NCBI GenBank assembly: GCA_000708835.1
Contig: DF236997.1
Location: 62,001-126,000, forward strand
DNA: 64,000 nt
Reading direction: 5' to 3'
DNA from: Klebsormidium nitens
Lineage: Eukaryota > Plantae > Klebsormidiophyceae
The position numbers were made by a program, and so were the translations under genes. A model generated the notes under the pieces. The model saw nothing but the letters and a program-made list of their open reading frames with translations, was not told the DNA's origin and did no database searches. Shown one piece after another: positions 1-64,000 of the stretch (the first letter of the stretch is position 1; every line of letters starts with the position of its first letter).

Positions 1-5
1 TGCAG

Positions 6-506
6 TCAACGCCCCAGCTAGTCGAGGCCCTGCCTTTTGAAGAAGACGTGGTCAAAATCAGCTGCGGCGCCCGCCACACAGTCGCCCTCACAGGTGAGCC
101 CACCACCCTTCCCGATACTGCACTCGAGTGTGTCAAGTGTAGGGCACTGCTAGCGTATCGACCGTCAGGTGCCGCTGTCTGTGCATACATCTGACTTTGA
201 GCTGCTCGTCGAACTACTCTGGCGCTTGCTTCGACAACTGCGCCAAGAGCGTCCAAACACTCGTTCGAGCCAGTGTGCCAAACCGAAAAATTCGATCAAG
301 AAATCCGATTTATTGTAGGTGGGGGCAAGGTGTTTAGTTGGGGATGGAACAAGTACGGCCAGCTTGGGCACCCCGCATGTCCGGCTCACCAGCTGCCAGA
401 AGAAGTTAGAGGCCTGGGCATTGTCCAGGACGTGGCATGCGGGTGGTGGCACACTCTGCTTCAATACAGCGGTTGCGAACCAGACGGTGCTACTGGGACT
501 AAGTAG
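6..506 (+). CDS. RCC1/BLIP-II repeat protein, last two exons (5' part outside window)
   Basis: Exon 6-93 (…VKISCGARHTVALT) splices GT-AG to exon 319-506 (GGGKVFSWGWNKYGQLG…VQDVACGWWHTLL*), giving typical RCC1 repeat motifs. Confidence 0.88.
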
Positions 507-1547
507 GATGTAATCGATCGCGCTTGAGGCGGGCTGGCGCGATGGAAACCCTCAAATCCCAAAGTCGGTTTACAGCTTTACGTTTGCAGGGTCGTTTGAG
601 GCACGTCGAACTAAGATGCTCAAATGATTTTGGACTAGCACCGTATCCTAGCACTGCAGCACATTCGTCCAATCTGAGGTCAATAGCTTCCTTGGGCATG
701 TGACGTTGTCAGCTTCGACATTCCTCGCTTCAGTTGTCGGCAAGGTCATAAGGACCCTATACTATCGAAGCGAGATGACATTGTCGTCGCTCCAAAGAAA
801 GTTCCGTTCGATGCAATTTATTATATAAGGTTACATGCAGTTGCTTGTTTCTTTCAAGTTTCTTGAGGGCGTCCCACGGGAGACGAATCACTCGTTGAAA
901 GGGTTGCATATTCGTGACCGTTCATAGCAAAAGATCTCATGTGACATGCGATCAGGCCGGATATGCCGGATTCGGAGCATGGACCATGTGCGTTTACGAT
1001 CAATTTATAATAATTTGATGGCGGGTTGAACTTTTGAAAGGCGGCCTAGGCCCCGGGCAGACGGCTACTAATGGAGAATTTGATATCCGGCCGGATAGAC
1101 AAGCCCGGGACTCATGCCCAAAGCAATAACATTTCAAAGAAAGCATCCACCCAGCTTCGGAAAACCCAGTATGGACATTTCTTACAGCGGCCAGCTGAAC
1201 AGCATGTCGTTCCCGAAAGGTGAACAAGGTTTACCCTTCGCATTCCAGTTAAACGCTTTGATCTTGTTCGACTCAGCCTGCGCTTGACGACGTAGCTTAG
1301 TCGCTGTACACTAGGGTCGACAGCGGAACCAATGGTTGAGAGATGAACGCTGTCGCTACTTTATGGGTGCACCCTACTGCAGTGCATGCACACACTCCGT
1401 GTTCCTTTTGCCCGTTGTGCCTGCCACCTAGGCGGTTTGAATTGAGAGTAGAAGCCGGTGCTATAGTATTTTGCGTGCATCCTATGTTATGAGTGATTGA
1501 GGTCCTCTTTCTCGCACGATTTTGAATTGAGCAACTGGTTTTGACCC

Positions 1548-3798
1548 TTACTTCAAAACACCGATGCGCGAGAGAGGTTTCCACCGCAGCCAACTGCGCC
1601 CAACCACACGATCCTCCGGAAGAAAACCCCAGACGTGCGAATCGGCGCTTCGATTTCGGTTGTCGCCCTGTAGATGGCAACAGACCTAAGCATTTATGTT
1701 TGCTGTTAACGAAGCTTTAAACTGCAGAAAGCCAGAGAGAGCAGCAGCATAATCTTCTGGCCACAAGCCATGTGGCTCGCAGATTGTAAACCCGGTTGTC
1801 CCTGGCCGAGGGAGCAGCCTTGGTCACTGCGAATGCTCACCAAGACAAAGAGAGTTCCATCAGGAACACGAAGCTGGGGAACACTGTACTTCGCCGAGCG
1901 GATCCCCCTCGCTTCTTCTGAACGGGGTCGTCCATTCACCAAGACAACTCCTCTTTCCACCTGCAATGCACCCGACGCGAATGTGTTACAACATACAGGG
2001 GCCGGTTGGCTCGACCAATGGGCGGCCGCCGTGAGAAGTGCATCGATTGGAGGGGCCTGTCTAACTTCGCTCTGCCTTGTTGTGGTGGCAACGAGGGTAC
2101 AGGGGCCGAGCACCAGTCCGCCAGAGACGAAGCTGCTTTTGGACGGAAGTCCAAACTCACCTGCACAGTGTCGCCCCCTACTGCTACCACTCGTTTTACA
2201 TACTGTGCGCCAGGCGCGTCGGTCATGGCCGAGTCAAGAGGGCTGCCCTCGTCCAGATCGCCTTCTTCTCGCATGGTAGCGGAGTTGAAGGAGGAGGGCG
2301 GCCGAAACACTACCTGGACCAACAAGAGGACAGTAAGGACTGCAAGCCCGCGGACAAGAGCAAGAACCAGCGAGCAAGCGCGACACAACAAGGGCGAGCA
2401 GCTGAGATGGTGACAATATTGGCGCTTGATTACCGGCTTCCCAGGGACAGATGGACTCACAATGTCACCTCGAGCTGGTCTCCGAAGGAACCGGTACGTG
2501 CCAATCTCGACAAAGACGCAGTCTCCTGGCTGCAGCAGAAGGGGCACAAGAGTTGAACACTTTACAGTTTTGAGTTGTAGGCACCGCAAGTTGGGGTCGA
2601 TCAAGTCCTAGAATCTTCCATGCTGAGAAGCACTTATGACTTTCAGCATCCGACAGTGTCATTGGAATTCCTTACAGCAAGAATTGCATCGACTGTTGAC
2701 AACAGACGATTCACAAGACAAAACTACAGGCGGCACACCACCTCCAACTTGGTGTGTCCTGACCAGCAGAGTAGGAACCATACTCCCAGAGGGTACGCAC
2801 GACGGGTTGAACACCAGGACCCGAAGCACTGCCGCAGTTCCCAAGGCCAGTGTTAAGGCAGCGGCGACCTTGCTGGCCCGCTCCTGTAGCACAACAGGGT
2901 ACAACAATCAGGGGACAGGAGGCCTGGACAGGAGGGCTGGTGAACGAGGAAGAGGAAAGACTGACATGCCAAGCAGAACCACTGACATGCCACCATAGTT
3001 GGAAAAGCAAGTCGAAGGACAGTGTATAATCTCCTGCCTATAGGGTTGAGTTGATCAAGGAGACTCACAAGTTGCTTCAGGGAGGACTCCAACCATTCTG
3101 GCGGTGAGTCTGGCACCCACTGTGGTACCCATTGGGGCCGCTCATTGGAATCCAACTCTTCTCTTGTCAATGACGTCCAGGGCAGGTTGCCTTTCTTCAT
3201 CTCAGGACTGGAAAAGAGTCTTTTGCCCAGCCACCAGCCCCTACTTTTCTTGTCTCGCTGTGCTGAACAGGTTACCCGGGCTCTTAAACTGCAAAGGTGC
3301 AACTCCAACAATCAGCATCGGTTTCAGAGGATCTCCACTAGTGCCTGCAATACCCTTGGGGCTATCTGCCATGGGGATGAGTTGCGAGCTTTTCAGATTG
3401 AAGAGCAACCATGCGAGGTCGTGTTTGCTTCTGACTGCCTATCACCTTACATAGACTCAACAGGCCGTCCGCAGCATGTCACTGAGTGTCAAAACTTAGG
3501 CATGCTGACCAGGGTTGAAATACATGCAGGCACCAGGGAATCAAGGGCCGCACCTGGCCGCATGGCAATGATGCCTCAAGGCACCCCGCTCGACCATTTT
3601 TCTGCAGCATACGTGCTGCTCATGACTCAGGTAAGCAGCAGAATGCCGAAGTCCAATATGCCCAGACAAGCTAGATCCGGCTGCAAGACCTGGTTGGAAG
3701 CAGCTGCTGAGCCCAGCTGCTGGCGACAGCCCTGCATTTGCCACTACTACTGGTTCTGTTGCAGGGAGCAAGAAGCAGCCCAAGCCTGTGGCAGCCAT
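1548..3798 (-). CDS. Plastid type I signal peptidase / thylakoidal processing peptidase (peptidase S26)
   Basis: Spliced exons give a transit-like N-terminus (MAATGLG…), a TM segment, catalytic Ser box VPSGSMVPTL, GDCVFV, RGDIV, Lys box YVKRVVAVGGDTV, VPDGTLFVL|GDNRNRSADSHVWG; stop at 1548. Confidence 0.9.
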
Positions 3799-4383
3799 GC
3801 TGATCGACACTGATGACACCAAGGTTGGAGAAAGCTTCACCACTGCACTTGGGGATTGTCTTTCATAATATGAATCATATACAGATGCGCTTTCCAAGCT
3901 GGTTGATGACAAAAGTTTGAAGCAGGAGCAAGAGCTCTGAAGCTGCAAATGCAGTGACCAGATGCCAGTAGTTCTTTAGAAATCCACCTACCAGTGTACT
4001 GTGTGGCTCAAAAGTCGGTGGAGAGCCAGAGCTTATCTGACATCGAAAAGTGGATAAGGTACACCGTCGCCTGACGCTTCTCGTCACGGCGCCGTTTTCC
4101 ACGCCATAAATTAACAAAATACCGTTTTCCTTGCAGTAGAAGACGGCGCTTCAAACACAGTTACATATAAGTGCTCGGAGTGGAAAAGAATATTCCGTTC
4201 AATAGGACAAGGTATTATAATTTATACCAGATTTACAGTAGAGGGAGGTTTCCCACATAACTTTAAGAAGGTGTGGATGCTGACGATCAAGACGACGTGC
4301 ATCACTGATGCATCACTGATCGTCATCAGAGTCGGACGTCCAGTTACTTCAAGGTGCTTAATCTCCTCTCAATCTAGACAGCC

Positions 4384-7300
4384 ATGGCGCCTCCACGAGG
4401 GCGCTTCGCGACTGCTGCAGAGTGTCTTTGCATCATCCTCGTTGTGCAAGCGGGCTTGGCTGCAGCTAAGAAGCGTCCATCATCTCCTGCAACCATCGAA
4501 TATTTGGCGCCAGCAGATACCTCGGTGCACGAAAGAGGGCTTGTGTCAGAGAGGGTTACGTACCGCTCGATCCTTACAGAGCACTCACGGCATTGGAGCA
4601 ACACAAGTGCGAAACACTTCACCCGCGCTGTGCTTGGTTATGTCACACCTTGGTAAGCGATCAGACCTTTGGTCTCCAATGGTGATTTTCTATCTCTTCC
4701 ATCCTTGACTTGCTTGTAGATCTAGTGTCCTGCTTAGGCTATAAAAACTCCGAACACAGTTGCACGAGAACCATCTGATGCAGCCCTCTTGCAATGCAGG
4801 AACTCAAAAGGGTATGACATTGCCACCAAGTTCGCCAGCAAGTTCACCCACATTAGTCCTTGTTGGTACCAAGTCAAAATCGGGTGAGCAAATGCAGTCC
4901 AGGTTTCGATGTTGTTCTGCTGATCTTGCAAAAATCGTGAGTACTTTCCACCCCGGGATGCCGCCGGCAGTGCACTTTGCAGCTGCCCAACCAATCCTCT
5001 GGCTTCCAGGCGTTGTAAGTTGATTGTTTGGCAGCTCAGGGGGTGTGTCTGCTGCTCTGTCCCTCAGGGCCGATGGGTCCACAACTCTACAGGGGGGTCA
5101 CGATGTGGACCAGGGCTGGATCAAAGATGTCCGCAGCAACGGACAGCCCAGCCCCCGGGTGAGCGCCAGTCTTTGACCTCACCAAGACCCGAGCTAAGAG
5201 CTGCCCCTCGCGGACTGAAAGCTATCACCTTTTGCCGTATGCCTGCCAAGGAGTAATATCACTGCAGTCCCAGCGCTTCGAACCACTGATAGTCACCCAT
5301 CTTTGCCTGGTTGCAGATTGTGCCCCGTCTCATCCTGGAGGGCTCTGAAGGAGCCATGGAGGGATATGAAGGAGCAGCGATGCTGGAATTCAAAAACATG
5401 AAGAAAGCAATTGACCTGATTGTCAAAGAGTGCATGTGAGCTTTGTTTTGCTGTTTTGACACACAGGTCCTCACTTGAAAAGGCTGGAAATGTAGGTCCA
5501 GCAACTTTTAGTCTGATGCTTTGCCACCTACCAATGGGGATTTCTCCACGTAACATTATCCATATCGGCAGGTCATCTGACCTAGTATTCACTGTGGCAA
5601 ATCAAGCATCAGATGGCTCCTGAAGTACAAGCTGACAGGGCCAGGTAGGAGGACGGAGTCGTTTCTGTCAGTCAAGTCCGCTTCGGCTCTGAAAGGCCCC
5701 TCCAAATACTCTATGTAAGTCCATTCGATGGATGGTCAGCTTCTAATCGAGCGCCACCGAAAAAATGGCCAAAAAGGTGCGTCAAGCCTAGTTGCCTCGA
5801 GCTCACCGCAACGCTTTCCTCTTCACCTGAACAGAAATCAGAACTTCGATGGTGTCACCCTGGAGGCGTGGATGGGCTGGTCAGTAGCTGGCGTACTCTC
5901 GGATGCGGAGCTGCGGAAAAAAGTAAGCCGTACTCACGATAGCCCACATCCTCGTTACGTAGGCCCTGCGCAGTCGCAGAGTCTGTCTTCTGAAGAGCGT
6001 AGTCGGTGAGATCTGTATTGATGGGCTGGATCCTGGCGGGCCCAAGTCACTCTTAGGGCTGCTGTGTTGCAGGCGCTCATGTTTGCGGGGGCCCTGGGCG
6101 ACACCCTGGCCAAGATCAAGACGAAGGAGGGCAAGCTCATGCAGCTGGTCTTTGTCATCCCGGTAAGGGGCCCGACCGTCACCTGTAGTGCTTCTGATGC
6201 AGCTTTAGAGCATTGACAAGGTCGTGGTGCAGCACGGTCCGACGTTTTCCTATTTGGGCGGCTTCAAACTCAAATTCCAACGTGCTCTCCCGATTTCAAT
6301 GTCGCATCAAGGAAATCGCATCATTCTTCTTTGACCATCACGAGATGTCTTTCATACCGTTGCACCAGCTTGATCTCAGCAACGTACAAAAGCCTCTCTT
6401 TTGACATTCAAGATGGTGGGATCGGCAAAGACAACGGTGTAGCTGCGGAGCAATCTTCACGAGCCTGGAAGCTATGTAGAGGCTTGACACCTTCCTTCGA
6501 GGGTGTCCGTGTGCATGCTTCAAGCTCACCTGTGCTTCCCATCTTTCTGTTTTCTTTCAGCCACCTCCGGTCTTGGACATGCCCACCAAGTTCGGGGCTG
6601 CCGACCTGGCGTTGCTGGCCCCCCACGTGCATTTCTTCTCCCTCATGACCTACGACTTCAGCAACCCGGCCAGGTGAGGTCTTCCTTACCAGCGACTTCG
6701 AGCTGCCTCGAGCATGTTGCTCATCTTCGCATCGCTGGCTGCCAGAGTCCCCAATCCGAAGCTGCACAAAGGCTCAAACATCTGTTCGCTACTGGTTGCC
6801 GCGCTGCTGGTGCCGAGATGACCCGCTGCGACCCTGGTTGCAGGCCTGGCCCCAACGCGCCCCTTCCCTGGGTGTCGCTGTGCCTCAACATCCTCATCGA
6901 CTCGCCCCCGGAGCTCCAGCAAATGGCAAAAGTACGGCCCTCTCTTTGTGCGGCCGTCAGCTTCTCATGAGTCTGCACGCTCCTCTGCATTATCGCACGC
7001 CTTTCCCGTTGCCCCTGCCCACCAGCCTCGCACGAGTACTTGACTCCGCTTCAACTCTTGCGCTGCCCGTTGAATGCAATTCGAACGTTTCAAAAGCGTT
7101 TCACGTTAAAGCTGCTGCGGGTGGCTGCAGAAGCTGCGCAAGGAGGTGCCGCCGCAGCGGCCGTCGCATGAGCGGGAGCTCAAGAGCGTGCTCACCGGGA
7201 ACGAGACCAACCGGGACATCGCGGACCAGGTGCTGGCGGGCATCAACTTCTTCGGCAACGACTTCCAGCTGCCCAGAGGTACGGCCCGCACCCGCGCCGC

Positions 7301-8267
7301 TCTCGAGCTTCACGCCGTCATACTAGCTCTTTGGCGGACCTTTCAGTACGGAATTCCAAACGGGCCGCAATTCTGGCATCTAGACCGCACCTACGACAAA
7401 GTTTGTAAGTCCGCAAAGGCGAAAAATCATGTTGTGGGCAGACCGTCTCTGCACACCAAGTTTTTCTCTACCAGTTCGTTGTCATGCACTGGAGCCTGCA
7501 GCTTGACCCAGCTTCCTTGCATCCAGGTGGCGGTCCGGTTGTAGGGCACGAATACCTGCACGTGTTGGCCGAGCAGCGACCCAAGGTACGACTGCACCCC
7601 TGCGTCAACCCAGATAGCAGTTAATCGAATCTGCGGCATCGAGCACCGATTTGTTGGTCTTAATAACGATGAGCAAAGGTCCGTTCCAGCTTGTCCGTCC
7701 TAATCGTTCTTGTCTCTGCACCCGGTCTGATTGGTATCAATGTTCAAAACCTGGATGCTTCGAACATTTCCTGACTTCTACGCCACTCGACATACAGCTT
7801 ATATGGGACGCAGAGAGTGAAGAGCATTACTTCGAGTATACAAAAGGAAGCTCCAGGCATAAAGTGTACTACCCGACCTTGAAGGTAAGAACACTTGCCC
7901 GTTCGATACTGTGCGCTTTTCTGCTTGAAGCGGATTGAACGAGCGTTCTTTTCAATGAAAGACCTTGCAGATCGAAGCGGACGGCGGGCTTCCAAAGTTG
8001 CCAGGTTGTTCGCCCCGTCTGGCAGGTCTTGTGTCTTTTTCTGCCCTGTTTGAATTACTTCGACAAAGAGGTGAAGACACATCTCTTTTCTCTGCTGAGA
8101 AATGTGTTTTTGTTGTATTTGCATCCCTATGTCTTTGCACTGAGAGGTTCAATCCATTGTCCTTGCAGTCTATAGAAAGCAGATTGAGCGAGATCAAGAG
8201 ATGGGGTGCGGGCGTTTCCATTTGGGAGTTAGGTCAAGGATTGGACTACTTCTACGATCTATTGTAA
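4384..8267 (+). CDS. CHID1: Chitinase domain-containing protein 1 (GH18-like, probably non-catalytic), signal peptide
   Basis: Hydrophobic N-terminus; VLGYVTPW|[69 protein letters not shown]…VYYPTLK and terminal [18 protein letters not shown] match CHID1. Confidence 0.93.
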
Positions 8268-8375
8268 GCCTTGTTGTATTGAATCCAGCCCAATGGCCTT
8301 CTGTGCTTCTGTTGCACTTCAAACCGGGCACTTCAACTTTTCCTTTATCGCTTCGTAGTGTACTGAGCGCAAATA

Positions 8376-8744
8376 TCAAAATCTTGCACCCCCTTGATGG
8401 CGTGTTGTCTGGGTTCTCCAAATCATGGCTTTACACTTGCTCACGTCAGATCGAACCTTCCAAAACTTGCACCCAAAGCGGTCCTTAAGTCTCTGTAAAA
8501 GTTGCTCGCGGTGTTCGAAGACACGATAGCTAAAAGAGCACGTTCTAAGGTGCATCATGTTCCGTAAATCAGAAGTTTGACGTCGTATGTCCAAAGTTAG
8601 GTCGCATTTCCGCCTCATGAGTGCGATCTCGTAAAAGTATGGCTCTCTTACGTGAGCGCGGGTACCGTGCATTTTTGTGTTCTTTAAACCAGCATTGGTG
8701 GAAAACATATAAACGTGTTGGCCGGATATGTCAAATTTCACCAT
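8376..8744 (-). CDS. Hypothetical 122-aa ORF, family not recognised
   Basis: ATG-started ORF convergent with CHID1 and divergent from HGO, matching the local gene layout; no motif recognised. Confidence 0.25.
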   Translation of the reverse strand: MVKFDISGQHVYMFSTNAGLKNTKMHGTRAHVREPYFYEIALMRRKCDLTLDIRRQTSDLRNMMHLRTCSFSYRVFEHREQLLQRLKDRFGCKFWKVRSDVSKCKAMIWRTQTTRHQGGARF

Positions 8745-9677
8745 GATCGATCAAAGAAATCTTAAGATCGACGTGACATGCATCCGCTTTGATAGAGATC
8801 TACCAAGCTATATCTAATATGCTATTTCCGTGCCCATTTCGCACTTGTGCTTTTCCTTTAACTTATAGGTACCTATGTACGTCGATCAGTAAAGCTAGTC
8901 TACAGCATATCATTCTAGCAAGCGGTGAAAGCGGTAAAAACCGGGCTCCATCTAGCTGGCTGCAGTCCTGCGGGGAAAATACATGACTAAACAGTGGATG
9001 GTTCTACATCATGGTCAGACATTTTGGAAATTGTCTTCCATCATCCGACATGTGCTTGTCTGCTTGCAAGGGCCGTTCCAAGGATCATTGGATACCAGCT
9101 GGAATTCTGTGCAAGCAATGGCCGGCCGGTATGAACGTCGGTGCAATTTGACATCCACGTCAGCATTAAGACTGCCGTAGCAGGTTTTGGCGGGGACGCG
9201 TATGGGCTTTGAGTCATAATGAAATTTTGGTCAGCATTTAACCAATCTCGGCAAGGATCAAGGACGTCAGGCGTACCCGGCTACCGTTCTCCAAAACCGT
9301 ACCAAAATCAAAGCTTTGATACAGCATGCATTCGACACAGCCAGCTATGTACCTAGTCCCGTTTCTGTCAACCGGGTTGTAGCGCGCGAGCTTTGACATT
9401 ATCGTCACATCAAAATTCGGCCTTTCTCTTGGTCAAAAGCGACCATAGCTTATGCAAACGTCTCATGTCACATGTGTCATGCACCTGCGCTTGCGCCAGC
9501 TCAGCGCTCAGCTGGCCAGCTTCGGTTGCAGAACCAGCTCATGCAGTGAAGCGAGCTAGGACTCGGTCTCTGGAGAACTTAGGGCGCCTCCTCAGAAGTG
9601 TCCACTACGGTGTGAAGCTAGTGGCAGCAACCACTTGGGTGCTGGTGCCATCTTTCCTTCTTTGAGGCAACAATACA

Positions 9678-12600
9678 ATGGCGCCCTTCGAGGATGACGC
9701 AAGAAAAAATCTTCTAGGTGCAGAAGCGGACATTCCAGCTGGTTTTGACAATCTGGAGTATCAAAGTGGCTTTAGCAACCACTTCGAGTCGGAGGCACTG
9801 CCAGGGGCCTTGCCTAAAGTGCGGAACAACCCAAAAGTCTGTCCGTATGGATTGTACGCAGAACAGTTGACGGGTACCGCGTTCACCGTCCCCCGTTCAC
9901 ACAACCAGCGAAGGCAAGCAGTTTTTGATCTTGAGTGCTCAATTGTGCTTCAATTGCTGCTCCCCTTAACAAAGGAATTCTGATCCCTTCAGCTGACTTT
10001 CAACAGTTGACTTATCCTGGAGTCACTTTTCAGCACCGGGTTACCTTTGGATTATGATGCTTTGTCCAGCTCCCCTCCTTTTGCTTACCCCCTCCTTGGA
10101 AGCTTCTTTCTGCTGCCACAACCATATTGAAGTCTCTGCTCATCTTGCAGTTGGCTGTATCGGATCAAACCCTCCGTCACACATGAGCCTTTCACACCTC
10201 TGGAGGTTCCGAATACTTCCCTGACAAGCGACTTCTCGGAGAAGAATGCAACCATCACGCCCAATCAACTCCGGTGGATGCCGCCCGATATTCCTGCAGA
10301 ACCAACCGACTTTGTTGAGGTGACTCTCTTCAGCAACCATAATTGAGGAAAAGAAATGCATGTAGTCGTTCATCAAAGTCAAGAAAAGCAGACCGAGATT
10401 TCTTACCACCCCTTCGAGCTTTGAAGCAGTATCCTTGCACTCTCCTCTTGAGTCCTTTTGCTTTCAAGTCACTCCAAGTGTATCTTGTTGCCCTGCTTTC
10501 GTAACTGATCTCGTCGTATTGCTGACGGTCCCAAGTTTGTCAAAGAAGATATGGGGTTGGATGTAGCATTTCAAGTTGGAGGGTGCGGAGTTGGAAGGGC
10601 CGGGTTCGGTTGTAATAGACACTGAGGGGCCCTTATATTTGCAGGGCCTGTTCACCATGTGCGGTGCAGGCAGTCCAGAATCACGAACGGGCTATGCCGT
10701 GCACATGTTCGTAGCCAACACATCCATGGACGGGAAGGCCTTCGCCAATGCTGATGGAGACTTTCTGATTGTTCCTCAGCAAGGACGTAAGTATCCCTGA
10801 TGAGTAGCTGTCGACAGTCATTCATCACTTCACCGGTCCAGTTTTGACTGTCAATTGTTGGTCGGAAGAGATTGTATGATACCCGGGACCTGAGTCGGCA
10901 TTCGCTTGATATTGAGGATGTAAGGTACTGCATAACGAATCTTCGGGTGCTGACTGATCCATCATTGCAGGATTACACGTCAGCACCGAGTTTGGTCTTC
11001 TTCAAGTTGCCCCAGGCGAGATTGTCGTGATCCAGCATGGCATGCGCTTCTCTGTCGGGCTGCCTGATGGCCCGTCCAGGGGCTACGTGTGCGAGGTCTT
11101 TGGGGATCACTTCAGGCTACCAGATCTGGGACCCATTGGTGAGTGGCCTCATCTTCTCGGCTTATGGTATCAGCAGCTGCCCTCGACCTACTCCGTTTTG
11201 GAAAGTTGTCAATGCCTTGTACCCTCCGAAACCGTAGCCCCTTGTGGAAGTAGACTGGACGAGGTTCGACCTTCTTCTGCCTGAAGCTCGTTCTGCAGCA
11301 AGGCAAGCGGCCGACCCGACCAAGTCAAGACTCCTTACGATACAATGTGAGCCGTTTGAAATGACATGAGAGCTTGGGTCGAAAAGTAAGTCAGGGTCTT
11401 GGTTTTCAGAATACGTGAAAGCTGTTCAAGGCAGATATAATGGCCGCATGATAGGAAAGTCAACACCATCCCTGGGCCACGTTTGCAGGCGCCAATGGGC
11501 TGGCCAACCCCCGGGACTTCCAGACTCCCGTGGCCTGGTTCGATGACTCGGAGCACGCGGGCTATGTGGTGGTGCACAAGTTCGAGGGGCTGCTCTTTCA
11601 AGCCAAGCAGGACTTCTCGCCCTTCAACGTCGTCGCCTGGCATGGCAACTACGCGCCCTACAAGGTGAGGATGCGGGTGGAACGTTCCTCTTTTGCGAGA
11701 TCCAAGGCTCGTGCCTCTTCCACAGATGGTGGGACGCAGTATGCAGCTTGCAGGGTACCGTGGTTACCTTCTCCGTGTGTGTGCTCCAGATGGTTTGATC
11801 ACACTCGTTCCGTGTTGCAGTACAACCTGGCGAAGTTCTGCCCCGTCAATGCGGTCGCCTTTGACCACATGGATCCCTCCATCTTCACAGGTACGTTAGT
11901 GTCCATAAGCGCTGCCTTGGCTGCGCTTCAACGGCCACTCAATATTCCCTGGTGAAGCACAAGTTTCTCTTTTAACGGTATGCAAATCCAGCGAGTCGGC
12001 AATGTTCAACATCGCATCACTCGACCGGTAGAATCGGATCTGGCCGCCTTGGCTTCTTTTGGTGCTGGTCCAAGTTTGTTCGTTTCCTCGTCGCAGTGCT
12101 GACCTGTCCGACCACCAAGCCTGGCACAGCGGCTGTCGACTTTGTGGTCTTCCCCCCCCGCTGGTCGGTGGCTGAGAACACGTTCCGTCCTCCGTACTTC
12201 CATCGAAACTGCATGAACGAGTTCATGGGGCTGGTCCGGGGCCGGTATGAGGTACGCACACGGACCGTCTGCATGTGCAAGTTCTAGTGCATAGCGCGGC
12301 AGGTAGGCTTTCTTTTCAAAGGTCACGTAATCGACGCGGTATGCTTTTGAAGACGGTGTTCTATCCGTTTCAATGACCGTGTCTGGAATTCGCTTGTCTT
12401 GATTGGTCCAAGGGACTACTTGATGCACGTCCATGATTGCCGATAGCCACGGGTCGTTTCCACGTTGAGCGCAGACACCTGACACCAATGTTGCCGACCC
12501 TCTCGGTGCAGGCCAAAGCTGCTGGCTTCGTTCCTGGCGGGGGAAGTCTCCACGTTTGCATGACACCTCACGGCCCAGATACGTCCACGTACGAGGTGAG

Positions 12601-12939
12601 CAACTGTTTACGATCGCCTTTTGGTTCGTCGCCTGCTTAGACGCCTATTGAGCAGCTTGTAGACTTAGGCAAGGTAATTTCGAATGTCTCTTCCAAGGAC
12701 TGACAATCTCGCGTCGGCTTTGTCTTGTGCAGAAGGCGGTGGCTGACGAAGGGCCAAATCAGCCGGAAAAGCTGCCAGACGATACTCTTGCCTTCATGTT
12801 CGAGTCGTCGTTCACGCCCCGCATTACTTGGACCGCTCTCAAATCGCCAAAGCTCGATCACGACTATTACAAGTGTTGGCTTGGGTTACGGAGTCACTTT
12901 GATCGAAGCAAGCCGGAGGGCTCAAAGTGGTATCAATGA
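9678..12939 (+). CDS. HGO: Homogentisate 1,2-dioxygenase
   Basis: [100 protein letters not shown]…[33 protein letters not shown] (Fe ligands), LAFMFES. Confidence 0.97.
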
Positions 12940-13004
12940 TTGAGTCGAATATTGTGCGACTGTGATCTTGTGCGGATAGGGCTGAGTCGGTTGCCGGACA
13001 GCGT

Positions 13005-13032
13005 TGTAAATATATAGACGTAACAGCTGTAA
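13005..13032 (+). terminator. Two TGTAA motifs, candidate algal-type polyadenylation signals after HGO
   Basis: TGTAA at 13005 and 13028, ~70-90 nt after the stop. UGUAA is the known chlorophyte poly(A) signal; its use here is inferred. Confidence 0.3.
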
Positions 13033-14171
13033 ATAGCAGGCTTCGCTATGAAGCGACCCTTCAACCAAGCTTAGTTCGTTGTGTAGGAGGTGCGGGGGCA
13101 GGCACGGACCTTATGGAGCCAGCGTGCCTCTGTCGAGTTGGCTTGTGAGGAGAGGAGCGCCTCAACCGTACGAATGTTTGATTTGTTATCTAGCTTCCAA
13201 ACAAAGGATTGTTCCCGTACATACCAAGCCTGGAACCTTGGAAGCGTGTCACGTTGGGATAAAACGTGCTCAGCTTATATACTTTGAACTCGCAAGGTCC
13301 GAGTGATTCCCATCTGATTGGTTGCATGCCGGTTGCTCAGCCCAATGCTTAAAGATATGTCCACGCCGTGCACAACCTGTACCCCTCTTCACCCTTTCTT
13401 CCTTCCAAAAGCTCCAGCTTAAAGCTTCCTGCCAGCATCATTGTGGAAAGTTTTCCTTTCGATCAGCTTGCTGGAAGTAATAGTTGAGCCAACGTCAACT
13501 GGCTTCGTGACGCGGTCCTGCATGGAGGAACCATGGTGCCCGGCCAACAGTCATGAGCATTAGGCATTGAGCATGATGATATGAATCAAGTCATGTTTCT
13601 CGCTTGAGAAGGATTAAAGGCATGCATGTGTTTGTGATATGTGGGGGGGTCCGTCCTACATGTGCACGCGACGTACGTGACGGGTAGACCTGCGGTCACC
13701 TAACGCCCAGGCGTAAAATCATGTCGAATGCATCAGGTTTCATCAACAGCTGTTCGATCAACATTTATACCGGCGGGCCCTCGATCATTTAACCACCCAC
13801 ATGCTCTTGAGGCATCATACCGCGAATCGTATAGGTATATGAAAGAGGATTTGCAAAATGAGTCCGGCCTGCATATGCATCACGAGGATTGCTTCAAGCG
13901 ATGGCTGCCAGCCTTGACTCCCGTAGTAGTCAGTGCTGCATTTTGTCTTCGATCGACAAGGAATGCTGCTAGGCGCGTAAGATCTTGGCACAGAGTACGA
14001 TATGATGCCCCAACATTTTTGGTCAATCAACATTTTCACACTGTGTCCGAAGTCGGTTGGCAACACAAGACGAATGGCAGAGCCTCTTGCAGACTAACTA
14101 GTATTGTCTGTTAGTGTACCCTGCAATGCACGGCCGCCCGGCAAAACAAACAACATTCTGGAGTTCGCGGA

Positions 14172-14239
14172 TTCGATTTCTTAGAGTCTACGACTGCGTA
14201 ATTCCCTCGGTTCGATTTATCAGAGTCTATGACTGCGTA
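14172..14239. repeat. Two-copy 29-bp direct repeat, 39-bp period
   Basis: ttcgatttcttagagtctacgactgcgta (14172-14200) vs ttcgatttatcagagtctatgactgcgta (14211-14239), 3 mismatches. Confidence 0.85.
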
Positions 14240-14564
14240 GCATCTCGCTCTTGGTCCGACTGGTTTATGAAGCACAGATTAGCGTGCAGGCTGCAAGCCA
14301 CATAGGTAAAGTGCCCTTTCTACATGCTCCTCTTGCGAAGCAGTGTTGGAGTTGCTTTTGCCTGACCGGCCCTCCATCTCTTCGGGACTGGAAATAGCTA
14401 GCAGCAGCATAGCTGCCTAAAGCGTGACTAGGAAGTGTTTGAACGTCTTCGTTCATCCTTTTCAGATTTCGAGTGACCCTGGCAGCGTCACCTAATTTCA
14501 AATGTTCTGAACAGCTGGCAATAAACTGTCCCCGCAAAGAGACCGGACAGGACGAGACTCTGCG

Positions 14565-16553
14565 TTAGATGAAGAAGCGCATCCTCGGATCCGCCCGCAT
14601 GGCCTGGTAAATAGCCACCACCTGCGGAGACGTCACAAGCTCACACATGTGCTGATTGGTTGAAATAAATCCGCAAGTTCCACTCAGTGCCAGGATACCA
14701 GTTTGGTTCGCTTTCAAGAGTGAACAATGACCCCGCCAAACAATGACAACAGGAGATCCCGTCCGTTGCCTATCCTTACCTGGTCTGATGAGGTGCACAT
14801 GATGGGACCAATCTTCACAGATATATACTTGCCCTTTTCAGAGTACCGTTGGACGACGCGTTCCTGCACATTGCGGACGAAGCAGTGAGGTTTGAAGACA
14901 TAAGCAGTCTTTTTAAACGTTCTGACCTGTTCTCTGGGGACCTGACCTGTTTTCTGGGGACAAACCAGGGCAGGAAGACTGACATCACAACAAGCACATC
15001 AACCCAGCTTATCCATGAGTTGCACGTTTGATAAGGTATGGCCAATTTGCGAGCGAAAGCTAGAAGTTTGAAATCTGCTCGAAGAGACACCGACCATCTT
15101 CACAGAGGGTTCAAACATGACACCCTTCCGAGCACATAGACAAGACCGACAGGCTCAAGCCTGTACCTCATCCCTTCAGCCTCTGAGTGCGCTCACCTCA
15201 GGCAAAGTCCCGATGATGGACTCAACAGCAGTCACCATGGACCTCGCAAAATCGTCATCCCCTGTACCTATTGAGGTGAAAAACCGTGGTGTTGGATATT
15301 CATGGACCTGCAGGCAGAGATTGACTCCGTAACTCAAGATAGAACACTTCAAAAAGGGCATCAAGATACAGGTGGCAGCTCCACCAGAGCTTGGGCGCCC
15401 AAAATCTCAAGACATCAAAGTTCTGAAGCATTGGGTTAGCCAGCATCAGTTTCTAAGTCTGATAGCCACTGTACGACTGGTAGGATCTGCTGGAGTGTCG
15501 TGGGGCCCGAAGGCTGGAGCAACTGCCCAGATATGAAGCAGAACTAGGCAGGAAAGTTGCCTCTCATGGAGCTCAAGCAGATGATCAGCTGATGCACATC
15601 AAGATTGCCTTTGACTCCATTCCAGCATGCTTTGAAGCTTCTGTCAAAGCCGAGTGGGCAGGACAAAATCAACAGGGAAGAGGAACTCAACACTGTGTTA
15701 AAACCAGTGTCCATGCCAAACACAGCAAGAAAATAACTCACAGAACCTTACTTTTGCATCCAGCCTTCGCCATTCCTCATCCGGAGCTGCGCCCCCCAGA
15801 ACAGGTATCGAATTTTCCCCCAATTTTCCCGTCGAGGACGCGTTGCCTGCAAGAAACCAATCATTGCTTTGAAGCCTTGTTTGAGAGGTCGCTAGGCCTG
15901 GGTCACGAAGCTGAGACCAATGGTTTCAAAGGAGTCCAGATCGCTATGAGAAAGGGCTTTGGCTTGGAGGAAGACCCATCCTACCAAGCACCAAAAAGGC
16001 AAGGGTCAAGATTGACCCAGAATCCCTACTTCAACTCTTTCCCCCTGGCTTTGACTTTTTAGGAGGTGAACTTCCCACAAAGCAAAAGTGTGGAGCGGCT
16101 TCTGGCCCCCAACTCCCTGCGGCATGATTATCTGATGACACTGGCCGTCAAGCCCCTGATTTGAGATACAGCGTACAGCTGAAAGCTCCTGCAAATGTTG
16201 CTTCATGAGAACGCATGAATGTCCTCTAACCTCAGAGACTTTTACAGGAAGCTTGTTTCCCACCAAAGTCTCCGGAAATAGGAAAGATATGTTGGGTTCG
16301 GAGGTCTACCCGTGTTCTCTTTTGAGGCAGCATTCTGCAATCTCTTCCAAGGAGGCTCCGGCTTATCGTCACTGCCGTGGACGGCTCGAACACCAGACCG
16401 CTGGACTCCGTGACCTTTCCGCCTGCAGCAGCTAGGCAGCCAACTCACACTACCTGACAGAGCACGGTTTTGCTGAGGTGTGTGTAGTGTGTGACCTAGG
16501 CAATGTTGCAAGTAAGCGCTGCTAGCGGCACGAATAGCAGATGTAGAAGCCAT
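14565..16553 (-). CDS. DUF493/YbeD-like (ACT-like fold) protein with transit peptide, similar to Arabidopsis At1g27385
   Basis: MASTSAIRAASS… transit-like exon; DEEWRRLDAK|VHEYPTPRFFTSIGTGDDDFARSMVTAVESIIG; KGKYISVKIGPI…DQ|VVAIYQAMRADPRMRFFI*. Confidence 0.85.
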
Positions 16554-16957
16554 GACTGAGAGTTCATAGAACGACTTTCCACGATGCACCACCAACTTTG
16601 GTGCAGGTTCTGCTCACGTCTGCTCACGACTCCAGCGTTGGCGCAGGTGGGCATGCACAGCTTGCAGCTACCTAGCATCAAGGCGATCCCTCCAGTTGTT
16701 CGGTAAAATTATATGGACCTTGAAGTCTTGGTTTTGAATGAGTTTGTACATTGTCATTAGATATTTCAGAAGTCGAAAGATCGTCGTTCCTGCCGTGGGT
16801 TTGCCTGACCGGTTTGTGCTTCGACGGCCGACGTTGCGGTGTCCGATTCTGTATGTGAGAAGGCCTTGTTACTGTAGATGTAGACTTTGCCTATAATACT
16901 CTGCCGATACACCTACCGTACTTCGACCGCCTCTTGCCATTGGCCCTAGACTCGAGT

Positions 16958-16978
16958 GTCAAGAGTCAAGAGTCAAGA
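16958..16978. repeat. (GTCAAGA)x3 tandem repeat in a bidirectional promoter
   Basis: Three perfect 7-bp copies between the divergent DUF493 and zinc-knuckle genes. Confidence 0.8.
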
Positions 16979-17261
16979 CAGCTAGGACCTAGGTCACAGG
17001 ACGTACCATGGACTTTCGCCCTGGGCAGAGTTGGGAGAGAAACAGTTGAAAGGGGCGCCAACGGTGACCTACCATTGGACCAACACAAGGCTAGAAGTGC
17101 ACAGAAGTTGCAGACAGTGAAAGAGAAGCACGGCACGCAACCTGGGTCTCGTAGAGGTTTGCAATTTACTGTTCGACTTGCCTCAACGATTGAGTTTCTG
17201 TGATCTGGAGGAGGTTGTACCCTGCTCGACAACAAAATCTGCACCGTTACCATTTTTCAAT

Positions 17262-18188
17262 ATGTCGTCAGCCAAGCAGAAAGAGCTGGAGTTGGCAGCA
17301 GCCAAGGCTGCTGAAATCTTGAAGGGGAAGAAGACGGACACTGCAAATATGAGGGGGTCGGCGTTGCAACCCCCACCGGGGTCCCGCTTGCAGGCAACCA
17401 ACGCCTATGGACAGAAAGATCCTGGTGCTGAAGTGAGCAGGTGGCAAGAGAGGAAGGAAGCCAAGGCCAACATGTATGCTATGAGCACAGAGCATGCTCC
17501 TGGGTTGGGAATCAGGAGAAAAGATACGAGGCCTGGTGCGGGGCAAGGCTCTCAGGTGTGCCAAAAGTGCCTGAAAGCAGGCCATTGGACATTTGAGTGT
17601 AAGAACGAGCGTGTTTATATAGCCCGCCCAACGAGAACACAGCAACTGAAGCATCCGAAGCTGCAGCAGAAGTTTTTGGACCCGGAAGAGTTGCCACCGG
17701 ATGCAAGGGAAGCAGAAGCGGAGCAACGTGCTGATGAGTCAAAGCAGGGGGCCAAGAGGGATAAAAAGAAGAGGGAAAGAGAGGAATCTACCACAACTTC
17801 CGAATCAGGAAGCAGCGAATCAGAGAGTGATGGATCAGATGTCAGCAGCTCAGAGAGCGAAAGGGACAGGCGCAGGCGCAGGAAAAGGAGAGGTTCTGGC
17901 GGGAAGAGGCGGAGACGGGATACTAGCAGTAGTGAAGATGAGGAGACTGATTCTGAGGAGGATCGTAGAAGGAGGCGGAAGGGGCGAGCAAAGCATGATA
18001 AGAAGAGAGCTGACAGCGACAGTGAAGATCCCGATGACAAGGATAGGAAGAAGAGGAGCGTTAGAAGGCGCAAAAAGGATATGAGTAGTAGTGACGAAAG
18101 CAGTGACCTAAGTGAGAGTGAGGGAACTGATAGTGAGGCAGACGACAGAAGAAGGAAACGGAGCAGTAAGCAGAAATCCAGGAAGTGA
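17262..18188 (+). CDS. CCHC zinc-knuckle protein (ZCCHC10-like/At5g49400-like) with Ser/Asp/Arg/Lys-rich tail; single exon
   Basis: NAYGQK…[49 protein letters not shown], then low-complexity RS/acidic tail. Confidence 0.9.
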
Positions 18189-19911
18189 CATCGGGCGTGC
18201 TTTTGGTGAGTAGGCGCTGCTTGTCTGAATCATTATTGCGTTTTCAGCTATTTTTACTCTCTTGAGGATTGGTTTGGACGTCATGCAAGCAGTTGTTGGA
18301 AAAGAAAGTGACTCTTTTTGCACTACTTTCTGCAGGGCCCATGGCTTTGTAAACCTGTTTGATGTGTTCGCATGAGTACTGGGGCACTCTAAGCTACTCA
18401 TTCTAGATGTGCCCAATTTGACTATGCGTAGAATTTGGTGGCTCCTTGCTTTACGATGCCGGCAGATACTTGCGAGTACTTCTGTGCCAGCTTCGTCAGT
18501 AGGATCCGCACATTCTTTCGGTCTGTGGTTCTTGTTGCTTGATGGTGTATGTCCAATCATGGTACTTTAGTTGTCCTCTTACCCTCTCTGCCAAGGTTTT
18601 CGCATCCTCACACGACAGCGTCGCTTTTATGCAGCCCTCTATCAGATATTCATCTGGCTGAAATAGTGGGTGCTGTTCTCACTGATCCTTTTCTGGCAGA
18701 GTGGCTGGCGGAACTTTATCTGCAACTAAGTAGACCTGTTTTTGATACTTGGTGCGGCATTTTGGGGTTTTTGGCGGGTTCACTTGTCATCATCTTAATA
18801 GTGCTCAAGCCGCTGTCTCTCATTACTCGCTTCCAGTTATTGAGAATCTTCCAAGTTCACGACTCATTTGCCCCAGCACAGCTGAGGTTTCCACTAGAGA
18901 CTCAAGAGTCAGGATCATGCGCTGGGCATCGATGATGGATGTCATGGAATGCCTCCCCCATCGCTTGACGTTCTTGTAGTGTTGAAAAGTCGCCATAACA
19001 AAAAGATGCAAGCTTCTCACTCGGTTGTGAAATCAAACTCAGCTCACAATCTGATGTTGCACAGCCACCTTTCAGGTGTTGAAGGTCGTGAAGCCATCGG
19101 GAACAGAGATCTAATTGTAGATTCGTAGATCGAGTTTCGCAGGTGTTTCTAGTGCCTCTGAGCGGCACTTGGGCTCAACAAGTTCAGAGCCGGCAAGGTC
19201 AAACGCTTTTAGCGACCGCGTTCTGCTATGCTTGTGACTGGACTGGTTTGTGGTAAAAGGTAGATTGAGGAAGGCGTCAGCTGTTGCCCAGGCAGTGGTG
19301 GCTCCTGAGAACTGGCTAGTCACATGAATGTTAGGCTTGCCTGCTTTCACAATCTTTCTCATGTACCTATACTCGTCCAGAGGAGATCCGTCGTCGATGG
19401 GCATTCAATCAATTCAACGCCCGTGCGCGTTGGATCGGATCAATCAGAGGTTACCTTGCACTCACTGAGCTAGCTCAAGGATCTCTAGCGTAAGTAGAAC
19501 TGATCAGGAGCACGCCATGTAAGATGTGCATGCTGTATGTGTGTGCGGATATCTTGCCATGCCGCTCTTTTTTCTATCGATTCTCATATATTCGACTCGG
19601 TCCATACACCTTTCAAATAATTTCTATACATGGAAGGGAACTTATCGAAGTCTTCCACTGCATCAATGTTTTCGATGTTAGAGCTAGCAAGAGCTCTACC
19701 TCGTCCGACGATCTTCATACAAGGCTGGCTATATATGCTGCAAGGTGTGCGTATCATCAGGGTGTGTTTAATGCGTCGACTGGCCCCTTTTTGACAATAT
19801 GTCACGAGGCCCTGCAAAATATCCAATAATGATATGATGGCTTCATGCAGAGTCCAAAGTCCTGCAAGGTCAAGAACAGACTGAACGCATGCAACGCACG
19901 TGGACCTCATT

Positions 19912-22900
19912 TCACCCAATGGAGTAATTAAGCTTGTAAGTTCGAAGCCAGTCCGGCCCTCGCTCCTCATATTCTGCTTTTGTGAATGTTTGCCGTGGAT
20001 AATCTGCTGAGCATGAAAATTTGGCCGCGCCGTGCCATGCGTCGAGGGTGCAATCTGCAGCGCGCCAGATCTGAAGACAAAGTCGTACACAGGAATATTA
20101 GTAGGATATCTCCACAAACACGGTCTTGCAATCATCAGGCCAGGGCTAACAGAGAAAGGTGCAAGGAAGGAAAGAAACAGTACGCCTGAGCAGACCGTTG
20201 ACCAGTAGACAGAGTCGGCCCCACCTTCACCGGTGCTCCTAGCGGCCGGGCCCGCCTGTACTCTGCAGCTATTCGCACGTCTAACCCTGCAGGAAAGGAA
20301 GAGCTTTCCTTCTAACAAGACGAGTTAGCAATAGCAAACTTGGCAAGCAACGTCGTCCGCTAGCTTGTCTTCCCCTCGGCTACTTAAATCATTGAGCGAA
20401 AGCCTGACTCGGCCTGCGGAGAGTTGCAACGCCCATCATGGGCTTACGTGGACGGAACACGAGTAGCATGAAAGTTGGAAGTCGCTTGCTGGGCCAACTG
20501 CAGGCACTCCGGAGCCTGACCTGGGTACGCCGTGTTTCCCCCAGTCAGAAAAATGCCCCCGTTGGCCACTCGCTCCCGCACCACGTCCGGCAGCCGCCTC
20601 AGCACGACGGCCAACAGCTCGCCCAGCCCGGCCTGCAGAGGGGGGATGGCAAGATAGGAATATAAATGGGAGGGCAGTACGCAAATGCTGCCGAGCACGG
20701 CCATGTCCGGAGGTGCATAGGTCGAGGCCGAAGCTCCAGATAACGACGGGACAAGGGCAAAGCAAGCGTCGCATAGGGAAACCAGGTCAGGCAGAAGGAG
20801 GTTGGGGCAGCAGGGCACGGGAGGGGCGATCGAACCTGGCCCCCGATTCAAGTTGCAATTGTGCTCATGTGGATTCTTGAGCGCTTCCATCACCGATTTG
20901 CAGCCGTAGGACGGGGCAGGCACAGCTGAACCTCCGTTCAGGCGGTAAGGCATTATAGAGGGTGCAGTGTGTGACGCGGCCGCACCTGGTCGATGCCCAC
21001 CATGGCCGGCTGAAAGACTATTTCGGGCGCGCGCACCCGCTCCGTCCCCACCCGGATCTGGAAGTCCTCTGCTGTGGGTCGCCGAGGCAGCGGCGTGGAC
21101 GCGGCCCCGTTGCCGGACGGGCCTGCGCACAAGTTAACCAAAATTGGAGACCATTCAACCGGACAAAGGCGCTTTTGACCATGTCCGTACACCTTCCTGC
21201 CCTGGGCTTTAAGCGGCTTGGCGATACAGTCTGTCATTCGAAGCGAACAGGAGACCAGCGAGGTCAGGCACTCATCCACCCGGCAATCCGCCTCCGTCTG
21301 CCGCCGTGCACTGCTTCGAGATGGCAACACCACAGCCCATCCTCCAGCCCGGGCCTTCTTTTTGAAAGCAGACAAGGCGGCTGTTTGCTCACCCGGCTGG
21401 AAGGCGGGGTCGACCTGGTGCAGGCGCGCGGTGAGCTGCGCGAGCTCGGCCTCGTCGTCGTCGGCCTCGTCCGAGTCGGCGCCCTGCGACGGCGGCGCCA
21501 TCTTGCGGTACAGCAGCCAGTCCGCGTCGTCCGCGCCGAACGTGTCCTCGCCCTTGCCCTTATCAAACGCGGCCGTCTGCACGCCAGTCCGTGAGAGGGG
21601 CGATGTGCAACAACACCAGCTGTCGTCACTGAGCTGCCAGGCCTGTCATTGCTCTCCCCGCCAGAAACACTCGCATAACGACAGTCGACGAAACCTGCTG
21701 TGCCTAACGTGATAGCTTCCTGATCGTAGTTTCTAAGAGGCAGTTGTGGAGTGTCCGCTGTTTGAAAGAGCACCGGAATGGCAAGTTCCAGAGGACCGCG
21801 CTTACCGCCAGCAGCCGCATTCGCTCCCGCTGCGCCGCGCTCAGCCGCTCCCCGCGCCCGGTGGCCCCTTTTCCGGTGACTGGCCCTGCTCCGTCCTCCG
21901 GCTCCTCTGACGCCCGTGACGTCCGCCGTCGCTTCCGCGCCTCCACCCGCTCGGCCAGCGCCTGCCGCTTGGCGCGCAGAGCCTCCGTGTAGCCCTCGGG
22001 ATCCTCTCTGAAGAAACAGACGCGGAAAGTTTGGACAACAAGGCGGCAAACCAGATAGGGGTCCTAAGAAGCGCCGTTTACGTCAGGACTAGGACTTTTC
22101 ACCGAAGTCTCCACACCCGCAGACACGTTTCCAACTTCACACGGCTCAGGCCGTTACTTCAATGGTGTACCAGAGGCGGTCGCCCTGACCTGTACTTGGT
22201 GTCCTCCTCCTCTTTCTCCTGCTCCCGCTTCTGCTGCTCCTCCGCCTTCTTCTGCCGGGCGCGCGCCCGCCCCTCCGCCATGTTTTTCTGAAACCGCTGC
22301 CGCTTCTTCTCCGCCAACTCGTCCAGGCCCAGCTGCTCGTCCGGCACCTGCGATCACAGTACACCCCATGATGGAACTCATTCCGGTTGGCAAGGGACAG
22401 TAGCAGGCGAGTCGATCGAAAAGGTTGCCCTGGAGAGGTTCGTCCCCAACGCATGCTCGAAGAACAGCAACAGCAAAGGCTCTGGCAATTGCCAGCGAAG
22501 CGCTCGCTCTGTGGGCGAAGGTACAGGATACCGCACACGAGAAACGGACGGTCAATATGCTTGCCCACGGCCCGCGCACCTCGAGCAGCGGGAACACCAT
22601 GTCGGCGGGGTCGTCGTCGTCCTTGGTGGGCGTGACCTCCTCCCCGCGCAGGCGCCGCAGCGTGGCCTCGTGCTTGGCCAGGTACTCGCCCACCTCCACG
22701 CGGCTCTGGTACCCCGTCTGCTGCAGGAACGCGCGAGCGCGCGCCTCGGAGGCGCCCTCCGTCACTGCCAGCAGGTGCTCCAGGCCCGCCACGTCCGACT
22801 CCAGGCCTGTGATCTGAAGGGGACGGGGATTGACGTCAGAAAACACGAAGTGCTGATGTCGTATCAGGAGAGGCAAAGTGGCGACTGGTCTGTGGAGCAC

Positions 22901-24917
22901 GGGGAGAGGGTGACACATGACTCCATAGACTTGGAATCTACGGAATTATGCTGGTGGGTGACAACGACGACAAGACGCCGCACAGCATCCAAATCCTCTC
23001 AGAGTTTTGGAGAATAAGAACTTTTCTGTCAAGGACGAAAGACGAATATTGCGTGAACAGTCTGGATCCTATGGCACGCACCCTGGCGGCCTTCTTGGCT
23101 GCGGCCATCTCCTTGAGGCGCTCCCTGTTGCGCTCCTTGATCTCCGCCTTGCGCGCCTTCTCCTCCTCGCTCGGCTCCACCGGCAGGGGCGCCGCCACCC
23201 ACGGCAGCTGGTACGTCACACCCTGGCCCGCCACCCACGCACCGCCCTCCTGCCGCATAACAGAACACCGATATCATGTATCATGCCAAGAACAACGCTT
23301 TTGAGTGCTTTAGTTACTAGCTGACGAGACAAGCGATTTAGAACGATACAATCTAAGAAGCCATCATTTCATGCTTTAGGAACTCTTGCTGAAACAAGCA
23401 CAAGTCGGAGGGCCAACTCAGTTCGCTTGGATCAGGCTAGGACACGAGATCAAGGCCTTACTTGGTATTTCTTAAGCTCCTGAGCATAGTCCTCAGCTAC
23501 GTAGCAATGGCGCTCTTTCACCTCCTCCGCTCGGTCCCACGAAATTGCCGCCCTGCACACCGCACACAGCGTGCCTCACTTGCGAGACAGGATATCAACT
23601 TCAGCATCAAATACTGTGCCCCAATGATCATAAAACCTCAAAAATCGGCGTGATTAACAATTTTTGGCATCAGCTCGATATTTTCTTTCCTGGGGGATTT
23701 GGGGGCTCACCCATGCTGGGGGTACTTCAACGCCAAGAGGCTCTGCAGGTAGTTGGTTGTCTGCAGGCCGCCAAGGGGAAGCCGCACGCTGGCCTCTAGG
23801 ATGGGGTTGCCCCCCACCACTGGGATCACGTGGGATGCAGAGTGGCCAGAGCTTACAACCAGGCCTGAACCGATCACCACACGATGTGTTAGTGGCAGGC
23901 TGGGCAGGTCAAAACAGTTCCTAGCTGAGGCTAATACATCGAAGAGTTTTGCCGTGTATGCTGATCTCCGCGCCAACATGTTGAGCCCGGACTTGGGCAA
24001 TCAGTTTCGCTGGGCTTAAAGGGAAAGAAACTCCTTCAATCTACACAGTCTGGGCACACTCAGTGATGGTCGCAAGAGCACGGTAGCCGCACGTGTTGTT
24101 CAAAAGACTGCCCAGGTGCCCCTCACCATCGGGGCCGCAGCGCCCCGCTGCCTGGTTGAACGCATGACTGAAGATGGCGTCAGTGCCAAACGCCACCGAC
24201 GGCACCCCATAGGCCTCAAAGAGCAGCTCAGCCATCTTCTGGCGCACGTACAGCGGGTTCAGGAGGCACTCCGTCAGCAACACGGGGTGCGCCACACGAC
24301 CACCCTGCAATCAAGAGCGCCCACTTGGTGTGAAATCCAATGCGTGCTGGGGGGACAAGGCACAGTGATGCTTTGAACTTTCTCGTCAACTTTGTTCCAC
24401 CACAGAGGGCATTGTACGGGGTCGAGGCCCTTCCATAGATTGTTCAAACTTTGCCAGCAGCTGCAGGAGTGCCACCATGTCTTTTATAGTAAGGGGCAGT
24501 TGTCCCCCTCCAACTCACCATGATACTGAGGCGCTCGAAGGTGTAGTCCAGCACCGCCTCCTGCGTCTCAAACTGGTACACCACATTGCCATCGAAGGCG
24601 GACCTGACTGCTGTCGACCGGGACGAATCAAACACCTTGACAGCCTCCCCTGAATACTCGCCCACAATTGTGCCGCCATGCCCCGTCGCCCTCACTCGGG
24701 GCTTTGACACCAGGCTCCGCACGTCCACCAGGGGCTCTGCCTCCGTGCCCCAGCCCACGCGGCACCGGTATGACCCATTGTCAACCACTAGAGGAGGGGC
24801 ATCACCTTGGCGAGCCGTCCCCGCATAATCGAACTTGGGCGCACGATCCACAAAGTCCCGCAGCTTGAACTGGAGCATGCAGTCCTCCGCAGCGACCTCT
24901 GGCTCCATTGCTGACAT
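19912..24917 (-). CDS. ARP5: Actin-related protein 5 (INO80 complex subunit)
   Basis: PLVVDNGSYRCRVGW, VRSAFDGNVVYQFE, HPVLLTECLLNP…KMAELLFEAYGVPSVAFG, YQLPW, FGADDADWLLY, ERVRAPEIVFQP, IFLTGGN, LDAWHGAA…TKAEYEERGPDWLR; stop at 19912. Confidence 0.93.
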
Positions 24918-25276
24918 GGAATGCCTCACACCATCACGTCGGTGCTTCAAGGGGGCTGCAGGAGAGGGGCTACGTAGGCTTTCTCGCTGCGCCCTGCAGC
25001 GATTTGCTGTGGTTGGAGCCTCTCCTGCCACTGGAACGATCTCCAGGCTTCGCCAATGGCAATGCGCCAACTTGAGTGGGCGCCAGGTTGCAACCTTGTA
25101 GGTTGGAGGAGAGGGCGGGTTACTAGAAACCAGGCGGTTTCGTTCGGCAAATCCTTCCCGGTTAGGGGACGGAAAACTCGGAACCCTGAACCTTCACTAC
25201 ATCTAAGCAAGCTCGTGTGCAGCAAAGTTGCCGCATTCGCAGTTGTACGAGAGAGGGGAGCAGCTGGCAAGGCAGC

Positions 25277-28200
25277 ATGATCACACATTCCAGCCAGTCC
25301 CTCGTTCTCAAGCCGTCCACTCAGCTAGTGCTAGCAAGATCCGGGCAAGGAGCTGCCCCCGTGTTCAATGCCGTGATCCCGCCCACTGGAAGCGCACCGA
25401 CTCTCTTGAGGCGTTCGGGGACTCCTGATCTGACAGCGTCTGCATTTGCGGGAGTGCAGATCTCTTTGGCGAAGGTCAGTTTGTCAAAAGAATTGCCCTC
25501 TTGCCGATTTGAGCACCTACAACATTGCGATGCTGATGATTGCATGCACACGGATCTGAATCCATGTCTGCCATGGCGGGTAGCGCTGTGCTAGTGTGTT
25601 GATACTAGATGATGGTACTCTATTAGTGGTGCAAAGGGAGGTGGTGCTTAGATAAGTCTACAATTCTGAGTTGTTGAGCAATGCGTGACGTCTCTAAGAC
25701 TAAAGGTCGAGGACGTCAAAGTGTGCAGCTCAAAACATCTTCGGGACATACTGGTTGTAGCAGCTGCTTCGACAGTTGGCAACTTGCTGGCTCTCGTTTT
25801 CTGTGCAGCCGCCGCCAGGTGTCAGCCCCCGGCAGCAGAGCGGTGCGGTGCCGGTGCGGGCCAGTGCTCATGATGGTCTAGCGATCATGGACACGGACCC
25901 CAATTTGGCGCCCTTCCGGGAGCACCTGGAGTATCAATACCACAAGTACCTGGAGACCAAGAAAGCCATCACCGCCAATGAGGGGGGGCTTGACAACTTC
26001 TCTCAGGGTTTCAAGCGCTTTGGATTCAACCGGGAGGACGGCGCCATCGTATATCGAGAGTGGGCCCCAGCCGCCAGGTGAGGATAAAGGGACTATGATG
26101 CAATGGAGCGCGCTGTTAGTGAAGCCCAGGCAAATGAAGGCTGATGTGGGCTTCGGCATCTGAGCAACACTTGGAACGGCTTGTCACCAGGGAAGTACAA
26201 ACAAGAGGTCTGGCGGCCTTGCAGTGCGGCCCAGCTGATTGGGGACTTCAACAACTGGAATGGGTGGGGCCACCAGATGCAGAAGAATGAGTATGGGGTG
26301 TGGACGCTGCGCATCCCGGACGTGGACGGCAAGCCTGCCATCCCCCACAAGTCCAGGTGGGCACCACAAGTCAGCCCCTGGCTCTTCGTTCGCCCAGCTT
26401 TCTAAAAGGTAATTTTTTTGCAGAGTGACGCTGGTCTTCTTGTATGCCCTGCTAACATGTCACAGAGAGGGGACCTGTCCTTCTTGTACACCATGAGACC
26501 TGTGAGATGTTGGCCTCCGACGATTGTGACACGTCTTCGGCAGTGTAACATGGTGGGCTCAATATTGATGTGGCTCTTTACTGGCAGGGGATGTCAATAC
26601 TTCTTTGGGGGTGTTACAAGATGAGCTTAAGTCTGACATGGCTATTTTTCGGCAGGGTGAAGATCCGCATGCAGCGCAGCGGCGACATGTGGGTGGACCG
26701 CATCCCTGCGTGGATCAAGTGGGCCACCGTGGAGCCGGGCAAGATGGGGGCGACATACGACGGCGTCTACTGGGACCCCCCAGAAAAGTTAGTAGTTCCA
26801 ACATCAACATTCGAAACCTCGGCTGCTTTGAGCAGCGCGGTTGATACCTCTTGATCCAAACCCTCAGAAAGGACGTCTTGGAGTTGGAGCTGTCAAATTG
26901 CAGACAAAGGAGAGGTCTGCGGCCCCGAATCCTTGTCATAATCTTCATACAACCTCGTGTTTCTTAATTGCAAAATTAAAGGAAGTGGTGATTGGTCGAC
27001 AAGAAGCGTGTCTAACAGTCCCCTCTTCCCAGGTTCGAGTTCAAGCACCCGAAGCCTCCCCGGCCCGCGGCCCCCCGCATTTACGAGGCCCACGTGGGCA
27101 TGAGCTCCGTGGAGCCCAAGGTGGCCTCCTACCGCGAGTTTGCAGAGACAGTCCTCCCGCGGGTGGCCGCACTCGGCTACAACACCATCCAGGTCAGCCA
27201 AAGCAGGCCCCCCTTTGCTCTATTTTCCCGAAAAGTCCAGGCTTCCATTGTGGCAGAGAGATCATGTCGTCAAGATTGCTGAGTATCAGTCCCGCTGAGC
27301 GGCTTCAAAAAGTTGGGTAGCGGGCTGATTTGTTACGGGGGGTCGTGTGCAGCTGATGGCGGTGATGGAGCACTCGTACTACGGCAGCTTCGGGTACCAC
27401 GTGACCAACTTCTTCGCCGTCAGCAGCCGCTCCGGCACGCCCGACGACCTCAAGGTACGCACCATGCCGCACCCGTCCACGACTTCGCTTCTTTTTAGAT
27501 GAGCAGATAGCTTCGGGAACCAATCGACTGACCACTGGATATACTTGGATGTTGGCTGTTGCTTCTGCTGATGATCTTACCAGGCTTCGTTTCCTTTCGC
27601 AAAAATCGATAATGTCATCGAGCTAAGTGTCTTTAGCAGCTTCTCTTGGATACGGGGGAGGACAATGACTCTTGGAACTCTGCGCCTGATTACAATCGTT
27701 CTTATCTTTCAGGTTCCAGACGTTCATGCTCTACTCTTAACTGTTTTCAAATCATGTGCCTCTCGTGCAGGTTCTGATCGATCGCGCCCACTCTCTCGGG
27801 CTTCGCGTGTTGCTCGACGTTGTACATAGTCACGCCAGGTCAGCGACCTGCAGCCCTCACTTTGACATAAGTCCTCGTGCCTTTGTATGTTTTCTGCGGC
27901 ATGCCCTCAAATGTATGCAACCGTGCAGACCACTTGCTGACTCGACACTTCTCGTCCTCGCAGCAATAACGTCAACGACGGCCTGAACGGCTTCGATTTC
28001 AACCAGACAGCCGCGGACTCCTACTTCCACACGGGAGCCAGAGGGCAAGTCACTTGTACCGCACCTCTCAATGGTCCTTTCGATGGGGCGTTGCTGCGTC
28101 CGCCTCTCCGTCTTTGCCTCGTTTGCGCGCATGCTATGGCGTCGCGATCTTTCCGGTCCAATGGAAAGTCGAGTAGTCCAGATGAACTCGTGGTTGCTTG

Positions 28201-31200
28201 TGCAGGTACCACTCTCTTTGGGACAGCCGGTGTTTCAACTACACCAACTGGGAGGTAAGGCTGGGCTCGCGGCTAACACCCCACTGTGCTGTCATCCCGC
28301 AGAGCACTTTCATGCGACGTTTTCTGGTTTGAGTGTCGCTGGTTTCTGCGTCAGTTCTACCGCTGAATTTGCTTCAGTCCTATGAATGTGTGTTAATTTC
28401 CTGATCCGTGTCTTGGACAAAGGTCTGACGCCAAGCCGCTGCAGTTCTGCTGAACGATCCGCGAGGCCCCCCTCTTCTTTTTACCTGGTCCGGTTTGTCT
28501 TCAAGACTGCACACTGCTGAGTTCCTGTGGAGCGATCCCCTCCGTTGCCCGGCTGCAGGTGCAGCGCTTCCTGCTGTCCAACCTGCGGTGGTGGCTGGAA
28601 GAGTACCACTTCGACGGCTTCCGCTTCGATGGCGTCACCTCCATGCTCTACCTGCACCACGGCATCAACGTCAGCAGCCGCCCACGCCCGCTCTTTAATT
28701 TTCTTACTCTCTGTTACCCTGCGGACCCCTTCAAGCCAGAGAGCAAGGTCTTACGCTTCGCTTTTTCGGCGGGAAATTGTTGCTACCTTGCTCCGTCCTT
28801 TTTCTTATTGTTGATTCTCTGAACTTTGCATCGAGCGTACGCAATTGTACATACCCGTGTCTGCGCTGCTTTAACCGTGATGACGTCCTGTCTGAGAGTC
28901 AGAGTCCCCATACTCAGCCGCGCGCGCTGTGTTGTTGTTGTGCTCAGATGTCGTTCAGCGGGCGGTACGGCGAGTACTTCGGCCTGGACACGGACGTGGA
29001 CGCGGTGGTGTACATGATGCTCGCCAACGAGCTCGTGCACGCGCTCGACCCGCAGGCCACCACCATCGCAGAGGTGCGCGCGCGCGCTCTTTCGGCTCGC
29101 ACCTCTTCCGTAACACGCCGGGCCAAATCTCATCTGTTTAAGGCGCCTTAGCGGAGTCTCTTTGGCAGACGGAAAGCTCACGATATGGATTGAAGTACGC
29201 CAAAAAGAGGAAGTCCTTATAGAGGTGTCCGCTCCCCTTCCAGCGCTTCTTGCAAATAGTTGGACAGGGTTTTGTGCTCATGAAAGTAGGGGCAGCCTGC
29301 TTATTGGGCGGCTGTGTGCTGTGGCAGGATGTTTCGGGCATGCCTGCACTGTGCCGGCCGACGGCGGAAGGCGGCGTCGGCTTCGACTACCGCCTGGGCA
29401 TGGGCCTCCCCGACAAGTGGATCGAGATACTCAAGGTGAACCGCCCGCTGCTATACTACGTCTCTACGAATAGAGATCACTGTTTACAGTTCCATCATCC
29501 GAATGACACAGAATGTAGACAAGTTCAACCGCAGATTTACCCTGTTTGCGAGTGGTTTGCTTCGTTAACGGGCCCGAAACAACGAGATTTTGAGCGCCGT
29601 GACTGTGTGCCTCCAGCATCGGAAGGACGACGAGTGGAGCATGGGCGAGCTGGTGCATGCCCTGACGGACCGCCGCTACACCGAGAAGACCATCGCGTAT
29701 GCCGAGTCGCACGACCAGGTACGGGCAGTGCGTGCTGGCGCCGTAGACGCCTGCGTGGCTTATTTGCAAGCTGGACTGCTCACTGGAGAACGCTTTCAAT
29801 GATGCTTCTTCAAGTCCCAAGATATCGATGTCGGCTTCGTGATAGCGCAAGCTGTTGATTTATGTAGGCAACACCGACAAATAGTTGCCAAGCTTGATAG
29901 AGGCTAGCGGTCTCATCCTTCCTGGAACGTGCAAGATTAACTGGTACTAGTTCCAAGGTCCTCGCACCAGTCAAAACGGGTACTCTCGTCACTCTTTTAA
30001 TAAGCCGCTGTTCTTGCAGTGCATGGTGGGCGACAAAACGATTGCTTTCTGGCTGATGGACTCGGCCATGTACGACGGCATGTCCGCGCTCTCCGCGCCA
30101 CCCCCGGCCGTGGAACGGGGCATTGCGCTGCACAAGGTGGGTCGCCTGGACACTGTTCGCCTAGCTGCGACTAGTTCCCCTTCTGGCCGCCACTGCTGAC
30201 CGTGATAGCATCTCGGCGATCAGGTTTAACGTGGTAAAGATACGCGAGTTCCTGAAAAGGAGGTGAGGGAATGCATCCGATGGCTGCCTGAGCCCAGGGA
30301 TCCGAGCGCACCGCTGATGCCTGCTGTCGTGTTATTGTGCAGATGATCCACTTCCTGACGATGGCGCTGGGCGGCGAGGGCTACCTCAATTTTATTGGCA
30401 ACGAGGTAACGACGCCGCTTCTGCAGCTCATTCTGAAAAGAAAACGCAGCCTGATAGCATGGCTGCCGCAATCATGTGAACGATAGTCGGCGCTGGGCCA
30501 CACTCAATCCAAAGCTCTGTTCAAGTCCGTGCCTCAAATTCCATATGGCCTCCTTCATCCGGCGCCTCTCCGCATGACGTGCTCCCTTTGCTGCTCGTCT
30601 GCAGTTCGGGCATCCGGAGTGGGTGGACTTCCCGCGGCAGGGCAACAACTGGAGCCACGACAAGTGCCGCCGCCGCTGGGACCTGGCCGACGCAGATCAC
30701 CTCCGATACAAGGTCAGCTCGACAATCTTGCCCTGAAGCACACGCTTCTCCCGGATGGCTATCGTCCTTCTTTGTGATCGTTTTGGGCTCTACTGCAGCT
30801 TCTTTGCATCACACCCGTTTGAGGTTGTTGTTTTAGTTCCGTTTTCTGGTGGGCTCGTTGGAAAGCTCGATTAGACGCAAACACTGTTTAGGAACCTCTC
30901 TAAATACTTTTCCACCGGAGTGCTCGTGACTGTTTCTGTTTCTCAATGAGCCCTTCCCCACTTGCAGTTCATGCAAGCCTTTGACGCCGCCATGCAAGCC
31001 CTGGATGAGCAGTACCACTTTCTGGCTTCGCCGCACCAGCTGGTCTCCTGCGCCAGCGAGGAGGAAAAGGTCAGCGCGCGGGCAATCGCCCTTCATTCCC
31101 TGCCCTACACCGACTGTTTTGCAAGACGTTACTCCTCAAATTTAAACAGGTGTCTCGATCTTCAAGTTGATTCCGTTTGCTGTGTGCCAAGTGATGACGG

Positions 31201-32029
31201 CCCTCGACTCGTACTGAAATCGCGACCCTTTGCTGCGTGCAGACGATCGTGTTTGAGCGCGGCGAGCTGGTGTTCGTGTTCAACTTCCACGCGAGCAACA
31301 GCTACGACGGCTACAAGGTCGGCTGCGACGTCCCCGGCAAGTACCGCGTCGTCCTCGACACCGACGACCCAGCCTTCGGGGGGCACGGCAGGGTCAGCGG
31401 CCGCCCCTCGCTCTAGTTGCCAAATTATCTGCTATTGAATAATGACCCTATCTGCCGACTTGGCAGTATTCTTGTCTTCAAGGTTCCGGCCCTCATGCTG
31501 CGCATGCCCAGTGCCTTAGCCTCGACATAGCTACGCGTAACCCATCTGGGCGACCGTCCCCGTTCTGATTTAGAACATTGTTTTGGCTGGCGGCGTGCGC
31601 AGGTGGACCCGTTGGTGGACCACTTCACATCTCCCGAAGGCGAGCCCGGCAAGCCGGAGACCAACTTCAACAACCGGCCCAACTCGTTCCTCACCGGCGC
31701 GCCTCCACGAACAGCCCAGGTGCGCAGCGGACCAAGCCTTGGTGCACACACCTCACCATCTCTCTTCTTGCGTACAGAATTTTTATGTCAGGGAGCTGAC
31801 TCTCCGCTTGCTCTTCCTTGGAATGGGCGCATTGGAACATACAAGATACAGCAGAAGGTGCCTGATGCTCAGTTCCTGGTGTGAAGTAAAATCTTCCGCA
31901 AGCGACACTCACCAGCCGCTCCTTCTCTCTGTCTGAGGCACCGTGTTGCAGCTCTCAAGTCGGCAGGCCGCAACTCTCGTAACGCCTTGTGCTGTGCCAC
32001 AGGTATATGCGCGTGTTCCCGAGCCGTAA
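25277..32029 (+). CDS. SBE1: 1,4-alpha-glucan (starch) branching enzyme, SBEI class (GH13_8), plastid transit peptide
   Basis: [11 protein letters not shown]…[41 protein letters not shown], intact catalytic FRFDGVTSM / AEDVSGM / YAESHDQ, and C-terminal [12 protein letters not shown] typical of SBEI; last exon VYARVPEP*. Confidence 0.95.
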
Positions 32030-33265
32030 CTTCCTCCTGAGGCTCTGAAGCAATGAGGGCCAGCCGCACGCGGCTTCAAAGTAGAGGTCGAGGAGTCAAG
32101 GACAGAACCGTTCTTACGTTGGAACAACAGCAAGCTCGAGCTGGAGCCGAGTGATCACTTTGTAGGACTACAGGCTCTACGAGCTGTCAAGATTGTTTTC
32201 GGTAGATGTCAAAGAGACAAGTAGCGTTTGCCTTTGTCCCCAGCCGCGTGCGTTAAGGTTCCAATTCGACGACATCAAGTCTGCAGGAAATGGGCAGGCT
32301 TACTTATAATCCGAGATGACTGTCCTGGGTTTCACGAGGACCAACCCAACTTCTGAGTTGTTTGCAGGCCATCACAAGACATTGCCAATCAATGCTGGAG
32401 ACGTGCTGCTCATGGCAGCTGCCTGGGCTACTTCACTTGGATCGTCCAAGTTATACACATCATATAGCGGTTATCTGCCCCTGACAATATATCATGGTTA
32501 CCTCATGCTGCGAGCCGACTGGAAGGGACTGGAGTGGCTCTCTACTCCATTTGGTGAACTGATTCGAGAGAACATGTCAGGGCGCCCCCTGGCTGCTGCA
32601 CCCTTTCAAATTTTCTTATTCTTCCGGAGCAGGGTCACTCAATGTTGTGTGGACCTTGCATGGTCTGGCTGCCAGGGCCGCGACCGCCCAACATCGGGTT
32701 CGGACTGAACCTTAGTCCGCCAATTCGAACGTTGACATGGGTTATGCTTAGCTAGCCTGGCGCGTGGCCGCGCCCAGCCTGTAGCATTCACCGCATCCTG
32801 GCATGATGGGTTTCTTTTATTACAGTACGGTAGCTATATGCAGTCGCGATAGAGCTCACATGATGCAGCGGCGCTGCCCAATCTCATGCAGCCTTGGCGG
32901 TGGCCACATGTTGATCGTGTAGCTGCACCGCCAACTAGACGGTCGAGACTCATGGCAATATTAAGTTCAGAGTCTGGTAAACAAATGGATCATCCAGTGC
33001 AGTGTAGGCATGCAGAATATCGCGAAATTCTAAGCATGCGGTAGTATCTGCTTCGCATGTGGCCATCGGTTGCGTGTGGGACGCGCAACCGCACATCTTG
33101 CCTGCGTGTGGGTTTCAGGCTGCATTTCTAACCTAACAAATGATCGCAGCATCATCGCGCAATCAGGCTCACATGCTGCATGCACGCTGCATATGCGAAA
33201 TTACATGAAATTGCATCCTAACAGATTTTACACCGTGCCGGTGTTGATTGAAGAACACAAATGCA

Positions 33266-36200
33266 TTACAATCGACCAATCAAGAATTTAAGAGCCTTCC
33301 AAGTAGCCTCCATGTGAGGCGGCAGAGGGGCCTCGACCCGCGTCCGTTCCTCTGTCCTACTCGTGTGGCCTGTTCTACCTTTGCTTTCCTCGCGTGTGCC
33401 CAGCCAGTGCAGCTTGGGCAGCTCGACCCATCGGCAGTGCAGATGCAAGCGCGGCGAGGCCGAGCCGGCATCGCCCACTGCTTCGCCGGATGTCTTAGCC
33501 GACCGTCCCCTGCCCTTCTTGTCGGCATCTAACACCCCTACGGTGCCGTCCTTTTCCCGCCCTTTTCGAACCTGCCCTACGAAGCCGTACTTATAGTCCC
33601 CAACAATCGGACACGAGAGAACAGAGCTGGCGTGCACCCGTAGCTGGTGCTTGCGTCCGGTAAGGGGCTGCAGCTCGAGCCAGGCGAACCCCTGGGGAGA
33701 GGTGGCCACGGTGCGGTACCGCGTCAGGGCGGGCAGCGCAGCCTCGTCCTGCCTGTCGGCTAGCACCATGCGTTCCCCTCTGGCTCCGGTTACGCACTGC
33801 CGCATGAGAGCAGGTTTCAGATCAGGTAGCTCTCAACCGCGAAACCGAACATTGATATCAAAGCATTGGGCCCATAGAAAGACAAGGAGGACGCAGCAGA
33901 AAATACAAGGCGTTGCACCACAACCACGAGCTTCTTGCAGACAGTAGACTGCAAAGCTTTGACTTCGACAAGTTGTTGAATATCACGAAAACGTTTGTTA
34001 GAACACCTTACTAGCTGCTTGCAACCTGCCAGAACATTAGCCTAATTTTAACGAAATATAGGCGGAGAGGAACGACGAGAGGAGCCTATGCTATAAGGCA
34101 ACCGTAAAGCGCAACCTACCTTCTTGACAGGGGCATCGATAACGCCCTCGGCTTGTGCAGGGATCCCTTCCACCAGGGCCCAGTATGCGCGCTGCAATCC
34201 CGTCCGTTCTGCAGCCTCCCCATCACCGACATCCCTGCTTATGGCACTTGCCGTTTTGTGACGGAACAGTCCTGTGACGGCCACCGCACTCTGCTCTGAG
34301 AGGGCCACGATGAGGCAGCCACTTGTGTCCTTGTCCAGCCGGTGCACCTGCGGAAGCGAAGCGCCGCCCGCCAGGAGTTTGTGTGAAAACGACCGCCTAT
34401 TCTGCTACCAAATCGACTATCCGCCGAAATTCTGTGCCAGCAAACAGAAGGTGAATGTGCGGTGCCCACTGAACAAAACATAGCACTGAAAGCAGGGGTC
34501 GAACACGGCCTCGTTCTACCATACGACCAAGGTCATACTTCGACAGTTAGAAACTGTAAAGAAGCAGTTGGATTGTGCTCTTTCGGCACAAGAAGTATCC
34601 GGAGACTGATCTGCGAGCCCATTCAGGTACCTGGTCCTTGCTTTGGTATCTTACGTACTCGGAAATGGGGTACTGGGGACCTTTCGAGGGACTCAAAACC
34701 AGGGTCGGAGTCGAGACGACGATGTCTTACTTGGGCTCGTACTGGGGAAACGCTTGTCATTTTGAGCATCTGGAACCCTGCCTTTGGCATATGGGTATTT
34801 GCATCTGGTTCACGCAAAGAGCCACCTGGTCAAGGTGCATTCAAATGATTGGGGGTGAGGTAGACGGTTGCTCACTAGCCGTGGCCGCTCTCCATCGCTT
34901 TTTGAGAATGCCTCTTGCAGTAGGTCATCCAGAGACTCTCGGATGTTGCGGCCGCCCTGCAGAGGGAAGATGACCTTGGTCATGTGACATGCCGGACAAG
35001 CGACTCCGAAGCAGAAAGAGTGTCCAATCTCTCTTCAATCTTGGAACCAGTCAAGATGTCAGCATCCAAAGAAGGTGAAGGTACCTTTCTCCCATCTAGG
35101 GCGTCTCACTTCTAGCCTCCAGAGACATTAAGTTTCTGTCCAGTTTACTCTGACAATAAACTAGCCAGCCATGACCCCCAGGGCCCTCACCTGGACCGCC
35201 TGCCCATGCGCTTTGTTGATGACCACCACATGCTCGTCCCGGAACAGCACCCTCTCCCGCAGCTCCTGAACCTCGGGCCGTACCACCGCAGGATCGCCCT
35301 TGGAAGCCGCTACTCTTGTAGTTCCCGACCGCCTGGCTGCCTGTTCAAGGGCCGGCTCTTCTCTTGGGACCTGCCCTGGTTTGGGGGCTGCTCTTGGCTC
35401 CATCGCTCGAGCATGGATCACGAGGACGCTGCCAGGGGGCAGGGCTTCGGCATCTGAGATGCGCCGCAGTGTAGCTGGAGAAACAAAAGGGATAGCCTAG
35501 TCATGCGGCTGAAGGAGGGCCCCAGACAGCATAGTAGCCCGAGTACTGGCACATTGCGTCCCTTGGGGTCTGGGGAAAGCAGGAGTCACATGTTGGTGGT
35601 GGTGCAGCTTGAGCTGAAAGCACTGGCCGGCAGCTGGAGAACGGTTTCGGCAATGTTTTCTCGCGCACCACCACTTTGGAGCAGCTGGTGCCACTTGTCA
35701 TTAGAGCCTGTAATGAGCTGTGTCATCTCCTCCATTGATCGCAGGGGGGGCTTTGTGCACCTCACCTGGTTGATCTGGGCTCTCTGCTGTCTCCACAAGG
35801 CGCACCTCCCGTTTGCGAAACAGCTTGTGAATGACGGCGTGGGGCAGCTGCGGCTGGCACTTGCGCAGCCACTGGAAGGCGCCAGTAGTGCTGGAGGCGC
35901 TGTCTGCATTCGGGCCTGCCTCCCACTCGTCCAGCTTCTGGGGCACAGGGGGCATCCACACCCATTCTCGCGGGTCTCGCAGGAAGCGTCCCGCAGGGGG
36001 GGACTCAAAGCTGATTCCAGATTCAGATTCTGCCTGCGCGTCCAGGTCTTTTGTGTGCTTTGGGCGGACTGATGGGGTCCGATTAAATGCACAATTTCCA
36101 CTATCCCCCGCACCACCACCATCACCACCTTTTGCAGCACCAGTCAAGATCTCGGGCAAATGCGACTTGCTCAGGGGAGAGTAATGCTGGCGGAGAATGT

Positions 36201-36297
36201 GGGCGCCGATTGCCGCTCGGTGTCGCTGAGCGTCACAGGCATGTGATGAGACTGATATCGCGCACTCTTGAAGCAGCCTCGCAAACCTTGCAGCCAT
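33266..36297 (-). CDS. RluA/RluC-family RNA pseudouridine synthase, probably mitochondrial (similar to plant 'RNA pseudouridine synthase 4')
   Basis: Arg/Ala/Ser-rich N-terminus, S4-like AFQWLRKCQPQLPHAVIHKLFRKREVR, VINKAHGQAVQGG, catalytic VHRLDKDTSG, RAYWALVEG, LELQPLTGRKHQLRVH, PIVGDYKYG, LHLHC. Confidence 0.93.
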
Positions 36298-36645
36298 TCC
36301 CTCACATTGCTTGGATTGTGCAACAACCTCAGATGCCTCACCGGTCCTTGTCTATTCCGCGCTCCCAAGCAGCTCTCTATTGTAGAACTTGGACGAAGCC
36401 GGTTTCGAAAAGCGCATGCACCCCGCCTAGCTGGCCTGCCCTGAGGACACTGCAGCCGTCTCCTTGACGCGCGCCGGTACCAGTACGTAGCTAGGCCGGT
36501 CGCGCGGTCCGCCCCGGGGGCAGGCTAGACGCGGCCGGGCCCGCGGCGCTGAGTCCGAACAGGCTTCAAAACTTAGGCGCTGTATCCGGACCTGTCACCA
36601 ACCAAACGATGAGCATCATCGACGGCTTAGGCTTCAAGCAAAAAT

Positions 36646-36653
36646 CCACGTGG
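36646..36653. promoter_or_regulatory. Perfect G-box CCACGTGG in the synthase/ligase bidirectional promoter
   Basis: Sequence match only; the same 8-mer also occurs in exons (37934, 52577, 55735), so it may be chance. Confidence 0.3.
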
Positions 36654-36726
36654 GAGTTCATAAAACCTAGGGGTTGCGTTCCCCCAGGGTTTGGGTCACG
36701 TTCGACGGCTGCCACCTTTGCGCCGT

Positions 36727-36742
36727 GCCGGGGGCCCCCGGC
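36727..36742. repeat. Perfect 16-bp palindrome GCCGGGGGCCCCCGGC
   Basis: Self-complementary sequence read directly. Confidence 0.9.
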
Positions 36743-36907
36743 CTACATTAGTATTCGAGTGCGGGGGAAGTTAGGTATCTTATCCCGAGACCTATCTTGC
36801 TTCCAAGCGGTGTGTCGTCCCCGTTTCGTCACAAAACCAACGTGAATGCCAAGAGCTGAAGGCAGCAACGTAGTGACGTATCTCTGCAAAGGTGTTCTTG
36901 CGCGCGT

Positions 36908-39900
36908 ATGTTTTCTGTGTTGCTGAGGAACTTGAAGATGGCTTGTGTCACCACATCTTCAATACAGCAATCATGCCGGCTGCATTTCACGCCGGCCGGA
37001 CCTCAACGTTGCAATCAGAAGCCGCTCAGCTTGGTGCAATCCAACTTATCTGTTGAAGGCTTCCGCAGGCTGGCTCTTGACTGGCGAGTGTTGAGAACGA
37101 CGGCCAGTAAAGTGGGCAGCCCCAACAGGAAGGAAGACGCTTTGCCTACCAGGGTTCGTTTTGGGGGAAAAACACAAGCGGCTTGTTGCCTCAGAAGTCC
37201 ATTGGCAACCAGGCAAGTGGACGTCTAGCAAGGCCGCATGATTTCCCCCTTCATACCTGTCTTCTTTGCTAGCTGAAGATGCAGGTTTTGTGAGAAGCAA
37301 CTCTAGGATGGGGGCCAACCGGTAACATGGAGGGAATTGGTAAAATCACTCGTCGAACCCCCCAGACTTCTGGGCGAGCACTGCGCCAGCCATGGCAAGT
37401 TTGAATAGGCCCTTTCCTTGCCCTCAGAATTGTGGGACGTTTTGTTCAGTACTCAGGGCCTGTCTAGAATAAAAGCCGTGAGTTGTCGTGCAATTGTCTA
37501 GTTACCGCCGCTTTGAATATTTGTAGCTCGTGACTAAAAAGGACTCGCCCCCTCAACTCGGCCGATTCAGCACGAGTTTTCAAATGCTGACCGTTGATGA
37601 CTTGAAGATTACTGAACAAGCTTCGGCTCCCCCTGCAGCTCAATGGCGGCCGACCTCCACACGCCTCATCTTCCACACGGTGACTCTCTCCGGGCGCCCG
37701 TACATGCGTCTCGTCCGCAATGCACCTCTAGCGCGGCCCCCGCCCCGGCCCCTGTGGACGAGACCGGGCGGCCCCTGATCAAGCTGGAGCAGCTGGTGCG
37801 GGGCCGGTCCTTTGCTGACGTCAGCCGCCTGCTGGAGAGTCCGCCATACGGGTTACGCGTGCGGGAGAGCGTGGCGCTGCCAGAACTGTACAGCGTGTCG
37901 TACGACATGCTCGCCATTATCCGCAAAGAGTCCACGTGGCAGCTGCCCGAGGTGCGGCAGGCGCGGGGGATCATTCTGGAGAAGGAAACCAACAGGTAGG
38001 GCCAACTCTGTCTCACCAAAACCCCTTTCGCTTGCTGCTGGCTAGGCGTTAGAACCGCGGGCCGCTCGAATCAATTATAGGTAAAGCTGAGGAGGTAAGT
38101 GGCACCTCCTTTGAGCACAGAGTCTGGAGAAAGTTGGGTTCACGGCGAAATTCAGTGCACAGACCAAGCACCAGGTTGCTTGTTTGAGCGAAAGGGAATA
38201 TCGAAGACAATGGAGCAGTAGTGCCGCGCATTTATCTTCTTGCTTTCAGCAAAGAGGAGTAGAGTTTTCGGCATACGCCATACTATTGTCTCATAACGAT
38301 GGTTTCCGAGGACGCCTCCGACATCTGTCTGAGGCAGTTCCCTAAGGTCTTCTTTGCAAACCAAACGCCTCATTCCCATGGCGGCTCGGTCTGCGGCAGG
38401 GTGGTGTGCCGGCCGTTTGACAAGTTCTTCAACGCGGGGGAGCCGGACCAGAAGCGAGATCCTCTCGATTGGGCCACGGCGCGCGTCTACGAAAAGCTCG
38501 ACGGCTCTCTCATGAAAGCCTACTTCTACAAGGTGGGGGGAAGCACGTTATTGCTCATGAGACCACACCTCTGGATCAGAACCAGATTATAGACTGGCGT
38601 TCTGCGTGCTTTACAAACATCTTAAATAACGGTGCTCCGAAATCATCCAAAACCTTCATCGACTGTGTCCGCGTACGGTTTCAGAGGGTTGTCCACGGCT
38701 CCCAACGGCGTCTGACAGCGACAGCTTGGCTTGGCAGGGCGCGTGGCGGGTCGCCACCAACCGGACCGTGGACGCCTCGGACGCGAAGATCCACATGGCA
38801 TCTAGCGACCGGACGTTCCGGGACGTGTTTGACGAAACGTGGCCGCAGTTCCCGGCGGGGCTGCACCCCGACTATACTTACATGTTCGAGCTGTAAGGGG
38901 ATTGACCTACCATCTGAAGAAGGCGGCAGTATGCCTTTGAGGAGAAGATGTAGTTGCTGGAACTTTCGTTGAGCTTCGTAGAGTCACGATCCACGTATGT
39001 GATCCGTCCCCGGAATATCCTTTGATGTCACACATTCAAATCAGAGAAGGTAGGGATCCATGGATTGCTTCTTTACTAGCAGGCGTCAGGGGAGCACGTT
39101 CAGTCTCGAAAGAAGTTTGAAACAATTACCATGTGCTTCTCTGTGGAGCTACAGTTTCGGGTTAACGTCTGGGCCTGCTCGTTGCCATAATATCAGTATA
39201 TTTATGCGGGTGCTGACCGGGTTTATATCGCCAGCTTTTCAACCGTTTGACACAACGCTCAACATGAGCATGGGTAGAATCGAAAAGGCTCACCTCTTGA
39301 CTACGAAACGACTTATGATCTGGCGTCCTTTCCTGAACGCTCCTCTTGTTGTTCTTTTTTCGCTGCAGCTGCCATCCTGAGACGCGGGTGGTGGTGCCGC
39401 ACGCGCAGGGCCGGCTGGTGTACCTGGGCGCGCGACACATGCCGACCCACCGGGAGGTCTTCCCCGAGGACCTGCCCGTCCCCGGGCTTGACCTGCCCCA
39501 GCGCTTCGACATCGCGTCCGAGGAGGACTGCCTCGCCTTGGCCGCCAAGCTGCCCTTCTCGGAGGTGCGCGAGTGGCTCAGAGACTGAGCTGCATCTGAA
39601 AGTATACCCTCCCTCTTGAGGAAAGCATAGCAGATGGTTTCTTGAGAAGGTACTCTATGCGAAGCAGAACCTCCGCAGAACCTCAGGTCCGGGCTATAGT
39701 TTATGCAAAGTGCGTGTGCCCAGTACGAAGAAGCCAAATTTTCGCGCGCGATCGCTCTCCACAGAGTTGCTCGACAGCTTGCGCGAATCGCAGGAGGGCT
39801 TCGTGGCGGTAGACTCCATGTTCCGGCGCGCCAAGATCAAGAGCCCCGCCTACCTGTGGCTGGCGCATGCCGGCTCCAACCCGAGCAAGGACCTGCGTAC

Positions 39901-41014
39901 CGTGGTCTTCAACGTCCTCCTACAGGTCAATCTCTGCCACCCAACCTGTGCTTCCTTCTCGGTTGTGGATGCAGTAGACTTTTAAGATCGAATGACGAAG
40001 GACAGCCCTCTTCTGTCAGATTGTTCCGCCCGGCCGTATGTGTATCTCTTGCAAGACCTTTTGAGTTGCTCTGACCGCTCTTTGGCTGCTGCAGGGAGAG
40101 GTCAGCGAGGCGTCCCTTCTGCCCGGGATCGGCCCACTCTTCGAGCCAATGCAAGTCGCTCTCGACCAGCTGCTCGACCACGGTAAGCAGCCAAAGTTCT
40201 TGCTTGATTCAGTTGCTTTCGCACACCCTCACGATGCCACCGTCGTCTCGACTCCTTGAATGTTGAGTTCGCCTGTTTGCGTGCAGGTGCCTTCAGCAGC
40301 TCGGTCGATCTCAGATTCATTCTTTAGCTCTCCTGTTCCAAATGACGTTCTCCTTCCTGTGCCTCATTGCTCATTTGCCGTTTGTAGTGCTGGAGGCCTG
40401 GACGAAGGTGAAGGACATTGAACTGCAAAAAGACTTCGCCTTGACGCTCCAGAAGGACTACCGCCACGTGATGAGCATGTGAGGGGCACACAAAGCCGCG
40501 CGCTTTATTTTGACGACTGCCATCGACCTATTTCTTAATGGTGTCCTCAACTTGCGTTTGATCAGAGCGGCAGGATCTCTCGGACTTTCCTGATTTAACG
40601 GCGATGAAAGCAATAGATCTCGTAGACGCAGCGGACATTTGGAATCGGCATCAGCCAGGTGGGTCATTCTGCCAGGACTGTCGCACTGCAGGCTCCTGCT
40701 TCCGGACGCCTTAAGGACGGCCTTGGTTTGAGCTTCGTAGTCGGACCCTTGCCCGCAGGTTCTTCCACCTCCGGAAAGAAGTGCAGCGCCGCGCCACTGT
40801 GCTTCCACCCAACCCCACCTTAAGTGACGCCGACGTCAAGCAGATGGCTATGGAATATTGGCTGGCGTCCCAAGACGAGGGGGCGGCCGTGAAAGCGGCC
40901 CTGGCCTTCGAGATAGCACTGCCGGAGATCTCGCAAACAATGCTAGATGGGTTTTACGTCCGCCAGGGAGCCGTGCAGGCAGACTTGGACGCCGCCCGTC
41001 TGGAAGAGGAATAA
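36908..41014 (+). CDS. Stand-alone T4 Rnl1-type ATP-dependent RNA ligase (RNA_lig_T4_1-like) with putative transit peptide; 9 exons
   Basis: Exons 36908-37212 (tentative), 37639-37995, 38400-38532, 38738-38892, 39369-39564, 39794-39925, 40095-40182, 40388-40478 and 40759-41014 splice in phase. QARGIILEKETNRVVCRPFDKFFN parallels T4 Rnl1 CRGIMFE…RPMEKFFN; motif I EKLDGS (Lys codon 38494), YMFEL, motif IV EGFV, motif V KIKSP. Confidence 0.88.
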
Positions 41015-42196
41015 TGTTTGATCATCTTTCGCCTGACAAGATGGGTATTACCCTTGACTACTGTAGGGAGCGAGATTTGCTGCCAAGCAACGTGCATGAG
41101 GCGTCAGGGATCGATGGCAGAGTTTTTATGTCCTTCTCGATGCTTGTAGCAAATCATTGTCAGAGCAGCCACGTTGAGGATGGTGTTAACCTGAAGCCCG
41201 GAGGCGCGTGAATCTTCCTTGTTTCTAACCGATATCAACGAGGCATGTCGGCTGCAAGTGATGTCCAATAAGAACTATTGTTTTAAAACTCCTGTAATTC
41301 AAGGCCGGGCAGTGTACCTAGAAATTAGCAATATTGACCTGTATGGATCGGCCGTTTGTGATTGCTGATTGCCAGGCAGACGCGCTTCGGTGAATCGAAG
41401 CTGGTGGACGGCACCTGGGACACATGCACCCTTTGAAACTAGATCCTCAATGGTGCATGCAGGCAGACTGTAATTGCAGTGGCTAGGCGGAAGTGACCGA
41501 ATATGTTTCAATTGCCACGTACACGATCATGCCATCGTACCACATAATCTTGATGATCGACGTGCCAGGGTCGATCAACATATCTTATGTCTCAATCTGT
41601 GCTATACCATTGGCGCAATTGAGTGACGGCTTCCGCAGTCTGCATCGTTGACCAATGGATGAGAACTTGAAGTTTACTACAGCCTAGCCTTGAACACCTG
41701 GTATCGATGCGCGGTTGTTACTTCACAACCAAAACGTACTATACCTATGTAGATGATATTTTTGCAATCACTCGGGTGTGACTGGAATGCAGAACAATGA
41801 TGCTTTTCAATACTTGCAAATCATAGAACCATGTAGCCTCCGCATCTTCGACGCTACAAGTTATATGGTAAGGAATGCTGAAGGTTTTAAGAATGTGGCC
41901 CGGGCGGATATGTTGCAAAGTTTTTGCGTGCCGAAAGAACTGACCATGATCTCTTCGAGTGCATCAAACAGCTGTTGTTAGGGGAGCCTCCACGACTACG
42001 TTCTAGATGCAGAATATTGACATGCAGACCGTGTATCCCTGAAACTTCCAGTAACCTTTGCTTACCAAGCATAAGTCGAACCTGCAGCCTGTAAAGCATA
42101 CCTCCTTGTTTAAACATCATCCCCCTGCACGGCCGTCTGAACCTATGGAGCGACTTTGCGAGCACTACCATAACTAGCTGACAGGTAGCTGATTAT

Positions 42197-45100
42197 CTAA
42201 GAGACGGCGGAGGGTGTGCCCTCAGCCCCGGGCTGGTGCGCCTCACCCGGCGAGCTTTCACGTGGCGGCTCACTCCTTGTGCCGTCCCCGTCATTTCTAT
42301 CACTCTCCTGCGTTTCTAAAGAGCCTGCTTGCTCTTCCAGCTTCTGGATCTTCTCTTTCTTGCTATCCGACGGCCAGGCTTCCTCTGCCGCACCGCCGTC
42401 TCTCCTGGGACTGGCCGCGTTCCCCGTGAGCGTGGGCCCCGGGGTGGACGGCCCCGTGTCGCCCCCACTGTGCGCCTCTCCCGACACAGCCGCGCCGCCC
42501 TGTTTCGGCACCTCGAGCGCAGGGAGCTCCTGCTGCTCGGCCTGCTCGGCTGGCACAGCTGGTGCTGCAACGGGCGGGCCTGCCTGCGCCGCCTCTCCCG
42601 CACCGGGGCTGGGGTGTAGGGCCGGCACGGCGGGCTCCTGGGAAGGGCCTGCTAACACCAGCTGTTCCGGAGGTGCCCACTGCCTGCGCGGCTCGAGCCA
42701 GCCGGCGACTGCCGCCGGCTGCAGGCTCTCCGCGGCCCGGACGCTATGCGGCCGGCTGGCCCCACGTATACTATGATCTGCAGTCGCGGTTTGTCCCGCT
42801 CTGTCGGGGCTGGGCCTGTCCTGATGGAATAGTTGAGGCACGCTTGAGGGCGGCCTCTCTTTGCGGACCTGGCTGGGTCCTGCTGCAGGCGGGGCCGCCG
42901 CTGCCCGCCAGGTGGGGCCGCGACTGCGAACTCGGAGGAGCTCCTCCTGAAACACACCACGGAGAACTGTGAGACCGAGCAATGGCAGAAAGCATCTGGG
43001 CCTACGAGGAGGCTTAGGTATAAGAGATTACTCCAATACTGAGCCGGCACATCTTCGAGGCCCTCTGAGAAATCAGAGCCCTCGGTGTGTCACTGCGGTC
43101 AGTCGGGTACAGGGAACATTCTCGAGGACTTTGATGCAGCAAAGACTTCATTCATTTTCAATCAAGGGGAAGTGAGTTCCAAGGGTCGGAACTGGCAGAT
43201 TCGCTCCAAGTACGTATCCAATTGTCCGACGCAGCAAGTGGGGCTTGTTGAGCTTGGCAAACACAATGGCCTTTCGAAGGCTGGATTCGGCTTGCAAAGT
43301 GCGCGACTGGTTGAAGAAGGCACTCAGCAAGTACGTTGCAACCGGGACATGGGGCGCTAAAAACTGCCAGAGTCCCATCCTGGCAGAGACTACCAACTGC
43401 TACCAATGGCTGGCGAAAAATGGCCAGACGGGCCTGTGCATGCTGACCTGGAGAGCCCTGTTGTCGGCTGCGAGCTGCGCACACTGTTCGCTCAGGCGGA
43501 GAAGCTCTCCGCGCAGAGCCACATTCTCCTTGTTCAAGTGGTCTACGCGCCCGCTCAGCTCCTCGCACTCCGCCTGCACCGCAGAGTCCGCTGAGCACCC
43601 CCATTGATTCCAGGCCTTTCAAAGCAAAACAAGCATGCCTTCGCTGCTTCTGTGCATCATTCTATGGCCCCTTTACTTGCTCTGAAAGGAGGAAGGAACG
43701 CTCTGTGGAAGAAACACGCTGCCAGCCCTTACCTGCTTGCGGAGTCGAGACCGGCGTGCAGATTCTCGGTTGCTTTGCTTCCTCCGCTGCTTTCTCACTT
43801 CCTTATCGTCCTGCAGAACCGACGGGGTTGTTCAGCCAGGCACTAGTGTTCTCGCACAAGGCACGACTCTAGACAGCTAGGCTTGGATATCATGCACAGG
43901 CAGAGTAAGTAAGGCATATCAAGACGCTGCATGCAGTCTTCCATCGAAAAAGCTCTGGCTCTAAGAGTGACCTCCAGCCCTTACCACATCCCCTTTCCCC
44001 TCGCCGCCTCCCGAGTCAGCCCCCTGGCCCATGCGTAACCACATCTCATTTTCGCTTCCTGGATCCCCAGTCTGCAGACCAGGGATCATGGACAAGCCCT
44101 TGACGCTTGCGGTTGGTTTGCTGGGGCCGTTTGCAAAGTCCTGTGAGGATGCGGAGGCGAACGCACCTCTCCCCTGGTAGGGAGGCAGGCCTGTGCCCCG
44201 TGCTGCAATGGCTGTGGAAGCAAAGGGCATAATCTCAATGCAAAGTATCACACAAAGACCTCAATCTGCCACAATTCGCGCAACCGATTTCAGCAAGCTA
44301 ACTTTCAGTTACTCTTCAACAATGTCAACCACACATTAGAACCGAATCCTCATCGTTCGCAATTGTGACCTTTTCGTAAATGCTGACAAGTTTACTTGCA
44401 CTTGCTACAGCAGCACCCTCCCCACGTAGTGCTCACCATCCATGCCCATGTGCTCGTAGCTCCTTTTTCTCAGGATCTGCAGGCCCGGTGCGAGGTCCAT
44501 GTCCACTCGGGCCTTATCATCCTCATGGCTGCTCTCACTGCCCCCGCTGCTGTGGCTCTGCGATTCCCCATTGGACTTAAGCAGGTTGCCCAGGCTGCCC
44601 AGGCTGCCCTGGCCTCGCTGCAGGGCCGTGCCCCCGCTCAGCTGCCCACTCAGCTGCCCGCTCAACTGTCCAGGCAACCACCCCTGCACAACAAGGGGCG
44701 GGATCAGCCAAACCACACATGCGGTCGTGCATAAGATCCTTCAAAGTACACCGAATCAGCCTGGTCTCAGAGCGTCTTCCAGGTATGCCCCCAAAATTGA
44801 AGATGGATGCAGAAGAGTAGGCAAGCGGCTGATGCAAACATCTATGACTGAAGTGTCTTGAAGTAATTTTGCTTTCGAGGTTACAACTTCACGCACTTCG
44901 TCTTTGCCAAAGACGAAAGATTTGCCTACCTTGACACGAGCTATGTTGGGATCAAAGGCCGATGCAGGATTCTGAGTAAAGGGGCCATACCCAGCCTGCA
45001 AAGGACATAAGAGTGTAAGAGCAGCTGTTTGATAATCCGCGCAAGAGCCAAACCAGATGCCGAAACAACCGCTCACTGTTTGCAGCATCAGAGCTCTCTC

Positions 45101-46028
45101 TGAAACAATACTTCTCAGCACTTCCCACCTAAACTGCAAAATTGAGCGCTCACCGGAAAGAAGGGACCGGGAAGGCTACCGCCGAAAAGAGTGGGGCTGA
45201 CGTTCTGCACACATTGAGTGAGCTAAGCATGTTAGCATGAGTAAAATGGAGGCCCTTATTCACATTACAAGGATGTCCCCTTCTCAAACCGTCAGAGGGG
45301 GACCCCTTCAATGTTTATATGACCCGATGTGGCTGGTGCCTTGCACTGCAACTCCACACCACATACTAGGGCTTCAGCATTCACACAACCGCCACTTGCA
45401 CAAATATCCAACCTGTTGGAGTGGTCAAGCATGCACGGTCCGCTTTTCCAAGTTCCGTGGAAGTTGTCAGTAGCTATGACAGAGCATATCGATTGGCCAC
45501 AATTACTCTTGTAGTAAATAAGTCACCTGGCCTGCCCACGGGTTTGGCGGGGGTCCCAGTGGAGAAGCAGAATTTGGCGCAGTTGCCTGCCGCTGGCCCT
45601 GACCATAAAAAGCCTGCAAAATCCAGGGCATGTCAAGATGCAAACCAGTAACTTTCATTGGTTGGCACTTGCCCCTGCATCCAGATAGTCAACCTCTGTG
45701 CCCCATCAAAAAATCCTGAGATACAACCCCCTCCATATCCTCAAAGAACAAGTTGAAGGTTGATCTGCACTCTCGCAACTCGGGCAAACCACTTTTGCCG
45801 AGCTGTGAAACCGTAACTCACAACCAAGTTGTCCTCCCAAATGAGAGGAAGTGCAGCAGGGTCTGATGGTACCTGGAATGCTGCTTGCCAATCGTAAGCC
45901 GGTTGCATCTCTTTCATAACCATGCCGTTTGGAAAGTCCGCCTTTGGCGTTCCACCAAGGTTGGCGTCTTGTGCTGCAGTGGGACCTCCCAAGGCCACGC
46001 CGCCTTCGCTGTCTTCTTCCATCTTCAA
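42197..46028 (-). CDS. GBF: G-box-binding factor, group G bZIP transcription factor
   Basis: N-terminal MFMR-like YDWQAAFQ|AFYG…PPPNPWAGQ; basic region RKQRRKQSNRESARRSRLRKQ (~43734-43811) spliced to zipper AECEELSGRVDHLNKENVALRGELLRLSEQCAQLAADNRALQ; long Pro/Ala/Glu-rich C-terminus. Confidence 0.9.
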
Positions 46029-47097
46029 TGAATGATTCCTGACACACTATCGGTTCGGCATGCTTGCAGCTGCACAATCAAGGGTAGGCTATGATCAGCA
46101 AACTCTCAGAACAGGGTGGTACAAGAATGACCCTTGAATCTGATAGTTCGCGTGTCCAATAACGACCGCAGGGTGGTATGAGTGCGCAGCAAAAAGACGT
46201 GCAAAATCTCATGGCAGTAGAGCTATCTACAGATTGCACTCAGCTCAGATTACTTTGTGCAGTTACAAAAGATGGTTCTTAACAGAAGATTCGACCCTGC
46301 CCCTCAATAAGTCTGCGATGCAAACATGTGAACTGGCCCACTTTCAATGATGTCCGGAATGCATGTGGTATAACCCTGCCACGGATAAACGACATCAGGC
46401 ATGCATTGAAGTGCAAACCGTATGCCAGTCTGGCTTAAAAAGCAGCCCAGGCACAAGTGACGTCTTCAAGTTGCATCCTTGCGGCATTGTTCATATCTTT
46501 TGCAATTCTGACGCTTTTGATAAGGAGCTCAGCTCAAAAAATCCAATACATGACCCATAGAACAGCGTTTGTGCACCAAATTTTATCCCAAAAGATGCAG
46601 GAGTGCACTCACAAGATTGCAAAAATCTACCCACTGCAAACAACAGTGGTCTAACTTGAGATTAACAAAACAGGTTACCATCTTCATCACACAGGCAAAA
46701 AAGTTTACATTAAGAGCAAGAACCTCTTTTGAATGAAGAACAGCTCTTACCGTATTCTCTCAATTGATTGCAGCAGACTCTCTGTAGAATGCCATGCTGA
46801 ACTTTCCACCCATCACTCTCAACGTCATAGAGCCATGTTTCCAAGAGTGCGCGTGTATCTAAGTAGCTTCAGAACCCAACAAAAACCCTCTTTCTGAACA
46901 CATGAGCCATGTCTCCCTTTCCCGTGCTCGAAGGCGCCATGGCATTCCCTTTCCCAGCTCAGCTGCACTGGTCAGTGCTTGCAAAGCAGCTGAATATTGG
47001 AAGGCCTGATTGCACCATGCCATGATGGCAGGCTGAGCTGGCTTCAAAATCTGACATCAGATTGAGAAATCTTGGAGGTTGGACGTTGCACAACGCT

Positions 47098-47105
47098 CCA
47101 CGTGG
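47098..47105. promoter_or_regulatory. Perfect G-box CCACGTGG upstream of the GBF gene
   Basis: CCACGTGG(C) ~1.07 kb upstream of the GBF ATG; canonical GBF binding site. Confidence 0.4.
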
Positions 47106-47340
47106 CAATCTTGCCCTCAAATGAAGATTCTGCAAACCGGTAATGCTCTCGTGAGCGCTGCTCTTATCCATTACCGCCGTTTGACCGTGAGATGTTCTCC
47201 TAGCTAAAAACAAAGGACAGCTTCTCGGATTCTTGTCGAATCGAATCCATCAAGCAGGTTCTGCCTGCAACGAGCACTCGATTCTGAATTTTTGGCGCGG
47301 CCCCCGACCAGCTGTCCAAAGTCGACTATAATTGCAGGCA

Positions 47341-47400
47341 CTGGTACTTTAGGCACCGCTCGGAGTGGAGGTTCCGTTCGTCCGAGCGGTACGGTACCAG
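47341..47400. repeat. 60-nt imperfect inverted repeat (stem-loop)
   Basis: accgctcgga (47355-47364) pairs with tccgagcggt (47381-47390); ctggtac (47341-47347) pairs with gtaccag (47394-47400). Confidence 0.8.
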
Positions 47401-47512
47401 CGCGGTGCAAGGGACCGGAATAGCCGACTTACAAAGACAGCTGGCCTGGGTCAAGGAGAAGACGCGAGTGCGCGCCGCAGGCAAAACTGCTTTTGGCGGA
47501 GGTGAAGCGGCC

Positions 47513-47715
47513 GCCGGTTGAATACGGCCAAAGTTCGAGAAAGTTTCGAAGCGGGGCCAACGTGGCGCCGGGTGAATACGGCCGCTCTTGGGTCGTAACT
47601 TTGAAGCGGGCCAACGTGACGCCGGGTGAATACGGCCGCTCGTGAGGCATTTGTGCTAGAGCGAGCTGCAGCTGGCTTGCTGCGAACGACGCAATTGGCG
47701 CCGGGTGAATACGGC
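47513..47715. repeat. Four-copy array of GCCGG(G/T)TGAATACGGC
   Basis: Copies start at 47513, 47567, 47621 and 47700 (spacings 54, 54, 79); copies 2 and 3 share a longer unit …GAAGCGGG(G)CCAACGTG(G/A)CGCCGGGTGAATACGGCCGCTC. Confidence 0.9.
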
Positions 47716-48008
47716 TGATTATTAGAAGACAAGCAGTATGTGGTCGACTGCATCGTGGCAGGCGAGTTGGGCTTCTGATGTGCGGTTAAGCAATAACGTG
47801 ATTGCACCCGCTGGAGGGGATGCTGGTGGATCATGCGAGCCAAGTCCTGGGGAGAGCGGACGCTGGGAAGCGGACATCGGCTGGGCGGGAGCCGACTGGT
47901 GAGCGTTTCAGCATAGTAGGGAGAACGCTAGAAGTGTTTGGTCGTCGAGTCAACGTAGAGCGTTTGTTAAAATATCTATAGGGTGGGTTCGGGTGGGAAC
48001 GAAAAAGA

Positions 48009-48329
48009 ATGGCGCCCGAGCGCCTTGTAAAAAAGCTCCTCCGAGTTCCAACAGGAAAGAAGGAAGGAGCTGTGCGTTTCGTCGAAGATGTGCTTCAATT
48101 ACATCGAACCTTGACCGTTCGATGAATTCGTCTCGCGATGCGCCAATCAGTGCGCAGTCCACTAGCTGAACGTTCTCGAATGGGCAAAAAGTTAAAACTG
48201 AATGGGGGCAACCGTCCTCTGATTCCAAGTGCTGACGGGCATGAAGGTGCGCTGTCTTCTACATTATACATGCAAGCACAGGTCCATGGGCGCCGGCGCG
48301 GCGGGAGGCGCTTAGCTTGGCGAAATTGA
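48009..48329 (+). pseudogene. Possible degenerate coding relic (one in-frame TGA), family uncertain
   Basis: MAPERLVKKLLRVPTGKKEGAVRFVEDVLQLHRTLTVR*IRLAMRQSVRSPLAERSRMGKKLK… stays in one frame across TGA 48123-48125. Confidence 0.25.
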
Positions 48330-49032
48330 TCGAGCATTGGGGGTCCACCCTCTTTTCAACCATTGTGTCAGTCCTACTTATTGGCCGAAGGCGGTGGCAG
48401 TGTTGGACCACTTTTGCGGTCGCACGGTATGTTAGAACTTATAAGGTACTTTTGCTGGGTCCCTTTGGCTAGTTTACTCCGTCCTTTCCAGTTTTCTTGC
48501 ATGGTACTTCTGCTGTCATGGATAAAAGGTCAAGTTTCTCACATGTTGCCCGTTTGCACAGCATTGTGCGAGTTGATTGCAGACAATGTTGTTGAATCTG
48601 GTCCCAACATTCCTCTGGATCGCAAAGATCGAGCAAGCAAAGTCTGAACTATGGAATTCTTCAATGATTATGACAGAAGCGAATGTGAAGCACCCAGTAT
48701 GTTAGAGTGTCATTCGAATATCACTCTTCCAACCAAAGTGACTTGCGTAGAGGGTTTGATAAAGCTACCCGGTTGAATTGAACCCGGTGCTGAGCTAATG
48801 AAATTGAAGGAGGATTAGGCTTGGTGGGGTAAGCAACACAAGCAACGGTGTTCCCGATCCCTTGGAGAATGAAGGGGAGAGGGCTTTTGTGACATGTGCT
48901 GGCAGGAGAACTGGGCTAATGTGTGGATTGTCATGAAGTTGGATGTACCATGGACACTCACCAAATTTTTCAACTTGGCAATTTTGGATTTCAAGCAGAT
49001 CAACTTGGTCCTCTAGACTGCACCCACTCCAG

Positions 49033-50362
49033 ATGGACCATGAAAGCAGTCCCGGAGGGGATCCCATGCGCAATGTCAGCCCTCAGGTAAGATGGTCAAG
49101 GTCAGTGAACTTGGCAAAGAGTCTCAATATGACATTGCTGGATCAGAAGCAGATGTTCTGTTTGGCTTTCAGTTGTGAGTTTCAAAAAATTCCAATTTAG
49201 AAAAGGCAGTTGCCTTTCTCTGCACAAAGTCCTTTCGCTGCTGAAAAGGAAGGACAGTTAGAATGGCGTGCCATACTCTTGAAGGCCATGAAATTCATTT
49301 TTCGTCGGTCTTTCTTTGCAGGGGCCTCTGGTCGGGCAGAAAAGGAAAAGGCCCCAAGTGGGCGCACCACCAGAGTGTGATTGTGGCGGCGAAGTCGTGC
49401 TGCTCGTAACCAAGTATGGGGAAAATGAAGGGCGGGTGAGGACTCCAGCTTTTGTGCCTTCCCTGACGGACTTTTCCACTTCTGCTGGTTTTGGAATAGG
49501 CAATCTTCTATCACTTGGAATGCAGTCTTCTATCACTGGGAATCATCTTGGGCCTCAACATGGCAAAGCAACGAAAGGTTCTCCATTTCAAGGTTGACAA
49601 GTTGGGTGAGATTATGGTCTGGCTGATCCCACATTACTTATGTATCATTTAGAGAGTGGTTGCAGCCTCTCAGTGGAGAGGAACTAACGATCTTGAGGCA
49701 AGCACGAGCTGAACGTGCTCGAAATTGTCCACTTGCAGGAATACTGGAAGTGCCGCACTTGTACTGAATGGCTCCAGTGGAAGGACGACAAGAGCATCCC
49801 AGTTCCAAAGTGCGATTGCGGGTTGAAGGCACGGAAAGCAACGGTTAGACACGGGCTGCCTCACAACATTGGAAAAGAGTTCTATGGTTGCAGGAAGTAT
49901 CCGCAGCCAGATCATTGCAGGTTCTTCATATGGGCTGATGGAACAGAGCCTTTCGGCCCCGAGTCATTTGCTAGATTCGGTCGTTGGATGGGTTCGGATT
50001 GCTTGTGTGACGGCTGTTCCGGACAAGAGGGGTTTGAGGGACATGAAGGTGGCGATTATGAAGATGAAGGAGCTGAGGATGATGGATCGTGGGAGCAAGA
50101 AGGTGTGGAGGACGTCGAGGAGAGCGAAGAATTCGGAAGAGGCAGCGAGGTGGATTTCGAGGGAGAAGAAGGGGAAGAAGAGGACGAGGAAGGAGAAGAT
50201 GATACGGACGCCGATGCGGAGGAAGACGAAGAAGAGGGTGATGAAGAGGAAGAGGAAGAGGCGGGTGAGGAAGAAGAAGAGGATGACGGAGGAGAAGAGG
50301 AGGCGGGGCAAGGAGTTATAAAGATTGATGATCAGACGGACGAGGATACCAAGGAAAATTGA
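49033..50362 (+). CDS. Tandem GRF-type zinc-finger protein with long acidic C-terminal tail (~260 aa; 5' end tentative)
   Basis: Exons 49033-49086, 49322-49435 and 49739-50362 splice in phase: KRKRP; PECDCGGEVVLLVTKYGENEGREYWKCRTC; PKCDCGLKARKATVRHGLPHNIGKEFYGCRKYPQPDHCRFFIWAD; ~110-aa D/E-dominated tail. Confidence 0.8.
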
Positions 50363-51917
50363 AAGGACTGGGTGCGGCTAGGGAGACGTGAAGCAATATT
50401 AGGGAGGAGCCTGATTATCCTTAGAGGACGGAAGGAAGACTAGCTGCAAGGGGTCGATTCAGCGGGGGGTCGCTTGCATGTATATTGTGTTTCCTCGCTT
50501 GTTGTTGTCGTTAGAGTTAGGCTAAATCTCGGTGTATAAAAGTTATCAGGTTAGAGTTCAATGCATGTGCATGTGGGGTTATGTCAGATTGCAATTCGAA
50601 GACAAATCGAAAATGTGAGATACGCTGAATATTGAACTTGCCTGTAGATATGAACAAAGATATATGGGTCTGCAAGGAGTGTTTGCCGTAGACAAGTACT
50701 ATCAGTGGGTAGCCCGGTAGTCGATAGCTTGTAAGTAGATATATACTTGTTTGCGATGGTCGAATTGTAAATCCATGTCCAGGACTTCAGACGTCGAAGA
50801 ATGATGTCGCTTGAAAATTGGAATTCATAGAACTTGATATTCAATGTAGTAGCGCTGGATCAGTACGGTAGATCCAAGTTACTTGTTCACTTGCATTCAA
50901 GTAAAATTCATGTCGATTGGCATTTGATTAGAGAGGAAGTCGTCGGACTCGGAACTATATAATTTTTTTGCAATCCAAAGCCGCGGTCGACTCTGCAGCA
51001 TGGCCGTCAATCGCGCCCAATCTATAGGGCCATAGCCGCCTTGCTTTTCATCTTGCGATCATTTTTGATTAAACTGTCATGAGAGGCGGCCACCTTACGT
51101 ATGCCAGAATTCGGTTGCACTACTACCAGCTATATTGCTGTTATTCATGCGCATCTCTAGCTAGAGATCCGCGTCTAGATTACTAACAACATCATGGCAT
51201 GCCTGTACGCAATGTTTGCATGTGCAGTGATATGGTTCGATAACGTACCGATCGCGTCACATCGATCCGAATATGCTTCGATCGATCATCTTTGATTTAG
51301 CTAATTTCCCTGCGCCGGTAGCCATGACTAGCGCTTATATACGTTGCAAAACGAATCTGCTTCGGCCTGGCATGTTTGATGACAATTGCCAGGACGGTCG
51401 GATTGCGTCCATGATGCTTTCCATCAAACCGCGGCCACTCAACAAGACCATTGCCTGCATATGGTATAGTAGGATGTCCAATCGTTTCACATTGGGGGTC
51501 CATTCAATTCTGCATACGGAACTATGATCCAATGTTAGTGTAGAGCCTTATCAGAGCCAGTTATGCAAAAGGTGATCTATTCACTACAACGTCCGCATTT
51601 GCAGCATGTCAACAGTCCCAACGTACATGCTTCCCGACGCGGTTTCTCTAGCCGTTTAATGCAGCATGTTTGTTAAGGCAGCCATGGTCAGCCTGAGGCC
51701 GCCGGGCCGTTGGCCCGCAGGATGCTCAACGACAATGTTTCGGTAGGGTCTCACGCACCGCATCAGGTCCGTTGACAACACAGATATTTTCGTGGAGCTC
51801 TCAAATTGCCCACAGGGGCTTTCTTCCACCATCAGCACCTACAAAACTTGGCCAAAACAGAACCTCCAACGATCTGCCCGGGCACAATATCCTCCCAATC
51901 ATACAATACCTTGACAA

Positions 51918-54900
51918 TCAAAAACCAGACAGGCTAACTGCAAAGGGGGCCGCCTTATTTGTTTGCATTTCGTACGAAGGCCGTCGGACACCATCCGCAC
52001 CCTTGGGGAACTTGGCTTCGAGCAACAGGGCGCTGAAGGGAGCAAGGTCGTAGGATCCGTGGGGATGCACCCTGCAAAGGAGTAGATGACTTGCTAAGTT
52101 TGCGTGCTAGGTAGGTTTCAGGAAATTCCATCTCAACAACGGAAATGCAATTCTGAGACGGTCGGCTTCACGAACAAAATCTACTTGCGGAGGCAATATC
52201 AAGCAAAATTCTAGTATGTCTTTTGGCCCACTCGCATGACCATCTGAACCTGACGTATTTCGATTTTGCAAAGCGAAAACACCAAAGTATGCATGACGAA
52301 ACAGGAAAGGACACAGACAAGGTTAAAGGTTCTTGACCGTTCTTGACCGTCTTTGAGAAACTAAGCACTCCTTATCATGCTACCAAACAAGGACGACCGG
52401 CATCCGACACCCCCCGAAAGCAAGCACAAAGACAGGTGAAATGCAAAAGCGCTCATTGGTTCTTAAACTCACACGTCCGGCGCCCCGGGGGGCGGCGCGT
52501 GGAGGGCCTCCCCCTCCCCGACGAAGTAGCTCTGCACCGGCATGCTGGTGTCCGCCAGGCGGTGCCAGACAGCGCCACGTGGCGGCGCGGGGAGGCCCAG
52601 CGTCACCTGGTCCCCGTGCGCATTGAATGCTATGTACAGGTCGCCGTGGCCCACCGGCTCCAGGCCCGCCAGCGGATCCACCGCCTCCGGAAGGTCCTCG
52701 CCGGCACCGGAAGGGGCCTCGAGGGACACACCCGGCACAGAGAATGGGGCCCGCTCTGGGGCCTCGAGTTCCGGTTCCGGTTCATATTCCGAGTCCGGTT
52801 CCGGTTCCTCGACGGGGACGTACTGATGCAGGCTGGCCGCCAAGAAGGCGCTGCACGAGGGGGGGTGGAAAAGCGTGAGTTGAGGGGACTGCTTCTCCTA
52901 CCCCCCTTTGTACACAGTCTCGACATCGCAACCGACAGTCTTTCCACCCGCTTATCCGCTTCGTCACTGCCGGAGGATATGCGTTCGTGGATAGTGTCAG
53001 TCTGCTTATATCCGCGAAGCGAGCGGCCTTTCGTTTCAGCGCTGGATGTCTCAAAATAATAACTTTCTATTGTACATAATCTAGAGCCGGCGCTGACCTG
53101 GAGGGGTTGTCCCACTCTGGGTGTGCGGGCCAGTAGCCGTGCCACACGAGCTCGTGCGGCAGCAAATACTCCCGGCGCTGCACCACACGCGACAATCCGG
53201 GACAATCAAGACCTGTGGATAGCAATCAAAACCGGGGCCGCGCAAAAAGGCATCGGGCAACGGATCCAAGAGCACGGTCAGGAGAGGTTTGTCAACGTCG
53301 ATCCAAAGTGAACGCCAGCGCAATGACAGTAGGTCGAAGCTAAGGGGGCGGGGAAAGCGTGCAGCAGTCGACTTCGGGCGCTCTTTGAGACTGCGTCAAC
53401 GGAAGAAGTTTGCGCAGCAGACGTTTCCTGGCTTGCTTTTCCCAAGCAGACTTTCTTTGGTCCGCTTTACTGACCTGCAGTAGCTCGGGGTGCTCCTCTC
53501 GGAAGGCCACCAGGCGCGCAATCAGCTCCTTCAGCTGACTGCCCAGAGGTCCTTCCATTTGGCCCCAGTGGAAAACGCTGTTCCTGCAAAACGAGTCCAA
53601 CATCTATCGGCACGCGCTTCTTGTGACGGAGACCTAAACAGCATCGATTGAACTTGTACGGTAAAGCCGCCTTGTAGTGTCGCTGTCCCGAAAAGCATGT
53701 GCGCTTCAGTGCACTTTGCATCGCGTGGCGACTCCACCTGTCCTCCACGTCGAGGTTGCCGTTCTTGGTGTGGCCGTACTCGTCGCCCATGGTCAGCACC
53801 GGCACGCCTTGCGACAGAAACAGCGCCACCAGGTACGTGCGCATCTGCAGCCAAGAAGGAGTGACGTCACCTGGCTGTCCGCCTGGGGCGCTTCCAGCGT
53901 CAAAAGGAGCGACGCTCTATGTTATTTTTGCAACAGAGATTCCCCATGTAACTCACAAACGCATCATCTGCACGTATTTTGGTCTCAATATTCATCTTGA
54001 AAGTTGCAGGAAGACACGCAGATGGCACCTCAATCTCGTCTTAAAGTTGCACTGCGAAATGAATGGCATGCGAGGCCGACACCCACCTGTCGTTGGCGGG
54101 CGTCTGTGACCCCTGGATCAGCCACTTGCCCCTCAACTCCAGCATTCCAACTGCAGGAGTGCGGATAAAGTTCATTACTCTAGCGAGAAACCTGTGCAAG
54201 CTTCCGGCAATGAAATGGCCGCAGTGCCTGCAGAAGCAAAGCAGATGAGAGATGTGCGGAATCCAATCGAGTGAAGGGAGTGACGGAAAACTCCGAGCTC
54301 TGCTCACCCAAACTCATTCTGACACCGGAAGTCGTTGGGGTACCCACTGCAGAAGCAGAACATATCCAGTCAATAGTCGCAAAAACGGAGGATGCCAAAG
54401 TACAGGGAAGCCTTGCGAAATTACTTGGTGCTGTGGTCCGAAAAGGAATTAGTGCCGGCCTTGTCTGTAGATCTAATTGTGTTTGTGGTAAGCGCATAGA
54501 GGCGCACAGATCAACGAGACTCTGCCGGGAAGGCACATTTAAAGATTCGATGAATGACAATGATGGAATCTCTCCGGCAGAGTGCGACATCCCCACGGAT
54601 CTTTAGCCCCCGTTCTAGTAGGAATGATGATCATCTGACGTACAGAAACTCCTTTGTGGGTCTATGGAGAGGTCCAAGGGAGACATGACCTGGTTGCGGC
54701 TCACGTGTACGAGACGACGTCAGCAAGGGTGTAACCGTAGGGGCTGGTGACGTGGTTGAAGCTGAAACCAGGCCCGCGTCGGTCGTCAAAGATGTCACCA
54801 CTGCACCGAAACATCCACGTGACGTCAGCATAGGATTCTTCACCAAGTTCTTCGCATCTGCGCTGTTGAGGATCCAATCAGAAGCAGACCGCCCGACGCC

Positions 54901-57900
54901 AAAGAGTGCTTGCAACGTCTTCAAAGCTGCTTTCCTTTACGGGTGTGCTTTGCATCTCCTGAACGGGCATGCATATGTCTCCACACCAGGTTGTAACGTC
55001 CATTCTCCGGTGGACGCTTGCACGGGGTTCCAAGTAACAGTTTCCCGCCGCACCTGCCGACGAGCCTGGTCGCGAAGGAGCTGAGCTGGCCGCCCTCGCC
55101 GCGGATGAAGCGCCGGACGTCGTCCCGGTAGCGCGAGTTCCACTCGGCCCACCGGCTCCAGTGGGGGAAGTCCACCGGCTGCAACAGCACCGCACCGTCA
55201 GCACATTTGATAGCAGAATAGGCACTGTCTCGCTATTCTTCCACTGTAGAATTTCTCTTGACTCCAGGGCAACAGCGGCAGCAGTCCTGGTTCGGAAGCC
55301 CAGTCAGCCCAGTAGGCGGCTAGCAATAGCAGAGGACTCTGCAGATCATCAAGCGACGGCCAACCAGGATGGACTTTTCCGGTTGATAGCGGAGGCTTTG
55401 ATGAATGCGTGAAAGCCACGCAGGCTGACGCAGCTGGTACGGACTGGCGGATGTTTGAAATCCGAACCAGTCACTTCGAGGCAGACTGCGGACAAAGGTG
55501 ACAAAGGTGACCCGCACTTATGATTGAGTTTTAGGGTTTCCGGGTTTTAGGGTTTTAGAGTGCACGCCCGCGCACCTGGTGCACGCCGGTGATGGGCGAG
55601 CGCAGGTCGGCGATGAGCTTGATGTCCGCGAGCACGGGGTCGAACGCGAGCGCCTCCACGAGCAGCGGCCGGCTGAGCTGCTGCCCGTGCGGGCCCGTCA
55701 CCAGCGCCCCCGCGTTGGCGAAGCAGAAGCCGTCCACGTGGAACTCCTCCACCCACCGCCGGATGCTGTCCACGATCTGCGCGTTGAATGAGCAGGGTGA
55801 GTGAGCAAAGGGCGAGGTCGACTGACGACCTGAGGCACCGAGATTCCAAAAACGTCGTCAAGCAGTCGCGAGTGGCAAGAAGCTGTGCCCGACCGACCAA
55901 TGACATAATTCCTGTGGCGTGGGAGCTGCTTCGGCCGCATATCCAACAGGATTCCGGGCCGATCAACGGTAGACCGCAAAATGTTTTCGAACCACAGTTT
56001 CTGGCCACTGCCCGGTTCTTATCAACTGGATGAGATCCAGCACAGCTCAGCAGGGGGCGGCCTGGGAATAGAGTGCACACCATGCGCTGGACCGTGGGGT
56101 GATTGCAGTTGAAGGCGTTGCCCACTCCAAACTCGGGGATCTTGAACCTGCAGACAGCAAGTGAGGATTGTGGTTAACAACCAGACTTTGCCACCTCAAT
56201 CAGCCGCTGCACCTGCGCCTTGATTGGAAGGCAAGTTTCCTCAGGCCCGTCGCGTTCTAGCACTTTTGGCGTAGCCTCTTCCAGCGTCAGAACCGCTTTC
56301 AAGCCAGCTGCCAAATAAGTACTTGTGATCATCTAAACAACTTGGTTCAGAGCATCATGCACCTTCCAACCAGCTTCGCGTCCAGTATAACACCCGTGCT
56401 TTGAAACCCGGGGCGGCTGAGGGCCGTTGCTCACTGGCCAAATTCGTCGACAAGATAGTATGTCGCATTGTCGATGCCGCGTAGGGACACGGTCTTGGGG
56501 TCCTCGTCGTTGCCCTCCGCTGTGTGACTGTACACCACGTCCAAAAGCACCTGCACCAACAACGGCAGTAGGATAATAGGGCAGAATGCGAAGCGAAATG
56601 CTCCAGGAACGCTTTGCAAGATTCGTGAAGACGGCTTCTGCAATAAGGAGGAGAAGGCTCGCAAAAGAGCTTCACGTTCCTTGCGATCGGCAGGTTTGCC
56701 GCCGGTCAAGGAACTGTGTGTGTGTCAAAGGACTGCATATCTGGCAGGAGGGTATTAAAGAGTAGAGCAATCTCTACTCCACGGCGCTCTTTCTGTCAAC
56801 GTATCCCAGATGCTACGTTGGCACGGATAGAACGCCGCAATACGAACCTGTCATCAACAGGTTCTGTCCAACGTGAAGCTGGATCAGTCCTTGTAAATGT
56901 AAGATTCAATGGCCCCAGCGTACTAACCTCGATGCCGGCCCGGTGCAGTTCCTTGACCAGCAGTTTGAGCGAGCGGGAAGCGGCCACGCCGCTGCCGCCG
57001 GGGCCGTAGATCGAAGCAGGAGCAAAGAAGCTGCAAACCCAGGCTTCAGTACAGACTTAGATGACGGATCTGACTCAACCTTACACATGCTTGGCGTTCG
57101 CTGAAGGTCAGGATCCGACGGACAGAAGTCGAGGGAATGAGTAGAGAGATACAGGTAAAGGGAAGGAAAAAGATCTCAAACATATCAAAAAGCAGTTGCT
57201 AGCGATCGGAATTCAGCTCTACCTGCAGAATAGGGACAAACGGAAGCGTGAATGTTTTGGCTGCATTCAGCAGAAAAATATAGGGGTGCACAGGAGGTCT
57301 CTGTTCAAGAGCTCGATATTGCAACACGTTTGAAGCTCAAGAACGACGGCTGCACCTGATGGGGAAGAAGGAGCCCAGCGTTTCGTCGAAGGCAGCGATT
57401 GGTTGGAGGATCACGGCGTTCACACCTGAAGAAAGCACGGAGCATTCTGTCAATGAACGAGAGGCAAAAATGCACCGATCGGTCGATTATTTCGACAAGG
57501 CGAGGGAAAGAAGGGGGTGCAACGACACTGCCAAAGCGTGCTGCAAGCACCAGTGTGTTGCACATCAGCGGCAAGATCGTCCCGCAGCCTGCGTCACTGC
57601 TGACGTCACCCGCGGAGTCCGGCTCACCCATGTCCACGAGGTGCTGCACCTTCTCGACGACCCCCAGGAAGGTCCCCCGCGCAGCATCCGCTACGCCGCT
57701 GGACGCGTCCCGGGTGAACCCGCCCACGTGCAGCTTGTATGCGATGAGCTCCTCCATGGGGACCCTGCACGGCGGACAGGAAGACCGTGAGCGAGGTGCC
57801 AGAGTTCGAAAGAAAGAGGCGCAAAGACCACGGATGCACTCTGTAAGGAAAGGCGAAGCATCCAGGCACTCTGAAGTCCCGCTCGAAATCTTCTTTGGAA

Positions 57901-60900
57901 TGATAAAGCGTTCAGGTGTCCAAGCGAGTCGTTACCTCCTCATTCTAAATAGTGGCCGCTAAACATTTGAGGTAAGAGCGGCGTCCATCAAAATTGCTAT
58001 TCAGGAGCTAAGGATTCAAGCAGGTTGAACGGACCCACTGCTGCTGCTCATGCAGCACCTAGAGCAACCGATGACTCGATCATCAAATAGACGAATAGCT
58101 ACCGGGTGTCAGCATTCTCTCAAAGCTTGTCGCTTCTGCCAAGCAATCCACACACTGGTCGTCTCTCAAAAAAGTATAGCACCGCGATTGCGAACCTGGC
58201 CGTAAAAAACAAGACTCGTCGTGTGATACGGGAGTCACGCCTGGCCAAATGCGCGAGGTTGTTTGCTTACAGTGGTGGGTAGTCGCCCTCCCAATCGAAC
58301 GGTTCTTCCGGCTGTAGGAGTCCGAGGGCCAGAGCAGGGGAGGGCAGGTCTTCTGGGAGGGCAAGAGCGAAAGCGCATTGCAGGGGCGGAGCTATTGCAG
58401 AGGATTGAATCTTGGCTTTGCGCAAGCTGGTAATGCACTGGGAGTCTCGCTTTCGGATGTCTAAAATGGCATCCATGCACCTCAATCTTAGGAGAGCTCT
58501 ATGAACGTCGACAGCCGCGCCGCGCCCAAACCGCTGCGTGCTTTGATCGGCGCCGGTTGCTTGTCATGCTAGAGAGCCACTCAAGTACATTGTTGACGTT
58601 CGAAAGCATTCGTTCCCTTGCACCTCACAGCCCACCTTCCAAGAATCCGCACAAATTGGAATTAACCACCCGGCACAAGGGTTGGTTAATGATTGGGCCT
58701 CGTAAGGAGATAGTTGGATAGGCCCGTGATTGTTCAAAGTCTCTGTACTTTCAGTGTATTGACGCGCGAGTCTGCTCTCACCTTGACCTGGAACGTGAGG
58801 GGCGATGAAGTGGGCATACGGGTCGAGCAGGACGGGCCGAGAGTGGAACCGGTTGCCTGTGGCCCAGCCAACTGCCCCCTGCCAGGAACAAAAGAACGCG
58901 TAACTCAACTCCGGTTGTTTTTGTGAGGAGACCGGCATCGAGGACCTTTGCAGATCAACACACTTCAACGCATGCCTTCGTTGATTTTTCCTGTCGTAAC
59001 GCCACATTGATGATCGAGTGTAGGAGTAGGACAAGCGAGTCTCAATACATTTCACTAACCCCATTTTAGCTCACAAACCTTGCAATCGGACCCGTTCAAT
59101 ATATCAAGAGGGTACCAGGATCAGCCCCGTACCCTGACCCTGTAGCCGTAGCGGTCGTAGCCCTCCACGCTCTCTAGCTGCGCGTGCCAGACATCGCCCG
59201 TTCGGTGCAGGCCGGGGCTCAGATCAAGCTCCGTCTGGACAGAGGAACAAAATTACAAGGGTTAGACACGGGTCTTTATGCTGAGCAACGAGGGTACTAA
59301 CGTGCAAGCGCATCTTATTGTTAATAGACAAGCATCGTAGTAAAGTTTAACGAATGTGCTCAACAGGGCTAGCGAGTCAACATTTACTTCTATCAGTAGA
59401 TATTATCTGATTGTTACTCCAATGCAAGGCAGTGGCCAGTCCTGAGACTCACGGAGGGCTCCACCGCCCCCGGCTTGAACAGGCAGAGGATGACCCCTTC
59501 CGCATTCCGCGAGTAGAGCGCAAAGTTGACTGAGCCGTTGCTCTGCCAGGTGGCGCCCAGCGGGTCTGGCGAACCACGGCCGAGGCCCACCGGGACAGAA
59601 AAGTTGCTCTCCTTGGTGCTCCTGAGATTTGATTGAGAGGGCTGGTATTATTTCTGGCGTTTGCAGCTGTGCTGATACGATGGCGGACTTTACACACAGG
59701 GGGCGGACATGGACAAAAGGAGGGGATTGTCGATATGGTCGCCCATATTATGACTAGCAGTTTTGTAAGATATCCGGGACGGCAATGTCATTTGTAAGTC
59801 CTTTCGGTCACCCAGTATGCAAAAGATCCATAGTCTTTGTATGCCTGGTTCACCTGAACCACTTCTCTGGGACTTTCTCTGTCGGCGGCTGGTACAGGAC
59901 GAAGTGTAGCTCCACCGGCGCCTTCCTTGCATCCAGTGCAATCTCGATCCTTCGCACGCCAGGCCGTGATTCAAGAATGGGCGTCCGCATTGCTTCAGTC
60001 CTGCAGGGAAGATATTTCAAAAACCGCTCCGCAAAACTCTGGTATGAGACATTCTCTCATCTTCTAAGGACCAGAAGCAATTTAAGCCCAGCAGCAAGAC
60101 CCAAGTGCGGTTAACCACTGATCTGCTTGGGCTGGACGAAATCGGAGCTGGGCAAAATTGTCAGAAGTAGCGACTGAGCCAAAGATCCCATCGTCTTTGA
60201 AAGTTACAAGCGTGGGACCCTTACTCGCCGCCACTCAGGGTGGTGTTGGGTGGAGCAGACTTGGCATCCAAGAGCACCCAGTCCTCACTGTCTGATCGGG
60301 AAAGACCCTGCAATTGAAATGTTGGGGGAAACATTCACTCATGTGTTAGGCCCTGCCGACACAAACCAAAATATAGATCTCGCAAAAACGACCTTGACCT
60401 CCACAGGGGAACAAGCTTCACAAACCCTTCGAAACGCGTAGGAGCAAGATATGACTGTGCAATGTCAACTGAACGATCCTGATTTGGACAGCCCCCCTTG
60501 CCCTGTCCACCAGTCGCACTTTTATCCAAACTTACCCAATGTAAGTGGAGGGGGGTTGCTGAGTCAATTTCCAGCTCCTTGGTGTTGACCTCCAGAGTGA
60601 CCATGAAGCGCCTGGCTTCCTTTCTCACGGATGCTAGGACCTGTAGACATGAACCTGACGTGAGAAATATGGAATTTGCCCAAGTGGCAGCTCCGCTTGA
60701 GAGCAATTGTCAGAGTTGTGGTGCGCAAGATTGAAGGGGCTATCATGGTGAAAAGACAAGAACCTGATTCTGATTCGTTCAAGTTGTGCTGGATTTCTTG
60801 CAGTCTCACAGCCAGACCTCTTACTGGCAATATGTGGCATCATCACGCGGCAATTAACGTGTGACTGGTCCATAACGATGCTGCAAATGCCAATTGGCTT

Positions 60901-61394
60901 ACTCGACCACCACCGTTGATGTGGTACACGAATGTGTTGCCATCCTTCTTCAGAGCATGCACCGCAGGCGATGACTTGCTCCGTGCAGACGCTGTATCTG
61001 CAGCCGAAGGCACAACGTCTGGCCCATCTTCATCGCGCTCAATTGCGTCCCAGAATGACTTGGCACCGGTAGTATTTTGTTCTTTTTTGCTACCTCTGGA
61101 GCCCTGCTTCAATACAACAGTCTTCTTTGAGCTGCCACCTGGCAACTCTGCCCTGATTGGTTGGAATGGAGAGCGATGACAATCTGGCCGCCAGCTGTGA
61201 GACTGCTTCAATGCTGCAAGTTTCCAACCAACTCTGAAAGGTGATGCGCATTGCGTGGCACTTCCAAATTCACACAATGGGGAAACCGGGTGTACAGTGT
61301 GCCCTTGTGATCTCCGGGTGCTATTCAAGCCAGATCTCTGTAGCCCAATGTTGGGCAGGTCGCATTGAGATGCTGCCACGCTCGCGTGAGCCAT
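51918..61394 (-). CDS. ISA2: Isoamylase 2 (non-catalytic GH13 starch-debranching subunit), plastid transit peptide, about 20 exons
   Basis: CBM48 (PLGATW…[10 protein letters not shown]), [24 protein letters not shown]; ISA2 signature [13 protein letters not shown]…[77 protein letters not shown], last exon [14 protein letters not shown]. Confidence 0.92.
55529..55560 (+). repeat. Interstitial telomere-like array (TTTTAGGG)x4, degenerate, in an ISA2 intron
   Basis: ttttaggg tttccggg ttttaggg ttttagag, ~15 nt from the donor of the minus-strand intron. Confidence 0.7.
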
Positions 61395-61982
61395 CTACCC
61401 TCTTTTGGACAGCTACGAATTCAGTCCTAAAGAGGATGAGAGGAGCTTGGCCGCCCTCATCTCAGAGACTCCGTCTCGGAATTACCTCTGCCAGTGCATT
61501 GCCTCTGCATTGTTGGAGCCACATTTGCTTGCTCCTTGCATGATACATTGGGCCTAGCTCATTCAACCAAATGTAGGATAGAGCTCTGTATTTGCACTGT
61601 AAATCTGGTTGTTCATAAGGGTCTGTGTCACCAGCCAATATTCTTTTTAAATATACGGAATACCGACCGGTAGTCAGAGAACCTTTCATTCAAATTTCAC
61701 CCCATGCCTTTGATAGTTCACGGGCTTGTAGAGAAGTCAACATTCGGGTCGGGTGGCGGTCGAGGTACCGGTGGGATGCAAAAACATGCAATTGTTCAGA
61801 CCTCAAGGCCAAGATAATATAAGTTGCAAAACACAGAAATCCAACATACGGTAACTCATGAGTCATAACCCATGGGCCGTATCCATTGCTGCAGCCTGCA
61901 CAACTCGGAGTCACAGTTCACGGTGACTTGTGAGGGCATTTTCCACTTGGCAGCGTGGCGGCCAGGGCTGTTCAGAGCGCAG

Positions 61983-63280
61983 ATGGCAAGTGGACCAAAC
62001 TGGAAGACTGACATGAAGCTGCAGAAGTTGCATGAAACACTCCTCACGGCTTTGGCAAAACAACCAGGCAATGAGAGGTGTGCTGACTGCGGCGGCCGAT
62101 TCACAAGGTTCGCTTCCATATCATTAGGGGTGTTCTTATGTAACAGGTGTTATGGTCTGCATCGAAAAGTAGGTGCACATGTGACCAGGACAAAATGCAT
62201 AGGCCTGGATGCGTGGTCACCAGAGGAAGTAGAGAAAATGAAACGAATAGGAAATGTTCGGGCCAACGCTCACTGGGAAGGTATGTCGCACCATCAAACT
62301 TGTTTATTGAAGCCGCTTGATTGTTGACGAAAGTGTGTGCAGCCATCAAGATAAGTTGGTAGGAAAAATGTTGTAGTCGTATGCCATTGCCTTTTGGTTG
62401 GCCCTTTCCTTTGCATCACCACAGTGTTCTGTCTCCGCAGCAAATAGACTGGGTTCTTTCATTATGGAGTCAAGAAGCTACAATAGTTTCCTTGATAAGA
62501 GCATCACCTGATGCCGTATCGGCTTCAGCTTGCCATGTTGAGGTGTTGCAATTTGCCGTAGTTGCTTTTGATTGCTGCTACTATGTCAATCCAGGCAACA
62601 TACCGACCGGATGGCAGAAGGTTCGACCAGACTCGTCCGATGAGGCTGTGGAGGCTTGGATCCGGAAGAAGTACGAGCACAGACTATTTGTCAATGCTTC
62701 GAAGGACCAAGCATCGGTATATGTGCAGGGAGCGATTCCCATCGTGGGAATAGGGCAAGGTAGGTCGTCTTCTTTTGGGGCCTTCCAGCTACCCAAAGGC
62801 AGAGGCGAATTCTTCAGAATCGAGCTTGCAAACTCTAGTATCTCTGTTTTCACTTTCTAGAACGCTGCTCTGTGGAGCTTATGAAGCAATCAACAAGGCA
62901 GCATGATACCCTTATGTATTCATGTGAGGAGGGTTGACTTCTCAGATTCTTCAGTTAGAACTGCTTTGGGGGACCGAGAGAACTTTCATCGAACGACCGC
63001 TCTTTTCACAACAGAAAGATCACCAATCCCTCCCTCAAGTGCGCGAAAGGGCTCCGAAATTGGAGACGTGGGATCGCAGACAACAGTGGACGATAGCTTT
63101 GCTTTGGCCCCAAAGTACAAAAGCCGGGCGGTGGATCTCAATATACCGTCACTGAGTTCGGAATTGCCGAAGATACGAACTAATCACATGGTTTCTGCTG
63201 ATGAACATAAGATAGACCCTTTTGCCGACCTTGAAGAACAATTTGGGGAATTTCAAAGTGCTCACAAATCGTGCACATGA
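61983..63280 (+). CDS. ArfGAP (SMAP/AGD5-like) with C-terminal adaptor-binding motifs; 3 exons
   Basis: CADC-x16-CNRC-x4-R zinc finger with arginine finger (YGLHR), LDAWSPEEV, GNVRANAHWE|G…WIRKKYE; DPF and QFGEF near the C-terminus. Confidence 0.92.
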
Positions 63281-63920
63281 AGGTGGATCGCCTGAGGATT
63301 ATATGCTCCACATACCTGTGCCAATCTGATCTGGTCAGAAAAATTGGAGTGGTCTATTGCATTCGATTTTCTAGGTCAAACGAGCTAGGCGTCACTGCGA
63401 TCCAGATACTAGAACAATTTGTCACTTGTCTTCAGAGATCAGGTAAGGACTGCCACGTTGGTCAAACCGAAATCAGGCTCTGTACACCGCACAACTGGTA
63501 TAGGTAGGCCGCAGGAGACCGCAATGTAACTGGATGCGCCCAAAACCTGTGTCATAAGTACATTCGACCTACGCTTGAAAATGCTACATATGCTGCAGGG
63601 ACCCTTGGACTGATTGTCAATGCTTTGCAAAATGGATGGTTCGTAAGGCGTGCTATACTGTTGAGTAAGTTTGACTGCGGAGCACTCCAACGCACCTTGG
63701 TTGTGCATGTCTGATAACGTAGCTTCGAGATGGTATGTCAAGTAGAATTGTTTCCAATCACTGAGCTGCGCGCAACAAGTATCAACAACAAGTATCAATC
63801 ATCTACAATACACGCTAAACGAAAAGTGCAGGCATGAATTCGAAGCTCTAGCTCTGGCATGTCACTGCGATTTGAGACTGCATGTGCATATGATTCTTTT
63901 CAGTCGATCCTCCCCGCACA

Positions 63921-63944
63921 CATGCATGCATGCATGTTCATGCA
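63921..63944. repeat. (CATG)4 tract / RY-like element
   Basis: catgcatgcatgcatg followed by ttcatgca. Confidence 0.6.
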
Positions 63945-64000
63945 GCCGGACATGGTCTTTTCTATGCAATCAGTCCCTTACATTGCCCACATATATCTAC

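Follow-up and report, generated by a model that had tools for sequence, protein, structure and literature searches.

A stand-alone, T4 Rnl1-type RNA ligase gene maintained in the nuclear genome of the streptophyte alga Klebsormidium nitens

Background

Work on stand-alone Rnl1 ligases has been done in phages, whereas eukaryotes are known to use the fold mainly within large tRNA splicing ligases, where it forms a single domain. Fungal Trl1 and plant AtRNL also contain a kinase and a cyclic phosphodiesterase domain. A gene at positions 36908 to 41014 (+ strand) of a 64,000-nucleotide stretch of Klebsormidium nitens DNA (the window) raises a question: is a plain, phage-like RNA ligase a resident gene of an algal nucleus and, if so, where did it come from and what might it do? 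The original prediction, made from the sequence, held it to be an old, horizontally acquired ligase of phage or bacterial type that had been fully intronised and kept functional. The gene is the public gene KFL_000480200, annotated as "hypothetical protein". We found no paper on it, and literature searches on Rnl1 in algae, Rnl1 in mimivirus and T4 RNA ligase 1 in Nucleocytoviricota returned nothing relevant.

Gene structure, expression and genomic setting

The nine-exon model gives an open frame of 570 codons, and translation starting at the second ATG (36938) reproduces the public 560-amino acid protein (P0129) exactly. All 8 introns are absent from high-depth transcript contigs of four runs from four studies, with read depths of 100-560 in exons versus 0-10 in introns. 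The predicted intact nine-exon gene and its spliced transcript were thus both confirmed. Seven of the 8 introns have GT-AG ends. Intron 1 (37213..37638, 426 nt) can be read solely as GC-AG (GCAAGT...TGCAG); three bases are ambiguous at the exon 1-exon 2 joint, 37209>37636, and canonical ends occur at the +3 position only. Transcript contigs start at 36791 (X5), 36842 (X1) and 36850 (X12) and run on to 41267-41300, giving a 5' leader (36791..36907) and a 3' UTR of at least 41015..41300. An upstream ORF of 26 codons (ATG 36846, stop 36924-36926) overlaps the main ATG out of frame. Exon GC content is 0.62 and GC3 is 0.78.

The flanking genes are intron-bearing host genes, encoding a starch branching enzyme, a pseudouridine synthase, a 593-aa protein and a GRF zinc-ribbon protein. 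Orthologues were identified on two other algal contigs (L175 and L003/L004), with all 8 exon boundaries identical and the downstream neighbour gene syntenic in both. DNA similarity to these orthologues is limited to exons; exon 9 retains 56-60% identity in both, and no conservation of the exon 1 sequence was detectable in L004. The L003/L004 orthologue shows an apparent 1-nt deletion. The dN/dS ratio was 0.24 in each comparison, over approximately 400 codons. KFL_000480200 is an expressed nuclear gene conserved under purifying selection, and the comparison shows that at least three Klebsormidium-like algae inherited it from their common ancestor, in which it already had these introns and this chromosomal location. 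Full-length identity did not exceed about 38% in a metagenome scan, which also yielded no additional intron-bearing orthologue; some loci of that scan were microbial contigs from gut samples and were set aside.

Contamination or an assembly artefact is ruled out by the introns, host flanks, synteny and transcripts. Giant-virus inserts have been reported in K. nitens (PMC5294986), and the locus was considered as a further endogenous insert; its 8 introns, the intron-bearing host genes on its flanks and the downstream synteny in related algae are those of a resident gene instead.

Family membership and predicted structure

The KFL_000480200 protein matches the Pfam family RNA_lig_T4_1 (PF09511) with 57.6 bits against a cutoff of 28.3 (E 2.2e-15), and exon 3 alone is sufficient for a match (E 2.9e-5). 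Searches of PDB sequences with phmmer returned T4 Rnl1 entries only (2c5u, 9do4 and 5tt6; E 2.6e-7), while PDB searches with single exons gave chance matches only. An AF2 model of the protein (pLDDT 86.3) has T4 Rnl1 as its best Foldseek match (E 1e-15), although sequence identity to T4 RNA ligase 1 (RnlA, gp63; 2C5U, 5TT6, 9DO4) is only about 20%. In the predicted structure the nucleotidyltransferase domain is followed by an all-helical C-terminal domain of the T4 Rnl1 type, as had been proposed from the sequence.

The motifs named in the original prediction were all found and aligned with T4 Rnl1 residues. Of 12 residues that we take to be essential in T4 Rnl1 from the mutational literature, 11 are kept. 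Residues R201, K219, F221, K243, D245 and G246 of P0129 align with T4 R54, K75, F77, K99, D101 and G102, and E306, E373, G374, K386 and K388 with T4 E159, E227, G228, K240 and K242. The region shared across the family begins in exon 2 (37639..37995) at codon 148 (37775), and the arginine of RGIILE, equivalent to T4 R54, lies at 37964-37966 of the same exon. Exon 3 (38400..38532) encodes RPFDKFFN, which includes the counterparts of T4 K75 and F77, and motif I (EKLDGS), with the predicted AMP-accepting lysine at 38494-38496. Exon 4 (38738..38892), whose splicing is confirmed in transcripts, ends in motif III (FEL), the glutamate corresponding to T4 E159 being at 38888-38890. The middle of the nucleotidyltransferase domain occupies exon 5 (39369..39564). 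Exon 6 (39794..39925) carries motif IV (EGFV, 39794-39799) and the KIK lysines of motif V, from KIKSP (39833-39835 and 39839-39841), and then starts the helical domain. This continues through exon 7 (40095..40182) and exon 8 (40388..40478), which bear the family-conserved motifs GE.SE and QKDFAL, respectively, to the last helices in exon 9 (40759..41014; TAA stop 41012-41014), where model confidence is lower.

The one T4 residue that is replaced, K119, is Asn in KFL_000480200 and throughout its subfamily, phage members included; this argues against decay of the algal copy. The protein scores 55.6 bits on the NCBIfam model of the T4 RnlA equivalog (TIGR02308), far below the cutoff of 242.25, and so belongs to a distinct subfamily rather than being an RnlA equivalog. 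This score and the Asn at K119 together suggest that substrate choice may differ from that of T4 Rnl1.

A Pfam search of all 560 residues found PF09511 as the sole match, with no kinase or 2H/CPD domain, in agreement with the claim that no kinase or cyclic phosphodiesterase is fused to the ligase. Thus, in contrast to Trl1 and AtRNL, KFL_000480200 is by family a stand-alone Rnl1-type ligase, in which a single Pfam domain is followed by the Rnl1-type helical domain; enzymatic activity, substrate and ATP use are predicted from the sequence. Only its N-domain aligns with Trl1, and the PDB sequence search matched T4 Rnl1, not Trl1. Trl1 and AtRNL were too distant for a joint alignment, and this comparison by structure and PDB sequence took the place of their inclusion in the phylogeny below. 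Unlike T4 Rnl1, the algal protein carries an N-terminal extension of 137 residues, its C-terminal part is longer, and it is encoded by a nuclear gene with 8 introns and no adjoining Pnkp gene: none was found among the neighbouring genes.

The N-terminal extension and location in the cell

Phage and chytrid relatives begin at the position of residue 138. The preceding 137 residues, rich in Ser, Thr, Ala, Pro and Arg, are encoded by exon 1 (36908..37212, with ATGs at 36908 and 36938, the latter being the start of the public model) and the first part of exon 2. They carry a net charge of +9 and include 26 Ser/Thr, 16 Ala and 14 Pro, with one acidic residue in the first 40. This basic, Ser/Thr/Ala/Pro-rich composition suggests an organelle import sequence, which would send the enzyme into chloroplasts and/or mitochondria, a weaker inference than that of horizontal acquisition (see below).

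It is also possible, though less likely than not, that the enzyme is cytosolic or nuclear and that the extension is a disordered linker or regulatory tail. An in-frame ATG at 37643, within exon 2, could yield a 467-aa form without exon 1; however, exons 1 and 2 are joined in all transcript contigs that extend into the 5' part of the gene, L175 retains the acceptor site located 4 nt upstream of this ATG, and the composition of the extension is of the import-sequence type. A cytosolic or nuclear ligase might serve in defence against microbial secreted ribotoxins or anticodon nucleases, or as a back-up for tRNA splicing. The ligase gene of one relative lies 2 kb from a tRNA-splicing endonuclease gene. 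In bdelloid rotifers, a fungal pathogen induces RNA ligase genes gained by horizontal transfer, for which a role in repairing toxin-cut RNA has been proposed (PMC11258130). These are likewise RNA-ligase-domain genes of non-host origin that are retained and expressed in a eukaryotic nucleus; the host, however, is an animal, and the main subject of that study is another ligase domain, PF09511 being just one of those for which trees were built.

Relatives and origin of the gene

The family as a whole is mostly phage and bacterial, with 1436 matching phage records and many bacterial MAGs and IMG/VR contigs. In the maximum likelihood tree, the algal sequences (100/100) fall within a clade of 10 sequences (99/93) that also includes chytrid sequences (P0015, P0182 and P0190) and uncultured sequences (P0003, P0006, P0007 and P0008). 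This clade is nested in one of 16 sequences (99/96), in which no bacterial-MAG or IMG/VR sequence was found, either initially or after more viral sequences were added. A three-residue insertion (KES..xP.LY) is common to KFL_000480200, P0003, P0006, P0007, P0008, P0009 and P0015 and is absent from the phage type. Placement within the clade of 10 is unsure, because of the long algal stem branch (1.3 changes per site) and a deviating amino acid composition. A cyanobacterial or endosymbiont origin is ruled out, since cyanobacterial sequences fall in a different clade.

The chytrid genes (HK098_006337 of Nowakowskiella sp. JEL0407; HDV06_003897 and HK103_004675 of Boothiomyces) and the four uncultured sequences of this clade are all stand-alone ligases annotated as "hypothetical proteins". 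They show about 35-41% identity to the algal protein but have no introns, and they lack the N-terminal extension except for P0008/P0126, which has one of its own. Like the algal gene, the chytrid genes are located among host genes. By comparison, the proteins of about 360 aa named "T4 RnlA family RNA ligase" in uncultured phages and bacterial MAGs have 33-41% identity to the algal protein over the whole family length and share its motifs in both domains; they form separate clades, however, lack both the N-terminal extension and the KES..xP.LY insertion, and occur in operon-like phage contexts. In Pseudomonas phage vB_PpS_SYP, for example, the ligase gene adjoins a Pnkp gene.

Several sequences point toward giant viruses. 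P0003 is found on a dense, intronless contig whose genes have no Pfam matches. P0009, a member of the clade of 16, is on a contig of 26% GC with AAAATTGA 38 nt upstream of its gene. The ESM Atlas clusters nearest to the algal protein include Nucleocytoviricota clusters of 414-419 aa. Judged from gene density and content only, contigs L001, L007, L010 and L011 appear giant-virus-like, though L007 and L010 may instead be compact eukaryotic DNA. Neighbouring proteins on the virus-like contigs had no IMG/VR relatives and mostly no Pfam family. Named giant-virus MAGs contributed sequences that group apart, in a distant clade, and are not the nearest relatives.

Among the best matches of two database searches, the only named organisms were K. 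nitens and the three chytrids. Other plant proteins were absent from the best matches of two protein searches that did list K. nitens, in keeping with the expectation that the gene is not broadly conserved or annotated across plants; this, and the lack of any paper on the gene, also agrees with the earlier statement that no streptophyte equivalent has been characterised. Nor were other plant, animal or named protist proteins among the top matches of either search. Word-seeded protein searches can miss true relatives (the search with P0003 omitted the K. nitens protein), and such absences are therefore weak evidence.

From these observations, an old horizontal acquisition of KFL_000480200 is likely, and the donor may have been a giant virus or another eukaryote. 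The gene would have been acquired before the ancestor of these Klebsormidium-like algae, from a small pool of Rnl1 genes common to chytrid fungi and uncultured sequences, some of the latter on giant-virus-like contigs, and not directly from a phage or bacterium. Taken as a whole, an expressed and maintained stand-alone ligase, predicted to be ATP-dependent, that was acquired horizontally from the chytrid and uncultured pool is probably the best explanation of the data.

Two other histories were weighed against this one. The gene could be an old eukaryotic one that descended vertically, was lost nearly everywhere except in Klebsormidiophyceae, some chytrids and a few unsampled protists, and was taken up by giant viruses from their hosts. 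Grouping algae and chytrids as one clade was not rejected by the AU test (p 0.27), and the ordinary host genes around the chytrid ligases, the possibly eukaryotic nature of L007 and L010, and the old introns and syntenic neighbour of the algal gene are all in line with such descent. However, it would require the gene to have been lost independently a great many times; the top matches include no further protein from a plant, an animal or a named protist, the chytrid genes are intronless, and the algal and chytrid sequences are only about 35% identical. Moreover, when the tree is rooted on T4-type RnlA, the clade that holds them is nested among virus and bacterial sequences. We therefore consider vertical descent unlikely.

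Quite unlikely, in our estimation, is direct domestication, in which the algal nucleus took up an Rnl1 gene from a phage or bacterium and introns were added later. The preponderance of phage and bacterial members in the family is what this would lead one to expect, the best matches by phmmer alone are proteins of the 360-aa phage/bacterial type (35-41% identity), and the best single match, P0016, is on a phage-like contig. Against it stand the well-supported clades around the algae, free of bacterial-MAG and IMG/VR sequences even after the viral additions, the insertion that P0003, P0006, P0007, P0008, P0009 and P0015 share with the algal protein but the phage type lacks, and the separate position of the cyanobacterial sequences. 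The composition of the two nested clades argues that direct phage or bacterial descent is not the best reading. Of the original prediction, old horizontal acquisition stands as likely, and the part that would place the gene with phage or bacterial sequences does not.

Proposed function

From the conserved residues and the fold, the predicted mechanism is one in which K243 (numbered in the 560-aa protein), the lysine of motif I, would take AMP from ATP; the AMP would pass to a 5'-phosphate RNA end, after which attack by a 3'-OH end would seal the break. In T4 Rnl1 the helical C-terminal domain directs the enzyme to broken anticodon loops of tRNA, and T4-type tRNA repair pairs Rnl1 with Pnkp, which heals the ends. 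Because the C-terminal domain of the algal protein matches the T4 helical domain, its likely job would be the sealing of broken tRNA or other structured RNA after end healing by a separate enzyme. Combined with the putative import sequence, this leads to a more specific proposal, which we hold tentatively and as unlikely: that a virus-derived Rnl1 ligase sealing tRNA breaks is imported into chloroplasts and/or mitochondria of Klebsormidium and its relatives for dedicated organellar RNA repair. We know of no such organellar pathway in land plants.

The claim that the gene has been intronised and kept is upheld by its 8 spliced introns, the dN/dS of 0.24 and the 11 of 12 catalytic residues, function itself being predicted from these residues. 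That the gene survives as an inactive relic, or that its product does something other than ligate RNA, as might be imagined from the Asn at K119, from an activity deduced by homology, and from the additional role of T4 gp63/Rnl1 in promoting tail-fibre attachment, is very improbable given the retained residues, the low dN/dS over some 400 codons in two comparisons, steady expression in four studies, the occurrence of the same Asn in the whole subfamily including phages, and the meaninglessness of a tail-fibre role in an alga.

Conclusions

A plain two-domain Rnl1, with ligase function predicted, is a nuclear gene of a streptophyte alga, long kept and expressed. Its subfamily is a small one, common to chytrid fungi and probably also to giant viruses. 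At present the KFL_000480200 ligase represents a well-supported annotation and a testable hypothesis rather than a new kind of system. Should activity and organelle targeting both hold, this would point to RNA repair as something that early land-adapted algae acquired through gene transfer, and the protein would provide a eukaryote-derived Rnl1 for comparison with the T4 enzyme that has long been a laboratory workhorse.

Gene structure and transcription

The ligase gene, KFL_000480200, lies on the forward strand at 36908-41014 of the window. Reading the region for open stretches joined at splice signals gave eight exons starting from the ATG at 37643, and the seven introns between them are exactly absent from the transcript contigs of four public runs, one from each of four studies, compared over 36700-41300. 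In the same contigs an eighth intron has been spliced out, joining an upstream exon, 36908-37212, to position 37639; three bases at this joint are ambiguous, and the sole position with canonical ends gives a GC...AG intron at 37213-37638. Depth in the four runs is 100-560 for exons and 0-10 for contigs covering introns. Although the RNA label of these runs is a guess, spliced RNA is the sole possible source of contigs without introns. The nine-exon frame is open over 570 codons, and its product from the second ATG is identical to the public 560-residue "hypothetical protein KFL_000480200 [Klebsormidium nitens]", which places the window on K. nitens scaffold DF236997.1. The nine exons of the original prediction thus match the public model, the choice of ATG aside, and are spliced in contigs of all four studies. 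The gene is real and in use.

The mRNA leader contains a 26-codon upstream ORF (36846-36926, forward strand) that overlaps the main ATG at 36908 out of frame. It is contained in a contig of run X5, which starts at 36791, and lies at the extreme 5' end of the contig of run X1. This ORF might damp translation or favor downstream ATGs.

Protein family

RNA_lig_T4_1 is the single Pfam domain found in the whole spliced protein (57.6 bits vs a cutoff of 28.3), which bears out the predicted assignment to the T4 Rnl1 type. Neither a kinase nor a cyclic phosphodiesterase domain is present in the Pfam comparison of the whole protein, also as predicted; the protein thus lacks the multidomain architecture of Trl1/AtRNL and is not an enzyme of that type. 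The only sequence matches among all solved structures are three entries for T4 Rnl1 (E 2.6e-7). An AlphaFold model covering residues 131-560 and built with 67 relatives as input (mean pLDDT 86.3) retrieved T4 Rnl1 as the top Foldseek match (E 1e-15), followed by fungal Trl1 ligase domains. In an alignment made via intermediates, T4 residues R54, K75, F77, K99, D101, G102, E159, E227, G228, K240 and K242, which we take to be essential in T4 Rnl1, are all conserved, while Asn occupies the position of T4 K119, as it does throughout the algal protein's subfamily. Although these sequence and structure comparisons all point to Rnl1, the score against the NCBIfam T4 RnlA equivalog falls far under its cutoff. 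By these sequence comparisons, the protein is therefore assigned to the Rnl1 family, outside the T4 RnlA subfamily proper.

Conservation and genomic setting

Orthologues on two other contigs retain all eight downstream exons with identical boundaries. One, from a Logan assembly (L175), encodes a protein about 71% identical with every exon intact; the other, from two JGI metagenomes (L003/L004), is about 62% identical. DNA similarity among the orthologues is limited to exons, and dN/dS is 0.24 in both comparisons. L003 and L004 both lack one nucleotide in the exon corresponding to exon 5 (L004 ~7810-7820), which puts its final few codons out of frame; this may reflect either an error of assembly or a genuine lesion, and later exons stay conserved. 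All three algae have the same downstream neighbor, on the opposite strand; the K. nitens gene is flanked by ordinary host genes with introns, and GC3 of its coding sequence is 0.78. Shared exon boundaries, selection, synteny, host flanks and GC3 thus exclude a giant-virus insert, contamination or a recent arrival. The ligase gene has long resided in the algal genome and is under selection.

For the downstream gene (~42200-46022, reverse strand; 593 residues), the public table gives no Pfam match; the gene is conserved, with synteny, in both L175 and L004, and one exon of its L175 counterpart matches bZIP_1. Upstream, a gene for an RluA-type pseudouridine synthase (PF00849; 551 residues; ~33266-36297, reverse strand) runs divergently from the ligase gene across a gap of about 600 bp, and therefore the two enzymes, both acting on RNA, may be expressed from a common promoter region. 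L004 does not retain this pairing.

Relatives and origin

The Rnl1 family is huge among phages and bacterial MAGs; all of these phage and bacterial relatives share 30-41% identity with the algal protein. When a profile search was weighted towards the closest relatives, about a dozen clusters at E <1e-112 stood apart from the phage type at E ~1e-102 and weaker; among the matches listed, the named members of these clusters are only K. nitens and the chytrid Nowakowskiella. Using the algal protein as query added two Boothiomyces chytrids. No other plant was among the matches listed in either search, and absence from other plants is meant in that sense; the protein searches were word-seeded, and another of them, with relative P0003 as query, did not list the K. 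nitens protein itself.

The careful maximum-likelihood tree (85 rows, LG+C20, rooted on T2 RnlA; bootstrap not fully settled) included orthologue rows stitched from exon-wise tblastn matches, with X at gaps and the frameshift. The algal sequences, three in all, group together (100/100) on a long stem and are nested in a 10-row clade (99/93) that also holds three chytrid proteins and the uncultured P0003, P0006, P0007 and P0008. A 16-row clade (99/96) encloses these ten rows, and the grouping is also marked by a three-residue insertion. Named giant-virus MAG proteins form a different, distant clade: this separate Rnl1-like group of about 395 residues (IMG/VR entries L197-L200, L202, L206, L209 and L213, several named GVMAG) aligns with only the first ~200 residues of the algal protein, at 30-34%. 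Nucleocytoviricota clusters of 414-419 residues among the nearest by features in the ESM Atlas are a lead only.

The chytrid ligase genes are without introns and surrounded by host genes. Uncultured P0009 lies on a 26% GC, giant-virus-like contig (L011) near ATG8, dUTPase and D123/R2K genes; the octamer AAAATTGA, known as the mimivirus early promoter motif, occurs 38 nt upstream of its start and at the same distance upstream of another gene (L011:1724-1731, 6235-6242). The P0003 contig is dense and intronless, its genes mostly without Pfam matches. P0006 adjoins kinase and exostosin fragments, and P0007 sits in a compact intronless block (L007:1432-5715) with a tRNA-splicing endonuclease, NDK, an RRM protein and the peptidyl-tRNA hydrolase PTH2, a grouping that hints at tRNA cutting and rejoining. 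The contigs of both could be compact eukaryotic DNA rather than viral.

We read these data as horizontal transfer into an ancestor of these algae, from a pool common to zoosporic fungi and probably giant viruses; giant-virus DNA in K. nitens has been reported (PMC5294986). Old vertical descent followed by massive loss is possible, as algae and chytrids as one clade are not rejected by the AU test (p 0.27). The direct phage or bacterial origin of the original prediction has the weakest support among the three readings, since the algae group with chytrid and uncultured sequences and the enclosing 16-row clade contains no bacterial-MAG or IMG/VR row.

Possible function and targeting

Fold, catalytic residues, expression and selection make up the demonstrated part of the case for function. 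The ligase is predicted to work like T4 Rnl1, by the standard three-step chemistry via K243-AMP on RNA ends with 5'-phosphate and 3'-OH, and the C-terminal domain suggests a structured substrate such as tRNA. End healing would be needed from another enzyme, and none is encoded among the neighboring genes. In Pseudomonas phage vB_PpS_SYP (L006:2995-5114), the closest cultured-phage relative, a polynucleotide kinase-phosphatase gene directly follows the ligase gene; the two enzymes are the classical repair pair.

Phage and chytrid relatives begin where the algal protein has residue 138. With a net charge of +9 and abundant Ser, Thr, Ala, Pro and Arg, the additional 137 residues have the composition of organelle import sequences, and exon 1 is present in every transcript contig extending to the 5' part of the gene. 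We give the hypothesis that this extension directs organelle import a roughly even chance. The acceptor 4 nt upstream of the internal ATG is retained in L175, and that ATG could yield a shorter, non-imported form. The uncultured P0008/P0126 lineage (L009:5001-6533) has its own basic, Ser/Asn-rich N-terminal extension of 42-77 residues, which suggests that a second lineage independently gained a possible targeting sequence.

We found no published account of stand-alone Rnl1 genes from algae, fungi or giant viruses; the closest parallel in the literature is a set of RNA ligase genes that bdelloid rotifers acquired and that a fungal pathogen induces (PMC11258130). Public databases already listed the algal gene and its domain under an automatically assigned name (UniRef: "T4 RNA ligase 1-like N-terminal domain-containing protein"); the present analysis adds the verified gene model, its conservation, its phylogenetic placement and the hypothesis that the protein may be targeted to an organelle.

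Follow-up and report, generated by a model that had tools for sequence, protein, structure and literature searches.

RNA ligases that act in organelles are known in plants and in kinetoplastids, and have been proposed in diplonemids. The tRNA ligase of plants (AtRNL and the eggplant enzyme), a 5'-3' RNA ligase encoded in the nucleus, has an adenylyltransferase domain that resembles Rnl1. Its N-terminal transit peptide precedes a second in-frame AUG, and the enzyme joins RNA ends in plastids, where its chloroplastic isoform circularises the RNAs of Avsunviroidae (PMC5895719). Plant splicing enzymes have also been reported in several compartments, according to Englert 2007 as cited in PMC3400036. 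Outside plants, Rnl2-type ligases are used in the mitochondria of kinetoplastids (PMC3400036), and the joining enzyme proposed for diplonemid mitochondria is an RtcB-type ligase (PMC12699882).

The locus described here lies in a window of 64,000 nucleotides of Klebsormidium nitens DNA, the whole stretch that was analysed. A preliminary description, made from the DNA sequence, proposed that it encodes an RNA ligase preceded by a transit-peptide exon, and that the enzyme points to an undescribed organellar RNA end-joining activity. In view of the systems cited above, this last statement went too far. What would be new is the type of ligase, namely an imported stand-alone Rnl1 enzyme of viral kinship.

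Transcript structure of the ligase gene

The proposal that an upstream open reading frame is joined to the ligase by a GC-AG intron was borne out in each of its elements. The open reading frame 36908–37228 comprises 106 codons from ATG 36908 and ends with the stop codon 37226–37228. It contains a second in-frame ATG at 36938, which stands in a strong context (AAG ATG G, with A at -3 and G at +4). The donor CAG/GCAAGT is located at 37212/37213, so that exon 1 measures 305 nt from ATG 36908 and ends in phase 2, and the last base of the acceptor (...CCCCCTGCAG) is 37638. When positions 37212 and 37639 are joined, AG and C form a Ser codon that is followed by Ser-Met-Ala-Ala in the ligase frame.

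Transcript evidence was obtained from contigs of four public runs, which belong to four studies and bear two organism labels. These runs were chosen among about twenty small contig sets containing 35–66% of the words sampled from the locus, and their contigs were aligned to positions 36000–41500. The 37212/37639 junction (GC..AG) was found in contigs from every run (X1, X5, X9 and X11); the gap in the raw alignment, from 37209 to 37636, is equivalent to it given three ambiguous letters. The same contigs skip seven more introns, all of them GT-AG, and therefore derive from spliced RNA, though the runs carry no RNA label. Their 5' ends (Table 1) map upstream of 37213. Because two of them extend to 36791 and 36796, both ATG 36908 and ATG 36938 are part of the transcript. 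The contig of the adjoining gene stops at 36441.

Intron 1 is a GC-AG spliceosomal intron, with a GC donor, an AG acceptor and a junction present in RNA. It is the only one of the eight introns of the gene to have a GC donor, and the contigs indicate that it is spliced efficiently in all four runs. As in other U2-type GC-AG introns, GC occupies positions +1/+2 of an otherwise near-perfect consensus and the AG acceptor is pyrimidine-rich; nothing in intron 1 is out of the ordinary for this class.

Altogether, the contigs define a gene of nine exons and eight junctions, whose product is 570 aa long when read from ATG 36908. The alternative starts at ATG 36938 and ATG 37643 give 560 and 467 aa, respectively. 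The leader contains an upstream open reading frame of 26 codons in another frame (ATG 36846 to stop 36926), whose ATG is missing in the related locus L001, and a 13-mer, AGTGACGTATCTC (36872–36884), that is identical in L001. One further ATG, at 36973, is out of frame. The firm result is thus an ordinary one: the predicted 5' coding exon and its GC-AG intron were correct, and the gene model is mended by about 100 codons.

Table 1. Features of the ligase gene, in window coordinates. Exon boundaries correspond to junctions observed in RNA-derived contigs.
Feature	Coordinates	Strand	Description
5' leader	36791..36907	+	contig 5' ends at 36791 (X5), 36796 (X11) and 36842 (X1)
Coding exon 1	36908..37212	+	101 codons + 2 nt, phase 2; candidate starts 36908 (weak context) and 36938
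Exon 1 helix block, codons 49–68	37052..37111	+	FRRLALDWRVLRTTASKV; cationic, amphipathic; sole predicted helix of exon 1
Intron 1	37213..37638	+	426 nt, GC-AG (GCAAGT...CTGCAG), skipped in 4/4 runs
Exon 2, first part	37639..37774	+	extension residues 102–147, Pro/Ala/Ser-rich linker; includes ATG 37643
Exon 2, remainder	37775..37995	+	start of the ligase domain; model residue 148 opposite residue 1 of homologues
Exon 3	38400..38532	+	nucleotidyltransferase motif I (EKLDGS); contig junctions, PF09511 match
Exon 4	38738..38892	+	contig junctions
Exon 5	39369..39564	+	contig junctions
Exon 6	39794..39925	+	EGFVAV and KIKSP motifs; contig junctions
Exon 7	40095..40182	+	contig junctions
Exon 8	40388..40478	+	contig junctions
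Exon 9	40759..41014	+	stop TAA 41012–41014; 3' UTR to at least 41465

Ligase type and conservation of exon 1

Judged from its sequence, the gene product is a stand-alone RNA ligase of the T4 Rnl1 type (Pfam PF09511), with a predicted RNA-joining activity. Exon 3 alone matched the PF09511 profile with E=2.9e-5 and 24.5 bits, under the 28.3-bit cut-off because this exon encodes only 44 aa. Assembled from the window coordinates and compared locally with sequences already retrieved, the joined nine-exon protein shares 33–41% identity over some 330 aa (E-values down to 3e-69) with proteins scoring above the PF09511 cut-off. Four family members were scanned with the profile and all four scored above the cut-off. 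A representative search with exon 2, followed by a word search with one of the matches, returned hundreds of proteins of 350–415 aa, most of which are metagenomic and one of which is from a chytrid. The Atlas clusters near the best match belong mostly to tailed phages and giant viruses.

One family member, P0008, matches the T4 Rnl1 structures (PDB 2C5U and 5TT6) with E=4e-10 and with its catalytic motifs aligned. By using P0008 as a proxy, instead of a direct comparison of the window protein with the structures, the motifs EKLDGS (exon 3), EGFVAV and AKIKSP (exon 6) of the model were mapped onto TKEDGS, EGYVAV and FKIKS of T4 Rnl1. According to this mapping, the model possesses the catalytic lysine of motif I (KxDG) and the lysines of motifs IV and V. 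A search of PDB sequences with exon 2 alone as the query gave only noise, and the representative search with exon 2 gave seven matches and no close full-length orthologue; hence no orthologue of known localisation in a model alga was available for comparison. A plant-type tRNA ligase (RNL/Trl1) was rejected as the identity of the protein, which lacks the kinase and phosphodiesterase domains and whose homologues contain PF09511 alone.

In local comparison, more than 20 homologues have their residue 1 opposite residue 148 of the model, which indicates that the first 147 residues are an addition in the algal protein. About 102 of these residues are encoded by exon 1 and 45 by the start of exon 2. 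As far as sequence comparison goes, only this algal lineage has the 147-residue extension.

The relative represented by L001 has a 12-kb locus that is collinear with window positions 31278–43864. Exon 1 is kept there, at L001:5276–5604, with 54–57% amino acid and 75% nucleotide identity; the leader and intron 1 are 56–59% identical in nucleotide sequence. Both Met codons of exon 1 are kept, the donor CCAG/GCAAGTGGACGT is identical, GC included, and the acceptor of intron 1 and its phase are retained. In frame 0, exon 1 is free of stop codons in both species, while frames 1 and 2 contain three and three stops here and five and three in L001. All four indels that separate the two exon 1 sequences are multiples of three (6, 3, 3 and 12 nt). 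The corresponding figures are two of seven for intron 1 (6, 6, 10, 26, 11, 2 and 5 nt) and none of three for the leader. Together, the stop counts and the indel lengths indicate that the open frame of exon 1 is more than a chance occurrence. The dN/dS ratio of exon 1, calculated in the correct frame, is 0.66 and not significantly under the no-constraint expectation (Fisher p=0.17), compared with a pooled value of about 0.27 for exons 2–9, which is approximate, several of these exons being mis-framed.

In a third species (L002), the acceptor, its phase and the ATG four bases into exon 2 are kept, the contig stopping within intron 1; the ATG just past the acceptor, ATG 37643 in the window, is thus kept in three species. 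No recognisable exon 1 was found by tblastn in a more distant relative from a JGI metagenome (L003/L004), where the exon 2 frame of L004 is open back to an acceptor in phase 2. Upstream of it, two hypothetical exons would fit (ATG 5496 with either a CGA/GCAAGT or an AAG/GTAAAA donor); as a choice between them would require RNA from that organism, they were not counted as evidence. Beyond L001, tblastn, the word search and the metagenome scan gave no relative in which exon 1 could be recognised. With exon 2 as the query, the word search returned only fragments of open reading frames, which lie on genomic contigs from related algae. With exon 1 it gave no match, a blank that says little given its length filters and the fact that exon 1 is uncalled in Logan contigs; the scan of JGI metagenomes with the exon 1 alignment gave 84 pattern matches of which none was confirmed, and this blank says little either.

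The base composition of exon 1 sets it apart from the rest of the gene. Its GC3 is 0.57 (0.52 in L001) versus 0.72–0.94 in exons 2–9, and its overall GC content resembles that of the introns. Because this GC3 is non-coding-like and an ATG is conserved just inside exon 2, the data suggest that exon 1 derives from non-coding DNA and was recruited, once the gene had been acquired, in front of an older start codon. The composition also leaves some room for a weakly coding exon.

The N-terminal extension and its possible role

The extension is rich in arginine and hydroxylated residues and poor in acidic ones: it contains 14 Arg, 5 Lys, 5 Asp and 3 Glu, for a net charge of +11, together with 27 hydroxylated residues (16 Ser and 11 Thr) and 14 Pro. 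The net charge is +12 for exon 1 and +14 for its L001 counterpart, and -13 for the ligase body. Read from Met1, the protein starts with MFSVLLRNLK; read from Met11, it has an uncharged, hydroxyl-rich start, MACVTTSSIQQS... (MACVTTSS...). The only strong amphipathic segment spans residues 52–69, where the hydrophobic moment peaks at 0.46. It coincides with the helix predicted by AlphaFold2 for residues 49–68 of exon 1, a low-confidence model (mean pLDDT 44, from a two-row alignment) in which nothing else is folded. Codons 49–68 also form the best-conserved block of exon 1 in the alignment with L001.

From this composition and architecture, we estimate at roughly 0.55 the probability that the extension acts as a putative signal for import into an organelle, with a transit peptide for the chloroplast somewhat more likely than a mitochondrial presequence. 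The mechanism would be as follows. The ligase mRNA begins near 36791 and exon 1 is joined to exon 2 through the U2-type GC-AG intron 37213–37638, as the transcript contigs show. Translation from ATG 36938, in its strong context, or from ATG 36908 would then proceed across the junction to yield a protein of 560 or 570 aa; we infer these starts from the first-AUG rule and from the context of ATG 36938. The putative signal would consist of an uncharged Ser/Thr-rich start, one Arg-rich amphipathic helix and an unstructured Pro/Ala/Ser linker. Once imported, the ligase would seal or repair RNA ends within the organelle. As for chloroplast targeting in Chlamydomonas, PMC10363480 describes a need for a cationic amphipathic helix, with Arg and not Lys, and for unstructured flanks.

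Several features of the extension bear on import in one direction or the other. Judging from the dN/dS values given above, exon 1 changes more quickly than the remaining exons, which is a point for import; fast evolution is usual for targeting peptides. Also in favour are the lack of the extension in the homologues, its positive charge, shared by exon 1 of L001, and the precedent set by the chloroplastic isoform of plant tRNA ligase. Typical green-algal transit peptides are shorter than 147 aa, and the length of the extension is a point against import, as are the weak constraint on exon 1 (p=0.17), its non-coding-like GC3 and the low confidence of the helix.

Some of these features would also fit a translated extension that forms a disordered basic tail on a cytosolic or nuclear ligase and serves in RNA binding, in nuclear or nucleolar retention, or in regulation or turnover of the enzyme. 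We regard this as the main rival reading, though less probable than import. The disorder (pLDDT 44), the weak constraint (dN/dS 0.66) and a length in excess of that of a typical green-algal transit peptide are in its favour. So is the fact that nuclear and cytosolic tRNAs are substrates of RNA ligases in other eukaryotes (PMC3400036). On the other hand, the extension is Arg/Ser/Thr-rich and almost devoid of acidic residues, and a check of its composition revealed no clusters of Lys and Arg like those in classical nuclear signals. Moreover, its positive charge is kept in L001 despite sequence drift, and its layout is that reported for chloroplast peptides in PMC10363480. These properties speak against a non-import tail.

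A broader scenario that includes import is that a stand-alone ligase of phage or giant-virus ancestry was captured by a green-algal lineage, gained introns and a newly recruited targeting exon, and now repairs or joins RNA in the chloroplast, the mitochondrion or both. In this scenario the two conserved starts may sort the protein between organelles, the start at Met1 being basic and mitochondrial-looking and that at Met11 uncharged and chloroplast-like. This sequence of events, taken as a whole, appears unlikely.

It was also proposed in the preliminary description that a strong-context ATG at 37643 could give a shorter cytosolic form. The context turned out to be less favourable, with a T at -3 and only the G at +4 matching, and this form found no support in the contigs, although these may miss rare forms. 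In addition, four AUGs, the strong one at 36938 among them, precede ATG 37643 in the spliced mRNA. The 3' part of intron 1 is uncovered by contigs in three of the four runs, and the bin depth at its 3' end is fully accounted for by the first 17–20 bases of exon 2; a contig inside intron 1, with a depth of 1.6, was seen in one of the four runs only. The contigs hence do not point to a promoter within intron 1, although rare forms may escape them.

These observations bear on the production of two proteins from the gene, a long one imported into the organelle and a short cytosolic one starting at ATG 37643, as in the plant tRNA ligase. Such an arrangement would account for the two sets of in-frame AUGs that flank the exon 1 peptide and for the conservation of the downstream AUG, and the tRNA-splicing enzymes of plants provide a precedent for it (Englert 2007, as reported through PMC3400036). 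Nevertheless, with four AUGs to pass, a weak -3 context and no alternative 5' end in the contigs, we find it improbable; our estimate for it overlaps with that for the import signal itself.

The least probable reading is that exon 1 is mainly 5' UTR and that the functional protein is the 467-aa product of ATG 37643, reached through leaky scanning, through reinitiation after the upstream open reading frame or through an internal promoter that escaped detection, with the long form as a minor by-product. It could draw on the conservation in three species of ATG 37643, 4 nt past the acceptor, on the non-coding-like GC3 of exon 1 and on the upstream frame 36846–36926, which ends 12 nt before ATG 36938 and could favour downstream reinitiation, but it is opposed by the conservation of the first in-frame AUGs and the strong context at 36938, by frame-preserving indels and the lack of stops in two species, which argue for selection on the frame, by the T at -3 of ATG 37643 and by the lack of any contig start inside intron 1. 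Reinitiation after the upstream frame was rated low as a source of the short isoform, the AUG of that frame being missing in L001 and the frame itself not conserved.

Comparison with known RNA ligases and targeting signals

If the extension does direct import, a viral-type RNA-sealing enzyme would operate inside an organelle of this alga. Repair or end-joining of plastid or mitochondrial RNA would then be carried out by an enzyme unlike the three-domain plant tRNA ligase, and by a type of organellar RNA ligase that has not been described in any plastid-bearing organism. The gene would also be a clear example of an acquired gene that gained a targeting exon.

With the transit peptides and presequences of green algae, the extension shares its N-terminal position, its richness in Arg and poverty in acidic residues, and, in a low-confidence prediction, a cationic amphipathic helix with unstructured flanks. 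It is likewise fast-evolving and missing from non-organellar homologues. It differs in being longer than usual, and its import and cleavage are putative.

T4 RNA ligase 1 (2C5U, 5TT6) and the Rnl1 enzymes of phages and giant viruses have the same PF09511 domain, the same KxDG, EGxVxV and KxKS motifs and a similar mature size. Unlike the viral and phage genes, the window gene is nuclear, contains eight spliceosomal introns, is syntenic in related algae and is expressed. The 147-aa N-terminal extension of its product has no counterpart in viral and other Rnl1 members.

The plant tRNA ligase combines ligase, kinase and cyclic phosphodiesterase domains, whereas the window protein consists only of a ligase domain followed by a C-terminal domain that is helical. 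The nearest kin of the window protein are proteins of 350–415 aa, mostly viral or metagenomic, which are unlike the plant tRNA ligase. Finally, the localisation of the plant enzyme has been demonstrated, whereas that of the window protein is one that we infer.

Composition of exon 1 and the ATG behind intron 1

In the Klebsormidium nitens window, GC3 of exon 1 of the ligase gene (36908-37212) is 0.57, and it is 0.52 in L001, the syntenic relative that has kept this exon. Introns and UTR are similar, while the other eight ligase exons (2-9) range from 0.72 to 0.94. Because its GC3 is intron/UTR-like and unlike that of exons 2-9, the base composition suggests that exon 1 is young and was drawn from non-coding DNA. 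The ATG lying four bases past the intron-1 acceptor is kept in three species: K. nitens, L001 and L002, a third species whose contig ends inside intron 1. Before exon 1 was added, translation of the ligase may have begun at this ATG, as its ancestral start codon.

Low-depth contigs crossing introns 2, 4 and 8 were also found (37996-38426, 38863-39394 and 40451-40788), probably from precursor RNA that had not been spliced or from carried-over DNA: their depth is 2-10, whereas the spliced forms reach 240-560.

Features in and around the ligase gene (window positions unless a locus is named)
Feature	Position	Strand	Remarks
Head-to-head neighbour	35586-36441	minus	transcript contig stops at 36441
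uORF, 26 codons	36846-36926		overlaps ATG 36908; stops 12 nt upstream of ATG 36938
13-mer AGTGACGTATCTC	36872-36884		5' leader of ligase mRNA; same letters in L001
ATG after intron-1 acceptor	37643-37645; L001 about 6001; L002 about 120
bZIP basic-region exon	43673-43798	minus	PF00170, E=2.9e-6; downstream of ligase gene
Candidate upstream exon (putative)	L004:5496-5935		CGA|GCAAGT (GC) donor, phase 2

The 5' leader and neighbouring genes

Outside the 13-mer, the leaders of K. nitens and L001 share just 59% identity, and the uORF ATG is not present in the L001 leader. The 13-mer contains a TGACGT half-site, reminiscent of TGACGTCA.

Since the transcript contig of the head-to-head neighbour ends about 350 bp from the 5' end of the ligase mRNA, the two genes may have a common promoter region. 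A pseudouridine synthase domain (PF00849) is present in the syntenic counterpart of this neighbour in L001. For the neighbour in the window, the first ORF (35701-36297, starting MAARFARLL) gave no Pfam match. The bZIP neighbour is also found in L001 and L002, and gene order is therefore conserved in three algae.

Candidate exon in a more distant relative

The candidate upstream exon of L004, a JGI metagenome contig from a more distant relative, is identical to exon 1 of the window in both donor hexamer and phase.
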